Below are positions 1 through 64,000 of a stretch of DNA of 64,000 nt, one piece after another. This DNA comes from Deltaproteobacteria bacterium. Its GTDB lineage: Bacteria > Desulfobacterota > Desulfomonilia > UBA1062. The stretch lies in contig JAGOOG010000001.1 of NCBI GenBank assembly GCA_017992605.1, forward strand, positions 70,655 to 134,654, given 5' to 3'. The notes under the pieces were generated by a model. That model made no database searches. It was not told the DNA's origin and saw only the letters and a list, made by a program, of their open reading frames with translations. Made by a program: the position numbers and the translations under genes. Within the stretch, counting starts at the first letter, position 1. Each line of letters begins with the position of its first letter.

Positions 1-291
1 AACTATCAGATATATTCCTCCTACAGTTACGACTATGAAGAGGAGGAAATGGATATATCCGGGCGTTTCTACAGTTCAGATTACGGGTATGTCACCCTTT
101 CGACCGAGGAACCCCTCACGTTTTATCACGACGATGATTTTCCTTCTCACGGGATTCTGCTGGCAACGGGGGCGGCCGGCACCAGTGCAAGACTGATAGC
201 CCTTTCTTCCTCTACGTACATGGTAGAGGTGGATGAGGATGGCGACGGGGAGTATGAATATGACTCCTCCATACGGTACTGGGAGGAGTGA
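1..291 (+). CDS. 3-prime end of an upstream hypothetical protein (partial, Tyr/Asp/Glu-rich C-terminus)
   Basis: Frame 1 is open from nt 1 (NYQIYSSYSYDYEEEE...) and continues into the listed ORF 49..291. No recognisable domain. Confidence 0.3.
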   Translation, partial: NYQIYSSYSYDYEEEEMDISGRFYSSDYGYVTLSTEEPLTFYHDDDFPSHGILLATGAAGTSARLIALSSSTYMVEVDEDGDGEYEYDSSIRYWEE

Positions 292-575
292 GGCAATCCT
301 TGGAGTGCAGAAGCTTTTCGATCGAATATGGCACCTCTGCGGTACACTCGCATGACCACCGCAGAGGTGCAACTATATAAAGAAACCTTCGTAATACGCT
401 TTACATACAAGAGCATGCATTCCGGCAAGACGCCATGAAAAGGAATCATGCCTGGTCATACCGTCAGACAACAACGCCATTGACAATCTCTCTCAGGCCG
501 TGGTTTTATTCATCGCTGGAGGGTTTCAGGCGTCGTCATTTCACCATGCCACAGACATGGAGGGTCGCTCATACC

Positions 576-1649
576 ATGAAGAAGGTCGTGATCATCGGGG
601 CTGCTGTACTCTTTGTCGCGGCGGTGCTCATCAGGATCAACGTGATCAACGTCAATGCAGGCAAGGTGGCCCCCGGCGTCGAGCAGATATACAAGGAGAA
701 GGGGATACCCGTCCAGGTGAGCCAGGTCAGGTCCGGGGAGTTCCAGATCTTCTGCAGGGCCAATGCCGTGGTGCTCGGCATCCGGCAGACCGAGATCACC
801 ACCCCGGTGGCCGCCAGGATTCTCAAGGTACACCACCAGGTCGGTGACCGGATCAGGGCGAACGAATCCATCATCAGCCTGGACAAGGAGGACCCCAAGA
901 GCTCGGCCCAGTACAGGCAGCTCAAGGCCGTGTACGAGACGACGCTGAAGAACTACAACAGGCTGCTGGGCCTGAGGGACTCGGGTGCCATCGCCCAGAA
1001 CCAGCTCGATGAGATGAAGATGAAGCTCGACGTGGACAAGGCGAACCTGGAGAGTGTCATCGAAACCGTCAGGCTTTCCAGCCCCATGGACGGCATCCTC
1101 ATCGACATCAATGCCCGTGAGGGGGAGTTCATAACCCCCATGCACCCTGTCGCCGTCGTTGCGAAGACCGACAGGGTGAGGCTTCTCGCCGATGTCGGCG
1201 AAACCGACATCAGGTGTATCCGCGAGGGGCAGAAGGTGATCGTCAACGGTGCGGACCGCAGCGATGCGAGCACGGGTCGTGTCACCAAGATATCACTGTC
1301 CGCCAACCCCATGACCGGGCTCTTCCGCGTCGAGATGGAGGCGGACAACCCCAGTGAACTCGTGAGGCTCGGAACGTACACCACGGTGCGCATCGAGGTG
1401 GTCAACGACCCAGCGGCGGTCTACGCGGACGCGCGTGCCCTGCAGGAGGACCAGGACGGCAGATCGTTCGTCTACGTGGTCAGGAAGGACACCGTCAGCC
1501 GGACCACAGTGGAGATCTCGGGCATGAACGATGACTTCGTGCGGATCACCGGTGGGGTCGGCCCGGAGGATCTCGTGGTGACGAGCGGGTTCTCCAGGCT
1601 CGAAGACGGTGCCAGGGTCAGTTTCGCACAACCCGCCCCGCAGGGATAG
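576..1649 (+). CDS. RND efflux periplasmic adaptor (membrane fusion protein, HlyD/AcrA family)
   Basis: Internal Met (MKKVVIIGAAVLFVAAVL) gives an N-terminal TM anchor, then coiled-coil and beta-barrel-like regions typical of MFPs. Immediately followed by an RND pump gene. Confidence 0.8.
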   Translation: MKKVVIIGAAVLFVAAVLIRINVINVNAGKVAPGVEQIYKEKGIPVQVSQVRSGEFQIFCRANAVVLGIRQTEITTPVAARILKVHHQVGDRIRANESIISLDKEDPKSSAQYRQLKAVYETTLKNYNRLLGLRDSGAIAQNQLDEMKMKLDVDKANLESVIETVRLSSPMDGILIDINAREGEFITPMHPVAVVAKTDRVRLLADVGETDIRCIREGQKVIVNGADRSDASTGRVTKISLSANPMTGLFRVEMEADNPSELVRLGTYTTVRIEVVNDPAAVYADARALQEDQDGRSFVYVVRKDTVSRTTVEISGMNDDFVRITGGVGPEDLVVTSGFSRLEDGARVSFAQPAPQG

Positions 1650-1655
1650 CCTTCC

Positions 1656-4600
1656 GTGAACATCATCAGGCTCTTCATCACCAGGCCCGTGACCACCATG
1701 ATGCTGGTCCTCGTGTTCGTGGTGCTCGGTGTCATCGCGTACAAACGGATGTATGTAGACCTCTTTCCGGACATCAAGCTCCCCATCGTGCTGGTCACCC
1801 AGGTATACGAAGGTGCGGCCCCGGAAGAGATCGAGACCCAGGTCGTCAAGAAGGTGGAGGATGCGGTCTCGAACATCAGCGACATCAAGCATATCTATTC
1901 GAGCGTGTACGAGAACTACGCCTTGACCATCATCGAGTTCCACTACGGCGTGGATGTGGACATCAAGGCCCTCGAGGTGAAGGACAAGGTCGAGGCCATT
2001 TCCCAGGACCTGCCTGACGACGCCGACAGGCCGGTGATCGAGAAATTCGACCCCTTCGACGAGCCCACGCTCTCCATAGCCCTGTACAGTGAGACCATGC
2101 CGGTCGACGAGATTTTCGAGTATGCCGACAAGGTGCTCAAGGACTCCTTTTCCCAGGTCAAGGGCGTGGCCAGCGTCGACGTGGTGGGCGGCCTTCAGCG
2201 CCAGATAAACATCAGGGTGGACATGCCGGCCCTGCTGAACCACCGGCTCTCCATCCTCGATGTGGTCTCGGCCATCAGAAACAGGAATCTCGACATCCCT
2301 GCAGGGTCCATCAAGCGAGGCGCCTACGAGGTGGGGGTGCGCCTCAAGGGACAGTTTGCCTCGGTGGAAGAGATAGAGGACATGCAGCTGGCAGTGGAGG
2401 ATGTGGGCGTCATACGCCTCAAGGACATAGCGAAGGTGGAGGACGGGTTCAAGGACATCACCTCCGCGGCCCGGTTCAAGGGAAAAGAGGCTGTGCTGCT
2501 CAACATCTACAAGCAGACGGACAGCAACGTGGTCCAGACCGCCGATGCGGCATACCTGGTACTGGAAAGGGTACGATCCGCCCTTCCCGGGGGCCTTCAG
2601 ATAGAACTGGCCCGGGACCAGACCGATTTCATCAGGGAGTCCATCGACGACGCCACCATGAGTATCTTCCTGGGGGTGGTCCTCACCACGCTGGTCCTCT
2701 TCCTTTTCCTCGGTGACATCCGCATAGCCCTGGTTGCGGCGGTGGTCATCCCGACCTCCATCATCTCCACCTTCCTGGTCATGAGCTTCTTCGGCTTCAC
2801 CCTGAACATCATCACGCTCATGGCCTTGGGAGTTTCCATCGGCACCCTGGTGGCCAACGCTATCGTCATCATCGAGAATATCCACAAGCACATGCGCACC
2901 CACGACGACCCCGTGGAGGGGGCCGTCAGGGGGACCTGGGAGGTAGTGATAGCGGTCATCGCCTCGGCGGGGACCAATATCGTGGTGTTCTTCCCCATCG
3001 CCTTCATGAAAGGCATATTCGGTCAGGTCTTCTTCCCCTTCGGGATCTCGGTGGTTGCCGCCACGGTCTTTTCCATCCTGGCCTCCTTCTCGCTGACCCC
3101 CATGATGACCTGCTACTCCATGCGCAACACGAAGGACGTGGACCAGGGGTGGGGTTTCATCGGCAGGCACCTCATGTTCTTTTCCCGCTGGGTTGAGTCG
3201 TGGAGAGAACAGTACCTCCGCCTCCTCGACAGGAGCATGCAGTGGAAGAAGACCACCGTCGCGGTCACGCTGGTGGTGTTCGCGGGGTCGCTCTACCTCA
3301 TGAAGTACGTGGGAGGAGAGCCCTTCCCCGACTCTGACAGCTCGGAGATCGTTGTCGAGGCATCGATCCCTCAGGATTCATCCATCGCGAGGAGCCAGGA
3401 GGTGCTCAACAGAATCGAAGATATCGTGGCGCGTGTCCCGGAAATCAAGGACTACTCGTCGAGCATAGGCGGGAAGAACAAGGGGATCTACGACCTGTAC
3501 GTACATGCGCGCCTCGTGCCCTTCGACGGGAGGGAAAAGTCAGACAGGGACATTGCCGGTGAGCTGGTGGGGCCGCTGTGCACTATCCCGGACCTGGAGT
3601 TCAGCGTGGTCGCCGGCCGGAGCCACGGCAACGAGGGCGACATGGACGTGGACCTCTTCGGGCCCGATTACGGGGAGCTCGTCACCATCGCGTCCCAGGT
3701 CAAGGGCGTCATGTACGACACCGGCAACTACCAGAGCATCATCAGCTCCTACAAGACGCCCAGGCGGGAGATGCGCTTCGTCCCGTATCCCTACAAGTCA
3801 CCCCGGTACGGCGGGAACAACGCCAGGGTGGGTATGGCCCTGCGGGCATCCATCGAGGGTGACGACTCGTCGGCCCTGCGCGACCGGGGCGAGGAGTATG
3901 ACATCAGCGTGTCGCTGGACGACAGGTACAAGGACTCCATCAACCTGCTCGGCGCCATCCTGGTGCCCCTGGGCAAGGACGAGATCCTCAACCCGGTCAA
4001 CCAGGTGGGCAGCTTCGTTCCTGCCAGGGCCGAGGCAAGCATCGAGCGCAAGGACAAGGAACGCAAGATCACGCTCACGAGTTACTTCAGCCGCCTTTCC
4101 CTCACCGAGAACATGGAGATCCTCAAAGAGAAGTTCAGGGAACTGGAGATGAAGGCCGGTTACCGCATCGAATTCGCCGGCGATGTGGAGCTGAACCAGG
4201 AAGCCCGCGCAGCGACATCCGAGGCCTTCACCATCGCGACCATCCTCACGTTCATGCTGCTGGCGGCCATCCTCAACTCGTATGTCCACCCGTTCACCAT
4301 CATCCTGACCGTGCCCCTGGGCATGGCAGGCGTCTTCTACGCGCTGTTTTTTTCAGGCGTCACCATGAACCTCCTTGCCATGATGGCGAGCGTCATGCTG
4401 GTGGGCCTCGTGGTGAACAACGCTATCCTCATCATCGACGAGGCCATGCGGATGCTCAAGGGCGGTTCAGAGCTGACGGTGGCCATCAGGGAGGCGTGCA
4501 GGCAGAAGTTCCGTCCCATCCTCATGTGCAACATCGCCATCATCTGCGGCCTGCTGCCCCAGGCCTTCGGCGGGTCCGGGGCGAGCTTCAGGACCGCGCT

Positions 4601-4709
4601 CGCCCTGCCCACGATCGGCGGCATCATCGTGTCCACGATATTTACCATGTTTTTCATCCCGGTGCTCTTCTATTACATGGAACGGATCAGGTCGATCAGG
4701 GGAAAATGA
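1656..4709 (+). CDS. RND family efflux transporter permease (AcrB/HAE1-like), 1017 aa
   Basis: GTG start. N-terminus MNIIRLFITRPVTTMMLVLVFVVLGVIAYKRMYVDLFPDIKLPIVLVTQVY is a classic AcrB start. Twelve-TM architecture with two large periplasmic loops is evident. Confidence 0.9.
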   Translation: MNIIRLFITRPVTTMMLVLVFVVLGVIAYKRMYVDLFPDIKLPIVLVTQVYEGAAPEEIETQVVKKVEDAVSNISDIKHIYSSVYENYALTIIEFHYGVDVDIKALEVKDKVEAISQDLPDDADRPVIEKFDPFDEPTLSIALYSETMPVDEIFEYADKVLKDSFSQVKGVASVDVVGGLQRQINIRVDMPALLNHRLSILDVVSAIRNRNLDIPAGSIKRGAYEVGVRLKGQFASVEEIEDMQLAVEDVGVIRLKDIAKVEDGFKDITSAARFKGKEAVLLNIYKQTDSNVVQTADAAYLVLERVRSALPGGLQIELARDQTDFIRESIDDATMSIFLGVVLTTLVLFLFLGDIRIALVAAVVIPTSIISTFLVMSFFGFTLNIITLMALGVSIGTLVANAIVIIENIHKHMRTHDDPVEGAVRGTWEVVIAVIASAGTNIVVFFPIAFMKGIFGQVFFPFGISVVAATVFSILASFSLTPMMTCYSMRNTKDVDQGWGFIGRHLMFFSRWVESWREQYLRLLDRSMQWKKTTVAVTLVVFAGSLYLMKYVGGEPFPDSDSSEIVVEASIPQDSSIARSQEVLNRIEDIVARVPEIKDYSSSIGGKNKGIYDLYVHARLVPFDGREKSDRDIAGELVGPLCTIPDLEFSVVAGRSHGNEGDMDVDLFGPDYGELVTIASQVKGVMYDTGNYQSIISSYKTPRREMRFVPYPYKSPRYGGNNARVGMALRASIEGDDSSALRDRGEEYDISVSLDDRYKDSINLLGAILVPLGKDEILNPVNQVGSFVPARAEASIERKDKERKITLTSYFSRLSLTENMEILKEKFRELEMKAGYRIEFAGDVELNQEARAATSEAFTIATILTFMLLAAILNSYVHPFTIILTVPLGMAGVFYALFFSGVTMNLLAMMASVMLVGLVVNNAILIIDEAMRMLKGGSELTVAIREACRQKFRPILMCNIAIICGLLPQAFGGSGASFRTALALPTIGGIIVSTIFTMFFIPVLFYYMERIRSIRGK

Positions 4710-4825
4710 CCGGATCACGTGGGATTCAATTGTATTCAGACGCGATCTTTTGTATAACACGTTCAGGCCAGGCGCCTGCAGGTGCCCGGCACGAATGATA
4801 TCCATGAATTCTTCAGGAGGAGGCC

Positions 4826-5275
4826 ATGTCGGACGGACTCGATGTCGTCATAGTGGATGATGAGCAGCACGTGTGCGAGGTGCTCTCCGAGACCATCAAG
4901 AAGTTCTACACCTGGGGCGAGGTCTATACCTTCGACAATTACAAGAGCGCTCTGGAATGCTGTCTTTCGCGCGACAAGGGGCTCATGATCTTCGTGCTGG
5001 ACGTGTTCGTCGGGGACAGCAACGGATTCGCCTTCATCGATGCCATATCCGAGCGATACCCCAACGCGCATCTGGACTCGATCATGATTTCCGGCATGGC
5101 CAGTGATGACGTGGTGGACATGTGCATCGCCACCGGGGTGAACCACCTCCTGGAGAAGCCGGTCCGGAATTACGCCCTGCAGCTTGCCGTCAGGTCCATC
5201 GTTATGAAGTACGTGAAGTTCGCCAAGAAGCTGCTTGCCGACACGGAGCTCGCCGGGATCATCGACCGCATCTGA
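4826..5275 (+). CDS. stand-alone response regulator receiver domain protein (CheY-like)
   Basis: VVIVDDEQHV N-terminal acidic pair and a central LDVFVGD phospho-acceptor region. GGAGGAGG RBS 6 nt upstream. No output domain. Confidence 0.7.
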   Translation: MSDGLDVVIVDDEQHVCEVLSETIKKFYTWGEVYTFDNYKSALECCLSRDKGLMIFVLDVFVGDSNGFAFIDAISERYPNAHLDSIMISGMASDDVVDMCIATGVNHLLEKPVRNYALQLAVRSIVMKYVKFAKKLLADTELAGIIDRI

Positions 5276-5351
5276 CGGGCGGGGTTCCTGCGGGTGTGTT
5301 CTGTCCAAGCAGACCATTGATTTCTTGTGGAAAATAGCTTAGCACGTATCC

Positions 5352-6158
5352 ATGGACATATCGACGAACCTCATCATTGCCATCGTCATCTTCGCCGTGC
5401 TGCTGGCCGCTCTCTGGTATTTCTCCAGGAAGGCCACGGGGAACGATTCCGAGCAGATCGAAAGCGTCCGTGAGATCGCCGAGCGGGGGGACGTGTATTC
5501 CCAGTTCAGGCTCGGACAGCTCTACTACGAGGGAAAAGGCGTCAAGCAAGACGACCGGGAAGCTGCCAGATGGTTTCTGGATGCGGCCAGACAGGACCAC
5601 GCAGAGGCCCAGTTCATTCTGGCCACCATGTACGAGAAAGGGGCCGGACTCGAGAAGAGCGATGAGGAGGCCTTCCGATGGTATCTCCAGGCGGCCACCC
5701 AGGGTCACGAAAGGGCGTCGGTCATCCTGGAGTCCGCGAAATGGACCGTTCACAAGCAGAAACACCTGGCAGGCGACGATTCACGGTCGCACACGCACAG
5801 GGAGCTGTCTGAGGAACCGGCGCAGCCCGTGACTGAACCGGCACCGGGGGGTGGTGACCAGTTCCGGAAATATCTGGCCAAGGCCGAGGCCGGAGACGTA
5901 GATGCCCAGTACAACCTCGGCATCATGTATTACCACGGGGACGGCATTCAGAAGGATTATGGCGAGGCCCTGAGGTGGTTCCACCTCTCCGCGGAACAGG
6001 GAGATGCCGAGGCCCAGTACAACCTCGGGTTCATGTACGGCCGGGGCGAAGGTACCGGCAAGGACCACCGTGCATCCATGGAGTGGTTCCAGAAGGCCGC
6101 CTCCCAGGGACATGCGGGCGCCCGGGAGATCCTTGAGAAGATGTTCAGGAAGACGTGA
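5352..6158 (+). CDS. Sel1-repeat (TPR-like) protein with N-terminal TM anchor
   Basis: N-terminal hydrophobic helix, then repeated AxxW[FY]xxAAxQGxxxAQxxLGxMY Sel1 motifs (at least 5 copies). Confidence 0.75.
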   Translation: MDISTNLIIAIVIFAVLLAALWYFSRKATGNDSEQIESVREIAERGDVYSQFRLGQLYYEGKGVKQDDREAARWFLDAARQDHAEAQFILATMYEKGAGLEKSDEEAFRWYLQAATQGHERASVILESAKWTVHKQKHLAGDDSRSHTHRELSEEPAQPVTEPAPGGGDQFRKYLAKAEAGDVDAQYNLGIMYYHGDGIQKDYGEALRWFHLSAEQGDAEAQYNLGFMYGRGEGTGKDHRASMEWFQKAASQGHAGAREILEKMFRKT

Positions 6159-6171
6159 CCGAACTTCTCCC

Positions 6172-6891
6172 ATGACCGGCCAGAAGAGACGCTACTACGC
6201 GGTTGCACGGGGCAGAAGGCCCGGCATCTACACCGCCTGGGAGGGCCCGTCGGGGGCCCAGGCCCAGGTTAAGGGCTTCGCAGGGGCCGTCTTCAAGGGT
6301 TTCTCCTCGCTGCAGGACGCAGAGCATTTTCTGGGGAACCCCCCGGTGCCTGCCGGCCGGGGCAGACCGGTTACCCCCAAGCCCTCCCGCGTGCCCGGGC
6401 AGCTCAAGGGCGAGGGTATCCATCTCTATACCGACGGCGGGTGCATCGACAACCCCGGCCCGGGTGGATGGGCCGCGGTCATCGTCGACGGCGACGCCCG
6501 CACAGAGATTTCCGGCGGCTACCGGTTCACCACCAACAACCGCATGGAGCTCAGGGCATGCATCGAGGGGCTCAAGTCCATAAGAGAGGGGGGAAGGGTG
6601 ACGCTCTTCACCGATTCCCAGTATGTCGCGAATGCCGTAGAGAAAGGCTGGGCCAAGAAGTGGCGTTCGCAGAACTGGATGCGGGACAGGACGCACAGGG
6701 CCGAGAATGCCGACCTGTGGGCAGAGCTTCTCGACCTGCTGGGACCCCTCGAGGTGTCCTTTCGCTGGATTCGAGGACATTCGGGTATACCGGAAAACGA
6801 ACGGTGTGACGAGCTGGCAAGGGCGGCGGCCTCAGGAGAAGGCCTCCTGGTGGATGCAGTGTACGAGCGCTCGAGGAAGGAACCCTGCTGA
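6172..6891 (+). CDS. rnhA: ribonuclease HI with N-terminal caulimovirus-viroplasmin-like hybrid-binding domain
   Basis: N-terminal YYAVARGRRPGIYTAWEGPSGAQAQVKGFAGAVFKGFSSLQDAEHF matches the RNase H N-terminal HBD fold. C-terminal TDGGCIDNPGPGGWAAVI...NNRMEL...TDSQYV...WIRGHSGIPENERCDELA is the RNase H catalytic core (DEDD). Confidence 0.8.
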   Translation: MTGQKRRYYAVARGRRPGIYTAWEGPSGAQAQVKGFAGAVFKGFSSLQDAEHFLGNPPVPAGRGRPVTPKPSRVPGQLKGEGIHLYTDGGCIDNPGPGGWAAVIVDGDARTEISGGYRFTTNNRMELRACIEGLKSIREGGRVTLFTDSQYVANAVEKGWAKKWRSQNWMRDRTHRAENADLWAELLDLLGPLEVSFRWIRGHSGIPENERCDELARAAASGEGLLVDAVYERSRKEPC

Positions 6892-6893
6892 AC

Positions 6894-7235
6894 CTACGAC
6901 TTGCCGCACAGACGCTTCCACTTGTCGTCGTCCGAGGTGCTCGTGATGCTGATGGCACCTTCCCCCTTCTTGAGGTCAACCCATGCGATGATGCCGTTGA
7001 CCGTGAGCGCCTCGGTGGGTATCATGACACGCAGTGGAGCGCCCTCGAACTCCTTGGCCTGGATGGTGGTCATGGTCTTGAAGATCTGAGGTGAAACGAG
7101 GCACATTCCGCCCTTGCTGATATCCCTGGCGATACCGCGACCGTTCAGAAGCACGCCCATCTTGAGGAGCACCGTTATCTTCACCTTCTTCCGGTGTTCC
7201 CTTCTCCTCTCACTGCCGTCATTGTCAACAGCCAT
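6894..7235 (-). CDS. PilZ domain protein (c-di-GMP receptor-like), 113 aa
   Basis: RREHRK (RxxxR) followed by DISKGGMCL (DxSxxG), the two PilZ c-di-GMP-binding motifs. Confidence 0.65.
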   Translation of the reverse strand: MAVDNDGSERRREHRKKVKITVLLKMGVLLNGRGIARDISKGGMCLVSPQIFKTMTTIQAKEFEGAPLRVMIPTEALTVNGIIAWVDLKKGEGAISITSTSDDDKWKRLCGKS

Positions 7236-7321
7236 GCCGTGTCATTCCCCCTGTCCCTTCCGTATCACAAGAAAATGCATCATGTCACCATAAGAATGCC
7301 TGAAAACAGGCTGTACCTCCC

Positions 7322-7870
7322 ATGAGCGAGGAAGAAAAGCGGGGAATACCTGCCGCATGCACCCACAGCGATGGGGTTGGATTCAAGGGACCGGCCCTGA
7401 ATGACGAAAAGAAAACCATGGCGAGAGAAAAGGTCATTGAAAATAACAGGCGTAGACACGAGCGGAAGGATCTGAGGTTCCCCGCCCGGGTGAAGATATC
7501 CCTTTCAAGCAGGGATTCCGGGAAGATCCTCAAGGGGATCCAGAGCGTCATCGCCATGGCCGAGACGAAGAACATCTCCATCGGCGGCATGTCCCTCAGG
7601 ATCGTGGCATCTCCCCTGGACGTACGGAAGAGCCTCACCCCCGCCATTGCCTCCCACGTGGTCGGCAGACCCATCGAGGTGGTCCTGGAGGAAGAGAACA
7701 TGGTCATATGGGGCGACGTCATCCGTACCGAGTCGAACACCCTCGAGCTTGCCATAGTGATCTACAAGGTCTCGGATGTCAGGGAGTGGAAGAAGATCTG
7801 CTCCGAGAGTGCCGAAGGGATCAGCATCTTTCCCGACTCGCAAGCCGTACGGAAAAAGAGAAGGTCGTAA
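7322..7870 (+). CDS. PilZ domain protein, 182 aa (start may be the internal Met near 7418)
   Basis: RRRHERK (RxxxR) and NISIGGMSL (D/NxSxxG) motifs. Divergent from the other PilZ gene. Confidence 0.55.
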   Translation: MSEEEKRGIPAACTHSDGVGFKGPALNDEKKTMAREKVIENNRRRHERKDLRFPARVKISLSSRDSGKILKGIQSVIAMAETKNISIGGMSLRIVASPLDVRKSLTPAIASHVVGRPIEVVLEEENMVIWGDVIRTESNTLELAIVIYKVSDVREWKKICSESAEGISIFPDSQAVRKKRRS

Positions 7871-7914
7871 ACCCCGCCCCTTCGAAAGGCCCAGGCAGAT
7901 CGATCCTCTGACGG

Positions 7915-8778
7915 CTAATGGATTCCCTCGAAGAATTCCCGTATGATCTCGAGTGACTCCCTGGGTTTCTCCTGGGGGATCAGGTGCCCGGCCCCAGGTA
8001 CCAGGCGATACGTCCCGTGCGTGAAGGAAGACGTGGCCTTCTTCAGGTCGATGAAGGCGCGGTTTTCGCTCTCCTCTCCCTCCAGAACCAGGACCGGGCT
8101 TTTCACCTTGGGCAGCAGGGGCCAGGGGTCGTACTGCATCCCGCCCATGAAGAGCGATGCCTCCCTCAGCGGCGAGCAGGCGAGCTGGAGTCCCCCGGCA
8201 TCGAGGCGCTTCATGCCGTATTCGACATAGAGGTCGAGCATCTCCTCGTCCCAGTTCTTGAACAGGGACTTGGACCTCAGGTAGGTGTGGACCTCGTCGT
8301 CGCTGTTCCAGGTGTCCCTGCGGCGGATGGCCTTGGATGCGAGGGGGTGCATGTCGACGGTGATACGGGACTTGTAGAAATCTTCGGGCAGGAATATCGG
8401 CTCGAAGAGGACGAGGCCCCGGGCATGCAGGTCGAAGGCCGCGTTTGCCAAGGTGATGACCGTCGCGCCCATGGAATGCCCTGCCATGGCAGCCTTGTCT
8501 ATGTCGAGGGCCCGGCAGAAGTTGGCCAGATCCTGGGCGATGATCATCCAGTTCAGACCCCCCTCGTGGGGATCGAATTCCCGGTGGTCGCAGAAATAGG
8601 GGGCGACGACCCTCCACCTCGGGGCGAGCTCCCGGGCGATGGGGTGCCACAGCCACGGGAGGAAGCCGGTCGCGTGGAGGAGGATCACGGTCGGGCCGTC
8701 CCCCTCGTAGAGCAGGTAGGAAAGGTCTGTGTCGCCGATGTCCTGGGTGAGAACCTTGGGTATGCTCGCTTCGGGCAT
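7915..8778 (-). CDS. alpha/beta-fold hydrolase
   Basis: VILLHATGF oxyanion region and GHSMGA nucleophile elbow (GxSxG). Confidence 0.7.
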   Translation of the reverse strand: MPEASIPKVLTQDIGDTDLSYLLYEGDGPTVILLHATGFLPWLWHPIARELAPRWRVVAPYFCDHREFDPHEGGLNWMIIAQDLANFCRALDIDKAAMAGHSMGATVITLANAAFDLHARGLVLFEPIFLPEDFYKSRITVDMHPLASKAIRRRDTWNSDDEVHTYLRSKSLFKNWDEEMLDLYVEYGMKRLDAGGLQLACSPLREASLFMGGMQYDPWPLLPKVKSPVLVLEGEESENRAFIDLKKATSSFTHGTYRLVPGAGHLIPQEKPRESLEIIREFFEGIH

Positions 8779-8790
8779 ATGATCATCTCC

Positions 8791-9732
8791 TCACTTCTCG
8801 AGTATCCTGCCGAGGCCCTTTTCCATTTCCTCGAGCTTGTAGTCGGGCATGACAAAGGGTGATTCGCTCTGGGAAGACAGGGCAGGCACCCTGTCCTGAC
8901 TCTTCGCGAAGATGGAGAGGACGTGCTCACCCGTACCCTTCATGACGATGACCGTCTCGGGTGCCTTGAGCACCGTCTTCATGGCATCATCGAGATATTC
9001 ACCGCAATAGAGCTTGGCCAGCACGGCCAGGAGGGTGTCGACGTCGGCCTTGTCGACGGGGACCCCCCTGTCGTTCTTCCAGGTGTAGACCTTCGGTCTG
9101 TCCTGTGACGCCGATCCGTTCTTTTCCTTATCCTGAGGCACCTCGGACCTGACGAGGGCGGTCTTCCGGCCCTTGTGCTCGATCTCGATGCGGTCGATGT
9201 CGGCCGGGGTCATGGACAAGACGACCATGTCCCGCAAGTCGGACGGGGAGACCAGGAAGAGGCGGGGAAGGTCCCCGCTGGCGAGGTATACCCGTCCGTC
9301 GCCGGGCAGCATGACATAGGTGTGGTTGTGGGTCGGTGCGGCCTTGCCCACGATGAGGTCGCGACGGGGCTCCTGACCGGCGTAGGCCTTGATCGTGGCC
9401 CTGCTCCCTTCGTCGAGCTCGTAGCGGTCATAGTCCTTTGTCTCGGATACGAGGTCGGTGACGGCAAGGTTCGCAAGCACATCGAGCATCTCGGAGACCT
9501 TGGTGCTGTCGGCGCGCCAGTCCTGGGGTGCGATGAGCCAGGACTCGGCCTGTTTTTTCAATGAAGCGGTCTTCCCCTCGCGAGTGATATCGATAGTGGT
9601 TATCCCATCCGGCTGCACCGCCTCGAGCGAGGGCAGCGTGTAATGAACACGGTCCGTCTTCTGGAAGATGAGATACCCCACGGACGAGGCGATGAGGAGG
9701 GCCAGCAGGATATATTCCTTCTTGATCTTCAC
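8791..9732 (-). CDS. DUF4340-like protein (GldG-associated), N-terminal signal anchor
   Basis: Signal/TM at the N-terminus. Position directly downstream of a GldG-like gene is the conserved context of the DUF4340 family. Overall beta-rich composition. Confidence 0.55.
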   Translation of the reverse strand: MKIKKEYILLALLIASSVGYLIFQKTDRVHYTLPSLEAVQPDGITTIDITREGKTASLKKQAESWLIAPQDWRADSTKVSEMLDVLANLAVTDLVSETKDYDRYELDEGSRATIKAYAGQEPRRDLIVGKAAPTHNHTYVMLPGDGRVYLASGDLPRLFLVSPSDLRDMVVLSMTPADIDRIEIEHKGRKTALVRSEVPQDKEKNGSASQDRPKVYTWKNDRGVPVDKADVDTLLAVLAKLYCGEYLDDAMKTVLKAPETVIVMKGTGEHVLSIFAKSQDRVPALSSQSESPFVMPDYKLEEMEKGLGRILEK

Positions 9733-9735
9733 GGG

Positions 9736-11895
9736 TTACCCCCTTTCACTGAATGACGACTCGATGCGCCTCTTGCGGGCGTGCCTCCTGATCCACACGA
9801 ACAGCCCGAAGACGACCACGATCACGGGCAGCCCGGCGATATTGAACGCCTTGGCCAGGACCCTGAACCCCTCGTCGGTAACGGTCAGGGGGTTGAGCGA
9901 CTGGACCTTGCTCCTCATGAGGGCGGTATCCTCCCTGCCGTTCAACGCGTCGACGACGTTCATGATGAAGATGGCATTCGGATTGTCTCCCTGCTCGGAG
10001 ACGAGGCTGTCCGTTATCATCTCCGACGACCCGATGACGAAGATACGGGCAGGTTTCGAGGCGGTCAGGACCGCTCCCTCGTGTTCGAGCACCCCGGCAT
10101 CGCTCCGAGGGGTGCCCTGTTCCGGTGCGGCCTGTTCGGGAGTGGCCGAACCAGGGGTGCCCACGGGTTTCTCCGGGATGGGCTTGCCTGCGAAGTAACT
10201 CGGGAAGCTGCCCTCGACGATGCACGCCAGGACCTGCCGCTTCATGGCGGAGGGATCGGCAGGCGGCTGGATGAACATGGGATTCAACACGATCTGGTCC
10301 TTTATCTCCCAGGACCGGTCCGAGGTGGTGAAGAGCACCGTGGAGGTGAGCTTGTTCTCGCGGATCCGGGCTTCGTCGATGGCCAGTGGTGCTACCCGGT
10401 AGGCGATGAGCTCCCTGATGTTCCTCATGAACAAGGGCTCGTCGTTGATCTGCGACGGGTCGATGACCGGTGCGAAGTAGAGGGCCTGTTCCCCGCCACC
10501 GTACTGCTCGGGCATGCGCTGCTTGAAGCACTTCTCGTCCATGGCCAGGGACCGGTTCACGGTCACGCCGTAATGCTTCAGGAGCCTGTCCATGTCTGTA
10601 TCGACGGGTACGAGCTGGCCCTGCTGCATGGGAGCCCCCTGCTGCTGCGGCTCCATGAAGGGGTCGAGGAAGATGGCCAGGTTCGTCCCCCGCATGAGGG
10701 CCTGGTCGAGCTGGAACAGGTCGTAATCGGTGAACTGTTCGGTGGGCCGCACGACGAGCAGGCACGAGGTGCCTTCGGGGATACCCTTTTCCAGGGAGAG
10801 ATCCTTGACGGAATAGGTGCGGGACGCGAGTTTCTGGAAGTTGTTCAGCGACGAGGGGGAGCCCGGGGGTCCGAAGAGGGCCAGGGTGCCACGGTCGTCA
10901 AGGTAGCCGAGCGTCTCGTTGATGCCGATGAGCGACTCGACGCTCTGTTCGACTGCCTCCTGCACGGATTCTATCGGGGTGAGCCTGTACTGGGTTCCGA
11001 ACAGGGGGATGGAGTAGGCCTGGAGTATGGGCACCATGAAGGACTTGTCCCCGTACTCGGTGACCAGGCCGACGACACCCGCCCCACCGGGTATCTTTCC
11101 TTCTTCGAGGGCCGGCCACTTGAGCATCAGGAGGTTGTAGTCCCTCGAGAGCTCGTTCATCTCGGACTCGGTGCGGGGGTCCACGAAGGCGTACTCTATC
11201 TTGCCGTACATGCGCGAGTTCAGTGCGTCCACGGCCTTCTTCACCCCGTCGGCCACCGCCGGGAGGTCCTTGATGTCCATGCGGGGCGCCACGTCCATCA
11301 GCGAGGACGAGAGGAAGAGCTTCACCTTGACCTTGTCCTTGAGTCCCATCAACGAGCTGATCTTGTTGTTGAGACGTTGGATGGAGGTGGTGAGCTTGTA
11401 TTCGAGGCCGTCCGTGCTCGTGATGGTGGGGATGCGCTCCACCATGTCGCCATGGATGATCACCAGGCCCATGTAGGCCTGCTTGAACTTCACCTCGTCC
11501 TTTTCCACCACCTGGATCTGGACGGGATTGATGCCGTAGCTGCCGGCGAGCTTGCGGTTCTCGCCCGATCCGGCCGCGTCGATCTCGCCCTCGGCGCTGA
11601 CGTCGTAGAACCGGTAATTGAAATACGTGTTCGCATGCAGGGCGTACTCGCCCAGGATGTCCCTGAGGTACTGCTCCACGCTGTTGTAGGGGGCGGGGAG
11701 GTTGCGGGTGAAAAACACGTTGATGGTCAGCGGTTCCTTGAGGGTCCCGACCACCTCCCGGCTCACCTTGGACAGGGAGTAGACCTTGTTCGAGGTCAGG
11801 TCGAGACGGAAGAACAGGGTCGCGGCGACGAGGTTCACGAGCACGACGACCACCAGGTAGATACCGAACTTTCCATAGCGCGGGGTTTTCTTCAT
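9736..11895 (-). CDS. GldG-like ABC transporter auxiliary component, with long C-terminal extension and C-terminal TM
   Basis: Start taken at the internal Met (MKKTPRYGKFGIYLVVVVLVNLVA) preceded by GGAG. N-terminal TM then SNKVYSLS...INVFFTRNLP, typical of the GldG family. About 170 extra residues precede the C-terminal TM (GLPVIVVVFGLFVWI). Confidence 0.75.
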   Translation of the reverse strand: MKKTPRYGKFGIYLVVVVLVNLVAATLFFRLDLTSNKVYSLSKVSREVVGTLKEPLTINVFFTRNLPAPYNSVEQYLRDILGEYALHANTYFNYRFYDVSAEGEIDAAGSGENRKLAGSYGINPVQIQVVEKDEVKFKQAYMGLVIIHGDMVERIPTITSTDGLEYKLTTSIQRLNNKISSLMGLKDKVKVKLFLSSSLMDVAPRMDIKDLPAVADGVKKAVDALNSRMYGKIEYAFVDPRTESEMNELSRDYNLLMLKWPALEEGKIPGGAGVVGLVTEYGDKSFMVPILQAYSIPLFGTQYRLTPIESVQEAVEQSVESLIGINETLGYLDDRGTLALFGPPGSPSSLNNFQKLASRTYSVKDLSLEKGIPEGTSCLLVVRPTEQFTDYDLFQLDQALMRGTNLAIFLDPFMEPQQQGAPMQQGQLVPVDTDMDRLLKHYGVTVNRSLAMDEKCFKQRMPEQYGGGEQALYFAPVIDPSQINDEPLFMRNIRELIAYRVAPLAIDEARIRENKLTSTVLFTTSDRSWEIKDQIVLNPMFIQPPADPSAMKRQVLACIVEGSFPSYFAGKPIPEKPVGTPGSATPEQAAPEQGTPRSDAGVLEHEGAVLTASKPARIFVIGSSEMITDSLVSEQGDNPNAIFIMNVVDALNGREDTALMRSKVQSLNPLTVTDEGFRVLAKAFNIAGLPVIVVVFGLFVWIRRHARKRRIESSFSERG

Positions 11896-11905
11896 GGGCG
11901 GCTCC

Positions 11906-12610
11906 TTAACGCTTTTCCTGCATGAGAAGGTGTGCGCCATACAGGGCGATGAAGATCACGCTCAGGAAATAGACGATGTCCCTGGTGTCCACGATGCCCT
12001 TGGCGATGTTCTCGAAGTGGGAGGTCGCCCCCAGGTAGTGGAAGAAGGTCAGCACGGGCGCAGGGAAGAAAAAGAGCATCTTGTCGATGAGGCTCAGCGC
12101 GAAGCAGATGATCATGCCGATGATGAAGGCCACGATCTGGTTCCTGGTGGTGGCCGAGGCGAAGATGCCGATGGCGCTGTAGGCGCTCCCCAGGAGAACG
12201 GCCCCCAGGAAGCCCCCGATGACCGGGCCCCAGTCGAGGTCGCCCATGAACGAGGCCCAGACGGCATAGGAGAGCGTCGGCACCAGCATCAGGGTGACGA
12301 AGGCCACACAGGCGAGGAATTTGCCGACGATCACGTCGTTCAACCGCACCGGCAGGGTGAGCAGCATCTCGAGGCTGCCGATGTGGAGTTCCTCGGCAAA
12401 GAGGCGCATGGTGACTGCGGGGATCACGAAGGGAAAGACGAGCGGCAGCATGGAGAAGAAGGCCCGCAGCGAGGCCTGGTCCATGATGAAGAAGGTGGCG
12501 AAGAAGAACCATCCCGTGATCAGCAGGAAGATGCAGATCACGATGTAGGCAATGGGCGTAACGAAGTAGTCCTTGAGTTCCTTGGCGAATATGTGCAGTG
12601 CCTGAGCCAT
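11906..12610 (-). CDS. ABC-2 family transporter permease (GldF-like)
   Basis: Six predicted TM helices. Conserved ABC-2 features. Confidence 0.75.
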   Translation of the reverse strand: MAQALHIFAKELKDYFVTPIAYIVICIFLLITGWFFFATFFIMDQASLRAFFSMLPLVFPFVIPAVTMRLFAEELHIGSLEMLLTLPVRLNDVIVGKFLACVAFVTLMLVPTLSYAVWASFMGDLDWGPVIGGFLGAVLLGSAYSAIGIFASATTRNQIVAFIIGMIICFALSLIDKMLFFFPAPVLTFFHYLGATSHFENIAKGIVDTRDIVYFLSVIFIALYGAHLLMQEKR

Positions 12611-12611
12611 G

Positions 12612-13550
12612 CTATTCCTCCCGCGTCAGTTCTCTGAAGATCTTCTCGAGGGACTTGCCTTCCTGGCGGAGTTCCAGGAGTATCCAGTCCGTGGCACGGA
12701 CGGCCCGGTAGATGTCCTCACGCAGGTCGGATTCGCCTGCAGTGAAGATGGTCATCCTGAGTTCGTCGGGTGTTCCCGAGGGCACCTCTTCGACGCAGGT
12801 GACGCCGGCCATGCCCGAGAGCAGGTCCCGTGCCCGGGCGGGGTCGGCCCCCTTGAAGGCCAGGTGGATCGTCTTCTCTTGGCCGGTTCCCATCGTGAGC
12901 ATCTCGGTGGATCCGTCGGCAACGATCCTGCCCCTGTCGATGATTACGATGCGGTCACAGGTGGCCTCTGCCTCGCTCAGGATATGGGTGGACAGGATGA
13001 TGGTCTTGTCCCTGCCGATGGAACGTATGATGTCGCGGATCTCCACGATCTGGTTCGGGTCGAGACCCGAGGTGGGCTCGTCAAGGACGAGGATCTCGGG
13101 GTCGTCGATCATGGCGTGTGCCAGCCCCACGCGCTGCTTGAGACCTTTGGAGAGTTCACTGATGGGCTTGTGCATGATGCCGGTCAGCCCGCACAGGCCC
13201 ACCATGGCACCGATGCGTTCCCGCTTGCTCGCGCCCTCGAGACCCTTTATGCGTGCCACGTAGTCCAGGTAGTCGAAGACGAGCATGTTGTGGTACAGCG
13301 GCGCAGACTCAGGCAGGTATCCCATGAGCCTCTTGATGGCCAGCATATCCGTGCCGGTGGTGTAGTCCTTGACGCGGATGCTGCCCGAGGAGGGCTCGAG
13401 GTAGCCGGTGAGCATACGCATGGTGGTTGTCTTGCCCGCACCGTTGGGGCCCAGGAGCCCGGTGATCTCACCCCTGCGGATGTCGAGGTCGATGCCGTCG
13501 ACGGCGCAGAAATCACCGTAGTACTTGGTGAGCTTCTCCATGTGGATCAT
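12612..13550 (-). CDS. ABC transporter ATP-binding protein (GldA-like)
   Basis: Walker A GPNGAGKTT, Q-loop, signature LSKGLKQRVGLA, Walker B ILVLDEPTSGLD, H-loop. Confidence 0.9.
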   Translation of the reverse strand: MIHMEKLTKYYGDFCAVDGIDLDIRRGEITGLLGPNGAGKTTTMRMLTGYLEPSSGSIRVKDYTTGTDMLAIKRLMGYLPESAPLYHNMLVFDYLDYVARIKGLEGASKRERIGAMVGLCGLTGIMHKPISELSKGLKQRVGLAHAMIDDPEILVLDEPTSGLDPNQIVEIRDIIRSIGRDKTIILSTHILSEAEATCDRIVIIDRGRIVADGSTEMLTMGTGQEKTIHLAFKGADPARARDLLSGMAGVTCVEEVPSGTPDELRMTIFTAGESDLREDIYRAVRATDWILLELRQEGKSLEKIFRELTREE

Positions 13551-13695
13551 TGCACATCCCCCTGTACCGTAAGCGGTTTCGATTGCCCCACAGCGAAGAG
13601 CACATGAGGCGCTGGTGTTCTGATAAAGAAAATTTTATGGGATTTGTCAACACATCTGTTGCTTAGGCCATGCCGTAAACGGCAAAAGGGTGGAC

Positions 13696-13733
13696 GGCAT
13701 ACGGGCAGGCCGTTGAAGAGCTACCCGTATGCC
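13696..13733 (-). terminator. perfect 10-bp inverted repeat (GGCATACGGG ... CCCGTATGCC) immediately downstream of the lipoprotein gene on the minus strand; weak U-tract
   Basis: Read directly: stems at about 13696-13705 and 13724-13733. On the minus strand the hairpin is followed by cccttttgcc. Confidence 0.35.
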
Positions 13734-13743
13734 GCATCTCGTT

Positions 13744-14814
13744 CTATTCGGTAGAGAACACGATGCCGTAGCCGCCGTCGTAGACGAGGACATCGTCTTC
13801 ATAGACGTCAATGACACCGGGAGAAACCTCTTCCGTGGTATAGATCAGGAATCCATCGTAGAACACGCCGCCGGCAGCGCTCCCCTCGGGCATGAAGCCG
13901 ACGCTGGTGATCTCGTCCCCGTCGGAATTCTCAAGGAAACCCAGCATGCGGACATTGCCGAAATAAAGGAGATCGATATCCTCGGAGGGTATGTTGTTCC
14001 AGTACCAGTAGTAGTTCCAGGAAAAGCCGTCCCCTGGGCCCAGAACAGAATCCCAGCTCGTGTCGGTCCAGCTCAGTGTCTGAGTCCCCTGTTGAACGGG
14101 CACCCCCGAGGGGGGTGTGCTGCCGGGGAAGGGACTACCGGAGTACGTGATGGACCCGTCATCTTCAAGGAGATCGTCGTTGACCTCTATCTGCAGGAGG
14201 GTGTCACCCGAAAAGATCACTTCCTCGATGACCCTCGTGATAATAAGCGCGGACAGGGATGCCTGCCACCGCCAGTATTCCTCGTTCTCGTCGAGGTACA
14301 GGGCGTACAGTTCGTCCCACGTATAGGTTTCCTGGGCCCCGTTATTCAGGCTGATGGTCGCACCGGGCGAGGGGGATGTGACGACGGTCAGGGAGACGGT
14401 GTCGGGAAAGCCGCCGGTCACCTTGAAAGACCCCTGGGTCGGGTTCCTGCCGGTCTCGGCAGTGATGTCGCTCAGGACCTGGATGGTGAAGGCGTTGTAC
14501 GGGGCTTCCCACCCCTCTCTGACAATGTTTATCAGCGAGTCTCTTCCCAGGGTGCATATCCCCGAGTCGACGACATAGGTTCCGGTGACAGGAGCCAGGG
14601 TGCCCAGGGTCACACCGGAGCCCCCCTGGTCGGTGATGGTGAAGGGGTCCAGCTCGTCTATGGAGAGAGAAAAGGAGAACTCCTCAGGGATCGTGATGTC
14701 GTCGCCCCCACCGCCCCCTCCACCGCTGCTTCCACCGCAGGATGACAGAAGGGTCAGTAGGAAAACAACGGCAATCGTGCAGGATACGGGTCGGGTCTTC
14801 GTGGCATAGCTCAT
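13744..14814 (-). CDS. secreted lipoprotein, unknown function (Gly-rich linker, aromatic-rich beta domain)
   Basis: Signal peptide with lipobox LLSSC, SGGSSGGGGGGGDD linker, W/Y-rich segment WNYYWYWNN. No known domain recognised. Confidence 0.6.
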   Translation of the reverse strand: MSYATKTRPVSCTIAVVFLLTLLSSCGGSSGGGGGGGDDITIPEEFSFSLSIDELDPFTITDQGGSGVTLGTLAPVTGTYVVDSGICTLGRDSLINIVREGWEAPYNAFTIQVLSDITAETGRNPTQGSFKVTGGFPDTVSLTVVTSPSPGATISLNNGAQETYTWDELYALYLDENEEYWRWQASLSALIITRVIEEVIFSGDTLLQIEVNDDLLEDDGSITYSGSPFPGSTPPSGVPVQQGTQTLSWTDTSWDSVLGPGDGFSWNYYWYWNNIPSEDIDLLYFGNVRMLGFLENSDGDEITSVGFMPEGSAAGGVFYDGFLIYTTEEVSPGVIDVYEDDVLVYDGGYGIVFSTE

Positions 14815-14937
14815 GCAGTTCCTCCTTTATGAGACACCTCTCACTGGTGACATGCATTTCCCTGCGACATGACGCAGGCTCTTAACCATTATTACCTTCA
14901 AGCCCCCCCGGTGTCAATGAAATGAGAACCGAGCCCG

Positions 14938-15162
14938 GTGCACACTGGTGACAGGGGGATGCCGGTGCCGGTCCCTTCTGAAAAGGAGGTCAAGAGCGTC
15001 GCCAATGTGGCCAGGGCGGACATCGGCGAGTTCCTCCGGCTCGCCGCTGAAATCCCGATCAGTCCCGAGGTGCAGGAGTCCCCCCTCGAGGATGCGAACA
15101 GGGCCCTCGTGGAACTCAAGCGGCGCAGGATCCGGGGCGCCAAGGTCCTGGTCGTTGAATGA
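14938..15162 (+). pseudogene. remnant C-terminal fragment of a zinc-dependent (MDR-family) alcohol dehydrogenase / quinone oxidoreductase
   Basis: The 74-aa ORF ends ...SPLEDANRALVELKRRRIRGAKVLVVE*, which matches the conserved C-terminus of MDR dehydrogenases (P-L-E-x-x-N-x-A-x-x-x-L-x-x-G-x-x-x-G-R-x-V-L). No N-terminal catalytic or Rossmann part is present upstream. Confidence 0.4.
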
Positions 15163-15416
15163 TGGTGCGGGAAAAGGAAGCGGGTTTCTGGTTTCTGTGT
15201 GTGGGATATCCCTGCGCGAGGGGTACACTCCATCGAATAGCCGGGGGTCTCAAGACGGACAGACGACGATGCGGGGTGCAGAAACGAAACGGCAAGTAAC
15301 AGGAAATATTTGCCGTATCCAACCCGGAGGCCCCGGCTGAGACGTCGATTGTGAAAAAAACCTTTCATTCTCCTCATGATTTTGATAGGATGTGCACTGG
15401 ATTGAAATGATTTTTC

Positions 15417-15959
15417 ATGAAAGGAAGGGTTCCCATGTACACTGCAGAATCACTCTCTATCATCGAAGAAGTGCTTGAGAACGAGCGGCGTGAGGTGGCA
15501 TTCTTCCGGCGGCTGTCCGAACGGATCAAGACCCCCTTGGGAAAGGCAGTCTTCAGGGATTATGCCGAAAAAGGCAAGGAGCATTGCAAGAGCCTCAGGA
15601 CCTTGCACCAGGAACTTTCTGCCAGGAGCGGTGCTGCCGACCCCCAGTCGTCGTCTGGCTCGACCGTGATGGACCATGACGATTACGAGGCAAAGCTCTC
15701 CCGAAGCATGGACAGGGCCCTGGCCGATTTCGACGACCTCACCGCCCTCGACATTGCAGCACGGTTCGTAAGAAAGACCACCCGCTTCATATCGAGATCG
15801 TACGAGTCCCTCAGGGACCCCGCCCACAAGGAGGTGCTCAGGGCCATCGAACTCGCCGAGCGCGAGAACTTCATCCACCTGAAGAACATCGAGGAATACC
15901 TGAAAAACCCTCACGGATGGTTCCGGGAAATGGAGCACCACGGCCTCGACGGCGCCTGA
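15417..15959 (+). CDS. ferritin-like / rubrerythrin-like four-helix-bundle domain protein (hypothetical)
   Basis: Helical. Paired E...EH and E..E...H segments (EKGKEHCKSL, AERENFIHL) suggest a di-iron ferritin-like fold. Good RBS (AAGGAAGG). Assignment tentative. Confidence 0.45.
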   Translation: MKGRVPMYTAESLSIIEEVLENERREVAFFRRLSERIKTPLGKAVFRDYAEKGKEHCKSLRTLHQELSARSGAADPQSSSGSTVMDHDDYEAKLSRSMDRALADFDDLTALDIAARFVRKTTRFISRSYESLRDPAHKEVLRAIELAERENFIHLKNIEEYLKNPHGWFREMEHHGLDGA

Positions 15960-16176
15960 GCTGCACAAGCCACCTCGGAGGCACCGCACTCCTCGCCAAC
16001 GGACAGGGGCGACTGCCCGGGACGGCAGCGTCCCGGATCCCTGCAAGGTACGCGCTCACTCCAGCTTGAAGTTGCACAAGTCGTTCCTTACATCTATAAC
16101 AAGCACAGGCGGTGATGTCGCCCACGAGGTGCTGCGGATCACGGCCCATCAACCATTCAATCGACGAGGAGGACGC

Positions 16177-16935
16177 GAGATGTCCGCACCAGGAACAGCT
16201 CAGGATCATGCAAACATGTGGAAGGTCGTCAGGGTGCAGCCCGAAAGCCACGACACGAACTCTCTCTTTCTGGAAGGCAGCGACGAGAAGTTTCTCGGGA
16301 GAAAGGCCGGCCAGTACGCATCCATCAGGATCATGAGGCCCGACGGATGGAGCGAGCCCCATCCGTTCACCATATCCTGCGCCCCCGAGGATGCCCAGTT
16401 ACGCTTCACCATAAAGAAGATCGGGAAATTCACTTCCGCCGTCCCCGACCTCATGCCCGGGACCCCGGTGAAGTGCGCAGGCCCCCTCGGCGTCTTCTGC
16501 ACGGACATCGATGCCCGTCCCTCCATCGTGATGATTGCAGGAGGCGTCGGCATAACGCCGTTTCTGAGCGTGCTGCGGCATTTCCGGAACATCGGCGCCG
16601 GCAACGAGGTGAAACTCTTCTGGTCCAACAAGACCATCGAGGACGTGATCTGCTCCGACGAGATCTCCGAGATGACGAAGGCCCTCAGGCTCAGGGTGAT
16701 TCACAACCTGAGCCGCGATGAGGACGTGAAGCGTCACAGGCGCGACTCCTTTCCCGAGGTCTTCTATGAGCCCGGAAGGCTCGGTGCGGATGTCCTCGGC
16801 AGGCACGGGGTATCGGCCGGGTCCGCGTTCTACCTCTGCGGACCGCCGCCCATGATGGACTCCGCGCTGCAGGAGCTGTCATCGCTGGGAGTGGACCCTG
16901 ACAAGGTGGAGCGTGAGAAGTTCAGCTGGAAGTAA
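16177..16935 (+). CDS. FAD/NAD(P)-binding oxidoreductase (ferredoxin-NADP reductase-like)
   Basis: RxYS-type FAD motif (QYASIRI), GGVGITPFLSVL NAD(P)-binding glycine-rich loop, C-terminal CGPPPM motif. Confidence 0.7.
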   Translation, partial: EMSAPGTAQDHANMWKVVRVQPESHDTNSLFLEGSDEKFLGRKAGQYASIRIMRPDGWSEPHPFTISCAPEDAQLRFTIKKIGKFTSAVPDLMPGTPVKCAGPLGVFCTDIDARPSIVMIAGGVGITPFLSVLRHFRNIGAGNEVKLFWSNKTIEDVICSDEISEMTKALRLRVIHNLSRDEDVKRHRRDSFPEVFYEPGRLGADVLGRHGVSAGSAFYLCGPPPMMDSALQELSSLGVDPDKVEREKFSWK

Positions 16936-16967
16936 GCACGGGTATGGCCGGTCGTGAGACGAGCGCG

Positions 16968-17429
16968 ATGAGGGCGTCACCGGGAAGGAAGAAGGTGCTG
17001 TTTGTCTGCGTGCACAACAGCGGCCGGAGCCAGATGGCCCAGGCCTGGCTGAATCTCGTCTGTCCCGACCTGTTCGAGGCACAGAGCGCTGGCATAACGC
17101 CATCCCGCGAGATAAACCCCCTGGTCGTCGAGATCATGTCAGAGGTGGGGGTCGACCTGTCGGGACGCAGGCCCAGGAGCGTCTTCGATGTGTACAAGTC
17201 CGGGGAGGTCTTCTCCTACATCATCACGGTGTGCGACGAGGCCAGTGCCGAAAGGTGCCCGGTGTTCCTCGGTCTGATCAGGCAGCTGCACTGGAGCTTC
17301 CCTGACCCTGCCGCCCTGAGAGGGACCCGCGATGAGATACGGGAAGGGATACGCACGATCAGGGACGCCATCCGAGACAGGATTGTCGCATGGTGCCGCG
17401 AGGTCTCCTCAGGGGCACAAAACCCGTAA
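16968..17429 (+). CDS. low-molecular-weight phosphotyrosine phosphatase-family arsenate reductase (ArsC, thioredoxin-coupled type)
   Basis: P-loop CVHNSGRSQMAQAW (CX5R) and downstream Cys pair (ITVCDEASAERCPV) typical of LMW-PTP-type ArsC. Confidence 0.7.
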   Translation: MRASPGRKKVLFVCVHNSGRSQMAQAWLNLVCPDLFEAQSAGITPSREINPLVVEIMSEVGVDLSGRRPRSVFDVYKSGEVFSYIITVCDEASAERCPVFLGLIRQLHWSFPDPAALRGTRDEIREGIRTIRDAIRDRIVAWCREVSSGAQNP

Positions 17430-17432
17430 CCC

Positions 17433-18188
17433 TCACGAGTCTTCCATGACAACACCCACGGGGCAATGGTCGGAGCCGTAGATGTCCTTCAGGATGAAGG
17501 CATCCTTGAGCCTCGGTCTGAGGGAAGAGGAGATGCAGAAGAAGTCGATGCGCCACCCGATGTTCTTGGCCCTCGCATTGAAGCGGTACGACCACCAGGT
17601 GTAGTTGTCCGGGCCCGTGTCGAATTCCCGGAAGGTGTCGATGAACCCCGATTCGACGTACCGGTCGAAGCCCGCGCGCTCCTCCCTGGTGAAGCCGGGG
17701 TTGCGTTCGTTGGATTTGGGGTTCTTCAGGTCGATCTCCTTGTGCGCCACGTTCAGGTCGCCGCAGAACACCACGGGCTTTGTCCGTTCCAGCCCCTTGA
17801 CGAACGACAGAAAATCCATGTCCCAGCGCTGCCGGTAATCCAGGCGGGCGAGTCCGTGCTGGGCATTGGGGGTATAGACGTCGACCAGGTGAAAATCGCT
17901 GTACTCGAGTGTAATGACACGGCCTTCGGTGTCGTGGTCTTCGACGCCCATCCCGTATGAGACCCCCAGGGGTTCTCTTCTGCTGAACACCGCTGTTCCC
18001 GAATAGCCGCGCTTCTTCGCAGAGTTCCAGAACAGGTGGTACCCGTCCAGAGGGACGTGGATTTCGTGCGGTGAGACACGGGTCTCCTGCAGGCACATGA
18101 TGTCGGGGTCCATGGAGGCGAAGCTCTCCATGAAGCTGTTCTTCAAGGCAGCGCGCAGGCCGTTCACGTTCCAGGACACAAGCTTCAT
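17433..18188 (-). CDS. xth: exodeoxyribonuclease III
   Basis: MKLVSWNVNGLRA start preceded by GGAGG. Conserved motifs: QETR (CLQETRV), CGDLNVAH (FCGDLNVAHKEIDL) and the C-terminal SDHCPV. Confidence 0.85.
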   Translation of the reverse strand: MKLVSWNVNGLRAALKNSFMESFASMDPDIMCLQETRVSPHEIHVPLDGYHLFWNSAKKRGYSGTAVFSRREPLGVSYGMGVEDHDTEGRVITLEYSDFHLVDVYTPNAQHGLARLDYRQRWDMDFLSFVKGLERTKPVVFCGDLNVAHKEIDLKNPKSNERNPGFTREERAGFDRYVESGFIDTFREFDTGPDNYTWWSYRFNARAKNIGWRIDFFCISSSLRPRLKDAFILKDIYGSDHCPVGVVMEDS

Positions 18189-18309
18189 GAGCAGACCTCC
18201 TGGGAAGGGTCGTTTGCCTTGCTGATACACCAGAGTTGACCGAATATACAAGGGGTGTCGGGGACAAAATATCTTTGACACGATTACCTGCTTCAGTTAC
18301 GTTCTCTCC

Positions 18310-18606
18310 ATGGCAGACCCGAAGACTGCGGCGGACGCCGTGCATGAACTGGAAAAAGTCTGTGCAGGCATTACCGATCCGGACGAGATGGTCTCCTTCT
18401 TCGAGGAGATCTTCACCCCGCGCGAGCTCCGCGACCTGGACCTGCGGTGGAGGCTCCTCAAGGAGCTCCACGAGGGGCAGACGCAGAGAAACATTGCCCT
18501 GCGGTATCGTATCAGCCTCTGCAAGATCACGAGGGGATCGAGGATCCTGAAAAAGAAGAACTCCACCACGAAGAAGATTCTCGACACCATCTACGGAAAG
18601 CGATAA
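18310..18606 (+). CDS. TrpR-like protein, YerC/YecD family
   Basis: 98 aa. LRWRLLKELHEGQTQRNIALRYRISLCKITRGSR matches the YerC/YecD Trp-repressor-like HTH. Confidence 0.7.
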   Translation: MADPKTAADAVHELEKVCAGITDPDEMVSFFEEIFTPRELRDLDLRWRLLKELHEGQTQRNIALRYRISLCKITRGSRILKKKNSTTKKILDTIYGKR

Positions 18607-18789
18607 AAGACCCCCTTTGAACCTGCAGGAAGCGGCCGTTTATTCCGATTCCACATCCGAGATTTGATATTCCCTTTTGACTTTTTCCGGCTGGCATTTA
18701 CCTTACTACAGTGGAGGCAATGCCGCCGGCGTCGGGGGTACTGCCGTGTCAGAGAGCAGAGCCGTACACGATGGGGAGGTCGTGCCATG

Positions 18790-19524
18790 GGAAAGCTTAT
18801 CGGCGAGAGGTTTCAGCAGGAGACCAAGTATGACCGGTGGAGGATGCCTGAGCATTCCATCGACTGGGGGAAGAAGCCCCTTGCCCACAAGGAATACCTC
18901 GATGCCAGGAGGATCGCCCTCGACAGACCGAAGCTCACCGGAGACATGGGCCTTTTCGAGTCAATCCTGAGGAGAAAGAGCCTTCGCAGGTTCGTGGACG
19001 TAGCGATAAGCATGGACGCCATCTCGTGCATCCTGTGGGCATCGAGCGGCATACAGCGAAAGGAGATGGGCTTCGAGTTCCGGACAGCGCCTTCTGCAGG
19101 GGCCCTGTATCCCATAGAAACCTATGCGATCGTTCACCGCGTGGAGGGGATCGAACCGGGGGTCTACCACTACCATGTCAGGGGCCATGCCCTCGAAGAG
19201 ATCAAGAAGGGCGACTTCCGGCCCAACATCGCCCAGGCGGCGCTCGGACAGATCATGTGTGCCCAGGCCTCGGTCGTCATCGCGTGGACGGCCCTCTTCG
19301 AGCGTTCCGCATGGAAATACAGGCAGCGCGCCTACCGTTATGTGTACCTGGACGCAGGGCATATGGCCCAGAACCTTGCCCTCGTGGCCATCAGCCTCGG
19401 ACTGGGGAGCTGTCAGGTCGGGGCGCTGTTCGATGACGAGGTGAACGATCTGCTGGGCGTCGACGGCACCGGCGAGAGCATCCTCTACATGAGCGTAGTC
19501 GGACAGCCCGGGATGTATGTGTGA
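18790..19524 (+). CDS. SagB-type dehydrogenase domain protein (nitroreductase superfamily)
   Basis: PSAGALYPIETY and YVYLDAGHMAQNLAL motifs characteristic of SagB/ThcOx-type FMN dehydrogenases. No YcaO or precursor peptide nearby. Confidence 0.7.
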   Translation, partial: GKLIGERFQQETKYDRWRMPEHSIDWGKKPLAHKEYLDARRIALDRPKLTGDMGLFESILRRKSLRRFVDVAISMDAISCILWASSGIQRKEMGFEFRTAPSAGALYPIETYAIVHRVEGIEPGVYHYHVRGHALEEIKKGDFRPNIAQAALGQIMCAQASVVIAWTALFERSAWKYRQRAYRYVYLDAGHMAQNLALVAISLGLGSCQVGALFDDEVNDLLGVDGTGESILYMSVVGQPGMYV

Positions 19525-19599
19525 GGCAAACGCGCACGAGACGGCGGTATCGTGTGGCAACCGGAGAAAGTCGCGGCGCGCAGGAGAAAGCCTCGGGTA

Positions 19600-19641
19600 C
19601 ATTTCAAGCGAGGGTCTATGGGATATCATCCCTTTGAAATG
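19600..19641. other. imperfect hairpin/palindrome (CATTTCAA..GAGGG..GATATC..CCCT..TTGAAATG) in a lower-GC 415-bp intergenic region
   Basis: Read directly. Outer 8-bp perfect arms plus inner AGGG/CCCT. Lies between the SagB-like gene and the GGDEF gene. Confidence 0.2.
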
Positions 19642-19939
19642 TAATCCCAAGGCTTGTTCACAATGATAAGACCGACTCCTTCCAAGTCAAGGGGAGCACA
19701 CCCGTGACAGGTAAAATAAAGGTGAATGATAATGGCATGTTGTGAGGCGTTCCGTGATGCCTTGATATCACTCGATCTTCTTGCGGCATGGCACATTCGT
19801 CGGATGGAGTTGTCGTATTTCACGGTGTTCCGAACGGGAGTGCAGGTTCCGCACTCTGCTTTTAATGTTTAAACAGATAAATACCGATACCGAACCACAT
19901 GACAAGGTCGGATCTCAATGACATGAGATCTGTTTTGGC

Positions 19940-21328
19940 ATGCGAGCAGTGACCACGAGGAAGGTGCAGGTGGGAGAGAAAAGGCGCAGGAAGGATCTCG
20001 AGAAGAGGCTCACCGAACTCGAGCACATGTCCTGTGATGACATCGGGTTGTTCGGCGAGATATTCAAGAGTGTCAACGAGTTCATCTTCGAACATGACCT
20101 CCAGGGCAGGTTCACGGGTATCTGCCCGCGCTTCGTCGGGTTTCTCGGGTACAGCAGGGAGGAGCTGCTGGGCCTCACCGCGAGGGATCTGCTCCTGGAA
20201 AAGGACAGGGAGCACTTCCAGTCATATCTCGACAGGGTTCTGGCCAGAGGGAAAGACGAGGGTCTCATCCAGCTCGTCACCAAGATAGGACGGAAACGTA
20301 TCGTCGAGCACAGGAACACGCTCATGGTGAATCCCGACGGGACCAGGTCGATCCGTGGCATTGCCAGGGATGTCACCGATGTGCTCGAGACCGAGCAGGC
20401 CCTCATAGAGAGCGAGATCAGGTTCCGAACCATTCTCGATTCCATCGAGGACGGCTATTTCGAGGTCGACCTGAACGGCGACCTTACCTTCTTCAACGAT
20501 GCCGTGCCCAGCCACATCGGGTATTCTCCCGAAGAGCTGCTCGGCATGAACTACAGGGAATACATGGACGAACCCAACGCCAGGGTCGTGTTCGAGACGT
20601 TCCACAGTGTCTTCACGACGGGAACGCCCACGAAATCCTTTGACTGGGAGCTCGTCAAGAAGGACGGGACGAGGATCTTCGTCGAGGCCTCCGTCTCCCT
20701 CCAGAGGGACAGAAACGGGAATCCGCTGGGCTTCTGCGGCATCATCCGCGACATATCCGATCGGAAACGCGCCGAGAACGAGCTCGCGTACCTGGCGTAC
20801 CATGACGCGCTCACCGGACTCCACAACCGCAAGGCATTCCTGGAGAAACTCGACGAGGCCATCAGGGAGGCACGGCGGTACGAGAACCGTCGAACCGTCC
20901 TCTACATCGACCTGGACCACTTCAAGCGGGTCAACGACGACCATGGGCATGAAATCGGAGACAGGCTGCTGGCCCAGGTTGCTGCACGACTCAGGACGGT
21001 GCTGCGCGATACCGACTACATCAGCAGGCTCGGCGGAGACGAGTTCACGGTCATTCTCGGGGGGGTCACGACGCCCGGTCCGGTGAAACCGGCCGAGAGG
21101 ATCCTGAGGACCTTGGGCATGCCCTACGAGATCAGCGGACTGACCATCGATTTCGTGACGCCCAGCATCGGCATCAGCACGTATCCCGACGACGGCCATG
21201 ATGCCGAGACCCTCCTGAAACACGCCGACAACGCCATGTACAAGGCCAAGGAGAGACGCAACACCTTCCACGTCTATGGACAGGAAACGGGAGAACCGCA
21301 AGCCCCGAGGATCAGGAGAGTGCGCTGA
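19940..21328 (+). CDS. PAS/PAC sensor-containing diguanylate cyclase (GGDEF)
   Basis: Two PAS-like segments then LTGLHNRKAF...YIDLDHFKRVNDDHGHEIGDRLL...RLGGDEFTVIL (GGDEF active site, RxxD I-site-like context). Confidence 0.85.
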   Translation: MRAVTTRKVQVGEKRRRKDLEKRLTELEHMSCDDIGLFGEIFKSVNEFIFEHDLQGRFTGICPRFVGFLGYSREELLGLTARDLLLEKDREHFQSYLDRVLARGKDEGLIQLVTKIGRKRIVEHRNTLMVNPDGTRSIRGIARDVTDVLETEQALIESEIRFRTILDSIEDGYFEVDLNGDLTFFNDAVPSHIGYSPEELLGMNYREYMDEPNARVVFETFHSVFTTGTPTKSFDWELVKKDGTRIFVEASVSLQRDRNGNPLGFCGIIRDISDRKRAENELAYLAYHDALTGLHNRKAFLEKLDEAIREARRYENRRTVLYIDLDHFKRVNDDHGHEIGDRLLAQVAARLRTVLRDTDYISRLGGDEFTVILGGVTTPGPVKPAERILRTLGMPYEISGLTIDFVTPSIGISTYPDDGHDAETLLKHADNAMYKAKERRNTFHVYGQETGEPQAPRIRRVR

Positions 21329-21419
21329 ACATTTTGTGCCGGTGAATCCTTTTCTGACCTGCCAGCGTCACTAGTATAGAAGAAGAAACAAACAGCCAAA
21401 AACCTCCTCATGTACATAC

Positions 21420-21452
21420 GGGCGATGCTCCTGATGCATCGCCCTTTTTTTG
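21420..21452 (+). terminator. rho-independent terminator after the GGDEF gene
   Basis: GGGCGATGC-TCCTGA-TGCATCGCCC followed by TTTTTTTT, read directly. Confidence 0.6.
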
Positions 21453-21560
21453 CCACCGACCACGCACGGGTGATCCCTTGAACTTTGATCGGTTTTACGT
21501 TATGGTGCGCCGCAAGCCTCTGAACGGGCATATCCACACGACAAGAGAGACGGTCACCAG

Positions 21561-22709
<1,149 letters not shown>

Positions 22710-22726
22710 CTGCGGGTGGTGCGAAG

Positions 22727-23554
22727 ATGGTGAAGATGATCGTGTGCATGAAACAGGTCCCCATGGCCGCCGAGCTGCCCTGGGACCCCAAGACCAGGAC
22801 CCTGCGCAGAGACCTCGCCGACGGCATGATGAACCCGGCATGCAAGCATGCCCTGGAAGCCGCGCTGACCGTAAAGCACGATCAGGGGGGGCATGTCACC
22901 GCCATCACCATGGGCCCGCCCATGGCCGAGGAGATACTCCGGGAGGCCATCGCCATGGGGGTGGACCGGTGCCTCATGCTGTCGGACCCTGCCATGGCCG
23001 GTGCTGACACCGTGGTCACCTCCTACACCCTGGCCCGGGCCATCGAGATCTTCTGCCCCGATTTCGACCTCATCCTCACCGGCTGTCACACGACGGACAG
23101 CGAAACGGCCCAGGTCGGCCCTCAGCTGGCTGAAGAACTGGGCATACCCGGTATCGCCTACGTGGACGAGATGGCCGTCACGGACGGGCACATACGGGTC
23201 CGCAGGATCTCGGACGATTTCCTGGAGACCCTGGAAACGGACCTGCCGTGCCTGCTCACCGTGAACATCGGGCACTATGCGCCGCGATACGTGCCCCTGT
23301 CCGGGCTCCAGGAGGCCTTCGGCGAGGTGAACATCCTGGCGGTGAGCGCCGCGGACCTGGGCATCGACCCCGCTTTCATCGGGGTCAGGGGATCTCCAAC
23401 CCGGATACTCGACGTCTTCGCGCCGAGGGCCGAGAAGGAGAACATCGTTTTGACCGGTGCGCCCAAGAAGATCGTCGAAGAGCTCTTCGAGCGCTTCGAT
23501 GCGAAGATCGGCGGGATCATAAAGAAGGATATCAAGTGGGAAGGCAGGGGATAA
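22727..23554 (+). CDS. etfB: electron transfer flavoprotein beta subunit
   Basis: MVKMIVCMKQVP start. EtfB family signature including the C-terminal AMP-binding region and VLTG motif. Confidence 0.85.
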   Translation: MVKMIVCMKQVPMAAELPWDPKTRTLRRDLADGMMNPACKHALEAALTVKHDQGGHVTAITMGPPMAEEILREAIAMGVDRCLMLSDPAMAGADTVVTSYTLARAIEIFCPDFDLILTGCHTTDSETAQVGPQLAEELGIPGIAYVDEMAVTDGHIRVRRISDDFLETLETDLPCLLTVNIGHYAPRYVPLSGLQEAFGEVNILAVSAADLGIDPAFIGVRGSPTRILDVFAPRAEKENIVLTGAPKKIVEELFERFDAKIGGIIKKDIKWEGRG

Positions 23555-23559
23555 GGCGC

Positions 23560-24561
23560 ATGGCGGTCAATGCACCAGAGATCTGGGTCTTCGGCGACTA
23601 CCGCAACTACTTCCAGAACAGGGTGACCCTCCAGCTGCTCTCCCGGGCCACCGATCTTGCCGGGAAGACCGGCGCCACGGTGTGCGCCACGGTGTTCGGC
23701 CATGGGACCGCCGAGTGGGCGGGGGAGTACATAGCGCACGGGGCGAAGAAGATCTACCTCGTCGAGGACGAGGCGCTCGGGCACTATTCTTCGGACCTCT
23801 TCGTGGCACTCATGGAGAGGCTCGCCTCTCAGTACGGGCCCGAGATCATCCTCGTGGGTGCCACATCCTTCGGCAGGGAATTCGCCCCGAGGGTCGCCAA
23901 GCGCCTCGGTACCGGGCTCACTGCAGACTGCGTGGGCCTCGACATCAACGAGGAAGGGCTGCTAGTGCAGACGGCGCCTGCCTTCGGGGGGAACCTGCTC
24001 ACCAGGATCGTCACCCCGGAACGCAAGCCCCAGATGGCCACGGTCAGGCCCGGGGTCTTCCATGAGATCCCGCACGATTACCACGCAACCGGCGACATCG
24101 TCCGTATCGGCATGCCCGTCGACCTGCCGGGGGACCGCATACGCCTGATCGCCTCGGAGCACAGGCCCCCGGCCGCACAGAAGCTCGGCGACGCCGAGGT
24201 GGTGGTGTGCGGTGGCAGGGGCATGGGGGGCAGGGGCAAGTTCAGGAATCTCTATGAACTGGCAAGGCTCCTGGGCGGAGAGGTGGGCGCGACCAGGCCG
24301 GTGGTCTACTCGCAGTGGGCCGACGAAGAGGCCCTGGTCGGGCAGGCCGACAAGCACATCAGGCCCAAGGTCCTCCTGTCCTTCGGCATCAGCGGGGCAA
24401 TCCAGCATACGGCGGGCATCATCGACGCCGGTTTCATCATCGCGGTCAACAAGAACCCCAACGCTGCCATGATGAGGATGGCGGACGTGGCCATCGTCGC
24501 GGATGCGAACCAGGTCTGCCTCGCGCTGATCAAGGAACTCAGGAAGAGGCTGCGGAGCTAG
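23560..24561 (+). CDS. etfA: electron transfer flavoprotein alpha subunit
   Basis: IWVFGDYRNY...EIILVGATSFGREFAPRVAKRLGTGLTADC...GISGAIQHTAGI FAD-binding signature of EtfA. Confidence 0.85.
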   Translation: MAVNAPEIWVFGDYRNYFQNRVTLQLLSRATDLAGKTGATVCATVFGHGTAEWAGEYIAHGAKKIYLVEDEALGHYSSDLFVALMERLASQYGPEIILVGATSFGREFAPRVAKRLGTGLTADCVGLDINEEGLLVQTAPAFGGNLLTRIVTPERKPQMATVRPGVFHEIPHDYHATGDIVRIGMPVDLPGDRIRLIASEHRPPAAQKLGDAEVVVCGGRGMGGRGKFRNLYELARLLGGEVGATRPVVYSQWADEEALVGQADKHIRPKVLLSFGISGAIQHTAGIIDAGFIIAVNKNPNAAMMRMADVAIVADANQVCLALIKELRKRLRS

Positions 24562-24574
24562 CGGCCGTTCGCCC

Positions 24575-25186
24575 CTAGCCGAAGATCTTGGAGGCTATGG
24601 TGGCGGCGTGCCTCGCCTGGTACCGGGCGCCGGTGAGCTCGTGGGTGCTCGGCTTCCTGCTGCCGTCCGGACCGGCTATGGTGGAAGCACCGTAGGGAGA
24701 GCACCCCGTGATCTCGCTCATGTCGGACTGCAGCTCGAAGCTGTACGGGAGGCCCACGATGATCATACCGTGGTGGAGCAGGGTCATGTGAAAGCTGACG
24801 ATGGTCGTTTCCTGGCCTCCGTGCTGGGTGTTCGACGACGTGAACACGCTGCCCACCTTGCCGACCAGGGCACGCCTGGCCCAGAGGCCGCCCGTGGCGT
24901 CGAGGAACTGCCTCATCTGTCCGCACATGTTGCCGAACCTCGTGGGCGATCCGAAGATGATGGCATCGTAGGACGCGAGTTCGTCCACGGTGCACACCGG
25001 GACGTGGGCGAACCCCTTTCGCGTCTCGAGCGCCCCCATCTTCCCGAGGACCTCGTCGGAGAGCGTCTCCGGGACCTGCCTCAGCTCGACCTCGGCGCCC
25101 GGAACCTCGTGGACGCCCTTCACCGCTGCCTGGGCCATCTGATAGATGTGCCCGTACATGGAATAGAAGACGACCAGTACCTTCAT
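24575..25186 (-). CDS. wrbA: NAD(P)H:quinone oxidoreductase, WrbA-type flavodoxin-like
   Basis: [24 protein letters not shown] flavodoxin-like start and WrbA-like GSPTRFG region. Confidence 0.8.
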
Positions 25187-25412
25187 CGATCTCCCCCCTT
25201 CATTCACGAAAAGACCGGCTGACGATGACGTCTCGACGTGTACTGATATCTATAGTACTGCCGCGGAGTGCAAAGACAAGGCCGTGCGGCTTCAGCCCGT
25301 TCTCTCTGGTAAACCCGGAAAATCTGTGCTAGACAGGAAACCCTTGCCAAACCGGACAGGAATATGCTTTGAAGGCCGTTACAAGGCACGTTATCTGGCG
25401 AAAGGAGCAGCA

Positions 25413-25859
25413 ATGGCATCCAAGTTGAGGATAGTGAGGGAATCACAGAAGACGTACTGGGAGAAGAAGCTCGATGCGCGCATCGAAGTGCTGAGGGGCA
25501 GCGGCATGGGCGAAACGGATATCCACAGAGACATCGCGGTCCGCAAGCTCAAGGCCAAGGTCAAGGACACGGTCTCCCGGCTCAGGGCCATCACGGCAAG
25601 GGCAGAGAAGCTGCAGGAAATGGCCCGCGTCAAGGAAGAGAAGAAGGCCGCACCGGTGGTCAAGGAGAAGGGAAAGAAGGCCGCCGCCGAGGCACCGGCC
25701 ACCAAGAAGCAGAAGAAGGCCAAGGGCGAAAAGGCGGCCAAGGAACCCAAGGCCGACAAGGAGGCCAAGGCCGAGAAGAAACCCAAGGCCGAAAAGGAAC
25801 CCAAGCCCGAGAAAGAGGCGGCCAAGGCCGAGGAAAAACCCGCCGAATCAGCCTCTTAA
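25413..25859 (+). CDS. lysine/alanine-rich histone H1-like (AlgP/Hc1-like) basic protein
   Basis: Start at internal Met with AAAGGAG RBS. N-terminal about 75-aa helical domain, then about 70 aa of KxxK/AKEPK/KAEKEPKPEKE low-complexity basic repeats. Confidence 0.55.
   Translation: MASKLRIVRESQKTYWEKKLDARIEVLRGSGMGETDIHRDIAVRKLKAKVKDTVSRLRAITARAEKLQEMARVKEEKKAAPVVKEKGKKAAAEAPATKKQKKAKGEKAAKEPKADKEAKAEKKPKAEKEPKPEKEAAKAEEKPAESAS
25640..25850 (+). repeat. degenerate tandem nucleotide repeats encoding the K/A/E/P-rich tail
   Basis: Repeated aaggccgagaag / aaacccaaggcc / gaaaaggaacccaag units, read directly. Confidence 0.4.
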
Positions 25860-25986
25860 ATCCCACCGACAGATATGAGCCCACGCCAGGCCCGTCACTG
25901 CCCGAAAGGGCGGTGCGGGCCTGTGCCGCGTCGAGCCGGATCGCCCCGGAGTTCGCAGAGGCCTCGCTTTCCCGCGTGTCCCGTGA

Positions 25987-26015
25987 TTGACAGGGGAGCA
26001 TCTTGTCATTATGAT
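25987..26015 (+). promoter_or_regulatory. near-consensus sigma70-type promoter (TTGACA - 17 bp - TATGAT) about 40 bp upstream of the tunR-like gene
   Basis: Read directly: TTGACAggggagcatcttgtcatTATGAT. Confidence 0.45.
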
Positions 26016-26055
26016 GGCCTGTGATTATCTGTAATGATATTCAAGGAAGACACTC

Positions 26056-26976
26056 ATGAAAGAAGAGAAGAAAGAGCTGTTGACCGTCAGGGAGGCATCC
26101 CGGATCCTCAAGATCAACGAGAAGAAGATCTATGCCCTTCTCAACGAGGGGAGGCTGCCGGGCACCAAGGTGACCGGGAAGTGGCTCTTCCCCAGGGCGG
26201 AGCTGGAACAGTTCATGACCGGGAAGGCCCACGAGACGGTGAGGCGGTCGTTCTGGGAGTCGGTGGTCAACAAGAAGGTCCTGCTCCTGTGCGGGTCGGA
26301 CGACCCGGTCATCGCCATGGCCCAGGGGGTCTTCCACGCCGTCGAGCCCGAGCTGCTCCTGTTCTCGTCCAGCGTGGGGAGCAGGGAAGGGATACGCCTG
26401 CTCAGGGACGGGTTCTGCACCGTTGCAGTGAGTCACCTGTACGACGACGACCAGAAAGACTTCACCTTTCCCGTCATACGCGAGTACTTCGATGACCCTG
26501 GCGAGGTCGTTGTGGTCAACCTCTTCTATCGCAACATCGGATACGTATCCAAACAGTCAGCGGTATCGTCCCTCAGGGAGGCGGCAGAGGGGGGGATGCG
26601 CTTTGTCAACCGCCAGAAGGGCTCGGGCGTCAGGGCCTTGGTAGACCGGTTCATGAGGCAGGAAGGGATCGATCCGGAGAACCTGAAAGGGTACGATTCC
26701 GAGGTATTCACCCATTTCGACGTGGTGAGGTCCGTAGCAGGCGGTGCGGCGGACCTGGGCATCGCGGCCGAATCCGCCGCCGCGGGGTCCCGGCTGACCT
26801 TCGGGTTCATCTTCGAAGAGCGCTTTGACATGATAGTGAGGAAATCCTCCTACTTCGACCGTCATGTGCAGGCGTTCGTGGAGTTTGTCAGATCGGAACA
26901 CTTCAGCAACTTGCTCGGGACTCTGAAGGGCTACAGCAGCAGGGATACAGGACGGGTCGTATATGAAAAACAATAA
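26056..26976 (+). CDS. TunR-like tungstate/molybdate-responsive regulator (N-terminal excisionase/MerR-type HTH fused to periplasmic-binding-protein-like COG1910 domain)
   Basis: N-terminal LLTVREASRILKINEKKIYALLNEGRLPGTKVTGKWLFPRAELEQFM is an excisionase-family HTH. The remainder is PBP-like. Located immediately upstream of tupABC, matching the described TunR family of sulfate reducers. Confidence 0.6.
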   Translation: MKEEKKELLTVREASRILKINEKKIYALLNEGRLPGTKVTGKWLFPRAELEQFMTGKAHETVRRSFWESVVNKKVLLLCGSDDPVIAMAQGVFHAVEPELLLFSSSVGSREGIRLLRDGFCTVAVSHLYDDDQKDFTFPVIREYFDDPGEVVVVNLFYRNIGYVSKQSAVSSLREAAEGGMRFVNRQKGSGVRALVDRFMRQEGIDPENLKGYDSEVFTHFDVVRSVAGGAADLGIAAESAAAGSRLTFGFIFEERFDMIVRKSSYFDRHVQAFVEFVRSEHFSNLLGTLKGYSSRDTGRVVYEKQ

Positions 26977-26992
26977 GAAGGGAGAGATAGGC

Positions 26993-27832
26993 ATGAGGAA
27001 AAGTTTTGGTAAATATTTGTTCGCTACACTCGTTATAGGTTTCTTCGTCTGCCTCACGACCATGAGTGTCTCGGCAGAGGAGAAGACACTCATGATGGCC
27101 ACTACCACGAGCACGGACAATACCGGTCTGCTGGACTACCTGGCGCCGCACTTCAAGGCCGACACCGGAATCGAACTTAAGTGGACGGCCGTGGGAACCG
27201 GCAAGGCGCTCGCCCTGGGCAGAAACTGCGACGTGGACGTGCTCTTGGTGCATGACCCGGATTCTGAAAAGGCGTTCATTGATGACGGGAGCGGTATTGA
27301 CAGGACGCAGATCATGTACAACGACTTCATTGTCATAGGACCCCCGGAAGACCCTGCAGGAATAAAAGGAAAGAATGTACGGGACGCATTCCAGGCAATC
27401 GCCGCAAAGAAAGCCATATTCTCGAGCCGAGGCGACAAGTCCGGCACCCACATGATGGAGCTCTCGTTGTGGAAAGCCGCCAGCGTGACCGAGCCCGACA
27501 AGGAACAGTGGTACGTACAGACAGGCCAGGGCATGCTTCCCACCATCACCATAGCAGCCGAGCGGATAGGGTACACCCTGACCGACCGGGGTACCTACAT
27601 CAAATACGAGAACAACTTCAAGGGCAATCCGCCGCTCGTGATACTGGTAGAAGGCGATGAGGCCCTGTTCAACCAGTACAGTGTCATTGCCGTGAACCCG
27701 AAGAAGTGCGAAAAGGCAAAATATGACCTGGCAACAGCCTTCTCGAAGTGGATGGCATCCCCGAAGACCCAGAAGCTCATCGGCGATTTCAAGATGATGG
27801 GCAAACAGCTCTTCACACCTAATGCAAAATAG
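26993..27832 (+). CDS. tupA: tungstate ABC transporter substrate-binding protein
   Basis: Signal peptide and the TupA-specific TTTSTDNTGLLDYL motif. ModA/TupA PBP fold. Confidence 0.8.
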   Translation: MRKSFGKYLFATLVIGFFVCLTTMSVSAEEKTLMMATTTSTDNTGLLDYLAPHFKADTGIELKWTAVGTGKALALGRNCDVDVLLVHDPDSEKAFIDDGSGIDRTQIMYNDFIVIGPPEDPAGIKGKNVRDAFQAIAAKKAIFSSRGDKSGTHMMELSLWKAASVTEPDKEQWYVQTGQGMLPTITIAAERIGYTLTDRGTYIKYENNFKGNPPLVILVEGDEALFNQYSVIAVNPKKCEKAKYDLATAFSKWMASPKTQKLIGDFKMMGKQLFTPNAK

Positions 27833-27846
27833 CGGCAAGAAGCGAC

Positions 27847-28536
27847 GTGGGGTACATCAGCGAGGGATTCATACGGGCCATTGACCTGCTGGCCTCCTTT
27901 GACGAGGAGACCTATTCGGCTGTGTTCACCACCATCAGGGTGAGCGCCATGTCCATAGCCGCCAGCCTCGCAATCGGGATACCTGTCGGGTTTGCCCTCG
28001 GGTACTTCACCTTCCCGACCAAAAGGCAGGTGCGGGCAGTGGTCGATACCATGCTCGCCCTGCCCACCGTCGTGGTCGGGCTCATCGTCTACACATTCAT
28101 ATCACGCAGGGGTCCCTTGGGAGAATTCGAGCTCCTGTACACCCAGCCCGGCATCGCCATCGCCCAGACCCTGCTCGTGGTCCCCATCGTCATATCGCTC
28201 ACCGCCACTGCCGTGGAGGGCCTTGACCGGAGACTGAAACCCACCCTGCACGCACTGGGTGCCCGGGGGGCACAGATCGCCCTCACCAGTCTCATGGAGG
28301 CACGCTACGCAGTGCTCATCGCTGCCATCACCGCGTACGGCCGTGCCATCTCCGAGGTGGGCGCGTCCATGATCATAGGCGGCAACATCAAGTGGCACAC
28401 CCGCACCATTACCACGGCCATCGCCCTGGAGACCGGCAAGGGAGAGTTCGGCATGGCCATAGCCCTCGGCCTTGTCCTGCTCCTGCTGGCGTTCCTCGTC
28501 AACGGCAGCCTCGCGGTCCTGAGGAAGAGGTCATGA
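27847..28536 (+). CDS. tupB: tungstate ABC transporter permease
   Basis: GTG start. Five to six TM helices. EAA-like loop ALGARGAQIALTSLMEARYAV. Confidence 0.8.
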   Translation: MGYISEGFIRAIDLLASFDEETYSAVFTTIRVSAMSIAASLAIGIPVGFALGYFTFPTKRQVRAVVDTMLALPTVVVGLIVYTFISRRGPLGEFELLYTQPGIAIAQTLLVVPIVISLTATAVEGLDRRLKPTLHALGARGAQIALTSLMEARYAVLIAAITAYGRAISEVGASMIIGGNIKWHTRTITTAIALETGKGEFGMAIALGLVLLLLAFLVNGSLAVLRKRS

Positions 28537-29561
28537 GCCCGAAGCCGCATCTCTATCAGGTCAAAGGTCTCGTGTTCCGCTACGGGGAGCGCTTCGAGCT
28601 GAACATCCCGGATTTTTCCATCGAACCAGGATCGGCGGTGGGCCTCATCGGCCCCAACGGCGGGGGCAAGACCACCCTGCTGAGGATCCTCGCCTTCATA
28701 GAAAGACCCCAGGGTGGTGAAATCCTCTTCGATGGAGAAAGGACCCGCGTCGAGGACGCCCCGTTGACCCGCTCGGTGAGCATGCTCCTCCAGGAGCCGT
28801 ATCTGCTCAAGCGCAGCGTATTCGAAAACGTGGCCTACGGGCTCAAGGTCAGGGGAGAGAGAAAGAGGCTCAAACAAAAGGTGGAGGAGGCTCTAGGCAC
28901 CGTGGGGCTGGACTTTCAGGATTTTTCCCGGCGCTCGTGGTACGAGCTGTCGGGCGGAGAGGCCCAGCGGGTCGCCCTGGCGGCACGCCTGATCCTCAAG
29001 CCCAGGGTCCTCATACTCGACGAGCCGACTGCCAGCGTGGACGAGAAGAGCGCCCTGCTCATCAAGGATGCAGTCATCGAGAGCCGCAGCAAGGACGGCA
29101 CCACCCTGATCATCGCGAGCCACGACCACTTCTGGCTCAACAGCATTACCACCGATATCAGGCGGGTATACAGGGGACGTGTCCTGGGAACAGCCGTGCG
29201 GAATGTCATGATCGGGCCGTGGGTCGACATCGGCGAAGGCCTCTGCAGGACCACCCTTCCCGACGGGCAGCCCGTCATCGCGACGTGCGCGCCGCTTCCA
29301 GACATGCACGGCATGATCGACCCCTCGGACATCGTCATCTCGCTGGACAGACCCACCATGATGTCAGCCCACAACACGATTCAGGCCGTCGTCATGTCCC
29401 TTGAGATGAACGGTGACACCGGCATCGTGAACGTTTCACTGGACACAGGGGGGTTCAGGGTCCTTGCCCGGGTCACGAGGCACACGGCCAGGGAGATGAA
29501 CCTACTCCCGGGCGAGAAGGTGTGGGCGGTCTTCAAGGCCTCGTCAATCAAGTGGGAGTGA
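28533..29561 (+). CDS. tupC: tungstate ABC transporter ATP-binding protein with C-terminal TOBE/Mop domain
   Basis: ATGA start/stop overlap with tupB. Walker A GPNGGGKTT, signature LSGGEAQRVALA, Walker B ILILDEPTASVD. C-terminal about 130 aa Mop-like beta domain. Confidence 0.85.
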   Translation: MSPKPHLYQVKGLVFRYGERFELNIPDFSIEPGSAVGLIGPNGGGKTTLLRILAFIERPQGGEILFDGERTRVEDAPLTRSVSMLLQEPYLLKRSVFENVAYGLKVRGERKRLKQKVEEALGTVGLDFQDFSRRSWYELSGGEAQRVALAARLILKPRVLILDEPTASVDEKSALLIKDAVIESRSKDGTTLIIASHDHFWLNSITTDIRRVYRGRVLGTAVRNVMIGPWVDIGEGLCRTTLPDGQPVIATCAPLPDMHGMIDPSDIVISLDRPTMMSAHNTIQAVVMSLEMNGDTGIVNVSLDTGGFRVLARVTRHTAREMNLLPGEKVWAVFKASSIKWE

Positions 29562-29577
29562 GGATCCTCCAGGCGAC

Positions 29578-30408
29578 TCAATCCCTGTAGATGAGGGTGC
29601 CCACCTTCTTCCCGTTCAACGCCCTAGTGATCGTGCCCTTCTTCAGGCCGTTGACGATCTGGATCCTGTCCACGGACTCGCAGTTTGAGAGGATTTCCAG
29701 GCAGGAGCGCTCCACGATGAGGTCTTCGAGATCCCTCTTCAGGAGCTCCTTCACCCCGATCTCGGGGATAAAGGAGGCCTCCGGGTTGGTCTTGGGGTTG
29801 TCCGTGTACAGCCCGTCCTCGTCCTTGACATAGATGCAGCTCTTCGCGCCGATGAGGTTGGCCATGATCAGGGTCCCGGCGTCGGTCCTGTGGACCGGGA
29901 GCCTCCCCCTGGCCGGGGGGATGGCGAAGTAGTCGTAGGGGGGCATGCCGTGGGTGACCGGGATGCACCCCTGGGAGAAGTACGAGGGGAGCTTGAGAAG
30001 GTCGTCCTGGTGGATGCGCACGCCGTCCCAGGGGGCGAGCAGGGTCGCGATCAGGATGGCGTTCTGCTCGGATATGGTGCTGGCGAACCTGGCGATGATG
30101 CCCGTGGGCATGCCGAGCTCAAGCCCGATGGCGTAGATGTGCCTGCTCCTCGTTCCGCCGCCAGCGGTGAGCAGGATCCGGTGTTTCTTCTTCGCCGCCG
30201 CGATCTCCTTGATGATGGGGGGAAGCGCCTTGGCCCCGCGGTCGCAGATGGACTGGCCGCCTATCTTGATCACGTTCACGTCAGGGAAGAGCCGGTACTG
30301 GGGGGGTGTCTCCAGCTCGTCGTACAGGGATTTCCTGACCAGGCTCTCTCCCATGAGCCTGCTCTTGATGTGCAGACGTTTCCCGTTTTTTTCCCTCACC
30401 AGGGCCAT
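29578..30408 (-). CDS. amino-acid-kinase-fold protein (UMP kinase-like / molybdenum-storage-protein-like), 276 aa
   Basis: VNVIKIGGQSICDRG N-terminal phosphate-binding loop and LLTAGGGTRSRH glycine-rich segment typical of the carbamate/UMP kinase fold. Substrate not assignable. Confidence 0.65.
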   Translation of the reverse strand: MALVREKNGKRLHIKSRLMGESLVRKSLYDELETPPQYRLFPDVNVIKIGGQSICDRGAKALPPIIKEIAAAKKKHRILLTAGGGTRSRHIYAIGLELGMPTGIIARFASTISEQNAILIATLLAPWDGVRIHQDDLLKLPSYFSQGCIPVTHGMPPYDYFAIPPARGRLPVHRTDAGTLIMANLIGAKSCIYVKDEDGLYTDNPKTNPEASFIPEIGVKELLKRDLEDLIVERSCLEILSNCESVDRIQIVNGLKKGTITRALNGKKVGTLIYRD

Positions 30409-30455
30409 GCATGCGTCCTTTCTGGTATCATGAATGATAGTTGGGCATAACCCGA

Positions 30456-30680
30456 CTACTTGATCTCGACTTCTCCTTCGCCATACTTCCCTTTCTGGTC
30501 ACGTTCAAGAAGGACAAGTTCCGCACCGCATTCCCTGGCAATCATGTCGAGCTCGGTCTTCCGTACGTGCTTTGCATGGAACTTCAGATCGAGCCCGGCC
30601 ACGGCCACCAGGAGAAACCGGGGTTTTTTCTCTCCCTCACCAGCCTTTGTCCGTTCACGGTAAAAGATCTTTCCTGCCAT
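30456..30680 (-). CDS. small hypothetical protein (74 aa)
   Basis: ORF between two co-oriented genes with 3-nt and 47-nt spacers. No recognisable motif. Confidence 0.35.
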   Translation of the reverse strand: MAGKIFYRERTKAGEGEKKPRFLLVAVAGLDLKFHAKHVRKTELDMIARECGAELVLLERDQKGKYGEGEVEIK

Positions 30681-30683
30681 GTC

Positions 30684-31406
30684 TCATGCCTCCTTGTGCT
30701 TTTTCCCGCCGACGCATATCCAAGAACCATCTGCACTCTTTCGTACCGGGAGGACGGGATTGCCTGCCCACAGCCTCGGCCTCAGCCAGCCGCCGGTATG
30801 TACCACGTCACCGGAGCAAAGCAGAGGGGCCTGCCGGTCCACGGATACAACCACGATTCCCAGTGATTCCAAGGCTGAAACATCAACGGGGTCCGGCAGC
30901 TCTCTGAGTCGTCCGAATTCGATAAACCTGCCGCACCTGCCCAGCGCGGTGAGCCCGACCGCCGCGGCCGAACCGATGATGCCGTCCCCGGTCCCGCCAT
31001 GGGCGGAGAGGTGATGTCCCGAAGCTGCCCGAAGGGCATCCTCCTGCGTCATCACCTCACGTGTACAGCGCATGGAGAAGTCGATGATGTCAGCGAGGCT
31101 GCCGTTGTTTCCGAGGCACACGCACAGACCGGGGTCGCTGCCGTCGACGGCGTGTTTCACAAGATGTGCGGCAGCGGAGCTGATGAGGTGGTCGAATGCG
31201 GAATCGTCGGGTGCCTCGACCACTGCGCAGGCAGAGCTGTTGTGGGAGGTGTAGGGAATGCGGTCATCCACGAGGAGCTGCTGCCTGAGAACGCCCCACA
31301 GGGAACACCCGCGGGGAAGTTCCTGCTCGAACCACCGCGCGACCTTGCCCGTCCCGTAGCTGCTGTCAATCGAGTCGGTATCGTCGAAACCGATGTAGAT
31401 CCTCAT
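30684..31406 (-). CDS. TiaS-kinase-domain-like protein (homolog of the N-terminal catalytic domain of archaeal tRNA(Ile2) agmatidine synthetase), 240 aa
   Basis: N-terminus MRIYIGFDDTDSIDSSYGTGK and IPYTSHNSSACAV closely parallel the recalled archaeal TiaS N-terminus (MRVWVGIDDTDS...GMCTTY ... IPYKTRGNGAV). The protein is too short to include the ThiI-like/OB/Zn-ribbon RNA-binding domains. Needs profile confirmation. Confidence 0.5.
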   Translation of the reverse strand: MRIYIGFDDTDSIDSSYGTGKVARWFEQELPRGCSLWGVLRQQLLVDDRIPYTSHNSSACAVVEAPDDSAFDHLISSAAAHLVKHAVDGSDPGLCVCLGNNGSLADIIDFSMRCTREVMTQEDALRAASGHHLSAHGGTGDGIIGSAAAVGLTALGRCGRFIEFGRLRELPDPVDVSALESLGIVVVSVDRQAPLLCSGDVVHTGGWLRPRLWAGNPVLPVRKSADGSWICVGGKKHKEA

Positions 31407-31486
31407 AGTCGTATCCGAACCTCTACTATTCTATAGGGGTCGTGGGGGGAAAAGCAAATCCTCCTGCATCTCATGATGTTACACGG

Positions 31487-32044
31487 TCAAGGGGTTCGGC
31501 TGCTCGACGTGCAGGCCTGGTGCAGGGAAAATTCGCACCCGCAGTAACCCTGCCGGTACAGTTCCAGCTGCCGGCTGAGCTCGGTGCTCCGTGCATAGCC
31601 GTCCCTCTTCTTGAAATCGATCTCGAGGAACCCCCCGAACCCCCTGCCTATGGCGAAGACGTCCCGTGAGGACTTGTGGCGGCTCACGGTCAGGGTCGTG
31701 GTGAAGCTCGACAGGCCGAGGCGTTGCATGGCCAGGGCGGCGCGGTTGAGGTTGTATTCGAAGCACTTCAGGCATCTCTGACCCCGCTCGGGTTCGTTCT
31801 CCAGGCCCCTGACATGGGCGAGCCATGCTTCGTGGTCGTACGCATCCTCCACGAGGTCGAGGTGCATGACCCCGGCAAGCCTGCGCGTCTCGGCGAGACG
31901 CCCTCGATACTCCTCGGCCGGATATATGTTGGAGTTGCTGAAGAACAGGACGACGTCATGGCCCTGCTCCCGGAGCCTCTCCACCGATGCGGTGGAGCAC
32001 GGTGCACAGCACACGTGGAGCAGGATGGGGGATTCTTCATGCAT
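31487..32044 (-). CDS. queH: epoxyqueuosine reductase QueH (DUF208)
   Basis: LLHVCCAPCS motif and additional conserved Cys (CLKC, CGCE) of the QueH family. Confidence 0.8.
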   Translation of the reverse strand: MHEESPILLHVCCAPCSTASVERLREQGHDVVLFFSNSNIYPAEEYRGRLAETRRLAGVMHLDLVEDAYDHEAWLAHVRGLENEPERGQRCLKCFEYNLNRAALAMQRLGLSSFTTTLTVSRHKSSRDVFAIGRGFGGFLEIDFKKRDGYARSTELSRQLELYRQGYCGCEFSLHQACTSSSRTP

Positions 32045-32050
32045 GAGACG

Positions 32051-32536
32051 TCACGTTTTCGGTGCGCGGGTTGCCTCGATGCGCGAGCCCAGGATCCTGA
32101 ACAGGGGCAGCAGCACGGCATAGAGGGTGAGGAAGATGAGGGGAGCGCACAGGGCCCAGGCAAAGGCACCGTGCATGATCACCCTGGACACGGTCTGCAC
32201 GGCCAGGAGGACGTCCGTGCGCAGGAGCTCGGCCACGTAGGAGGGATCGAGGGTTGATGTGGACCCGAAGATGCGCTCACCCATGATGAGGAAGGGCACC
32301 ACCAGGATGAGCTGCAGGGGGTAGATGAGCCAGTTTCCCAGCTGGATGACCAGGAGGTTCATGCGCAGCCCGATGGCAGCCATGGTGCAGATGGCGGTGG
32401 TGGTGCCCACGATGGGGAAGATCCCGATGGTGAGCCCGCTGGCCATGCTCAGGGCGAGGCGTGCCGGGGTGATTCCCTGTCTCAGGAGCGCCGTCAGCGG
32501 CGCGATGATGTATTTTCTGAAATAGTGTCGAAGCAT
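32051..32536 (-). CDS. DUF2062-like small membrane protein
   Basis: Four TM helices. Sequence family resemblance. 6-nt spacing to queH suggests co-transcription. Confidence 0.5.
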   Translation of the reverse strand: MLRHYFRKYIIAPLTALLRQGITPARLALSMASGLTIGIFPIVGTTTAICTMAAIGLRMNLLVIQLGNWLIYPLQLILVVPFLIMGERIFGSTSTLDPSYVAELLRTDVLLAVQTVSRVIMHGAFAWALCAPLIFLTLYAVLLPLFRILGSRIEATRAPKT

Positions 32537-32641
32537 CCGACGAAACCGTCCCTGTATTCTCCGGCCGGACGAGCCGGTGACTCTACATACTTCAGGGGAG
32601 GGGGTGAAGGAAAGAGGATAATGGACCCGGCCTGCAGCTGC

Positions 32642-33394
32642 TTACCTGCGAGGGATACCCGTGGAGGCCTTCTTGTGAGCCTTCCGCGCGTCCTTCAGGA
32701 GGCGGAGCGTTGCATGCCGCCCGTTCTGGAGGCCTGCCGTATTGACGGCGGGTCTGTTTCTGAAGACAGACGAAACGCGCTTGTCCATGGCCGCTATGAT
32801 GAGCCGGTATTCGCCTGCGAACCATTTCCGGGAAAGGAGGAGATCCCGGTCCACCTCGATGCCCCTGTCCCGCAGGAGCGCGAAGAACTCATCCTCGTAG
32901 ATGACCCTGCCGAAGTCCACGGTGGTGAGGTACCTGAGTCTCGGCTTGATAAGTTCCATGACGGGCGAACGACGGTGGAACATGGTCTGAAAGAACAGGA
33001 CCCTGCCCTCGGGCTTGATCCAGGGGCGTATCCTGTCCAGAACCGTGCCGGGGTCCTCCAGGAGCATGAAGCTCATGCTGAACAGGATGGAGTCGTACCA
33101 GGGCCGCTCAGGCGGCTCGAAGGACTCGACGGGTTCGTGGAGAACGGTGATGTTCCGGTCAAGCCCCCATCTCCTGATCTGGTTGCTGCAGTGGTCCAGG
33201 TAGCATCTGTTGATGTCGATGCCCGTGATGGAGAGGTTCTTCGACTGGATGAGCTCGTGGAACGTACGGATCATGGCCCCGTTGCCTATGCCCACGTCCA
33301 GTATCCGTGATCCCGGGGGGAAATACTGCAGACAGTTTCGGTAGCAGAGCATGGTGACCTCATGGATGAAGAAGTTGTAGAGCGCGTTCTTCAT
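32642..33394 (-). CDS. class I SAM-dependent methyltransferase
   Basis: Motif I ILDVGIGNGAM and motif post-I ITGIDIN. Confidence 0.7.
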   Translation of the reverse strand: MKNALYNFFIHEVTMLCYRNCLQYFPPGSRILDVGIGNGAMIRTFHELIQSKNLSITGIDINRCYLDHCSNQIRRWGLDRNITVLHEPVESFEPPERPWYDSILFSMSFMLLEDPGTVLDRIRPWIKPEGRVLFFQTMFHRRSPVMELIKPRLRYLTTVDFGRVIYEDEFFALLRDRGIEVDRDLLLSRKWFAGEYRLIIAAMDKRVSSVFRNRPAVNTAGLQNGRHATLRLLKDARKAHKKASTGIPRR

Positions 33395-33662
33395 GCGACC
33401 AGCGGCGCCCGGCCGCATATGGCTGCGTGAGACCTCTTCTCCATGGGCCTTCGGTCCCCCTTGCCCCGAGGAGCACCAGGAGCGGCCGCGCTGAACGTGG
33501 TGACGAAGATGAACCGCCCCTGAAGCGTTTCGTTCATTTTACCCCAAAACATGGCAAATGTAAAGGAACGGCAGGCTTGTGCACAACGGAGGTGTTCAGC
33601 GCGCGTGAAAAAAGAGGGCGGACCGGAACGGTCCGCCCGTCATACCGCAGTTGCGGGGCCGA

Positions 33663-34514
33663 TTACTTGGGGGATACCGGCGAGTTCTGGGCGCCGGTGG
33701 GTATCTCCGATGCGAACATCGAGCCCGAGGACTGGCCGGAGGCCGTTGCCACCATGGTGTCCCTGAACCACTTGGCCATGATCTTGTCATCCGTGTCCTT
33801 GGACTTCACCGCGGCGAGCCCCTTGTTGATCATCCCGAGGACCTCGGAGTTTCCCTTCTTGCACACGATGCCGTAGTCTTCTTTCTTAAGGCTCGGATCG
33901 AGTATGCACGAATCGCTGGAAAGGCAGAATTTCCCGGAATATTTACCCGATACATAGCCCAGGGCCACCGGGGCGTCGCACAGGACGCCGTCCACATTCC
34001 CCTTGGCAAGGTCCCTGAAGGCCTGCTCGGTCTCCTGCGCGGTAAAGTACGTCAGGTTGGCACCTGATCTCCTGACCTTGTCGGCCGTCTGGGAGAGCTT
34101 GAACACGCCGATGTTCCTGCCGTTCACGGACAGGTTCGCCTTGCTCTTGGGCACGACGAGCACCTGGCCGGTGCTGAAATAGGGCTCGGAAATGCCGAAG
34201 CGGTTCTTCTTGCCCGACGTGATGCTCACGGAAGCCACCACAGCGTCGTACTTGCCCGCGTTGAGATCGTTGTAGAGGTTCTTCCACGGCACCTCCACGA
34301 ACTTGACCTGAAAGCCGGCCTCACTGGCGATGGCCTTGACCATGTCGATCTCAAAGCCGGTGAGTGCCCCGCTGCTGTCCTTCATCTTCATGGTCGGTAT
34401 GTCGCCGCCGACCGCCACGGTGATCGTCCTGCCCGCATACGCTGCGCTGCTCACGATAAGACACATGAGAATGGCTGCCCCGACACATGCCAAGATCCTC
34501 CTGACATCCTTCAT
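33663..34514 (-). CDS. ABC transporter substrate-binding protein (PBP family 3, amino-acid-binding-like)
   Basis: Signal peptide, then ITVAVGGDIPTMKMKDSSGALTGFEIDMVKAIA typical of polar amino-acid binding proteins. No cognate permease/ATPase adjacent. Confidence 0.7.
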   Translation of the reverse strand: MKDVRRILACVGAAILMCLIVSSAAYAGRTITVAVGGDIPTMKMKDSSGALTGFEIDMVKAIASEAGFQVKFVEVPWKNLYNDLNAGKYDAVVASVSITSGKKNRFGISEPYFSTGQVLVVPKSKANLSVNGRNIGVFKLSQTADKVRRSGANLTYFTAQETEQAFRDLAKGNVDGVLCDAPVALGYVSGKYSGKFCLSSDSCILDPSLKKEDYGIVCKKGNSEVLGMINKGLAAVKSKDTDDKIMAKWFRDTMVATASGQSSGSMFASEIPTGAQNSPVSPK

Positions 34515-34693
34515 GTACCGTCCCTCCTTTGTAGGCGATGACCCCATCGGTTTTTTCGCATGACCAAAGTTCTCCTGGTCTTGTCGGACGGTTTTGAAAA
34601 AGCTGAAGGATTACGAAAATGAATTGGGCGGAATCCGGGTCCTGCAGAGTGCAGCAGGGCTTCAGTGCGACTTCGTCTGAGGGGTCACTCGTT

Positions 34694-35422
34694 CTACAGT
34701 TCGATATCCATGAACCAGGTGTGCCAGCCGGCCTCGATCTTCGGGGGATCTTCCTCGTCCATAGCCCGGATCACGTCCCGGTACATCACGTGCTTCATCT
34801 CGGAGATCACCTCGCGGCGTTTCCTGAGCGAGCCGGCGAAGGAGAGGGCCGTCTCCATGAGGGTGCCCGCAGGACATGCCGTGTGGACGATCCCCATGGC
34901 CCGGCATTCTTCGCCGGTCAGCCGCCTGCCGGTATACTGGAGTTCCTCCAGGGTGGACAGGGGCATGGCCTTTTTCAGCACGGCGATCATGCTGGGCAGG
35001 AAAGGGACGCCGAGGTCGACCTCGGGGATGCAGAAATAGCCGCGGCCGGTCTGCATGAACCGGAAGTCGCAGCAGCAGCTCAGCACCGCGCCGCCGGCAA
35101 AGGCGTGCCCATTGATGGCCGCGACGGTGAACATGGGAAAGAGCGTGAACCGCCGCATCAGGGAAGTCAGCAGGGAGACGTAGGCATAGAAGCTCTTCGT
35201 GTCCCGCGACCGGAGTACGGGGAGCACCCAGTCGAGGTCGATGCCGTTGCTGAAGACGCGGGGATGGGCCGAGGTCACCACCAGGACGGATGCGTCCTCT
35301 CTTTCTATACGGTCGAGGATCGCGCCGTATTCTCCGAGGAAATCGGGGTTGAACCTGTTCTCTCCCCGGTCCATGACAAGGGTGACGATGCCCTCGTTGA
35401 CTGCATAGGATAGATTCGCCAT
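34694..35422 (-). CDS. enoyl-CoA hydratase/isomerase (crotonase) family protein
   Basis: Crotonase-fold oxyanion segments (FSNGIDL, AAINGHAFAGGAVLSCCCD). Confidence 0.75.
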   Translation of the reverse strand: MANLSYAVNEGIVTLVMDRGENRFNPDFLGEYGAILDRIEREDASVLVVTSAHPRVFSNGIDLDWVLPVLRSRDTKSFYAYVSLLTSLMRRFTLFPMFTVAAINGHAFAGGAVLSCCCDFRFMQTGRGYFCIPEVDLGVPFLPSMIAVLKKAMPLSTLEELQYTGRRLTGEECRAMGIVHTACPAGTLMETALSFAGSLRKRREVISEMKHVMYRDVIRAMDEEDPPKIEAGWHTWFMDIEL

Positions 35423-35579
35423 GGTGAAACGCTCCCTTTCATCAGCATGGTCCAGCCCCCTCATGTGAATGCGCCCTGCAGGCCAGGGGCATGAACGGAC
35501 AACAGCACGGTGCGGCTGATTCTACCATACACGGCAGACATATGCCACCGGTCACGGCCATGTCCGGGCGGGGATGCCT

Positions 35580-36851
35580 TCAGACCGTGGAGGCGGAAGG
35601 CTTCTTGCCGGTCGAGAGGTTCACCTTCGGGCCGGTCTTTCTCCTGAGGGTGAAGCAGAACACCGAGCCCTGCCCGGGTTCGCTCTCGACCCAGATCTGC
35701 CCCCCGTGTTCCTCGATGATCCTGCGGGTGATGTAGAGCCCCAGGCCCGTGCTCGTCTCGCCCGAGGTCGGCTGGATGCTGGTGGTCTGGAAGGGGGTGA
35801 AGAGACCGGTCTGCTCGTTCCTGGGGATCCCCGGGCCCTGATCGCGGACCGAGACGAGGATCACCTCGGTACCGGCGGACACCGAGACCTGGACGATCGA
35901 ATTCTCGGGCGAGAACTTCATCGCGTTGGACAGGAGATTGTTGAACACCTGGTCGAGCTTGGCAGGGTCAGCCTTCAGGCGGACCTCCTCGGGCGGGAGC
36001 AGGAGGTTTATCTGGATGCCCTTGGCATCGGCCTGGTTCTGGTTGAACCGTATGTTCTCGACGATGAACGGTGCGAGGTCCACCTCCTCCACATGCAGTG
36101 GCACATGCATGCTGTCGATCCGGGCGATGTCCATGAGTTCGTCCATGAGCTGGAGGAGCGTGGATGCCGATTTCTGTGCCAGGTCGAGGTATGTCTGCTG
36201 CTTGCGGGTGAGCCCACCCCCCCCGGGCAGGAGGTGCCTGCTGCTGCCGAGAAAGACGTTGAGGGCGTTCCTCATGTCGTGGGCGGCGATACCCAGGAAC
36301 CGGTTCATCTCCTCGTGGAGGAACCGGAGTTCCTTATCGGTACGCTCGAGCTGGATCGATGCGTACAGGATGTGGAGGTCGGCCATGATCATCCCGGCGA
36401 ATTGCTGCAGGAGGCGTTTACGCCTCCTCGAGTGGCGGTTTTCCTTGTGGTCGAGCACGCAGATGGCGCCGAAGATCTCGCCTGACGGCCAGGTCAACGG
36501 CATGCCCATGTAAGAGACCATGCCGTTTTCCAGGTCAGGGTTGCCCTGCCAGCGGGGATCGGTGCGGGCGTCTGCGACGAGCAGGGGGGTGCGGGACCGT
36601 GCGACCTCTTCACAGTACCGGCCATCGTGGAGACGCTCCCGAAGCCCCGGGCGATACGGGTGCCGCATGTTCCCATTGCAGGCGCAGACCTCCATGTCGT
36701 TCCCGTAAACGCGCGAGATGAGTGCGGCAGGGACCCTGAAAAGCTCGGACACGAGGTCGAGGGTTTCCTGCCACGATCGGATCATCGCATCGGGTACGCC
36801 AATGCTCTCCAGTACCGGGTGCGCTCCGTTCTGATGCGTGTCTGGAGACAT
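35580..36851 (-). CDS. GAF-domain sensor histidine kinase
   Basis: N-terminal GAF-like domain, H-box FLGIAAHDMRNALN, N/G1/G2 boxes (NLLSNAMKF, RDQGPGIP, GLGLYI). Confidence 0.8.
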   Translation of the reverse strand: MSPDTHQNGAHPVLESIGVPDAMIRSWQETLDLVSELFRVPAALISRVYGNDMEVCACNGNMRHPYRPGLRERLHDGRYCEEVARSRTPLLVADARTDPRWQGNPDLENGMVSYMGMPLTWPSGEIFGAICVLDHKENRHSRRRKRLLQQFAGMIMADLHILYASIQLERTDKELRFLHEEMNRFLGIAAHDMRNALNVFLGSSRHLLPGGGGLTRKQQTYLDLAQKSASTLLQLMDELMDIARIDSMHVPLHVEEVDLAPFIVENIRFNQNQADAKGIQINLLLPPEEVRLKADPAKLDQVFNNLLSNAMKFSPENSIVQVSVSAGTEVILVSVRDQGPGIPRNEQTGLFTPFQTTSIQPTSGETSTGLGLYITRRIIEEHGGQIWVESEPGQGSVFCFTLRRKTGPKVNLSTGKKPSASTV

Positions 36852-37011
36852 GGCAGCTCCTCATTTCAGGGATGCAGTCCATAACATGGTTCATTCTCAA
36901 TAATAACACGTTCATGCAGGGAAAGAAGGGCACAACAAGAAAAAATCTGGTCGTGTCGGCACGGGATTGGGCAGCGGGGATCAGGCTGTCCTGAGGCCCC
37001 CGGTACAGTCC

Positions 37012-37938
37012 TCAGAAGATGAGCACCGTCTCCACGAACGGGCCCGAGAAGGTCCCTTCCGCATCGATGTCCACAATGTCCAGGTCCACGTACAGGTGCC
37101 TGAATCCCGCTGAAAGGTGCAGGGGGCCGGTAACGTGGTATCTGAAACGGCCCGTGAGATCGTATACGTAGTCGTCGCTGTAGCGTGTGCCCCGCGCCTC
37201 GAACTCCAGTGCCATGGCGTCGCCGTCGGCGAGCTGCATTGCCATGTAGAGCATGGGAAGAGGCACCGTACTCGAGGTGGATGCCGACAGCCCGGTGTCA
37301 GGCTGCGAGATGCCCGCATGGAAGTCGACGATGCGCACATTCAGCCCGATCTCGGTGTGAAGGCTCATGTCATGGTCGATGGTGATGGGGGAGAGATCGG
37401 CAAACCACGCCACGTCGTAGTGGGTGAGCTTCAGCCTCGAATGGAAATCCATGGCAGGATCGAACAGGATGTCGAGGAAGTAGAACTCGTCCTCGAGGTT
37501 GCCGGTCCCCTCGAACTCCAGGGGCGTGGCAGAAAACGAGAAGTTCATGAAGGGACTGACGAGGATCCTGAACCTGCCCGAGAACCGCCATGCCGGCTCG
37601 AACGAGCAGTCGTCCGTGAAATCGAGCTTGTCGGTCCGCGTGAACAGGTCGCTGAGCGCCCTCCCGGCTGAGGTGGAGGAAAAATCACGATGATACAGGT
37701 CGGGTGCGCCCGCGGAGAGCCTTTCGAGAAAGGAGCCGTCGAAAGGCAGCAGGTCGTCCACGATGTCCCGCGCCTGCTCGCCCATGACATCGAGCACGTT
37801 GTACGTATAGGCGACGCTGCCGTTCGGGCTCTGGTGCCAGACCCCGGCGGCGATCTCGATGGTGGCGGCACCTGCAGGGAATGCGGACATGAGGATGAAC
37901 ATCCATGAGAGGATGCAGCCCACGGCGTACCTGTTCAT
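37012..37938 (-). CDS. outer-membrane beta-barrel protein (hypothetical)
   Basis: Signal peptide (MSAFPAGAAT), alternating amphipathic beta-strand pattern, C-terminal aromatic (…VLIF). Confidence 0.5.
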   Translation of the reverse strand: MNRYAVGCILSWMFILMSAFPAGAATIEIAAGVWHQSPNGSVAYTYNVLDVMGEQARDIVDDLLPFDGSFLERLSAGAPDLYHRDFSSTSAGRALSDLFTRTDKLDFTDDCSFEPAWRFSGRFRILVSPFMNFSFSATPLEFEGTGNLEDEFYFLDILFDPAMDFHSRLKLTHYDVAWFADLSPITIDHDMSLHTEIGLNVRIVDFHAGISQPDTGLSASTSSTVPLPMLYMAMQLADGDAMALEFEARGTRYSDDYVYDLTGRFRYHVTGPLHLSAGFRHLYVDLDIVDIDAEGTFSGPFVETVLIF

Positions 37939-38082
37939 GAGATCGGTTCCAACTCCATTAATGTATGATCGTCATACATGGTAGATGAAAAAAGACTCTT
38001 TGCCAACGGGCAGGTTTGTGTATTACATGGATATATTCAGTGAAATTAGGCATCACGCAATCCGGCAGGGAGGGTTCGCCGC

Positions 38083-39177
38083 ATGGACCAGGCAGACCAG
38101 GGTGTGAACAGAAACGGGAACAAGATCTACGTCTATTGCGTTCTTGCCGTTTTCGCGGCTATCGTTCTTGCAGGTGTCTTCTGCTATGTCTGGCACTCGC
38201 GTAACTACATCGGCACCGACGACGCGTATGTAACCGGGAGCATCCATACCGTTGCGCCGAAGGTTTCGGGTACCGTCAAGGCGGTGCTGGTGAAAGACAA
38301 CCAATCCGTGAAGAGGGGCGATCTCCTCGTGGAGATCGACAGCACGGATCTTGACGTAAAGGTCCTGGACGCAGGGGCTGTAGTGGAAACGGAGGAGTCG
38401 AAGCTCCGCGAGTCTTCCATGAGGATAGAAGTGGCCCGGCAGCAGCTCGAAGAGATCATGACGAGGATCGAATCGGCAAAGGCGAACCTCGTGCTCCAGG
38501 AGGCGAACATCAGGCAGTCGCGCCAAGACCTCGACCGTTCGCGAAGGCTCTATGAGAGCGGTGCACTGGCCCAAGAGCGGCTGGAAAAGGCCCAGACCGG
38601 ATATGACATTGCTCAGGCACAGCTGCAGTACGCCCGGGAACAGGTGAAACAGGCCCGGGCAGCCCGGGAAACACAGGACCTGCTGATACGTCAGGCTCAG
38701 GCGGCATATCAGTCGCAGACCCATGTGGCGGAACAGAAGAGGCAGGTCCTCGCGGCCGCTACGCTCACCCGGAGCTACACGAAGATTGCCGCCTCATCCG
38801 ACGGGTATGTCACCAGGAAGAATGTGGAGCCGGGCAACCAGGTGCAGGCAGGCCAGCCGCTCATGGCCATCGTTTCCCTCGATGATGTCTGGATCTTGGC
38901 CAACTACAAGGAAACCCAGCTTGAGCGGGTGCGACCCGGGCAGAAGGTCGAGATAAAGGTGGACACCTTTTCGGGGAAGATCCTGGAGGGAAGGGTCGAC
39001 AGTATCATGGCAGGAACCGGGTCCGTCTTTTCTCTGTTTCCCCCAGAAAATGCAACGGGTAACTACGTGAAGGTCGTCCAGCGCATCCCCGTGAAGATCG
39101 TACTCGATCAGGGAAGCGATCCCGACCGTGTCCTGAGGGTGGGAATGTCGGTACAGCCCACCATAGCCGTGAGATAG
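38083..39177 (+). CDS. multidrug efflux MFP, HlyD/EmrA family
   Basis: N-terminal TM, lipoyl/biotinyl-like hairpin and long coiled coil. Followed by an EmrB-like MFS pump. Confidence 0.8.
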   Translation: MDQADQGVNRNGNKIYVYCVLAVFAAIVLAGVFCYVWHSRNYIGTDDAYVTGSIHTVAPKVSGTVKAVLVKDNQSVKRGDLLVEIDSTDLDVKVLDAGAVVETEESKLRESSMRIEVARQQLEEIMTRIESAKANLVLQEANIRQSRQDLDRSRRLYESGALAQERLEKAQTGYDIAQAQLQYAREQVKQARAARETQDLLIRQAQAAYQSQTHVAEQKRQVLAAATLTRSYTKIAASSDGYVTRKNVEPGNQVQAGQPLMAIVSLDDVWILANYKETQLERVRPGQKVEIKVDTFSGKILEGRVDSIMAGTGSVFSLFPPENATGNYVKVVQRIPVKIVLDQGSDPDRVLRVGMSVQPTIAVR

Positions 39178-39196
39178 ACCGGGCCGGGATATCCGC

Positions 39197-40759
39197 GTGT
39201 CGGGTCCGTCCCCGCAGAGCCAGCCGAACAAGTGGGTCGTGGCATCCACCGTGATGCTCCCCATGCTCATGGTGGTGCTCGATACGTCGGTGGTGAACGT
39301 GTCCCTGGATCATATCCGGGGGAGCCTGTCCGCAGGCATCGACGAGGCCACGTGGTCCATCACGGCCTACCTCGCCTCGAATGCCGTCATCATACCCATG
39401 ACCGGCTGGATCAGCCGCCTCGTGGGCCGGAAGCGTTATCTCATCTTCTCCATCATAATGTTCACGCTGAGCTCGTTCTTGTGCGGGATATCCTGGAACA
39501 TAGAGAGCCTCATCGTGTTCAGGATCCTCCAGGGCCTCTCCGGCGGCGCCATGCCGCCGCTGTCCCAAGCCATCCTCCTCGAATCGTTCCCCCCGCACCA
39601 GTACGGCATGGCAATGGCAATCTTCGGCATCGGGGTCAGCTTCGGGCCCATCATAGGCCCTGTGCTTGGCGGATGGATCACGGAGGCGCTAACCTGGCAC
39701 TGGGTGTTCTTCATCAACATCCCCATCGGCATCGTTTCGGTCATCATGGCCGTCTTCGTCGTGGTGGACCCGCCATACATGAAGGGCATGCGCATGAAGA
39801 TCGACTATGCAGGGCTCATGCTCCTGGGGCTCGGGGTGGCATGCCTCCAGCTTCTCCTGGATCGGGGCCAGCGGTCTGACTGGTTCAGTTCGGAACTCAT
39901 GCTGGGCCTCGCGGCTGTTGCGGTCTTCTCTCTTGCAGCCTTCGTCGTGGTGGAACGCAATGCCGAGCGACCCGTCGTCGACCTGGGCGTATTCCGGAAC
40001 TATTCCTACACCATAGGCAATATCGCCATGTTCTTCTTCATGGCGAATCTCTTCGGGACCCTGGTGATGCTCCCCATCTATCTCCAGACCCTCATGGGCT
40101 ACACCGCGAGTCTGGCGGGCCTCGTCCTGGCGCCGGGCGGGGTGGCGAACCTCATAACCATGCCCGTTGTCGGGAGGGTCATCCACCGGTACAATCCCAA
40201 GGCCTTCGTCATCATAGGCATACTCTTCACTGCCTATTCGACGCTCCTCATGGCCCGGTTCACCCTGGGGGTGGACTTCGGGACCGTTTTGTGGCCGAGG
40301 ATATACATGGGCGTCGGCATGGGAATGCTCTTCATCCCGCTGACCACCCTTACCATTGCGGGCATCAGGAAGGAGGACATGGGCAACGCCACGGCCGTCT
40401 ACAACCTCATCCGCAATATCGGGGGGAGCATCGGAATCGCCATCGTCACGACCATGGTGAGCCGCAGGGCCCAGTTCCACCAGGCGCGCCTCGTGGACCA
40501 TCTCACCCCCTTTGATCCCCTGTATGCACTGCGTTCACAGCAGGGCGCCGTCCTTCTCCAGCAGCGTGGCCTGGACTCGGCATCGGCGCAGCACGGGGGG
40601 CTGGGCATCATGTATGAGGGCCTGCTGAAACAGGCCGGAATGCTCTCCTTCGCCGACGTGTTCTACCTGCTCACCTGGATGATGATCGTCCTCATACCAC
40701 TGGTGCTCTTCATGAAGAACGTATCATCCCAGGCACCTGCCCAGCCGGGCGTGGATTGA
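39197..40759 (+). CDS. MFS transporter, DHA2 (EmrB/QacA) family, 14 TM
   Basis: MLPMLMVVLDTSVVNVSL and GWISRLVGRKRYL motifs typical of DHA2 drug:H+ antiporters. Confidence 0.85.
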   Translation: MSGPSPQSQPNKWVVASTVMLPMLMVVLDTSVVNVSLDHIRGSLSAGIDEATWSITAYLASNAVIIPMTGWISRLVGRKRYLIFSIIMFTLSSFLCGISWNIESLIVFRILQGLSGGAMPPLSQAILLESFPPHQYGMAMAIFGIGVSFGPIIGPVLGGWITEALTWHWVFFINIPIGIVSVIMAVFVVVDPPYMKGMRMKIDYAGLMLLGLGVACLQLLLDRGQRSDWFSSELMLGLAAVAVFSLAAFVVVERNAERPVVDLGVFRNYSYTIGNIAMFFFMANLFGTLVMLPIYLQTLMGYTASLAGLVLAPGGVANLITMPVVGRVIHRYNPKAFVIIGILFTAYSTLLMARFTLGVDFGTVLWPRIYMGVGMGMLFIPLTTLTIAGIRKEDMGNATAVYNLIRNIGGSIGIAIVTTMVSRRAQFHQARLVDHLTPFDPLYALRSQQGAVLLQQRGLDSASAQHGGLGIMYEGLLKQAGMLSFADVFYLLTWMMIVLIPLVLFMKNVSSQAPAQPGVD

Positions 40760-41022
40760 TAAGCAGCACTTGTCCACGCGGGGGAGGACAGGCAGCGGGA
40801 AGGCCGTGTGCGAAGAACGGGATGGGGGACCTGCGCCGTGACCGTCGGATGGCGCCGGTCGACGATATCTCTGGACCTCAGGAAGGGATCCATATCGAAA
40901 GCATGCATCCACAGGAGAAGCGGTTCGACCGGTAAAGGGATTTGAGCGCTGGGCCCCCTTGACATGAATGATCAAGTATATTACATAAAAGTAAATTAGT
41001 AACCATTCTGGAGCTGTCCACC

Positions 41023-41373
41023 ATGGCTGAAAAGGAGAAGATCATGCGTCAGGACATGGACGCTGCCCGGAGGAAGGCCGATATCCTCAAGGCCCTGGCG
41101 CACCCGGTGAGGATCCGGGTGTTCGAGGCCCTGGCCGATGGCGAGAAGACGGCAGGAGAGCTGGTCGTCATCACGGGCGAGAAGGAGGCCAACACGTCGC
41201 GTCACCTGGCCGTGCTCAGGGCCGCGGGCCTCGTGTGCACGAGGAAGGAAGGGCTCCATGTGTATTATTCGAATTCCATGCCGTGCCTCATACCGATGCT
41301 CGACTGCGTCGAGGAGGCCGTGTGCGCCATCGCGGACGAGCACATGAAGCCATCTCGCTGCATGCGGCAATGA
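41023..41373 (+). CDS. ArsR/SmtB family transcriptional regulator
   Basis: ILKALAHPVRIRVFEALADGEKTAGELV...SRHLAVLRAAGLV winged HTH. C-terminal Cys cluster (CLIPMLDCVEEAVC) could be a metal(loid)-sensing site. Confidence 0.8.
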   Translation: MAEKEKIMRQDMDAARRKADILKALAHPVRIRVFEALADGEKTAGELVVITGEKEANTSRHLAVLRAAGLVCTRKEGLHVYYSNSMPCLIPMLDCVEEAVCAIADEHMKPSRCMRQ

Positions 41374-41401
41374 TTCATACACCAGGAAAGAAGGTCTTCA
41401 C

Positions 41402-42700
41402 ATGAACTGGAATGACGAATGGAAATGGCTCGCCGGTCTGGCAGGGGCCTTCCTTGTCCTCTTCTATCTCCCGGTAGGTCTACCCCGTTTCGACAATGCC
41501 GTCCTCGAGGGTCTCTACCTGGCCAGATCCTATGCGCAGGAGCACGTCATCCTCTGCCTGCTCCCCGCCTTCTTCATTGCAGGGGCCATCGGTGTGTTCC
41601 TGTCCCAGAACACGGTCATGAAGTACCTGGGAGCCGACGCAAAAAAGGTCCTGGCCTACGGCGTGGCATCGGTGTCAGGCACCATCCTGGCCGTGTGTTC
41701 CTGCACCATCCTGCCGCTCTTCGCGGGCATCTACCGCATGGGCGCCGGGCTCGGGCCGGCGGTGGCGTTCCTCTACTCCGGGCCGGCCATCAATGTGCTT
41801 GCCATCATTCTCACCGCCCGGATCCTGGGTATCGAACTCGGTATAGCCAGGGCCGTGGGCGCCATAGCCTTCAGCGTCATCATCGGCCTCATCATGCACG
41901 TGATCTACCGCAAGGAGAAGGAAGGACGGGACGGGCCGAAGATGATGCTGGGCGGGGAAAACGGCATGAGGCCCCTGTGGCAGAACGTCCTGTACTTCGC
42001 CGCCATGATCGCGGTGCTCGTGTTCGCCAACTGGGGCAGGCCCCAGGATGAAACCGGATTCTGGCACCTGGTCTACGCCTCGAAATGGATCATCACCTCC
42101 TTCAGCGCGGCGGGCCTGGGCGTCATGCTCGTGGCCTGGTTCGCGGTGCCGGTGCTCAAGGTGGTCGCTGTGGCAGCCATTACAGCAGTATTCTCCCTCG
42201 CTTTCCCTCATACACCCATGGTCGGCTTCATGGTGGGCGTCATCGGCCTTTCCTACCTCACGAGCACCCAGGAGGGCGAGATGCAGGAGTGGTTCGGGGG
42301 CTCCTGGGGGTTTGCCAAGCAGATCATGCCCATCCTCTTCGCCGGTGTCCTGGTGGCGGGTTTCCTGCTGGGCAGGCCCGGGCACGAGGGGATCATCCCC
42401 TCGGTGTGGGTGAGCTCGCTGGTGGGCGGCAACTCGCTGTCCGCCAACTTCATCGCATCGGTGGCAGGGGCCTTCATGTACTTCGCCACGCTCACCGAGG
42501 TGCCCATCCTCCAGGGGCTCATGGGATCGGGCATGGGCAAGGGCCCGGCCCTGGCCCTGCTGCTGGCGGGTCCGGCCGTGTCGCTGCCCAACATGCTCGT
42601 GATCCGGTCCGTCATCGGAACGGGCAAGACGGTCGTGTATGTAACGCTGGTCATTGTCATGGCCACCATATCCGGATTTCTCTACGGGGCCGTATTCTAG
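41402..42700 (+). CDS. DUF318/ArsP-like permease (YraQ family)
   Basis: Polytopic. Conserved AVCSCTILP (CSC) motif of the DUF318/ArsP permease family. Immediately downstream of arsR. Confidence 0.7.
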   Translation: MNWNDEWKWLAGLAGAFLVLFYLPVGLPRFDNAVLEGLYLARSYAQEHVILCLLPAFFIAGAIGVFLSQNTVMKYLGADAKKVLAYGVASVSGTILAVCSCTILPLFAGIYRMGAGLGPAVAFLYSGPAINVLAIILTARILGIELGIARAVGAIAFSVIIGLIMHVIYRKEKEGRDGPKMMLGGENGMRPLWQNVLYFAAMIAVLVFANWGRPQDETGFWHLVYASKWIITSFSAAGLGVMLVAWFAVPVLKVVAVAAITAVFSLAFPHTPMVGFMVGVIGLSYLTSTQEGEMQEWFGGSWGFAKQIMPILFAGVLVAGFLLGRPGHEGIIPSVWVSSLVGGNSLSANFIASVAGAFMYFATLTEVPILQGLMGSGMGKGPALALLLAGPAVSLPNMLVIRSVIGTGKTVVYVTLVIVMATISGFLYGAVF

Positions 42701-42713
42701 AAAGGAGTACATC

Positions 42714-42950
42714 ATGAAAAAACTGCAGATACTGGGAACGGGATGCGCCAAGTGCATCAGGCTCGCCGCCAACACCGAGGCGGCGGCGAGGAGGGCCGGC
42801 ATCGAGTGCGAGATCGAGAAGGTCACGGACGTCAACCAGATCATGAAGTACGGCGTCATGATGACCCCGGCGCTCGTGGTGGACGGCACGGTGAGGTCGA
42901 CGGGCAGGGTCTTGACACCGGCAGAGATAGAGGTTCTTATCAGGGAATGA
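42714..42950 (+). CDS. thioredoxin-fold redox-active disulfide protein 2 family
   Basis: 78 aa, MKKLQILGTGCAKCIRL with CxxC. AAAGGAG RBS. This family is commonly paired with DUF318 permeases. Confidence 0.7.
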   Translation: MKKLQILGTGCAKCIRLAANTEAAARRAGIECEIEKVTDVNQIMKYGVMMTPALVVDGTVRSTGRVLTPAEIEVLIRE

Positions 42951-43441
42951 GAAGGGGTTTCGTGCAGCCAGCCTTGAAGCGGGCATTCGTCTCAGCCGCG
43001 GCGATCATGTGTGCGGCCGTGGCGTTCGGCCTGCTCGTCAATGCCCTCAGGCCGTCCGGCATACCCCTCGTGGGAGACTGGAGTGCACGCGCCCTCACCG
43101 AGCTCAATGCCGGCGACGTGGAGGTCGTCAATGCCGATGAGGCCTTCGATCTCTACTCGCGCGGACAGGCCCTGTTTGTCGATGCCCGCGACTCCGCTTC
43201 CTACGGGGGGGGCCATCTGCCCGGCGCGGTGAACATCGGACCCGACGACGTCGACGGGCGACCGGAGGAGGTCCGTGCCCTGCTCGGAAACGGCAGGGTG
43301 CTCATAGCCTACTGCCACGACGTGGACTGCCCCTTGGCCTCGGCACTCGCCAGGAGGCTCCGCGAGCTGAGTGCACGCCGCATCGTGGTGCTTCCCGAGG
43401 GCTGGGCAGGCTGGCTGGAGGGGGGATACCCCCATGAATGA
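42947..43441 (+). CDS. rhodanese-domain protein with N-terminal signal/anchor
   Basis: ATGA overlap with the previous gene. DARDSASYGGGHLPGAVNI and YCHDVDC active-site-loop region. Confidence 0.65.
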   Translation: MRRGFVQPALKRAFVSAAAIMCAAVAFGLLVNALRPSGIPLVGDWSARALTELNAGDVEVVNADEAFDLYSRGQALFVDARDSASYGGGHLPGAVNIGPDDVDGRPEEVRALLGNGRVLIAYCHDVDCPLASALARRLRELSARRIVVLPEGWAGWLEGGYPHE

Positions 43442-43940
43442 CCGCGCCGATTCCCGCCAGACTGTTTTCCATGACCGACGCATCCAAGTCCTCGTGACCA
43501 TGGTCCGGCTCGTCCTCGGGACCGTCTTCCTCTCTGCCGGCATCACCAAGATCGTCGACCCGGCCGGATTCGCCCTGGCGGTCTACAACTACCACATCCT
43601 GCCCGCGTGGCTCGTGAACCTGGCCGCCGTCACCCTGCCCTGGATCGAGGTCGTTGCCGGGGTGTGCCTGGTGCTCGGCCTGTGGGTACCGGGAAGCGCC
43701 CTGGTCGTCTCGGTGCTGCTCCTCGCGTTCACGACGGCGCTGGGGTTCAACATGTACCGCGGTCTCGACATAACGTGCGGATGCTTCAGCACCTCCCCGG
43801 GGAGCGGGAAGATAACCTGGTGGTACGTCCTGCGCGACGGCTCCCTGTTCCTTTCCGGGCTGCTCGTGCTCTTCGCCGACCGGGGGCGGTTCTCCCTGTC
43901 CTCGGCTCTTCAGGGAACCGACCGGAACCACCATTCTTGA
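43434..43940 (+). CDS. MauE/DoxX-family membrane protein
   Basis: Four TM helices and the TCGCF motif shared by MauE-like/DoxX-like thiol-redox membrane proteins. Overlaps the rhodanese stop by 8 nt. Confidence 0.55.
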   Translation: MNDRADSRQTVFHDRRIQVLVTMVRLVLGTVFLSAGITKIVDPAGFALAVYNYHILPAWLVNLAAVTLPWIEVVAGVCLVLGLWVPGSALVVSVLLLAFTTALGFNMYRGLDITCGCFSTSPGSGKITWWYVLRDGSLFLSGLLVLFADRGRFSLSSALQGTDRNHHS

Positions 43941-44094
43941 CTTGATCTTCAGGGGAAAATCGGCCATTATGCGAACGAGAAATGATCTGTCTGGGTGACA
44001 AGTCAAGACTCCGTGCGGCAGGGCACCGAAGATGCCGCAGTTGGATTCCTGTTTACCGTCTGGTCCGTGTCGGCAAGAAGGCAGTGGGAGGGGG

Positions 44095-45120
44095 ATGAGG
44101 ATGCCCCTGGACGTCGATCCCCGCGCTGTACCGGTCCTGCTGCTGTACAACGTGGATCCCTCCTGGGAGGCCTCCGAACGGGAAGACGTCGTTGCCGTCA
44201 CGAACCAGCTCCTTCATGCCATAGCAGACATCGGGCATCCCTCCGCGTCGGTCCCCCTGTTCGGGGACAACATGCAGGAGGTCATGGAGCCGTACGGCCG
44301 GACCGAATACATCGTGTTCAACTGGTGCGAGAGTATCCCGGGCAGGCCCCACAGCGAGCCGCAGGTCGCACGGGAGCTGGAGTCCATGGGCTTCACGTTC
44401 ACCGGTGCGGGGTCCACGGCGCTGGACCTCGCCTGCGACAAGCGAAGGGTGAAGAAGGTCCTGGAGGAGTCGGGGATACCGACCCCGTCGTGGCGTCTCT
44501 ACGTCCGTCCCGAAAGGAATCTGTGGGGCAGGTACCCGGCCATCGTCAAGGCCGCGAACGAACACTGCAGCGAGGGCATCACCCGGGAATCCGTGGTCAT
44601 GACCGAGCAGGAGCTTCTCGAGAGGGTGTCCTACATCATCGATGCATACCATCAGCCCGCCCTGGTCGAGGACTTCATAGACGGGAGGGAGTTCCACGTG
44701 TCGCTCTGGGGGAACGGCCGCATCGAGATGCTTCCCCCCGCCGAGATGGACTTCTCGCTGTTCAGCGACTTCCACGACAGGCTCTGCACGCACGACTCGA
44801 AGTGCGTGCCCGGGTCGCTCCACTACGAGGGCATCCAGACCCTGCTGCCTGCACCGTTGAGCGGTGAAGAGCTGCAGGCCCTCGGGAAGGTGTGCATGTC
44901 GGCATACATGGCCGTCGGCTGCAGGGACTACGGCCGACTCGACGTGAGGTCGCGCGATGGTGTGTACTACGTGCTCGACGTGAACCCCAATGCCGATATC
45001 AGTGCGGATGCCAGCCTGGCCTGCGCGGCCGAGATCGCCGGATATTCCTACGGGCAGGCCGGCAGCAGGATCGTGAGGCTCGCCGCTCGCCGTCACCCGG
45101 TGTGGGCGACACAGGACTGA
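44095..45120 (+). CDS. ATP-grasp enzyme, D-alanine--D-alanine ligase-like
   Basis: ATP-grasp fold segments (DKRRVKKVLEESGIPTP, ALVEDFIDGREFHV, DVNPNAD). Substrate unknown. Confidence 0.65.
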   Translation: MRMPLDVDPRAVPVLLLYNVDPSWEASEREDVVAVTNQLLHAIADIGHPSASVPLFGDNMQEVMEPYGRTEYIVFNWCESIPGRPHSEPQVARELESMGFTFTGAGSTALDLACDKRRVKKVLEESGIPTPSWRLYVRPERNLWGRYPAIVKAANEHCSEGITRESVVMTEQELLERVSYIIDAYHQPALVEDFIDGREFHVSLWGNGRIEMLPPAEMDFSLFSDFHDRLCTHDSKCVPGSLHYEGIQTLLPAPLSGEELQALGKVCMSAYMAVGCRDYGRLDVRSRDGVYYVLDVNPNADISADASLACAAEIAGYSYGQAGSRIVRLAARRHPVWATQD

Positions 45121-45146
45121 CCGGGACAAGGCCCTGGAGGGGGCCC

Positions 45147-45743
45147 TCACCTGAGTTCGAGGAGTTCGTTGCCCAGCGCTTCGAGATCCTTGCGTTCCTG
45201 AGCCAGCAGTCCCTGGACCAGGCTGTTGTGCCGGTCCACGACGGCATTGAATTCCTTGGTGGCCTGGGGCTTGTCCTTGTCCGGCAGGGCCGCGATCCTT
45301 GCCTGCATCTCCTTGCCCCGGGCATGGAGCCCGCTGACCTCATCGAGGGTGACGAGGTGCCTGGCGGCGAGGTCGATGTATCGCTGGAGCAGGTCCGTGA
45401 ACCTGACCAGGAACGCGCCCGCATCGGGGTCGCTCAGGTCTGACCTGAGCATCATGCCGTTCAACCGCGTCCTGTCCGCCAGATCCATGCGCTCCCTGAG
45501 AGCCTCCTCGGTATCTCCGTCCTTGAGCGTCTCGGAGAAGGCGGTGACGAACTCCCTGTGGACGGCCAGCGCCCTGTTCATCTGGGGTTCCCCGGCTGCC
45601 ACCCCGGGCGCCTCGGAAGAAGCCTCTTCCTGTGCGGGGGTCATCGTCGGAACCTGGACAGACTCATCCTTGTTTGGGCATCCTGCCAGAATCAGGAACA
45701 AACCGAAGGAAGCGATGCAGTAGAAGAAGGCAGGTCTGTGCAT
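45147..45743 (-). CDS. lipoprotein, unknown function
   Basis: Signal peptide with lipobox LAGC. Helical remainder. Confidence 0.5.
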   Translation of the reverse strand: MHRPAFFYCIASFGLFLILAGCPNKDESVQVPTMTPAQEEASSEAPGVAAGEPQMNRALAVHREFVTAFSETLKDGDTEEALRERMDLADRTRLNGMMLRSDLSDPDAGAFLVRFTDLLQRYIDLAARHLVTLDEVSGLHARGKEMQARIAALPDKDKPQATKEFNAVVDRHNSLVQGLLAQERKDLEALGNELLELR

Positions 45744-45887
45744 GCCGGGTCCTCCTTGGATGGAATTGAGAGTATTCATGGTTTTATCTTCTTAACCCTA
45801 GGCCGTGAAAAGTCAAGAAGACAGAGATGTTCATGGATGTTGAAAAATCCTCCGGCAGGTAGTATGAACCCGGGACATATGAACTGA

Positions 45888-46730
45888 TTGGAACCGGGTG
45901 TGATTCCATCTATAGAAACCATTCCGCAGGAGGTTGTCAGGCGTCTCATCGGTGTCTTCTTCGACATCGACGATACCTTCACCACACGGGGGAAGATCCC
46001 GGCCGCTTCGTTCGACGCGCTATGGAAACTCAAAGACGCCGGCATCAAACTGGTACCCATAACGGGACGGCCGGGAGGCTGGTGCGATCACATCGTGCGG
46101 ATGTGGCCGGTGGACGGCGTGGTGGGGGAGAACGGAGCATTCTATTTCTGGATGGACGAGCACGAGGGAAAACTCAAGAAGAGGTTTCTCGATCCGGAAG
46201 ACGTCAGGAAAAAGAACAGAGGCAGGCTCGGCGGAATACGCGACGAGATTCTCTCGGCCGTCCCCGGTTGTGCGGTCGCCAGTGACCAGTCCTACCGGGA
46301 AACGGATCTCGCCATAGACTTCAGAGAAGATGTCACGCCTCTCGGGTGGGATGACATCGAGAAGATCTGTCGGATCTTCCAGAAGCACGGGGCGCAGTTC
46401 AAGGTCTCCTCCATCCATGTGAACGGGTGGTTCGGAGGGCATGACAAGCTTTCCACGACGAGGGTCTTTGTCCGTGAGCGATGGGGTATGGATCTCGATT
46501 CCGTGAGAGACCGGTTTTTTTTCTGTGGAGACTCCCCGAATGACGAACCGATGTTCTCATACTTTCCGCATACGGCAGGGGTGAGGAATGTCCTCCTGTT
46601 CGCTGGGCGCATGAAGCACCTTCCGGCCTTCATAGCGGATTCGGAAGGGGGCGAGGGTTTCGCCGAGATCGCCGTCATCCTAGCGCGACACGGGCAGCAG
46701 ACGTTGGGCAGGCGAGAGGAAGATCAGTAG
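45888..46730 (+). CDS. HAD-superfamily hydrolase (Cof/IIB-like)
   Basis: Motif I FFDIDDTF, cap region, motif IV CGDSPND. Confidence 0.7.
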   Translation: MEPGVIPSIETIPQEVVRRLIGVFFDIDDTFTTRGKIPAASFDALWKLKDAGIKLVPITGRPGGWCDHIVRMWPVDGVVGENGAFYFWMDEHEGKLKKRFLDPEDVRKKNRGRLGGIRDEILSAVPGCAVASDQSYRETDLAIDFREDVTPLGWDDIEKICRIFQKHGAQFKVSSIHVNGWFGGHDKLSTTRVFVRERWGMDLDSVRDRFFFCGDSPNDEPMFSYFPHTAGVRNVLLFAGRMKHLPAFIADSEGGEGFAEIAVILARHGQQTLGRREEDQ

Positions 46731-47821
46731 ATCGACCGTGTCGTCTTCGCGTCGAAGATGTGGAGATGTTTCAGGTTCAAGGCCAGCCTGAGTTCTTCGC
46801 CAACCGTGATGACGCGCCTCCCCTCGCTGCGGGCCGTGAACCTTACCCCCTGCATGATCATGTGCATGTTGGTCTCGCCGCCCAGCGGTTCGACCACCTC
46901 CACGGTTCCGATCACCTTCCATTCCTCAGGGAAGCCGTTCGCTCCGTTATCGATGCTGAAATCCTCCGTCCGGAGACCCATGATGACATCCATACCTTCT
47001 CGAACGGCAGAGGGTTCCTTCTCGGGGATCGGCAGCCTGAGACCCCCGTTGAAATCCAGGTAGATACCCTTGTCCAGCCTGATGGTCCTCGCCGGCACGA
47101 GATTCATGGGCGGGCTGCCGATGAATCCTGCCACGAACGTGTTTGCCGGGTTTTCGAACAGATCGATCGGGCCCCCCACCTGTTCGACGTAGCCGTTGTT
47201 CATCACGACGATCCTGTCTGCCAGCGTCATGGCCTCCACCTGGTCGTGGGTGACATAGATGGTGGTGACCTGCACGCGTTGGTGAAGGAGCTTTATCTCG
47301 GTGCGCATCTGGGTGCGCAGCTTCGCGTCCAGGTTCGACAGGGGTTCGTCGAAGAGAAAGATTGCCGGGTTCCTGACCATGGCTCTGCCCATGGCGACAC
47401 GCTGTCGCTGACCTCCGGAGAGCTCGTGGGGTCTCCTGTGGAGCAGCTCCCCGAGTTCCAGGATATCCGCCGTCTCGTGAACCCTCCGGATGATCTCGTC
47501 CTTGGGTGTCTTGCTCAGCTTCAGCCCGAACGACATGTTGTTGAAGACGTTCATGTGGGGGTAGAGGGCGTAGTTCTGGAAGACCATGGCTATCCCCCGG
47601 TCCTTCGGTGCGACATCGTTCACGATCTGCCCGTTGATGAGTATATCCCCCCGGGTGATCTTCTCGAGGCCTGCAATCATCCGCAGTATGGTCGATTTTC
47701 CGCAGCCCGACGGACCGACGAGGACAATGAACTCGTTGTCGTGGAAGTCCAGGTTCACCCCGTGAACCACCTCGACCTTGCCGAAGCGCTTCACGACATC
47801 TCTCAAGACGACATCAGCCAT
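46724..47821 (-). CDS. ugpC: sn-glycerol-3-phosphate ABC transporter ATP-binding protein
   Basis: Strong similarity to E. coli UgpC/MalK (GPSGCGKSTILRMIAGLE, IAMVFQNYALYPHM, LSGGQRQRVAMGRA, FLFDEPLSNLDAKLR), plus C-terminal regulatory domain. Confidence 0.85.
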   Translation of the reverse strand: MADVVLRDVVKRFGKVEVVHGVNLDFHDNEFIVLVGPSGCGKSTILRMIAGLEKITRGDILINGQIVNDVAPKDRGIAMVFQNYALYPHMNVFNNMSFGLKLSKTPKDEIIRRVHETADILELGELLHRRPHELSGGQRQRVAMGRAMVRNPAIFLFDEPLSNLDAKLRTQMRTEIKLLHQRVQVTTIYVTHDQVEAMTLADRIVVMNNGYVEQVGGPIDLFENPANTFVAGFIGSPPMNLVPARTIRLDKGIYLDFNGGLRLPIPEKEPSAVREGMDVIMGLRTEDFSIDNGANGFPEEWKVIGTVEVVEPLGGETNMHMIMQGVRFTARSEGRRVITVGEELRLALNLKHLHIFDAKTTRSIY

Positions 47822-48147
47822 GGTTCCTTCCCGATCCGGATGGAGGAGCCCCCCATTCGGTGGTGTTATTTCTTGTCGTGTTTATTCCCGACCACAAAAT
47901 TTTTAGTATAAAAGCTTCAGAAGCGTCAAGTGTGTGGTAGAAATCAAGAAACGCCCAAGACGCACAAGGGTATCGTACGGACGGCCATCACCACACCGGC
48001 ATTTCTAACAATTTGATATAATTAGAGCTCTCTTTATATGGCCTTGACTTGATCCGGACTGCAGGGTACATTTTCTTCATACAGAGGTATCTGCACACCG
48101 GGCACACTGCTCGATCCTAAAAACCATACAAGGGGGAGGTCACGAAC

Positions 48148-49470
48148 ATGCGGAAGATACTCGTACTGATTTCTGCGGTCATAGCAATAGTTTTTCTCTC
48201 CGGACAGGTAATGGCGGAGCCGATCACCATCAACTGGTGGCACGCCATGAAGGGAGCACGGGGAAAGGTTATTGATACCATGGTCAAGGCTTTCAACGAC
48301 TCGCAGTCTGAGTACGTTGTGGTGGCGACTTACAAGGGAGATTACGACGAAACCGTCAACGCAGGGGTGGCTGCCTATCGGGCCAAGAAGCAGCCCCACA
48401 TCCTCCAGTCCTTCGAGGTGGGGACACAGACCATGATGCTCTCCGGTGCCGTGTACCCCGTTTACAAGCTCATGAAGGACGAGGGGTACACCATCGACTG
48501 GAAGGCTTACATCCAGCCGGTCCTCTCCTACTACATGGACGCGGACGGGAACCTGATGTCCATGCCCTTCAATTCCTCGACACCGGTCATGTACTACAAT
48601 GTCAACCTGTTCAAGAAGGCCGGCATCCCCATGCTGGACAAGGGGAAACCCATCACGTGGGATCAGTTGGGAGAAATCACGACCAAGCTGGTCAAGTCGG
48701 GAGTGACCGGAGGTCTGGTCTGCGGTTGGCAGTCCTGGACCCAGGTGGAAAATTACAGCGCCATTCACAACATTCCCTTTGCATCCAAGAACAACGGATA
48801 CGAGGGACTCGACTGCGAGCTTCTCTTCAACAATGACAAAGTCGTCAAGCACATCGCCATGCTGAAGGACTGGATGAAGGACAACCGGTTCTATTATGGA
48901 GGGCAGAAGTATCAGGGCCCATCCGCGGAGTTCCTTGCCCAGAACGCGGGTGTGTATATCGACTCGGTGAGCCAGATCTCCACGCTGCAGAAGTCGGCCA
49001 AGGACTTTGCCTGGGACGTGGCCCCGCTTCCCGTGGAGGCGTGGATGAAGAACCCGCAGAACAGCATCATCGGCGGCGCGTCCCTGTGGGTGTTCAATGG
49101 CCATGGCAAGAAGGATTACAAAGGAGTCGCAGCATTCCTGAAGCACCTTGCAAAGCCGGAGATGCAGGTATACTGGCACAAGGAGACCGGGTACTTCCCC
49201 ATCACGCTGGCGGCCTACGAACAACTGAAGAAAGACGGGTATTACACAGAATACCCGTATCAGGAAGTCGGCATCAAGCAGCTCACCAGACGGGACCCGA
49301 CTAAGATCTCGCGGGGACTGAGGCTCGGATACTTCATCCAGATCCGCAACATCATCAACGAGGAGCTCGAGCTTGTATGGAGCGGAAAGAAGACGGCGAA
49401 GGAGGCCATGGACAGCGCCGTCGCCCGTGGGAACCAGCAGCTTCGGGAGTTTGAAAAAACGTATAAGTAG
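48148..49470 (+). CDS. ugpB: sn-glycerol-3-phosphate ABC transporter substrate-binding protein
   Basis: Near-colinear match to E. coli UgpB in many blocks (FNSSTPVMYYN, FKKAG, GWQSWTQVENYSA, PFASKNNG, QNSIIGGASLW, LAKPE, KGLRLG, RGNQQLREFEK). Confidence 0.9.
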   Translation: MRKILVLISAVIAIVFLSGQVMAEPITINWWHAMKGARGKVIDTMVKAFNDSQSEYVVVATYKGDYDETVNAGVAAYRAKKQPHILQSFEVGTQTMMLSGAVYPVYKLMKDEGYTIDWKAYIQPVLSYYMDADGNLMSMPFNSSTPVMYYNVNLFKKAGIPMLDKGKPITWDQLGEITTKLVKSGVTGGLVCGWQSWTQVENYSAIHNIPFASKNNGYEGLDCELLFNNDKVVKHIAMLKDWMKDNRFYYGGQKYQGPSAEFLAQNAGVYIDSVSQISTLQKSAKDFAWDVAPLPVEAWMKNPQNSIIGGASLWVFNGHGKKDYKGVAAFLKHLAKPEMQVYWHKETGYFPITLAAYEQLKKDGYYTEYPYQEVGIKQLTRRDPTKISRGLRLGYFIQIRNIINEELELVWSGKKTAKEAMDSAVARGNQQLREFEKTYK

Positions 49471-49547
49471 GGATACCATCACCGAACAGGAAAGCCTGTC
49501 GCTTGCCCTTGATCGGAGGGCAAGCGACAGGCTGTGATCAGGCGCAC

Positions 49548-50438
49548 ATGATAAAGAGATCCATCTTCACATCACGAACACTGCCGTATCTGCTTATCCT
49601 GCCGCAGCTCGCAGTCACACTCACCTTCTTCTACTGGCCGGCAGTCCAGGGGCTGATGCGGTCGTTCACCCTCAGCGATCCCTTCGGGGGCAGGAGCAAG
49701 TTCGTCTGGTTCGACAATTTCATCACGCTGTTCACCGATCCGCTCTACCTGAAGTCCATCGTGATCACGTGCGTCTTCAGTGCCCTGGTTGCATTCATAT
49801 CGATCTCGATCGGGCTGTTCATCGCGACCATGGCCAACAGGGCACTGAGGGCAAAGGCGGTGATGCGGACGCTCCTCATCTGGCCCTATGCGGTGGCGCC
49901 GGCCATTTCGGGCATACTGTGGCTCTTCCTGCTCCATCCCTCGTACGGGGTCGTATCCCTGGCCATCAAGCAGTGGTTCGGCTTCGCATGGAATCCGGTC
50001 CTGAACGGGTCCCATGCCCTCTCCATGGTTGTCATGGCCAGCGCATGGAAGGAGATAAGCTATAACTTCGTCTTCTTCATGGCAGGCCTGCAGGCCATAC
50101 CCATGTCCCTCATCGAAGCGGCCGCCATTGACGGGGCAAGCCCGTTCAGGAGGTTCTGGACCATCACGGTCCCCCTGCTGTCGCCGACCCTGTTCTTCGT
50201 CACGGTCATGAACATCATCTACTCGTTCTTCGACACCTTCGGCGTCATCCACACCATGACCCAGGGTGGCCCGGGAGGAGCCACGAACATTCTTGTCTAC
50301 AAGGTGTATCAGGACGGGTTCATAGGTCTGAACCTCGGGTCTTCCTCTGCACAGTCGGTGGTGCTCATGACGATCATCATCACGGTGACCGTTCTGCAGT
50401 TCAAGTACGTGGAACGGAAGGTCCAGTACGGGGGGTAG
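49548..50438 (+). CDS. ugpA: sn-glycerol-3-phosphate ABC transporter permease
   Basis: Six TM helices. EAA loop IEAAAIDGASPFRRFWTITVPLLSP. Confidence 0.8.
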   Translation: MIKRSIFTSRTLPYLLILPQLAVTLTFFYWPAVQGLMRSFTLSDPFGGRSKFVWFDNFITLFTDPLYLKSIVITCVFSALVAFISISIGLFIATMANRALRAKAVMRTLLIWPYAVAPAISGILWLFLLHPSYGVVSLAIKQWFGFAWNPVLNGSHALSMVVMASAWKEISYNFVFFMAGLQAIPMSLIEAAAIDGASPFRRFWTITVPLLSPTLFFVTVMNIIYSFFDTFGVIHTMTQGGPGGATNILVYKVYQDGFIGLNLGSSSAQSVVLMTIIITVTVLQFKYVERKVQYGG

Positions 50439-50443
50439 GGACC

Positions 50444-51364
50444 ATGACGGAGAAGACGCCGATTCTCGATGTCCTCACCTACACCTTGCTGATCGCCGGC
50501 ATCCTCATCGTCGGGTTCCCCATCATCTACGCGGTGATCGCCGCGACACTTCCCCTGGAAGACGTGACCAGGATCCCGATGCCGCTCGTCCCCGGCGACC
50601 AGTTCTTCGTGAACGTGAAGGCCGCGTGGATCAATGGAAACCTGGGAACGAATCTGCTCAACTCGTTCATCATGGCGACGGGTATCACCATCGGGAAGAT
50701 CGTTGTTTCCCTGCTGGGCGCCTTCTCCATCGTGTACTTCGACTATCGTCTCCGCACCGTGGCGTTCGTGTCCGTGTTCTGCACCCTCATGCTGCCCGTG
50801 GAGGTGAGGATCCTCCCGACCTATGAGATGGCCGCGAACCTCCTGGGCCCGATCCAGGGGCTCTGGGAACTGCTCCACCTGGATGGTGCCGTTCGCTGGA
50901 TAACGGGCCATGACATCGAGGTGTCCCTGGAATGGAGCCTGCTCGACAGCTATACCGGGCTCATCATGCCGCTGGTCGCCTCCGCCACCTGCACCTTCCT
51001 CTTTCGCCAGTTCTTTCTGACCATCCCGGAGGAACTGTGCGAGGCGGCAAAGATGGATGGCGCCTCCGCCATGACGTTCTTCCGGAAGATCCTGCTGCCG
51101 CTGTCTAAGACCAACATAGCCGCCCTGGTCGTCATCGAGTTCGTCTACGGGTGGAATCAGTATCTCTGGCCGCTCCTCATCACGACCAACCCCAAGATGA
51201 TGACCGCGGTCATCGGTCTTCAGCAGATCATCCCCGCCGTGGACGACATCCCGTACTGGAACGTGGCCCTCGCCGGGGCACTGATCGTCATGCTGCCGCC
51301 GGTCCTGGTGGTGCTCTTCATGCAGCGGTGGTTCGTCAAGGGACTGGTCGAGAAGGAGAAATGA
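50444..51364 (+). CDS. ugpE: sn-glycerol-3-phosphate ABC transporter permease
   Basis: Six TM helices. EAA loop CEAAKMDGASAMTFFRKILLPLSKT. Confidence 0.8.
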   Translation: MTEKTPILDVLTYTLLIAGILIVGFPIIYAVIAATLPLEDVTRIPMPLVPGDQFFVNVKAAWINGNLGTNLLNSFIMATGITIGKIVVSLLGAFSIVYFDYRLRTVAFVSVFCTLMLPVEVRILPTYEMAANLLGPIQGLWELLHLDGAVRWITGHDIEVSLEWSLLDSYTGLIMPLVASATCTFLFRQFFLTIPEELCEAAKMDGASAMTFFRKILLPLSKTNIAALVVIEFVYGWNQYLWPLLITTNPKMMTAVIGLQQIIPAVDDIPYWNVALAGALIVMLPPVLVVLFMQRWFVKGLVEKEK

Positions 51365-51377
51365 GGAGTACCCGGCG

Positions 51378-54300
51378 TCAGGCTTCGTTCCTGATCGTCC
51401 GGAGATACTGCCCTGATCTGTCCAGATAGAAAGACAGCGCACGGGAGAAGTTCTTGCCCACGATCCCGTCAAGGAAGAGCTGGCTTATCTCGCGCTCTCT
51501 GGAGAGGATGGACTGCGTCTGGACGAATATCCGGAGCTCTTCGGGGGAGAGTTCCTTCATTATCATTCTGAGGGCGCCTCCTGCCCGCGGCTGGTACATC
51601 CAGAAATAGAGGAGATCGAGGGCATGGATGCTGACGATGTGCTCCAGATCGGTGGCCTCACTGTGGAGCTTCCGGAAGAGTTCGTCCGGGGAGTCGAGCA
51701 TCTTGAGGATATCCGACTCAGGGAAGAAGATTTCCATGAGGGCATAGCTGTTGAAGAGCTGATCAAGTTTGCTCCGGTAATCCCGCTGGCGGATGTCGAT
51801 ATTCCGGTACCGGTCCGCAAGGCCTTCGATGATTCCCGCCACGCAGTCGGAAGCGGCCTTGGAAATGATGGCTGCCCACTTCTGGAGGACAAGATTGACG
51901 CCGGGTATGCCGAACGCAAAGAGGATTGCCCCGAGAACTATGTTGAACAGGATCGCCAGGGGTATGGACAGGACCGTGCGGAAGAAGTTCCCGATGATGA
52001 CGCCTTTCTGGAAGCCCCTGAAGGCATTATGAGATGAGATATAGATGCCGTTTGCAATGGCCATCACCGTGTAGAGCACGACCGGCCCGGTCGCGACCGT
52101 AATGCCGAACATCCTGTCGAGGATCACGGTCTTGATGACATAGTCGAGCAGGGGAACGGAGAAGCCCGTGAACAGGAGGGAGTCGGTCAGCCGTTCCCAG
52201 CTCACGTAGTCATCCCATTTGAGGAGAGGAGAGCGACGGAAACCCCCTCCGCCGAGCACGGACTGGAGAATGTTCCTCAGTCCCGTGATCCCGAACCATA
52301 TGAATGCCCCGAAGTATCCGAGCAGCCACCAGTCCTTGGTGAGATAGAACGTCAGGAAGGCCGGGAGGAACCCGAGCAGGATCTTGATCCAGTTCTTCAG
52401 GGTGGAGTTCATGTATCTCCAGGAGACGGGGTTCGAACGTTCGTGCTCTTCGGGGGGGTGGAGGAAGAGCTGGTTCGTGCGTTCCACGTCTATGCCACCC
52501 AGGGTCACGACGTTGCCCTGGCCGCCGATGACGGTCGAGTTCTTGATCGTTACCCATTCCTCCTGGCGCCTCTTGCCGATGAATCTCAATCCCGGGACAT
52601 TTTTCGCCCAGCGGCTGAGCCCTCTGATGAACGGGCTCGAGATCTCTCGTGGTATATACGCCACCCTCAGATACACACGGGTGTGGATGGGCACGATGAA
52701 TCGCGAGTCCGAGAGCGTCGTCTGGATGTTCTTTTGCACACGGGACGGCAGGGTGTCCCGTATGACAAGACCCATGCCGTAGAGATGGTGCGATCTACCG
52801 GCGGAATCGCTCCCGATCCGGCTCGTGAGGATGGAATTGTCATAGAGACCGTGGAGTGATCCGATATCATGCAGGATAGTGGTGAGCTTCTCTTTCCGCG
52901 ATTCCCTGTCAGGATGATCAGAGGAGTCCACTTTGTGGATTATGGACTGCAGGATCCGCTTCAGCGAGATGACGTTTCCGCTGTTCAACGCACGCTGGAG
53001 TTCGTTGATCTCACCATAGGGCGGGGTTTTCCCCGTGATGTAGTCCTTGAGGTTGAAGTTCTCCAGGTGCGTGATCTTGCCCCCGCAGTCATAGATGATC
53101 TCCAGCACGTCTTCAACCTCGAGCCCCGAGAGGCCCAGGGTGATGCTGTATCCTGAATGGAGCCGCTCGAACCGCTCGACAAGCTCGCTGGGTGAGAGCC
53201 TGAGAAGTCCAGGGAGATCCGGGTCATCCCGTGGGGTGTTCGGGTCGGGTATGCCGGGATTCGAGGAGGGTCTCAGGAACTTCTCCACGATGGCCTCGGA
53301 ATCGAGGTTGTTCATGTCGTCGACGAGACGTTCTATCTCGTCACGGTCCTTCTCTCCCGAGAGGGTATGGATGGATCTCAGTTCCTCGGTCCGGGCCTGC
53401 ATTGCGGGCAGCATCCTCGTGTGGATAAGTTCGGCCAGGTGCAGGATGGACATCTGTCCGATCCCCACGAATTCCAAGAATTCAGACTCCTCGATCGGAT
53501 CAAGGTCAATGCCGTAGGTCTGTTTGATCGTGTTTCGATGCCTGGAATTGAATTCGTCGAGGATCGCGAGGACATAGCGCTGCTTGTACTCCGATACCTT
53601 TTCCCCTTCCTCGGTGAAGGCGGCGACGTGTGGCTCCTTCAGAAAGTTGAGGTAGTCCTGCGTATCGAGCAGCCCCCGGGGGGCCCATATGATCTGAACG
53701 TACCGGTCCCTGAATCTCGGCGTGAATTCTATGCCGATCCGGACCCTGATTCCCATGATCTGGGCGGCCTCAAGGAGTTCCTCGGCCACATCCGCTTTCA
53801 CATAGTTGTAATAGATGATCTTGAGCCTGCGGATCCCCTTGATCCAGGCATCCATGATGAGGTGGGAAGGGGATTTTCTCCCCTTGGTGTTCACGTCGTG
53901 CACATGGTCGTCGGTGGCGATCTGGTTCCACTCTTCAGGCATCTCGAGGAGATGGTGCCTGCTCAGCTGCTCCCTGATGACGCGGGGTCTGCCCGAGGCC
54001 GCGAGCCGGAAGTCGTGGGCCAGTTCAAGACGGCTTCGCAGATCACCCTGCCTGCGGACGAGCATCTTCATGATCTGAACGAGGACGCGCGCGGTATTCA
54101 TCCGGAAAGGAGTCTCCGCACTGGAAAGGACTTCGTCTCTCAACGACCTCAGGGCGCTCAGTCTGTCCTTTGCCTCCCCGACATCGAGGGAATTCAGGAG
54201 ATGGGCAACGGCGTAGGCTATGCGCAGTTCCCTCGAGGCCGCCATTTCACGGATGCCATGGGGATGAAGGTACGGATTCAGCAGGTTCTTGATGTACACC

Positions 54301-54404
54301 CGTGATTTGTCCCGGTGCAGGACCTCGTTCACGATGTCCAGCAGGTCGTGATCTTCCTTGTCGAAAAGGATCGGCAATGTTCGGTTCTTCATATCACCGC
54401 GCAC
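51378..54404 (-). CDS. large uncharacterised protein (1008 aa): about 650-aa cytoplasmic N-terminal region, 5-6 TM helices, about 150-aa C-terminal domain
   Basis: Long uninterrupted ORF with coding-like composition. No confidently recognisable domain. Convergent with ugpE, upstream of a membrane metallophosphoesterase. Confidence 0.6.
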   Translation of the reverse strand: MRGDMKNRTLPILFDKEDHDLLDIVNEVLHRDKSRVYIKNLLNPYLHPHGIREMAASRELRIAYAVAHLLNSLDVGEAKDRLSALRSLRDEVLSSAETPFRMNTARVLVQIMKMLVRRQGDLRSRLELAHDFRLAASGRPRVIREQLSRHHLLEMPEEWNQIATDDHVHDVNTKGRKSPSHLIMDAWIKGIRRLKIIYYNYVKADVAEELLEAAQIMGIRVRIGIEFTPRFRDRYVQIIWAPRGLLDTQDYLNFLKEPHVAAFTEEGEKVSEYKQRYVLAILDEFNSRHRNTIKQTYGIDLDPIEESEFLEFVGIGQMSILHLAELIHTRMLPAMQARTEELRSIHTLSGEKDRDEIERLVDDMNNLDSEAIVEKFLRPSSNPGIPDPNTPRDDPDLPGLLRLSPSELVERFERLHSGYSITLGLSGLEVEDVLEIIYDCGGKITHLENFNLKDYITGKTPPYGEINELQRALNSGNVISLKRILQSIIHKVDSSDHPDRESRKEKLTTILHDIGSLHGLYDNSILTSRIGSDSAGRSHHLYGMGLVIRDTLPSRVQKNIQTTLSDSRFIVPIHTRVYLRVAYIPREISSPFIRGLSRWAKNVPGLRFIGKRRQEEWVTIKNSTVIGGQGNVVTLGGIDVERTNQLFLHPPEEHERSNPVSWRYMNSTLKNWIKILLGFLPAFLTFYLTKDWWLLGYFGAFIWFGITGLRNILQSVLGGGGFRRSPLLKWDDYVSWERLTDSLLFTGFSVPLLDYVIKTVILDRMFGITVATGPVVLYTVMAIANGIYISSHNAFRGFQKGVIIGNFFRTVLSIPLAILFNIVLGAILFAFGIPGVNLVLQKWAAIISKAASDCVAGIIEGLADRYRNIDIRQRDYRSKLDQLFNSYALMEIFFPESDILKMLDSPDELFRKLHSEATDLEHIVSIHALDLLYFWMYQPRAGGALRMIMKELSPEELRIFVQTQSILSREREISQLFLDGIVGKNFSRALSFYLDRSGQYLRTIRNEA

Positions 54405-54477
54405 AATAACTTATTATAATAACATGAGAGGCAGAAGCAGGAAAAGGTTCAATCGTGATGATCTTCTCCCTCAGGAA

Positions 54478-55620
54478 TTACTTATCGGTGCCGTGGACGA
54501 GATCTATGACGGTGACCTCCGGCGGCGCCAGGAAGCGCATGGGAGGTCCCCAGGTCCCGGTGCCGCGGCTCACGTGGAGCAGGGAGCCCGCGGGCAGGGC
54601 GTGGCTCCCGGAGACATACGAGAAGAAAGGCCGCACCATGAACCGAAACGGGAAGATCTGACCCCTGTGCGTGTGCCCCGAGAGCTGAAGGTCGAAGAGC
54701 CCGGACGAGGAGTCGCCGACGACGGGCATGTGCTTGAGGAGGACGATGAAGGTGTCGGGGGAAAGCCTGGCAAGCAGATCATGCTCCGATAAAGGAGGTC
54801 TCGTGCCGAACCGTTCGCCCGTCGCGTCGTCGACGCCGGCTATGACGACGCCTGCCGCCCCCGCGGCCTCGTTCCTGAGCACGGTGAACCCCGCCGAGCG
54901 GGTGACTTCCAGGGAATGGTCGAGCCCCGCATAGAACTCGTGGTTCCCCGTGACCGCGAATTTCCCGTACCGGGGCGTGAAGGAGCCGAAGATTTCCGCA
55001 AGACCCGAGACGCTGTCGATCTGACCGTCCATGAGGTCCCCGGTGGAGACGAGGATGTCGGGGTCGGCCTGGCGTATGACCCTGAGAATCCTGTGCAGCC
55101 TCTCTTCCCTCACGATGAGACCGAGGTGGACGTCCGAGATCTGTGCGATGCGTATCCTGCCCATGGCCGGGGGGATCTTGGGCGACCTGACGGTTATCGT
55201 CTCGGTACGGATGTGCAGGGCCTCGAAATAGGCGTAGACAGAGATGCACAGGGCGAGGAGCAGGGGCAGGAGGAATGTCTGCCTGGCCGAGGGCACGAAC
55301 CATGCCGCATCCGCGCGGAGCGCGACGGATGCGAGCCGCGCCGCGAGTCGAAGCGCATCGGTCAGGAGCGAGACCGAGAAGAAGATGAAGAGGGCCCCCA
55401 TCCAGGTATACCCGACCCACGAGAGCGATCTCGCCATCCCGTCGAAGGAGTGTCTCTCGAGGAGCCGCACGAGCACCGGCGATACGGTCATGGCCGCCAG
55501 GAAGAGGCCCAGCAGGACGCGCAGGGCGATGCCCAGCGGGAAGGCCGCCTGGGCCTTGCAGAAGGCATAGACGTGCACGGATCCGTAGATGCAGAAAACG
55601 GTGAGCAGGAACAGGCTCAT
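54478..55620 (-). CDS. membrane-anchored metallophosphoesterase (calcineurin-like, YkuE-type)
   Basis: Four N-terminal TM helices then the phosphoesterase motifs IAQISDVHLG, VSTGDLMD, VTGNHE, SGHTH. Confidence 0.75.
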   Translation of the reverse strand: MSLFLLTVFCIYGSVHVYAFCKAQAAFPLGIALRVLLGLFLAAMTVSPVLVRLLERHSFDGMARSLSWVGYTWMGALFIFFSVSLLTDALRLAARLASVALRADAAWFVPSARQTFLLPLLLALCISVYAYFEALHIRTETITVRSPKIPPAMGRIRIAQISDVHLGLIVREERLHRILRVIRQADPDILVSTGDLMDGQIDSVSGLAEIFGSFTPRYGKFAVTGNHEFYAGLDHSLEVTRSAGFTVLRNEAAGAAGVVIAGVDDATGERFGTRPPLSEHDLLARLSPDTFIVLLKHMPVVGDSSSGLFDLQLSGHTHRGQIFPFRFMVRPFFSYVSGSHALPAGSLLHVSRGTGTWGPPMRFLAPPEVTVIDLVHGTDK

Positions 55621-55684
55621 ATCACGACCTCTCGATGACGAAACTCACGTGCCTGGTGTTCGATGCACCCGGCCCGATAAGGGC

Positions 55685-57385
55685 CTATGCCAGCGCCCGG
55701 ACGATGGTGTCGATGGACGCAGCGATGTCCGGGCCGTGTATGTGCAGGCGCACGATGCGCCTGCCCGATGCCGTCAGTGCCTGTGCGTCTCCTATGGCCT
55801 GCGCCGCCTTGAGGACGCCGAAGCTCATGGTCGATCGGTCGTGGCCCGGTTCGTCCGGGATGGCAAGGTCTCGGGGGTCGGTGCAGGTGATCTGGACGAA
55901 GAGCCCCTGTCCCGCATCGCCCTTGTGGAGCTGCCCGGTGGAGTGGAGAAACCGCGGGCCGAACCCCAGGGTGGTGGCCACGCGGTACCTGTCGCGCACC
56001 AGGATCCTCAGGCCGTCCAGGGCCTTCCTGACGGGGGGTTCCGGCGGCAGGTATGCCTGGAAACTCACATAGGAGTCTTCGCGGGCCTTCAGAAGGAAGG
56101 CGATGAGTGCGTCACGCAGGGTCGGCGCCTCCATGCCGCCGAAGACGGAGATGCCCTGATCGGTAAGCAGCGGCTCGCCGGTCTGTAGCCGCCCGGTGCG
56201 GAGAAAGGCGTCAACCGCGGCACGGGTATGACTCTTGGTCGCCTCCACGTCGGGCTGGTCGAAGGGATTGAGGGAGAGCACGTGGCCGGCCACCGCCGTG
56301 GCGAACTCCCAGAGAAAGAACTGCGCCCCGATGTCGTGGACGTCGTCGAGGAAGATGCGGATCACCGGGTGCCCCGCCTCGCCCAACCGGCTGAGATCGG
56401 GCATGGGCGGCTCTTCGCCGTTGAGGATCGGACAGACGAACACGCGATCGGTGCCGTACACGTCCACGCTGCCCGGGGCCTCGGCGATGACGGGCACGAT
56501 GCCCCTGCCTTCCTTGCCGGTACTCTCGGCGACGAGCTGTTCCGCCCAGTCCCCGAACCCGGAGATCCTCTGCGGAAGGAAGAAGGTCAGCTTGTTCCTC
56601 CCGGCCAGGCTCAGGACCCCCAGGGCCGTGCCAAGCTTGGCGCCGTCGTTGGCGCCCAAGAGCGAGACATCGGGCTGCCTGCAGGAGTCGGCCATGGCGA
56701 TGGCGCGCTCGAGGAGCCGCGCTGCGTCGATGCCGAGGAGCGCCCCGGGCACGAGGCCGAAGACCGAGAGCGCCGAGAAACGTCCCCCGATGGTCGGTTC
56801 TCCCGCGAACACCTTCCTGAACGCGCATCGCAGAGCCGTTTCGTTCAGGGGGTTGCCGGGATCGGTGATGGCGACGAAGTGCTCCCCGGCCTCCTCGCGC
56901 CCGAGGACGGCCGCGGTGCGACCGTAGAAGTACTTGAAGAGCGAGAGCGTCTCCACGGTGGTGCCCGATTTGGTGGACACGATGAAGAGGGTCCTGGACG
57001 GGTCGATGTCCCCGGCCAGGGATGCGACGGTGGAAGGGTCGGTGCTGTCGAGGACTCCCAGGCCCAGGAATCCCTCCCGTGCCCCGAAGGTGGTGCTCAG
57101 GACCTCGGGCGCAAGGGAAGAGCCCCCCATGCCAAGGAGCAGGGCACGGGTGTACCCTGCTGAACGCACCTCCTCGGCGAAGGCGGACAGATCGTGAACG
57201 CGCTGGCGCATGTTCGCGGGGCTGAAGAGCCAGCCGAGCCGGTCGGTGATCTGTGCGGGACTGTCCTTCCATACCGTGTGGTCCATGTCGTGTATCCGTT
57301 GAACGACACGGGCCTCGGCGATGCCCGTGAGGGTTCTTTCCACCGCACTCCGGTAGGGGCCGAGGCTCAGTTCGATCATCGGCAT
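55685..57385 (-). CDS. pgi: glucose-6-phosphate isomerase
   Basis: Start at the internal Met (MPMIELSLGPY). PGI signature EPTIGGRFSALSVFGL plus sugar-isomerase SIS domains. Confidence 0.8.
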   Translation of the reverse strand: MPMIELSLGPYRSAVERTLTGIAEARVVQRIHDMDHTVWKDSPAQITDRLGWLFSPANMRQRVHDLSAFAEEVRSAGYTRALLLGMGGSSLAPEVLSTTFGAREGFLGLGVLDSTDPSTVASLAGDIDPSRTLFIVSTKSGTTVETLSLFKYFYGRTAAVLGREEAGEHFVAITDPGNPLNETALRCAFRKVFAGEPTIGGRFSALSVFGLVPGALLGIDAARLLERAIAMADSCRQPDVSLLGANDGAKLGTALGVLSLAGRNKLTFFLPQRISGFGDWAEQLVAESTGKEGRGIVPVIAEAPGSVDVYGTDRVFVCPILNGEEPPMPDLSRLGEAGHPVIRIFLDDVHDIGAQFFLWEFATAVAGHVLSLNPFDQPDVEATKSHTRAAVDAFLRTGRLQTGEPLLTDQGISVFGGMEAPTLRDALIAFLLKAREDSYVSFQAYLPPEPPVRKALDGLRILVRDRYRVATTLGFGPRFLHSTGQLHKGDAGQGLFVQITCTDPRDLAIPDEPGHDRSTMSFGVLKAAQAIGDAQALTASGRRIVRLHIHGPDIAASIDTIVRALA

Positions 57386-58476
57386 GGCTGCGACACCTCG
57401 CTCCGCTTGGTTGAGATGCTGTTCATGAGAGCATCGAACGAGGCGGCGAAGGCACGGACACCCTCGTCCTCGAGCCTCGCGGTGATGGCGTCGATGTCGA
57501 TGCCCAGCGATTTCAGCCTGTCGAGATGACGCTTCGCCTCGTCGACGCCCGCGTCGAGGGCCGGGGCGACAATGCCGTGGTCGATGAAGGCGCCCAGCGT
57601 GGCGGGCGGCAGGGTGTTCACGGTGTGGGGGCCGATGAGTCCGTCCACGTAGAGCGTGTCGGGGTAGTTCGGGTTCTTGGTCCCGGTGCTGGCCCACAGG
57701 AGCCGCTGCACCCGTGCACCGTGGCCGGCGAGGCGTTCCCAGCGGTCGCCGGAGAAGACCGTCTTGAACCGTTCATAGGCGATCTTGGCATTCGCGATGG
57801 CGGCCCTGCCCTGAAGGTCGAGGCTGGCTGCCTTCTGGAGCTCCGTGTCCACCGCCGTGTCCAGGCGGCTCACGAAGAAGGAGGCCACCGACGCGACGGC
57901 GCCGAGGTCTCCACCCGAGGCGAGGCGCTTTTCGAGGCCGGCCAGGTAGGCCTCCGCGGCCTCGATGTATCGGCCGACAGAGAAGAGCAGGGTCACGTTC
58001 ACGTTGACGCCCTGGGCGATGAGCGCCTCGATGGCGGGGATGCCGGCTCGAGTCGCGGGGACCTTGATCATGACGTTGTTCCTGCCGAGGAGCGAGAAGA
58101 GGCGCTTCGCCTCGCTGATGGTCCCGTCCGCCTCATAGGCGAGCGCGGGGTTCACCTCGACGCTCACGTACCCGTCGAGACCGCGGGTTTGAACATACAC
58201 GGGCAGGAAGAGGTCAGCGGTCAGGGAGATATCGTGCAGGACGAGCGCCTCGTAGATCTCGTCGACGGATTTGCCGTCGCCGGCGAGCGCCTTGATGGCG
58301 AGGTCGTAGTCGGTGCTCCCGGCGATGGCCTTCTCGAAGATGGTCGGGTTGCTGGTCACCCCCCGCACACCCTCCGAGATGAGCCGCTGCATTTCCCCCG
58401 AGCTCACGAGCGAGCGCTGGATGAAGTCGAACCATATGGCCTGTCCCTTGACTGCAAGGTCATGAAGCTTTCCCAT
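57376..58476 (-). CDS. tal: transaldolase
   Basis: GVTSNPTIFEKAI and MIKVPATRAGIPAIE (Schiff-base Lys region). 10-nt overlap with the pgi start. Confidence 0.85.
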   Translation of the reverse strand: MGKLHDLAVKGQAIWFDFIQRSLVSSGEMQRLISEGVRGVTSNPTIFEKAIAGSTDYDLAIKALAGDGKSVDEIYEALVLHDISLTADLFLPVYVQTRGLDGYVSVEVNPALAYEADGTISEAKRLFSLLGRNNVMIKVPATRAGIPAIEALIAQGVNVNVTLLFSVGRYIEAAEAYLAGLEKRLASGGDLGAVASVASFFVSRLDTAVDTELQKAASLDLQGRAAIANAKIAYERFKTVFSGDRWERLAGHGARVQRLLWASTGTKNPNYPDTLYVDGLIGPHTVNTLPPATLGAFIDHGIVAPALDAGVDEAKRHLDRLKSLGIDIDAITARLEDEGVRAFAASFDALMNSISTKRSEVSQPCR

Positions 58477-58488
58477 GGATGTTCCTTT

Positions 58489-60555
58489 CTAGTGCCTCGT
58501 CCTCTTCACAAGGTCCCGTGCCGTCTCCACCACCGACGCGAGGGTGATGCCGAACTTTTCATAGAGCACGGCGGCGGGGGCACTGGCGCCGAATCCGTCC
58601 ATACCGACGATGCGGCCCTCGTGGCCGACATAGTGTTCCCATCCCAGCCTCAGGCCCGCCTCCACGGCGACGCGGGCCCTGACGTCCGAGGGCAGCACGG
58701 ACTCGCGGTAGTCGAGGCACTGCCCGTCGAAGATCTCCCAGCACGGCAGCGAGACCACGCGCACCCTGATGTCCTCCGCGGAGAGCTTGCGCGCCGCCTC
58801 GAGCGCGAGGCCGACCTCAGAGCCGGTGGCGATGACGATGACGTCGGGCCTGCCTTTCGAAGACTCCCACAGGACATAGCCGCCCCGTTCCAGGCCCTTT
58901 GCCGGGGCGCACTTCTTCTGGTCGAGGAGGGGGACATCCTGGCGGGTGAGGACGAGCGCGGTGGGGCCGTCGGTCCTGGACAGGGCCGCCCTCACCGCGT
59001 GGACCGTCTCGTGGGCGTCGGCGGGCCGTATGACCGCGAGGTTCGGCACCCCCCTGAGCCCCATGAGGTGTTCGACGGGCTGGTGGGTGGGACCGTCCTC
59101 GCCCACGCCGATGCTGTCGTGGGTGAAGATGTAGAGGGACCGGACCCTGCTCAGGGACGCGATGCGCATGGCGGGCCTCATGTAGTCGGAGAAGGTGAGG
59201 AAGGTGGACGAGTACGGTATCACCCCGCCGTGCAGCGCCAAGCCCGTGGCGACGGCCGCCATGGCGTGCTCGCGGACACCGAAGTGGATGTTCCTCCCCG
59301 AGTGGTTCCAGCACGAGCCTACCGAACCCTGGACGCCCTCGCTGCAGGTGGCCGGGTTCTGGAAATCCCCGCAGTCCTTCATCCAGGTGAGGGTGGAGGG
59401 ATTGAGGTCGGCCGAGCCGCCCATGAGGGACGGCACGGTGCCGGACACGAGCTGGAGCACCGCTTCACACGCCTTTCTCGTCGAGACGGGCTTCCCGCCC
59501 ACGAAGAGGTCCGACAGCCCCGCATCCCAGCCCTTGGGGAGCTCGCCCGCCATCCTGAGCCTGAACTCCTCGGCCTGTTCGGGGTATGACCTGCTGTAGC
59601 GGAAGAAGGACTGCTGCCAGTCGGACTCGAGGTCCTTGCCCTGGTCCCTCGCCCTGAGGAAGTGCTCCTGCACGTCGGCAGGGACGTAGAACGACCGGGA
59701 TTCATCCCACCCGAGGGTTTTCTTGGCGAGCCGCAGCTCCTCCTCGCCCAGCGGGGATCCGTGGGCCTTGTAGGTGCCCTGCTTCGCGGGCGAGCCATAC
59801 CCGATGGTGGTCTCGACGACGATCAGGGACGGCCTTGCCTGCTCCTCCCTGGCTGCCGTGATGGCCGCATCGACCATGTCGACGTCGTTCCCGTCGTACA
59901 CCCGCTGGGTGTGCCACCCGCAGGCCTCGAAGCGCTTCTGGATGTCCTCGGTGAAGCACAGGTCCGTGGATCCGGCCAGCGAGATCCGGTTGCTGTCATA
60001 CAGGACGATGAGCCTGCCCAGGCCCAGGTGCCCTGCCAGGGAGCAGGACTCGTACGTCACCCCCTCCATAAGGTCGCCGTCACCGGCGAGCACATAGGTG
60101 AAATGGTCCATGATCCTGTGTCCCGGGCGGTTGTAGACGGCGGCCAGGTGAGCCTCGGCCAGGGCCATGCCCACCGCGCTGGAGATACCCTGACCCAGGG
60201 GCCCCGTGGTGATCTCGACCCCCGGGGTGACGTGGCTCTCGGGGTGACCCGGGGTTTTGCTCCCCCACTGACGGAACCGCTCGAGCTCGCTTACGGGGAG
60301 GTCGTAGCCCGTGAGGTTGAGCAGTGCGTAGAGCAGTGCCGACCCGTGACCGGCGGACAGGATGAACCGGTCCCTGTTGACCCACCGGGGATTGGCGGGG
60401 TTGTGCCTGAGATGCCTGGTCCAGAGTGCGTATGCCATGGGCGCCGCGCCCAGAGGGAGCCCCGGGTGCCCGGAGTTGGCCTTCTGGATGGCGTCCGCTG
60501 CGAGGAAACGCATGGTGTTGATGCAGCGCTCATCGAGTTCCGTGTTCGTTGCCAT
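58489..60555 (-). CDS. tkt: transketolase
   Basis: [16 protein letters not shown]-binding [24 protein letters not shown]. Confidence 0.9.
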
Positions 60556-60573
60556 GAAAAGAACCTCCAGTCT

Positions 60574-61575
60574 TTACCTGTTATGGTGCATGTCCATGCC
60601 GTACCCCGCGGCACCGATGAGGCCGATGTCGGTATTGAGCACGACATGAACGGGCATTCGCGCCACGATGGTGCACAGGCGGCCCTTTGTCCGGAATGCC
60701 TCGAGGAACAAACCCTCCTCGAGCATGGGCAGCATCCTCGGGGGGAGCCCCCCCGCCACGTAGACGCCCCCGGTGGGCAGCAGCTTCAGGGCGAGGTTGC
60801 CGGTCTCCGCGCCGAGGACGGCCACGAACATCCGCATGGTCTCGCGGCAGAGGTCGCAGGTGCGGACCGGGTCCTGGGCGGTCTCCCTGATCACGACGGT
60901 GGGATCGGGCGCATCCCTGAGCGTCTCCGCGAGCCAGGCCGGCTCCTCGAGACCGCACCGCTCCTTGAGGAAGGCATAGATGTTGGGTATGCCGCTGCCC
61001 GAACAGACACGCTCGAAGCTCACATGGTCGTAGCGCTCGAGCAGGTATGCGAGGAGATCAGCCTGCCGGGAGGTGCGCGGTGCGAAGTCCGCATGGCCCC
61101 CCTCGGAGGCGTGGGCGCGGTAACGGTTCCCGTCCCAGGTGAGGTACGCCTGCCCGAGACCGGTCCCCGGGGCTATGACGGCGATCGGGCCCGCAGGTTC
61201 GGGGCGTCCCGCATTGAGCGTATGGAGATCCTTCCCGGTGAGCAGGGGGATGCCCAGGGCGACGGCCTCGAGGTCGTTGAGCAGGCGCACGTCGCCCGTG
61301 CCGAGCATGGACGCCAGGGGGTCGACATCTATCGTCCAAGGCAGGTTCGTGATCCGCGCCGACCCGCCGAGTACCGGCCCGGCTACGCCGAAGACCGCCG
61401 CATCGATGGTCCCTTTCCCGTCCGCGATGAATTCCGCGAGCATGTCCTGGAGACTCGCGTAGGACCGGGATGGGTACGATGACCGCTTGAGCGGATCACG
61501 GGGGCCCTTCTCGGGCGAGAACAGCGCCAGGGTCGTCTTGGTTCCCCCGATGTCGCCGGCCATGAGCATCTGCAT
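60574..61575 (-). CDS. glk: glucokinase (Glk family)
   Basis: LMAGDIGGTKTTLAL N-terminal ATP motif and Glk-family core. Confidence 0.75.
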   Translation of the reverse strand: MQMLMAGDIGGTKTTLALFSPEKGPRDPLKRSSYPSRSYASLQDMLAEFIADGKGTIDAAVFGVAGPVLGGSARITNLPWTIDVDPLASMLGTGDVRLLNDLEAVALGIPLLTGKDLHTLNAGRPEPAGPIAVIAPGTGLGQAYLTWDGNRYRAHASEGGHADFAPRTSRQADLLAYLLERYDHVSFERVCSGSGIPNIYAFLKERCGLEEPAWLAETLRDAPDPTVVIRETAQDPVRTCDLCRETMRMFVAVLGAETGNLALKLLPTGGVYVAGGLPPRMLPMLEEGLFLEAFRTKGRLCTIVARMPVHVVLNTDIGLIGAAGYGMDMHHNR

Positions 61576-61754
61576 CGTTCCGCCTCACCCTTTACGTGCA
61601 CGGTTTTTACGTGTGTGGTCTCCACTATTACACGAAACGTCACGACCTCTCAAGGCGCGAGGTGATGGTGAGCGCATCTCATCTTTTGACATGGGACATC
61701 ATTGTGTGATTGAAGGAGATAGGAGTCACCCGGTGCCGATCACCGGGATGCACG

Positions 61755-62483
61755 ATGACCGCAGGGGATGCCCTCTGCGTGACGAGGAGGGTAGAGGTGG
61801 CGGCCGACGAATATGTATTCGTACCAGGAGAGCACGGGGAGAAGATATCGACCCTGGTCAGTCTTCCCGAGGACTATGACGGATCGGTGAGGCCCGCGGT
61901 CATTCTCGCCCACGGTGCTGGCAACGACATGTTCAACCCGCTTCTCACGCACATGGCCCACCTCCTGGACCAGGCCGGGTACCTCTGCGTGCGGTTCAAT
62001 TTCCCCTACCGGGACAGGGGGAGGAGGAACCCGGACAGCGACGACGTCCTCATGGCCACGTGGATGAGCGTCTACCAGCACTTCAAAAACCACCCGGGCT
62101 ACCAGCCGGGCAAGATAGTCGCCGCAGGCAAGTCGCTGGGCGGCAGGACAGCCTCCCAGGCAGTGGCGGCCGGGCTCATCGATGTCCAGGGGCTCATCAT
62201 GTACGGCTATCCCCTCCACCCGCCGGGGAAGAAGGACATCCTCCGGGATGCGCACCTTCACCGCGTCACCGTGCCCATGCTGTTCTTCGAGGGCTCCCAC
62301 GATCCCTTCTGCGACGTCGCCATACTGAGGGACGTGCTCGGGCGCATCGACGCACCGAGTGCCGTGGAGGTCATCGAGGGGGCCGATCACTCCTTCAAGA
62401 TGCCGGCGAGTTCGGGTGTGACGGATGAGCAGGTCTATGCCACCATCCTGGGAAAGACGCTGAGCTGGCTGGAGAAGATCTGA
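61755..62483 (+). CDS. alpha/beta hydrolase (dienelactone-hydrolase/KANL3-like)
   Basis: VILAHGAGND and GKSLGGRTAS (GxSxG). C-terminal His in GADHSF. Confidence 0.6.
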   Translation: MTAGDALCVTRRVEVAADEYVFVPGEHGEKISTLVSLPEDYDGSVRPAVILAHGAGNDMFNPLLTHMAHLLDQAGYLCVRFNFPYRDRGRRNPDSDDVLMATWMSVYQHFKNHPGYQPGKIVAAGKSLGGRTASQAVAAGLIDVQGLIMYGYPLHPPGKKDILRDAHLHRVTVPMLFFEGSHDPFCDVAILRDVLGRIDAPSAVEVIEGADHSFKMPASSGVTDEQVYATILGKTLSWLEKI

Positions 62484-62495
62484 GGAGACGACGTC

Positions 62496-63260
62496 ATGGA
62501 GTGGATGTTCCAGCCCGAGACATGGATGGCCCTCGTCACCCTCACCGCGATCGAGATCGTGCTCGGCATCGACAACATCGTGTTCCTTTCCATCATGGTG
62601 GCACGGCTTCCCGTCCACCAGCAGAAGAGCGCCCGGATATTCGGGCTCGGGCTGGCCATGTTCACCCGCATCCTCCTGCTGCTCTTTCTCACGGCCATGC
62701 TGCGCCTCACCAGGCCGCTGTTCACGCTCATCGGACACGCATTTTCGGGCAGGGACCTCATTCTCATCGCCGGGGGGCTGTTCCTTCTGGCAAAGAGCAC
62801 CTTCGAGATCCACGACAACCTCGAGGGGGCTCAGGAAAGGCGCACGGCCAGCCCCGTGGGATCATACCTCGGGGTGGTGGTCCAGATATCCATCCTGGAC
62901 ATCGTGTTCTCCCTGGACTCCGTGATCACGGCCATCGGTCTGGCCAGGCAGATCGGCGTCATGGTGGTCGCCATCGTCGTGGCCGTCGTCTTCATGATGG
63001 TCCTCTCCGGTGCGATCATCCGCTTCGTCGAGCGGCACCCCACCATCAAGATGCTTGCCCTGAGCTTCCTCCTGCTCATCGGGATAGCGCTCGTCGGGGA
63101 TGGTCTGGCCATGCACATACCCAGGGGTTACATCTACTTCGCCATGTCCTTCTCGCTGTTCGTGGAGGTCCTCAACATGAAGCTCCGCAAAGGTGAGCAG
63201 ATCCCGGTGCACCTCAGGAAGACGCCGGAGGAAGCGGGTCCCGGCCGGCCGGCAGGCTGA
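62496..63260 (+). CDS. TerC family integral membrane protein
   Basis: ALVTLTAIEIVLGIDNIVFLSIM and second SLDSVITAIGLA repeat typical of TerC/Alx family. Confidence 0.8.
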   Translation: MEWMFQPETWMALVTLTAIEIVLGIDNIVFLSIMVARLPVHQQKSARIFGLGLAMFTRILLLLFLTAMLRLTRPLFTLIGHAFSGRDLILIAGGLFLLAKSTFEIHDNLEGAQERRTASPVGSYLGVVVQISILDIVFSLDSVITAIGLARQIGVMVVAIVVAVVFMMVLSGAIIRFVERHPTIKMLALSFLLLIGIALVGDGLAMHIPRGYIYFAMSFSLFVEVLNMKLRKGEQIPVHLRKTPEEAGPGRPAG

Positions 63261-63380
63261 GTTTGCGGCAGGGCGCGGGCGCATGCACCGCGGGGAGGCG
63301 CACATATCCCCCTGGTGCGCGAAAAAAACCTTGCTCCTTTGTAGCATCACGTGTAACCTCGTTTTCAAGGGAGAAGAGCT

Positions 63381-64000
63381 ATGAAGAAGCAGGTCTCCAT
63401 CCTGGATATCCTCGGCAAGAAGGGCAATGAGCCCATCGTCATGATCACCTCCTACGACGCCACCATGACACGCATCGTGGACGAGTGCGACGTGGACATC
63501 ATCCTGGTGGGCGACTCGGCCGGAAATGTCATGGCGGGCCTCGACAACACGCTCGGCGTCACCATGGACATGATGGTCTACCACACCCAGTGCGTGACGC
63601 GGACGAAACCCGCGGCCATGGTGGTGGCGGACATGCCCTTCCTGTCGTACCAGGCAAGCGTCGCCAACGCGGTGCGCAACGCGGGCAGGCTGCTGCAGGA
63701 GGGTGGCGCCCAGGCAGTCAAGCTCGAGGGCGGCCAGCGCGTCATCGAGCAGGCGCGCGCCATAGTCAGGGCGGACATCCCGGTCATGGGACACCTGGGG
63801 CTCACCCCCCAGTCGGTCCATGCCTTCGGCGGCTTCAAGGTACAGGGCAGGAGCGTGGAGGCGGCCCGGCTTCTCAAGGAGAACGCCCTCATGCTCCAGG
63901 ACGCGGGCTTCTTCTCCATAGTCCTCGAATGCGTGCCCGACGACGTGGCCAGGGAGGTGACCGACGCCCTGACCATCCCGACCATCGGGATCGGGGCAGG
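63381..64000 (+). CDS. panB: 3-methyl-2-oxobutanoate hydroxymethyltransferase (5-prime partial; runs off window end)
   Basis: MKKQVSILDILGKKGNEPIVMITSYDATMTRIVDECDVDIILVGDSAGNVMAGLDNTLGVTMDMMVYHTQCV is a canonical PanB N-terminus. No stop before nt 64000. Confidence 0.85.
   Translation, partial: MKKQVSILDILGKKGNEPIVMITSYDATMTRIVDECDVDIILVGDSAGNVMAGLDNTLGVTMDMMVYHTQCVTRTKPAAMVVADMPFLSYQASVANAVRNAGRLLQEGGAQAVKLEGGQRVIEQARAIVRADIPVMGHLGLTPQSVHAFGGFKVQGRSVEAARLLKENALMLQDAGFFSIVLECVPDDVAREVTDALTIPTIGIGA

Follow-up and report, generated by a model that had tools for sequence, protein, structure and literature searches.

A stand-alone TiaS-like kinase-domain protein linked to a MoSto-beta homologue, a conserved 74-residue protein and tungstate import genes

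Five open reading frames on the minus strand, between positions 29578 and 32536 of the 64-kb stretch of DNA analysed here (the window), were checked against the coordinates of a first-pass annotation. All were present where it had placed them, as were the sequences MRIYIGFDDTDSIDSSYGTGK, IPYTSHNSSACAV and VIKIGGQS...LTAGGGTRSRH. The annotated spacers were also correct, with 3 nt between the genes for the TiaS-like protein and the 74-aa protein (p74), 47 nt between those for p74 and the MoSto-like protein, and 80 nt between queH and the TiaS-like gene. The identities given to QueH and the DUF2062 protein were borne out by Pfam (Table 1).

Table 1. Position and assignment of the genes at the locus, numbered from the first letter of the window.
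Feature	Coordinates	Strand	Assignment
HTH_17 + PBP_like regulator	26056..26976	plus	Pfam PBP_like E 7e-48, HTH_17 E 2e-13
TupA-like tungstate-binding protein	26963..27832	plus	NCBIfam tung_bind_TupA E 1e-112; TTTS present
TupB-like permease	27847..28536	plus	Best match NCBIfam tung_perm_TupB, E 4e-80
TupC-like ATPase with TOBE domain	28533..29561	plus	Pfam ABC_tran, TOBE; best NCBIfam match TupC, E 4e-50
MoSto-like protein, 276 aa	29578..30408	minus	Pfam AA_kinase E 8e-24; MosB homologue
p74, 74 aa	30456..30680	minus	Conserved family, no Pfam match
TiaS-like protein, 240 aa	30684..31406	minus	Stand-alone TCKD-fold protein
queH	31487-32044	minus	Pfam QueH E 3e-57
DUF2062 gene	32051-32536	minus	Pfam E 5e-10

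The regulator gene comes first in the tup operon, sharing 14 nt with tupA, and the start of tupC overlaps the stop of tupB (ATGA). The operon is convergent with the trio of TiaS-like, p74 and MoSto-like genes, and the tupC stop lies 16 nt from that of the MoSto-like gene. The Tup model was the best NCBIfam match for each transporter protein, with scores below the respective cut-offs (TupA 375.9 against 400, TupB 269 against 320 and TupC 170.6 against 400). The combination of HTH_17 and PBP_like domains in the regulator is an architecture that we take to be that of the tungstate-responsive TunR family; a literature search on TunR returned nothing relevant. The queH and DUF2062 genes lie upstream of the trio on the same strand, are neighbours of it in the closest relatives only, and are outside the conserved module.

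A scan for promoter and terminator consensus sequences between 29.3 and 32.8 kb found no sites. Rfam searches of window positions 25-34 kb and of 19 related loci matched no Moco or cobalamin riboswitch, and no conserved shared operator was seen when the regions preceding the TiaS-like, MoSto-like and regulator genes were compared across loci. Thus, nothing there ties the genes to tungsten- or molybdenum-dependent regulation. A perfect palindrome at 30426-30439 of the window was missing from the relatives.

Residues ~1-155 of the 240-aa protein comprise a TiaS-type kinase domain, with the motifs DDTD (8-11), Thr19, SHNS (54-57), GSDPGLC (89-95) and GGTGDGIIGSAAAVGL (137-152). The remainder (~156-240) is a family-specific beta-rich domain, marked by R160, R168, P210 and GWLRPRLW and ending in a Lys-rich tail; these C-terminal 85 aa have no counterpart in TiaS. 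Among 288 members of the family, D8, D9, T10, D11 and T19 are conserved in 97%, and N56, S57, P92, G93 and the G142, I144 and G145 of the GxGxIGAxAAxG motif in at least 95%, with the other motif positions at 91% or above. When aligned with TiaS, the DDTD motif, T19 and the glycine-rich motif coincide with their counterparts there. The invariant Thr19 falls on TiaS Thr18, contrary to the earlier suggestion that the presumed phosphothreonine position differs.

The profile of the family matched TiaS with E 2e-13 to 2e-14, and in fold and sequence the 240-aa protein has the TCKD catalytic domain of TiaS. The match to NCBIfam NF040849 (TiaS) reached 27.2 bits against a cut-off of 600 and spanned residues 1-152 only, in agreement with the annotation of this protein as the catalytic domain alone. 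The Pfam comparison proposed in that annotation did return the TiaS kinase domain (TiaS_TCKD, PF22641), but with 17.7 bits (E 0.004), below the gathering threshold of 27 bits. Of 26 diverse family members, 13 matched PF22641 at E<=0.01 (best E 2e-7), and no other Pfam family was matched. Since the window protein is sub-threshold and the members match only in part, the family is best described, on these profile scores, as a sister family outside the current PF22641 model. It is large and unannotated, with at least 543 clusters at 50% identity. Its longer members (P0208, P0222, P0246 and P0247) showed no informative extra domain; P0247 scored 29.8 bits against PF22641. From its alignments, the TiaS-like protein has lost the tRNA-binding domains of TiaS, though not the catalytic centre at which the kinase domain uses ATP. 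A literature search (TiaS-like, DUF1743 and marker protein 11; MoSto with TiaS; mosB with tupA) found nothing relevant on the protein or the trio, and the earlier statement that the trio is not a described system stands as far as that search extends.

The 276-aa protein matched MosB (PDB 2ogx_B) over its full length with E 4e-66 and ~50% identity, followed by MosA (E 4e-45), and UMP kinases at E 6e-8 or worse. It scored below the UMP kinase equivalogs (TIGR02076, 44.9 bits against 158; TIGR02075, 33.3 against 244). KIGGQS, GTRxRH, GMPPY, RTDAG and VKDEDGLYTxNPKT are conserved in the alignment with MosB, and homologues carry the JGI label 'molybdenum storage protein'. By these matches, the protein is a homologue of the beta-type subunit of the molybdenum storage protein (MoSto) and not a UMP kinase, so that only the MoSto half of its original 'UMP-kinase/MoSto-fold' label is retained. 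The gene is present as a single copy, with no second copy found by tblastn in the 64-kb window, and both paralogue types in relatives are beta-like. Rather than forming an alpha and beta pair, it has p74 as its constant partner gene. MoSto-beta homologues are common in Thermodesulfobacteriota. The protein probably forms a cage that would pump oxyanions inward at the expense of ATP and store them as polyoxometalate. Azotobacter MoSto needs two kinds of subunit and does without accessory proteins of the sort described here, and assembly as a homohexamer is therefore an assumption.

p74 is basic at its N-terminus (MAGKIFYRER...KKPRF.LVAVAG) and acidic in its tail, and its predicted structure (pLDDT 68) is beta-beta-alpha-beta. 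None of its 379 homologues is annotated. V71-E72 is near-invariant among close relatives, the acidic tail is not conserved in a distant subfamily, and no Ser or Thr is invariant when the broad family is compared. The p74 gene was found within 700 bp of all 48 MoSto-like genes in close relatives, and of 18 of 20 in another set. p74 is most likely an obligatory partner of the MoSto-like protein, as a subunit or an adaptor.

Linkage of the trio was counted in the 53 close-relative genomes whose sequence extends 3 kb or more to either side of the TiaS-like gene. Both p74 and the MoSto-like gene lay within 3 kb of that gene in 39 of these, and about a quarter had no p74 or MoSto-like gene within that distance. 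In a subfamily of ~35% identity, both partners are retained in 12 of 28 loci, with p74 now divergently transcribed; here the neighbourhood is conserved and the operon is not. An ECF importer, MOT1 and the MoaA/C/D/E and MoeA genes are among the other neighbours in this subfamily. Conservation of the trio as a unit, which had been proposed as a check, was thus confirmed in the close relatives and seen again in this subfamily. When loci were found from MoSto-like proteins, all three carried p74 with the MoSto-like gene and two carried the full trio; in the third (L087), no TiaS-like gene was found within 8 kb.

The recurring neighbours in 85 related loci were TupA (26 loci), TupB (27) and the HTH_17-PBP_like regulator (22); by clustering, the Tup-type ATPase was seen in 39 loci. 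These counts bear on the tupABC linkage that had been listed for checking. A MOT1 molybdate transporter, a TonB-dependent receptor, an ECF importer, and an ExbB-like protein with DUF2149 also recurred, and the Moco genes MoaA, MoaC, MoaD, MoaE and MoeA lay near the TiaS-like gene in some loci. Oxyanion importers (Tup, MOT1) and the storage cage were much commoner neighbours than Moco biosynthesis genes. In many loci, the TiaS-like gene heads an ECF importer operon or adjoins tup genes; because it is paired there with importers instead, the protein is not strictly an accessory of the storage cage. What is established is the homology of the proteins, the conservation of the catalytic motifs and the linkage of the genes. 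As the conserved neighbours are importers, regulators and some Moco genes, the biology would be that of tungsten or molybdenum and not of tRNA, and the functional hint that the first-pass annotation drew from queH in preference to tupABC is not upheld.

The linkage of the TiaS-like gene to import genes, the MoSto-like gene and p74 points to an undescribed ATP-driven step in tungsten or molybdenum handling. We consider it an even chance that the region is a tungstate/molybdate uptake-and-storage module in which the TiaS-like protein carries out ATP-dependent transfer in metal trafficking, a reading that draws on sequence comparison and gene context. In the scheme that we infer, including its substrate, direction of transfer and cage assembly, TupABC and the regulator would import tungstate, and the MoSto-like cage would spend ATP on loading its store. 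The TiaS-like protein would perform phosphoryl or adenylyl transfer within this traffic; its target may be the incoming oxyanion, which it would activate or trap, or else p74 or the cage, which it would phosphorylate. Tungsten or molybdenum would so be passed between the importers (TupABC here, ECF-type elsewhere) and the p74-MoSto store. The anaerobic Thermodesulfobacteriota hosts and the adjoining Tup importer, whose TupA score is just below the cut-off, suggest that the stored metal is tungsten rather than molybdenum. More tentatively, and with the balance of probability against it, the trio may be a three-part tungsten (or molybdenum) store, in which a MoSto-type cage of beta subunits only, with p74 as an obligatory subunit, is loaded or emptied through ATP by the TiaS-fold kinase.

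Four other explanations were weighed. The TiaS-like protein could be a regulatory protein kinase, which would autophosphorylate Thr19 and then phosphorylate p74 or the MoSto-like protein as a switch for cage loading or release, leaving the metal itself untouched. TiaS is a dual protein and RNA kinase that autophosphorylates Thr18, and both the conservation of the aligned Thr19 and the position of the p74 gene, which adjoins the TiaS-like gene in both subfamilies despite the differing orientations, are in keeping with such a role. We nevertheless regard it as unlikely, given the many loci that have importers and no nearby p74 or MoSto-like gene, and given that p74 offers no residue of the required kind that is invariant throughout its family.

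By analogy with the kinases that trap vitamins following ECF uptake, the enzyme might instead trap or activate an organic ECF substrate (a pterin, a cofactor precursor or a metallophore), with an indirect link to MoSto through Moco/Wco supply. This appears distinctly unlikely. Similarity to HPPK is confined to generic ferredoxin-like folds, the prevalence of Tup, MOT1 and the storage cage over Moco biosynthesis genes is not what it would lead one to expect, and Rfam revealed no riboswitch that would mark an ECF substrate, either between 25 and 34 kb of the window or in the 19 loci.

An RNA-, tRNA- or nucleotide-modifying enzyme acting alongside QueH and related to agmatidine synthesis, as first proposed, is very improbable. 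The homology to the TiaS catalytic domain is genuine, the C-terminal tail is basic, and the 80 bp that separate the gene from queH upstream showed no terminator-like site. However, all of the tRNA-binding domains of TiaS are absent, the NCBIfam TiaS score is far from its cut-off, queH is adjacent in only 3 and DUF2062 in only 1 of the 85 related loci, and no RNA-metabolism gene recurred in 160 related loci. Equally remote is a LysW/LysX/LysZ-like pathway without metal storage (p74 as carrier, the TiaS-like protein as ligase, and the amino-acid-kinase-fold enzyme phosphorylating the tethered substrate), which the trio parallels in form, with a small protein whose acidic C-terminus is flexible, an enzyme of the amino-acid-kinase fold and another of the ATP-dependent ligase type, but which is opposed by the full-length ~50% identity of the kinase-fold protein to MosB and its distance from biosynthetic kinases, by the loss of the p74 acidic tail in the distant subfamily, and by neighbours that are metal importers and not amino-acid biosynthesis genes.

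Syntrophic and sulfate-reducing bacteria need tungsten for their formate dehydrogenases, aldehyde oxidoreductases and benzoyl-CoA reductases. To our knowledge, the cellular storage and allocation of this metal are largely unknown, and we know of the TCKD fold only from a single tRNA enzyme, that of tRNA agmatidinylation. According to a 2025 mBio paper (PMC11980592), tungsten storage proteins of defined physiological role were uncharacterised until the small TOBE protein Tub. MoSto is the only molybdenum store of the cage type, and it has been said to lack known homologues (PMC6448029). The MoSto-beta homologues, p74 and the TiaS-fold family together represent a testable candidate for ATP-driven tungsten or molybdenum trafficking. 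If the more tentative reading of a three-part store is true, anaerobes dependent on tungstoenzymes would have a high-capacity tungsten store, and metal trafficking would be a second and widespread role of the TCKD fold, one that might extend to methanogenesis marker protein 11.

Among known systems, the closest relative of the TiaS-like protein is the N-terminal TCKD (PF22641; PDB 3AMT, 3AMU, 4RVZ, 3U02) of TiaS, the archaeal tRNA(Ile2) agmatidine synthetase. The domains that hold the tRNA in TiaS are reportedly ferredoxin-like, OB and zinc-ribbon, so that the 'ThiI-like' domain listed earlier among the missing parts is not one of them; the DDTD motif and Thr18 are said to have a catalytic role. 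The 240-aa protein differs in being bacterial, in having a new C-terminal domain of ~80 aa in place of those three, and in additional invariant residues (R24, Q43, S57, S90, D91, C95, R160 and P210) that differ from those aligned in TiaS chains. Its gene context, moreover, is tungsten and molybdenum transport and storage.

The alignment of the 276-aa protein spans the whole of MosB from the Azotobacter vinelandii MoSto (MosA/MosB; PDB 2OGX, 4F6T, 6GU5), and the protein keeps the nucleotide-site motifs and GMPPY, the segment in which Met-beta149 is reportedly the proposed molybdate gate. In contrast to Azotobacter, for which we know of no p74-like protein, the window has a single beta-like gene and no alpha/beta pair; this gene is paired with p74, is associated with a TCKD-fold protein and adjoins a Tup importer, in anaerobic Thermodesulfobacteriota hosts.

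Methanogenesis marker protein 11 (NCBIfam TIGR03280) contains a TCKD-like region, and residues 2-153 of the window protein weakly match its residues 134-283 (E 1e-4). It is archaeal and has an N-terminal extension and a different architecture; its function, like that of the TiaS-like protein, is unknown. The TOBE-domain proteins Tub and Mop (PMC11980592) are small ATP-independent hexamers that bind ~8 oxyanions and are unrelated to the trio in sequence or fold, yet they share with it the theme of tungstate and molybdate buffering and storage for tungsto- and molybdoenzymes.

The five co-oriented minus-strand ORFs described in the first-pass annotation were all confirmed in the window, and the peptide strings it quoted were found in window ORFs. 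The spacers from the DUF2062 gene through queH, the TiaS-like gene and the p74 gene to the MoSto-like gene were 6, 80, 3 and 47 nt. A plus-strand four-gene operon, to which that annotation had given little weight, was found to be convergent with the trio formed by the last three genes, ending 16 nt from the MoSto-like gene. Pfam and NCBIfam analysis assigned to it a regulator (HTH_17 plus PBP_like) and three transporter proteins: a binding protein like TupA, a permease like TupB and an ATPase like TupC that carries a TOBE domain. In NCBIfam, the top match of all three was the tungstate Tup model (TupA, E 1e-112), with every score somewhat under the curated cut-off. The gene overlaps suggest that the regulator and tupABC form a translationally coupled operon. 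The regulator has the domain architecture of the tungstate-responsive TunR family, reportedly described by Kazakov in 2013. The palindrome in the p74/MoSto-like spacer was not conserved in related loci, and is therefore probably due to chance.

Features of the window and of related loci (L-numbers)
Feature	Position	Strand	Remark
DUF2062 gene	32051-32536	-	Pfam DUF2062, E 5e-10
queH	31487-32044	-	Pfam QueH, E 3e-57
TiaS-like gene, 240 aa	30684-31406	-	ORF
p74 gene, 74 aa	30456-30680	-	ORF
MoSto-like gene, 276 aa	29578-30408	-	Pfam AA_kinase, E 8e-24
TATCATGAATGATA	30426-30439		perfect 14-nt palindrome
Regulator/tupA overlap	26963-26976	+	14 nt
tupB/tupC overlap	28533-28536	+	ATGA
tupC, mechanical ORF start	28392	+	141 nt too early
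ORF, 1008 aa	51378-54404	-	high third-position GC; no Pfam match at E 1e-5
ORF, 308 aa	37012-37938	-	high third-position GC; no Pfam match at E 1e-5
ORF, 356 aa	13744-14814	-	high third-position GC; no Pfam match at E 1e-5
L016	8.7-10.4 kb		example of architecture B
L082	11.8-14.9 kb		both p74 + MoSto-like pairs, one TiaS-like gene
L012, L024, L039, L042, L049, L075	~5.8-11.5 kb		TiaS-like gene first in ECF operon
L049	4339-4413		Rfam RF00029 match (group II intron domain) at 62 bits; TonB-receptor/TiaS-like cluster lies downstream
L166	~3-8 kb		tandem-repeated three-gene module: TiaS-like gene, ~270-aa membrane protein, ECF S component

Searches with the single TiaS-like sequence were at most suggestive. 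Matches were obtained to the NCBIfam TiaS model (E 1e-6, residues 1-152), the methanogenesis marker 11 model (E 1e-4), PDB 3u02, a Pyrococcus TiaS fragment (E 6e-4), Archaeoglobus TiaS (E 0.04), and Pfam TiaS_TCKD, the Thr18-Cyt34 kinase domain of archaeal TiaS (E 0.004, under the gathering score). Profile alignment established that the proposed kinase-domain homology is real, as it pairs DDTD, T19, IPY, the (S/N)PG loop and the glycine-rich segment GxGxIGAxAAxG with TiaS; by these pairings, the ATP-using centre is kept. The phospho-Thr position had been thought to differ, but T19 aligns with TiaS Thr18. The catalytic residues of TiaS are reportedly those of Terasaka and Osawa (2011). Among 26 diverse members, 13 matched Pfam TiaS_TCKD (E <=0.01) and none matched another Pfam family. 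There was no TiaS match past residue ~160, and the full-length equivalog score reached 27 bits where the cut-off is 600, in keeping with the earlier view that the remainder of TiaS is absent. A beta-rich domain spans residues ~156-240; R160, R168 and P210 are near-invariant in it, its tail is Lys-rich, and the searches run gave no recognisable relative.

The family comprises at least 3942 matched proteins in a 90%-clustered database. An exhaustive library clustered at 50% gave 820 matching representatives, nearly all of ~240 aa, and 543 of the 820 reached E 1e-10 or better; in public sources the family goes by 'hypothetical protein' or now and then by 'TiaS'. Over 288 members, conservation was highest at D8, D9, T10, D11, G18, T19, G20, R41, T53, N56, S57, S90, D91, P92, G93, G138, G142, I144, G145, L152, G159, R160 and P210. 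C95 (GSDPGLC; TNPGAV in TiaS) was conserved in 92% of these members; it may be a residue for catalysis or metal contact that is specific to the family. As a suggestion only, the family-specific polar and Cys residues R24, Q43, the T-S-H-N-S-S loop, S90, D91, C95 and R160 are the kind of residue that binds oxyanions.

The MoSto-like protein, encoded once in the window, aligned end to end with the molybdenum storage protein subunit beta (MosB) of Azotobacter vinelandii (E 4e-66). The alpha subunit followed at E 4e-45 and UMP kinases at E 6e-8 or worse; a PyrH/UMP kinase identity was rejected, as the equivalog models scored far under their cut-offs. VIKIGGQS, GTRxRH, GMPPY, RTDAG and VKDEDGLYTxNPKT are kept in the alignment; the nucleotide-site motifs of this MosB-like subunit are intact. 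The beta subunit is said by Brunle et al. (2019, PNAS) to be the catalytic 'molybdate kinase', with Met-beta149 in GMPPY as the proposed gate. Homologues are named 'molybdenum storage protein' by JGI and 'uridine kinase' by NCBI. Relatives also carry a second, likewise beta-like paralogue type (~45% identical), and two paralogous p74 + MoSto-like pairs were observed (both beta-like, with identities of ~68% and ~46% relative to the window protein).

The p74 protein, for which 379 homologues were found, matched neither Pfam nor NCBIfam and represents a conserved family without annotation. The N-terminus is almost invariant (MAGKIFYRER...EKKPRF.LVAVAG.D.K...H.RK.EL..IA...GAEL), and the C-terminal tail is variable and acidic. 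The structure model, of moderate confidence (pLDDT 68), is beta-beta-alpha-beta.

When one genome per species was scanned, 317 species had a relative of the TiaS-like protein. ORFs in related loci were taken from simple calls of our own. The best 80 loci came almost all from Thermodesulfobacteriota MAGs (Syntrophobacteraceae, Syntrophales, Syntrophorhabdus, Desulfatiglandales, Desulfobacterales, Desulfomonilia); the few labelled Coriobacteriia, Actinomycetes or Alphaproteobacteria may be binning errors. When 85 loci were searched by tblastn for the window proteins, p74 was a neighbour in 63, MoSto-like in 62, TupB in 27, TupA in 26 and the regulator in 22. By HMM, both p74 and MoSto-like genes lay within 3 kb of the TiaS-like gene in 39 of the 53 close-relative loci flanked by >=3 kb both upstream and downstream, and 0/53 had either alone. 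The p74 gene is invariably beside the MoSto-like gene here (<=700 bp, 48/48). Sampling from the MoSto side gave p74 + MoSto-like in 3/3 loci and the full trio in two, one of them beside the regulator and tupABC.

Four recurring architectures were distinguished. Architecture A, as in the window, has the TiaS-like gene, one or two p74 genes and the MoSto-like gene on one strand. In B, a PadR-family regulator gene on the opposite strand separates the TiaS-like gene from p74 (23 loci), followed by a paralogous MoSto-like gene, also on the opposite strand. C joins a TonB-dependent receptor, the TiaS-like gene and an ECF importer, and D a regulator, ExbB-like, DUF2149 and TiaS-like genes. An ExbB/MotA-like gene and DUF2149 lay immediately upstream of the TiaS-like gene in L057, L063, L080, L140, L149 and L164, which are metagenome contigs and MAGs labelled Coriobacteriia or Actinomycetes. 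A MOT1-type molybdate transporter recurs as a neighbour.

The products of the ECF operon are an ATPase of ~460 aa in which A and A' are fused, a T component of the CbiQ type, a membrane-anchored protein of ~170 aa and an S component of ~185 aa that matched neither Pfam nor NCBIfam. A TonB-dependent receptor or lone TupA gene often precedes the operon. It may be an undescribed tungsten/molybdenum-related importer. The TiaS-like gene also comes first in this operon in L089, L091, L126 and L167. In L163, L167, L144 and L148, the cluster continues into MoaA, MoaC, MoaD, MoaE and MoeA, and the TiaS-like gene there sits within a complete island for the supply of tungsten/molybdenum cofactor.

The trio partnership recurs in a distant subfamily, ~35% identical to the window protein and recovered from metagenomes without taxonomy. 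Across 48 loci >6 kb, the neighbours were TupA (32), MoSto-like (23), ECF T and S components (18 each), TupB (16), MOT1 (5) and MoaA (5), with MoaD, MoaC, MoaE, MoeA, DUF134 and ExbB-like/DUF2149 also present. A profile also recovered p74 in these loci, where its conserved core is KIF.RER...PRF..VAV.G.DLK...H.RK.EL..IA...GAE.V.LPRGE. It lay beside the MoSto-like gene in 18/20 cases and, in all 12 p74-bearing loci among 28 with enough flank, on the strand opposite the TiaS-like gene and just upstream of it. As the partnership survives changed gene order, orientation and sequence, it is the signature of a functional link, not of common descent of one operon.

The evidence is comparative throughout. 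The trio is embedded in tungstate/molybdate import genes and, at some loci, cofactor-synthesis genes, and the adjacent Tup system suggests tungsten as the metal here. The TiaS-like protein has the TCKD fold, and its nucleotide and phosphotransfer centre is intact; it would carry out ATP-dependent phosphoryl or adenylyl transfer within metal trafficking. Its gene stands beside the store or heads the importer operon, which favours a step between import and deposition or mobilisation; the protein might activate or trap the oxyanion, or phosphorylate p74 or the cage. A purely regulatory protein kinase is a rival reading of the TiaS-like protein, and a LysW-like carrier pathway is a rival reading of the trio. 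The RNA-modification enzyme hinted at through queH is a further, very unlikely rival: by tblastn, queH was a neighbour in only 3/85 loci and DUF2062 in 1/85, and the presence of queH is incidental, a feature of the closest relatives of the window.

In the favoured reading of metal trafficking, the MoSto-like protein, probably with p74 as subunit or adaptor, would form a cage storing tungsten or molybdenum as polyoxometalate in an ATP-driven manner, by analogy with Azotobacter MoSto. That protein stores >100 Mo atoms, is ATP-loaded, also takes tungsten, and was described with 'no known homologs' (PMC6448029); tungsten storage was uncharacterised before Tub, a small TOBE-domain storage protein (PMC11980592). 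In the searched literature, neither a link between MoSto and TiaS nor any account of TiaS-like proteins in bacteria was found. A TCKD family and a MoSto architecture, both new, are joined in an undescribed module. The TiaS-like protein resembles the kinase domain of TiaS but, given its missing tRNA-binding domains and low equivalog score, is not TiaS. The MoSto-like protein, assigned by sequence, differs from the described Azotobacter system in pairing a single beta-type subunit with p74.

Follow-up and report, generated by a model that had tools for sequence, protein, structure and literature searches.

Gene layout and candidate promoter

The window is a 64,000-nucleotide stretch of DNA from an uncultured Desulfomonilia-like deltaproteobacterium of anaerobic digesters. 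Gene calls and profile matches place five closely packed genes on its + strand, between positions 41023 and 43940. The preliminary description of this DNA had listed five co-oriented genes at these coordinates, and its gene identities are borne out by profile matches to ArsR, ArsP_1, Thioredoxin_3, rhodanese, and MauE. The features of the locus are as follows.

40959..40964, +, −35-like hexamer TTGACA of the operon promoter, read directly in the sequence
40981..41002, +, candidate ArsR operator TTACATA-N8-TTAGTAA over the −10 region, with the conserved block GTAAATTAGTAA at 40991-41002
41023..41373, +, arsR, ArsR/SmtB-family repressor, 116 aa (NF033788, 75.6 bits against a cutoff of 55)
41402..42700, +, arsP-type permease (ArsP_1/DUF318), 432 aa (PF03773, E 1.9e-64)
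42714..42950, +, arsE-type mini-thioredoxin (Thioredoxin_3, redox-active disulfide protein 2), 78 aa (TIGR00412 "MTH895/ArsE family," 100.9 bits against a cutoff of 62)
42947..43441, +, membrane-anchored rhodanese, 164 aa, with the loop Y122-C123-H-D-V-D-C128 (PF00581, E 7e-13)
43434..43940, +, MauE/DoxX-family membrane protein, 168 aa, four transmembrane helices and a T-C-G-C-F motif (PF07291, E 1.5e-27)
44095, most likely start of an ATP-grasp gene, with the ribosome-binding site GGGAGGGGG before the ATG

The gaps between arsR and arsP and between arsP and arsE are 28 and 13 nt, respectively. Of two ATGA overlaps described earlier, the one at 42947 is present as a 4-nt overlap of the mini-thioredoxin and rhodanese genes, but the one at 43434 is instead an 8-nt overlap of the rhodanese and MauE genes (ATGAATGA, with the ATG at 43434 and the stop codon at 43439-43441). 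The five genes constitute a single, translationally coupled unit controlled by ArsR, and seven contigs of the same species share the identical gene order. The ATP-grasp ligase that had been placed after these genes does lie downstream of the MauE gene, but it falls outside the unit, as the gap is ∼155 nt and no ATP-grasp gene was found beside the cluster in any of ∼165 related loci that come from outside this species. The ligase does not belong to the system.

In six related loci, alignment of the DNA upstream of arsR places a CTTGAC(A/T) hexamer at one shared position, while the other flanking DNA has diverged. The GTAAATTAGTAA block is kept in the window and in loci L012/L096, L083, L013, L015, and L008. 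It forms part of an inverted repeat, TTACTAA-N8-TTAGTAA, that is perfect in L008 and reads ATTTACTA/TAGTAAAT in L013; the window copy agrees at only 5 of 7 positions of the left arm, and a repeat finder reported no repeat at this site. An ArsR operator that overlaps the −10 region is thus a probable prediction from the conserved sequence.

The ArsR-ArsP-ArsE core

The first three genes represent a known core that occurs across many phyla and is near-universal in its gene island. The permease is 58-96% identical to homologs from 80 genomes of many phyla, and its CSC motif (C99-S-C101) lies within a hydrophobic segment. The mini-thioredoxin, which also matches PF13192 (E 2e-26), has the motif C11-A-K-C14, and MTH895 (1ILO, E 2.6e-15) is its best match among solved structures. 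A scan for hydrophobic segments found no signal or transmembrane segment in this protein, so ArsE is predicted to be cytoplasmic. The earlier view of the permease and mini-thioredoxin as an already known pair is correct, and the pair is of the ArsP/ArsE type; to call it functionally uncharacterized was too strong, as both ArsP and ArsE are named in the literature.

Islands in related genomes add ACR3, ArsC, CcdA, a periplasmic thioredoxin, and a DGC protein to this core. Among the 46 of 80 ArsP loci with enough flanking DNA, we found Thioredoxin_3 in 45, ArsR in 33, CcdA in 25, periplasmic thioredoxin in 24, Acr3 in 21, ArsC in 16, and DGC in 13. The ACR3 proteins of these relatives score 372-380 bits against TIGR00832 (cutoff 283), and ACR3 and ArsC-type genes adjoin the same rhodanese-MauE pair in relatives. 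Together with an arsenic-induced homologous operon in strain ND132, matched by family and gene order (see below), these neighbors make the proposed metalloid link stronger than could be seen from the window. Within the window itself, tblastn found no Acr3, as had been reported, and likewise no CcdA, DGC, or periplasmic thioredoxin; the lone arsC-type gene, ∼24 kb away, is present and is of the low-molecular-weight PTP type (16944-17429).

The arsR product also matches HTH_5 (PF01022) and HTH_20 (PF12840), and the C-terminal Cys cluster ascribed to it is real (C88, C95, C101, and C113). When the Cys residues of 40 ArsP-linked ArsRs were compared, the canonical CVC As(III) site was present in 34, but it was not found in the window ArsR and has been lost in its clade. 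This loss means that the inducer could be other than arsenic and that the window ArsR probably senses through C88/C95 and the C-terminal Cys residues.

The lack of CVC in the window ArsR, along with its weak matches to CmtR and others, bears on an alternative in which the operon handles soft divalent metals (Cd, Pb, Zn, or Cu), with a CmtR-like ArsR, cation export of the SO_0444 type, and the rhodanese loop as a periplasmic metal site. The SO_0444 Cu/Zn exporter is among the nearest named relatives of the permease, at least 10 loci have a CDF (ZitB-like) transporter gene between or beside those for the rhodanese and MauE, a loop with two Cys and Asp/Glu residues suits cations, and a Metal_resist gene lies near a MauE-rhodanese fusion (L175). 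However, every metal-specific family match falls well short of its cutoff. In addition, ACR3, ArsC-type, and DGC genes adjoin the nearest ArsP relatives (77-96% identity), a subset of which come with a window-type ArsR; most ArsP-linked ArsRs have the As(III)-type CVC; and the ND132 operon responds to arsenic. We therefore consider a divalent-metal operon unlikely.

The rhodanese-MauE pair

An AF2 model of the rhodanese (pLDDT 83) has an N-terminal transmembrane helix (residues 9-34), a strand (118-122), the loop, and a helix (129-140), and it matches single-domain rhodaneses in Foldseek. The MauE model (pLDDT 86) has helices at 15-41, 58-81, 85-108, and 129-148, with C115-G-C117-F in the loop following helix 3. 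This CGCF is invariant in 26 diverse homologs and in 89/89 loci in which a motif scan found the MauE site, and the Lys/Arg counts of MauE favor an N-in/C-in orientation. From the modeled helices and the charge bias, the rhodanese C-x4-C and the MauE CGC are both predicted to face the periplasm. The domain order of natural fusion proteins (MauE C terminus, transmembrane helix, rhodanese) is consistent with periplasmic placement of both motifs.

The genes for the rhodanese and MauE are obligate partners, and the preliminary description was right to add them to the core, as they are conserved and not chance neighbors. In a metagenomic sample of MauE loci that is biased toward the window's own clade because it was ranked by similarity to the window MauE, the rhodanese gene lies directly 5′ of MauE in 59/65 loci, and the closest loci with at least 3 kb of upstream DNA (n = 39) contain an ars marker in 23 cases (59%) and two or more in 18. 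The linkage extends beyond this genome: it recurs in different orders at 34-79% identity, the module combination is seen again with other gene orders in distant genomes and metagenomes, and the ars-linked MauE proteins are scattered across most of a neighbor-joining tree. The two domains are also joined in natural MauE-transmembrane-rhodanese fusions (P0198 and P0251). Of 80 ArsP loci, 8 contain the pair, in differing gene orders. Seen from ArsP, it is a rare accessory among the 46 loci with enough flank (3 loci), and this rarity is the one point that fits a chance adjacency of unrelated genes. That explanation is very improbable and is refuted by the comparative data, since the coding regions overlap, seven contigs share the order, the linkage repeats, ars markers accompany the closest MauE loci, and fusions exist. 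The arrangement is far beyond chance.

The pair is also found without any ars gene, either with DUF1573 proteins, with SelD, or alone, and it is thus not arsenic-specific. MauE and the thioredoxin-like MauD are required for the disulfide-rich small subunit of methylamine dehydrogenase (MADH; Pfam description), and CXC motifs are oxidizing. Both facts would suit a general envelope disulfide system, MauE/MauD- or DsbB/DsbA-like, that matures exported Cys proteins such as DUF1573 and is merely carried by ars islands; genes for DUF1573 (OS_HP2 (seleno)protein-like) flank the pair in 13/39 loci, and one lies 5′ of the P0251 fusion. In the window, however, the operon has no gene for an exported Cys-rich substrate, and the pair is under an ArsR-controlled promoter. 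The P0198 fusion (L175) likewise lies downstream of an ArsR-family gene with a canonical MCVCE site, whose coding region overlaps the fusion gene start. The DUF1573-linked MauE clade is separate from most ars-linked MauE, and a PDB structure search with MauE found no match to DsbB or VKOR. A general disulfide system is therefore quite unlikely.

The rhodanese loop is more informative about chemistry. An automated motif scan found Y-C-x4-C in 61/62 loops, beside which the loops of three further loci were checked by eye. The interiors of 47 unique loops are 41% Asp/Glu and 1% Lys/Arg (2 of 188 positions basic). An acidic C-x4-C loop speaks for a dithiol with a redox or metal(loid)-binding role rather than for sulfane-sulfur transfer, and with almost no basic residue the protein would not be a standard persulfide carrier.

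A sulfur (or selenium) trafficking role would instead make the rhodanese a carrier of persulfide-bound sulfane sulfur in which C128 acts as the resolving Cys, with MauE/DoxX coupling this to the quinone pool, as in the DoxDA thiosulfate:quinone oxidoreductase. Sulfide or sulfane sulfur on the outside would then thiolate or precipitate the exported arsenical or serve general sulfur/selenium metabolism. The protein has a rhodanese fold, its nearest solved structures are sulfurtransferases, and the DoxD/DoxX clan includes a quinone oxidoreductase. In the classification of Bordo and Bork, a six-residue loop is typical of sulfur/selenium-transferring rhodaneses and not of Cdc25/Acr2, and the loop length here fits the former. 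SelD (TIGR00476, 343 bits) is encoded directly 5′ of the pair in L094, L156, and L167, SelB adjoins it in L009, and ND132 possibly makes thioarsenicals. Against this role, the acidic loop offers nothing to bind thiosulfate or stabilize a persulfide anion, and the conserved second loop Cys suggests a dithiol/disulfide. The apparent fusion of a rhodanese to DsbD and thioredoxin in TsoB points toward electron transfer, the operon has no sulfur-metabolism gene, and ArsR-type regulators are in control. Sulfur or selenium trafficking is thus an unlikely account.

A proposed thiol relay and its known counterparts

We propose, with a probability of roughly 0.5, that this is a compact ars-type detoxification operon in which the last two genes encode a thiol relay, of inferred chemistry, at the outer face of the membrane. 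ArsR would repress the operon from one promoter with an operator-like block. ArsP, helped by ArsE, would export a trivalent thiophilic arsenical over the inner membrane (candidates are As(III), methylarsenite, and aromatic As(III) species). Tethered at the outer face, the rhodanese would display its acidic C-x4-C dithiol, and MauE would display CGC on the same face. Together, they may act as a periplasmic-side thiol/disulfide relay that either binds the exported metalloid and passes it on or resets periplasmic thiols attacked by the metalloid. In relatives and in TsoB, a CcdA/DsbD-thioredoxin pathway would supply electrons to the rhodanese, and in the window these would have to come from MauE or housekeeping proteins. 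Several observations weigh against this reading. The window lacks Acr3, CcdA, DGC, and a periplasmic thioredoxin, its ArsC-like gene is distant, and its ArsR has no CVC site. The pair also occurs apart from ars genes and is rare among ArsP loci, and the sample of MauE loci favors the window's own clade. The permease, for its part, scores far under the equivalog cutoffs of the named families nearest to it (SaoE, 104 of 325 bits; SO_0444, 95 of 300 bits). The interpretation in the preliminary description is partly supported: its metalloid/thiol link and its added pair stand, but the ATP-grasp ligase falls away, and the rhodanese would not be a standard persulfide carrier.

Several known systems resemble parts of this operon. 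The MerP/MerT system, a functional analogy only, with no homology to the proteins of the window, sets a periplasmic Cys-pair protein beside a small Cys-pair membrane protein under a metal-sensing repressor. As in the window, MauE/MauD of methylamine dehydrogenase clusters combine a PF07291 membrane protein with a small exported thiol-redox partner; here, however, the partner is a rhodanese rather than thioredoxin-like MauD, there are no mau genes, and the context is metalloid resistance. In the Mycobacterium tuberculosis DoxX-SseA-SodA complex and in DoxDA thiosulfate:quinone oxidoreductase, as in the window, a DoxX/DoxD-clan membrane protein works with a rhodanese-family protein in thiol/sulfur redox chemistry. 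SseA is a cytosolic, two-domain sulfurtransferase encoded apart from DoxX, whereas the window rhodanese is anchored and single-domain, has C-x4-C, and is encoded by a gene that overlaps that of MauE.

Campylobacter jejuni ArsP is described as a methylarsenite efflux permease (Chen et al. 2015, as cited in PMC9144182; TCDB organo-arsenical exporter family). Like the window permease, it belongs to PF03773 and has vicinal Cys residues (CSC) within a membrane segment, but the window protein, at 432 aa, has a long central region and a mini-thioredoxin partner (45/46 loci). In Pseudodesulfovibrio mercurii ND132, the ArsR-ArsP-ArsE(-DGC) "operon C" (DND132_2311-2314) responded to both As(III) and As(V) with increased expression (bioRxiv 10.1101/2022.10.17.512643). 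By family and gene order, rather than by computed homology to the ND132 proteins, its first three genes (ArsR-family regulator, ArsP_1 permease, and PF13192 thioredoxin-like ArsE) are like those of the window, which differs in having no DGC gene, an added rhodanese and MauE, and an ArsR without CVC.

TsoB is listed as a "rhodanese/DsbD fusion-like selenoprotein" that carries UxxxxU (NF045694; Haft and Tolstoy 2025, as listed in PMC13188914). The window rhodanese, the L008 CcdA, and the L008 periplasmic thioredoxin match TsoB segments 31-156, 180-393, and 445-568, respectively, with scores that in all three cases fall well short of the 805-bit family cutoff (33.6 bits for the window rhodanese). 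These sub-threshold profile matches suggest that TsoB unites three parts in one chain: a rhodanese, a membrane domain resembling DsbD, and a thioredoxin. The U-x4-U of its N-terminal rhodanese has the same spacing as the C-x4-C of the window protein, which in contrast is unfused, has Cys rather than Sec, and is partnered with MauE, which TsoB lacks.

Finally, the determinants of a published type of ars island surround the same ArsP in L008, L009, L013, L016, and L096, and in comparison, CcdA and the periplasmic thioredoxin were either lost from the window or never present in it. The paper describing this island type makes no mention of rhodanese or MauE, and the pair is a recurrent, hitherto undescribed component of the arsenic-resistance islands of anaerobes.

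An ArsR-type operon built on an ArsP-ArsE core

The combination of an ORF listing and profile searches confirmed five same-strand genes in this uncultured "Deltaproteobacteria/Desulfomonilia bacterium", a host that is frequent in anaerobic-digester metagenomes. Public records give all five proteins generic names only. The features of the operon are listed below.

Features of the operon and its promoter
40959-40964, + strand: TTGACA, upstream of arsR
41023-41373, + strand: ArsR/SmtB regulator, 116 aa; NF033788 75.6 bits (cutoff 55)
41402-42700, + strand: ArsP_1/DUF318 permease, 432 aa; PF03773 E 1.9e-64; CSC at residues 99-101
42714-42950, + strand: mini-thioredoxin, 78 aa; TIGR00412 "MTH895/ArsE family" 100.9 bits (cutoff 62); CAKC
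42947-43441, + strand: rhodanese, 164 aa; PF00581
43434-43940, + strand: MauE/DoxX protein, 168 aa; PF07291 E 1.5e-27

The first three genes are separated by spacers of 28 nt and then 13 nt, the thioredoxin and rhodanese genes are joined by an ATGA overlap, and the rhodanese and mauE genes share the 8-nt overlap ATGAATGA. Directly upstream and on the same strand (38083-40759) are an EmrA/HlyD-type membrane-fusion gene and a gene for a 520-aa MFS transporter, the latter ending 263 nt before arsR; the cluster in the related locus L008 is likewise preceded by a 520-aa MFS gene. A ProC-like gene (F420_oxidored/pyrroline-5-carboxylate reductase family) lies between arsR and arsP in L008 (1452-2231), L014, L036, and L077; the closest multi-gene relative has this insertion, and the window lacks it.

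The permease matched PF03773 with 218 bits over residues 43-429, and C99-S-C101 falls within its hydrophobic segment 83-106, which provides the vicinal-Cys (C-x-C) feature of ArsP, the organoarsenical exporter; CSC is reported to be the most conserved motif among related permease families (Haft preprint). In the mini-thioredoxin, CAKC occupies residues 11-14, the closest solved structure is MTH895 (1ILO, E 2.6e-15), and the protein has no hydrophobic segment and is predicted to be cytoplasmic. A permease scan limited to one genome per species returned 80 loci from many phyla (58-96% identity). Among the 46 of these with enough flanking DNA for neighbors to be counted, ArsP was accompanied by a PF13192 mini-thioredoxin in 45, ArsR in 33, CcdA in 25, an exported thioredoxin in 24, an ACR3-type gene in 21, an LMW-PTP ArsC-type gene in 16, and a DGC-domain protein in 13. 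The ACR3 assignments in relatives exceeded the curated cutoff (TIGR00832, 372 and 380 bits versus 283). Both NCBIfam and a study of Pseudodesulfovibrio mercurii ND132 name the PF13192 protein "ArsE", and in that organism both As(III) and As(V) induce an operon of the order ArsR-ArsP-ArsE-DGC (bioRxiv 10.1101/2022.10.17.512643). The ArsR-ArsP-ArsE core is an already known ars module.

No tblastn match to Acr3, CcdA, DGC, or the exported thioredoxin was found in the whole window, and its sole ArsC-like gene (16944-17429) is of the LMW-PTP type. The gene immediately before it (16066-16935) encodes a flavoprotein reductase that has both FAD- and NAD-binding domains; a nitroreductase-family gene is nearby (18664-19524), and no ArsR or efflux gene adjoins the ArsC-like gene. 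CcdA and the exported thioredoxin are both present in the relatives L008, L009, L013, L016, and L096. The stretch from the DGC gene to the ArsC gene of these ars islands repeatedly contains a gene whose 174-aa product ends in a PF04060 "putative Fe-S cluster" domain (L062:11909-12433; also L100, L110, L116, L119, and L130).

The regulator passes its family cutoffs (PF01022, 39.3 versus 22 bits; NF033788 as listed), and it scored below the cutoff of every ArsR equivalog model. We aligned 40 ArsR proteins whose genes directly precede those of ArsP homologs; the classical CVC is present in about 29-34 (Cys at the two positions in 34 and 29 of 40). The window protein has T-A-G at these positions and no As(III)-sensing type 1 site (ELCVCDL-like), and its four closest relatives also lack CVC. 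The same alignment bears out the C-terminal Cys cluster claimed in the preliminary description: C88 and C95 are kept in 39 of the 40 proteins, C113 is found in all five members of the window clade, and three of these have a C112-C113 vicinal pair. These residues are candidate positions for a C-terminal Cys site of the AfArsR/SpArsR/CmtR-like type. It is on such a regulator, and on the cation transporter genes found beside the rhodanese and MauE genes elsewhere, that a reading of the locus as a divalent soft-metal operon would have to draw; given the known arsenic core, we consider that reading improbable.

Upstream of arsR, 17 nt past TTGACA, a block is kept in six loci in which the surrounding DNA has otherwise diverged, with GTAAATTAGTAA (40991-41002) as its invariant part. 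In L008 the block is a perfect inverted repeat, TTACTAA-N8-TTAGTAA; the left arm in the window is degenerate (TTACATA), which explains why an inverted-repeat finder reported no repeat at the window promoter. Based on this alignment with relatives, we infer that the block is a candidate ArsR operator overlapping the -10 region.

The preliminary description also noted a D-Ala-D-Ala-ligase-like gene next to the operon. An ATP-grasp gene does follow (likely start 44095, with an RBS ahead of the ATG), about 155 nt 3' of mauE. The ligase assignment did not survive, as the best NCBIfam Ddl model gave 88.5 bits against a cutoff of 243, all Ddl models fell below cutoff, and a generic ATP-grasp C-terminal domain was the sole match. 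The gene lies beside the cluster in contigs of the same species only, and tblastn found no match adjoining the cluster in 80 ArsP loci or 80 MauE loci. The ∼155-nt spacing and the absence from ∼165 related loci rule it out as a sixth operon member. The spacer 3' of mauE, ahead of the ATP-grasp gene, yielded no RNA element: an Rfam scan of 38-48 kb of the window gave zero matches at E <= 1, and the fold of the spacer is not significant (z = +1.5 versus shuffled sequence). Convergent with the ATP-grasp gene (44095-45120), on the - strand at 45147-45779, is a gene whose 210-aa product has a lipobox-like signal (LAGC) and matched no Pfam or NCBIfam model.

An obligate pair of an anchored rhodanese and MauE

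The rhodanese matched PF00581 with 49.3 bits and was placed among rhodaneses by Foldseek with probability 1.0; its AF2 model places C123 between strand 118-122 and helix 129-140, as in the rhodanese fold. Its active-site loop, C123 to C128, reads C-H-D-V-D-C. An automated motif scan found Y-C-x4-C in 61 of 62 loops; in three loci missed by the scan the motif was confirmed by eye, and one locus has no Cys. The 47 unique loops have the consensus Y-C-D-G-x-x-C with an invariant second Cys, and 77 of their 188 inner residues are Asp or Glu (41%) compared with 2 Lys or Arg (1%). The basic/H-bonding CRxGx[R/T]-type loop for anionic sulfur donors is absent from the window rhodanese, and the Y-C-x4-C loop is unlike those of sulfurtransferases. 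This loop is the evidence against which a sulfane-sulfur or selenium transfer module has to be weighed. A Cdc25/Acr2-type arsenate reductase was considered separately and ruled out, as that family has a seven-residue C-x5-R loop, one residue longer than the six found here, where Arg is also absent.

A rhodanese profile search of 1.84 billion representatives yielded 338 cluster representatives at E <= 1e-30. The best 150 of these 338 are mostly 160-180 aa long and align from near the N-terminus of the profile, and therefore include the anchor helix. No Sec-containing variant of either the rhodanese or MauE was found among the fetched loci (one apparent case was a wrong-frame artifact).

MauE matched PF07291 with 96.9 bits (cutoff 27), and its AF2 model contains four long helices (pLDDT 86). 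The C-G-C-F motif is invariant in 26 diverse homologs and in all 89 loci with a motif-scan MauE site. Across every context examined, a rhodanese gene is immediately 5' of mauE and usually overlaps it; in a metagenome scan that used an alignment of 10 MauE sequences as the query, a rhodanese gene was directly upstream in 59 of the 65 MauE loci with at least 600 nt of upstream sequence. In addition, there are at least two natural fusions in the order MauE, TM helix, rhodanese (P0198, 333 aa; P0251, 326 aa), and each holds both Cys motifs. P0198 (L175:5643-7002, assembly GCA_000422285.1) is the sole gene after an arsR that encodes a canonical MCVCE motif, and the two coding regions overlap. The P0251 gene (L177:224-1887) comes after a DUF1573 gene. 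The rhodanese and MauE are an obligate pair.

The placement of the two Cys motifs is predicted from structure models and charge distribution. The rhodanese begins with a positively charged N-terminus, continues with one hydrophobic helix (9-34 in AF2), and ends in a confidently modeled rhodanese domain. In MauE, helix 3 is followed by the loop 109-128, which contains the CGC (AF2 model, pLDDT 86), and the Lys and Arg residues gather in the N- and C-terminal tails, so the protein is predicted to be N-in/C-in with the CGC outside. The order of the fusions agrees independently with this topology: a cytoplasmic MauE C-terminus plus one more TM helix would put the rhodanese outside as well.

Genomic contexts of the pair

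Few ArsP loci have the pair as an accessory: it was found in 8 of the 80, all from Desulfobacterota-type MAGs, in several gene orders and at 34-79% identity. From the MauE side, the closest loci with 3 kb or more of upstream sequence number 39; 23 of them contain at least one ars marker and 18 contain at least two, proportions that overstate the family-wide rate because this sample was ranked by similarity to the window protein. The markers at these 39 loci were ArsP (13), Acr3 (14), CcdA (15), and exported thioredoxin (18). Within this closest-loci sample the arsenic link is strong. An ArsC-type gene is directly 5' of the rhodanese gene in L046 and L062, and in a neighbor-joining tree the ars-linked MauE proteins are scattered over most clades.

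Other partners recur. DUF1573 (OS_HP2 (seleno)protein-like) genes are present in 13 of the same 39 loci. The DUF1573 proteins beside the pair are Ig-like and exported, with a weak match to "OS_HP2 family (seleno)protein" (L092:3720-4448 and L093:3713-4486), and the MauE proteins linked to them form a clade of their own. A SelD gene is directly 5' of the pair in three loci, L094 (3481-5600), L156, and L167. The L094 SelD scored 343 bits against TIGR00476 (cutoff 125), and its gene overlaps a rhodanese-MauE pair of the C-x4-C type; a SelB gene is just 3' of an ars-linked pair in L009 and L010. The SelD and SelB neighbors suggest a selenium connection for the module. They favor a sulfane-sulfur or selenium transfer module; the acidic loop of the rhodanese counts against it, and in our estimate this alternative is unlikely.

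In about ten metagenomic loci, a ZitB-like CDF gene lies between or beside the rhodanese and MauE genes. Examples are L112, L116, L119, L125, L132, L158, and L165, and CDF genes are also present at L045:2630-3736, L060:5253-6380, and L062:14053-15102. The encoded protein has a His-rich N-terminus and a Cys-rich C-terminus. The pair was also found without other partner genes. Because it occurs with DUF1573, SelD, or CDF genes, or alone, as well as with ars genes, the rhodanese-MauE module is not arsenic-specific, and all of its recurring partners involve thiophilic elements or thiol redox proteins. The DUF1573 genes beside the pair are also where one would turn for a general disulfide system, a reading that we consider unlikely.

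Proposed function and comparison with known systems

The best-supported reading, to which we assign a probability of roughly one-half, is a compact ars-type operon that combines ArsP/ArsE export with a rhodanese-MauE thiol relay. ArsP with ArsE would export a trivalent thiophilic arsenical; at the membrane's outer face, the C-x4-C of the anchored rhodanese and the CGC of MauE would make up the relay, which would act on the exported species or on thiols attacked by it. The data show how the operon is built, the families of its proteins, the obligate pairing with its fusions, the invariant Cys motifs and their composition, and the linkage to ars genes; for the scheme itself we infer the substrate, the inducer, the sidedness, and which way electrons or ligands flow. 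More tentatively, the pair could be an unrecognized two-component periplasmic-face relay for thiophilic metalloids (arsenic, possibly selenium) that serves as an accessory determinant of the ars islands of anaerobes; such a relay could bind the arsenical once it is exported and hand it on, or convert it, for example to a thio-arsenical.

New ars genes have repeatedly revealed new arsenic chemistry, as with ArsM, ArsI, ArsH, ArsP, and ArsEFG, and to our knowledge mechanistic arsenic work has been done almost entirely in aerobes. Once exported, As(III) and MAs(III) do not oxidize spontaneously under anoxia, a problem foreign to aerobes, and trivalent arsenicals released into anoxic, sulfidic surroundings remain reduced and toxic. 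For this reason a module on the outer side would make sense, and we know of no module that acts outside the inner membrane on exported arsenicals. If the proposal is correct, the relay meets this problem, and for the first time a large branch of MauE/DoxX has a physiological partner and a role that are defined. MauE/DoxX is a very large family with, as far as we know, almost no assigned biochemistry; a known partner and a known phenotype would be of use far beyond arsenic. The candidate is precisely defined: it consists of two small proteins, each with an invariant Cys motif, and it has natural fusions, ArsR-type control, and 338 cluster representatives of the rhodanese profile. The prediction is not startling, and the pair is a well-defined, widespread candidate accessory of anaerobe arsenic resistance and an entry to MauE/DoxX biochemistry.

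In the searchable literature, from which several key papers were outside our reach, we found no description of a rhodanese or MauE/DoxX protein in ars operons, and searches that combined DoxX/MauE with arsenic gave false matches only. Within that literature, the rhodanese-MauE addition to ars operons is new and the core is known. In the mau (methylamine utilization) cluster, MauE is accompanied by MauD and by MADH genes. Around the window MauE, neither a MauD-like gene nor one for MADH was found in the operon or its Pfam-annotated neighbors (∼41-45 kb and the gene tables of the same-species contigs L001-L007).

By analogy with DsbD, the segment matches to TsoB given below would make the rhodanese the periplasmic output domain of a reductive electron pathway. 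The candidate module is thereby also connected with the CcdA/thioredoxin genes of ars operons, which have long lacked an explanation. Of these redox components, the window locus encodes only MauE; by tblastn of the whole window, a CcdA/DsbD-thioredoxin pathway is not encoded locally. The window rhodanese, the L008 CcdA, and the L008 exported thioredoxin match the consecutive segments 31-156, 180-393, and 445-568, respectively, of the model for TsoB (NF045694, "rhodanese/DsbD fusion-like selenoprotein"), all far below its cutoff of 805 bits, and the window rhodanese, at 33.6 bits, matches the rhodanese segment alone. The TsoB motif is UxxxxU (PMC13188914), with the same spacing as the C-x4-C of the window. 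TsoB is a full-length Sec fusion, whereas the window rhodanese is unfused and has no TGA-encoded Sec; the x4 spacing and the domain partnership are all that TsoB and the window module have in common.
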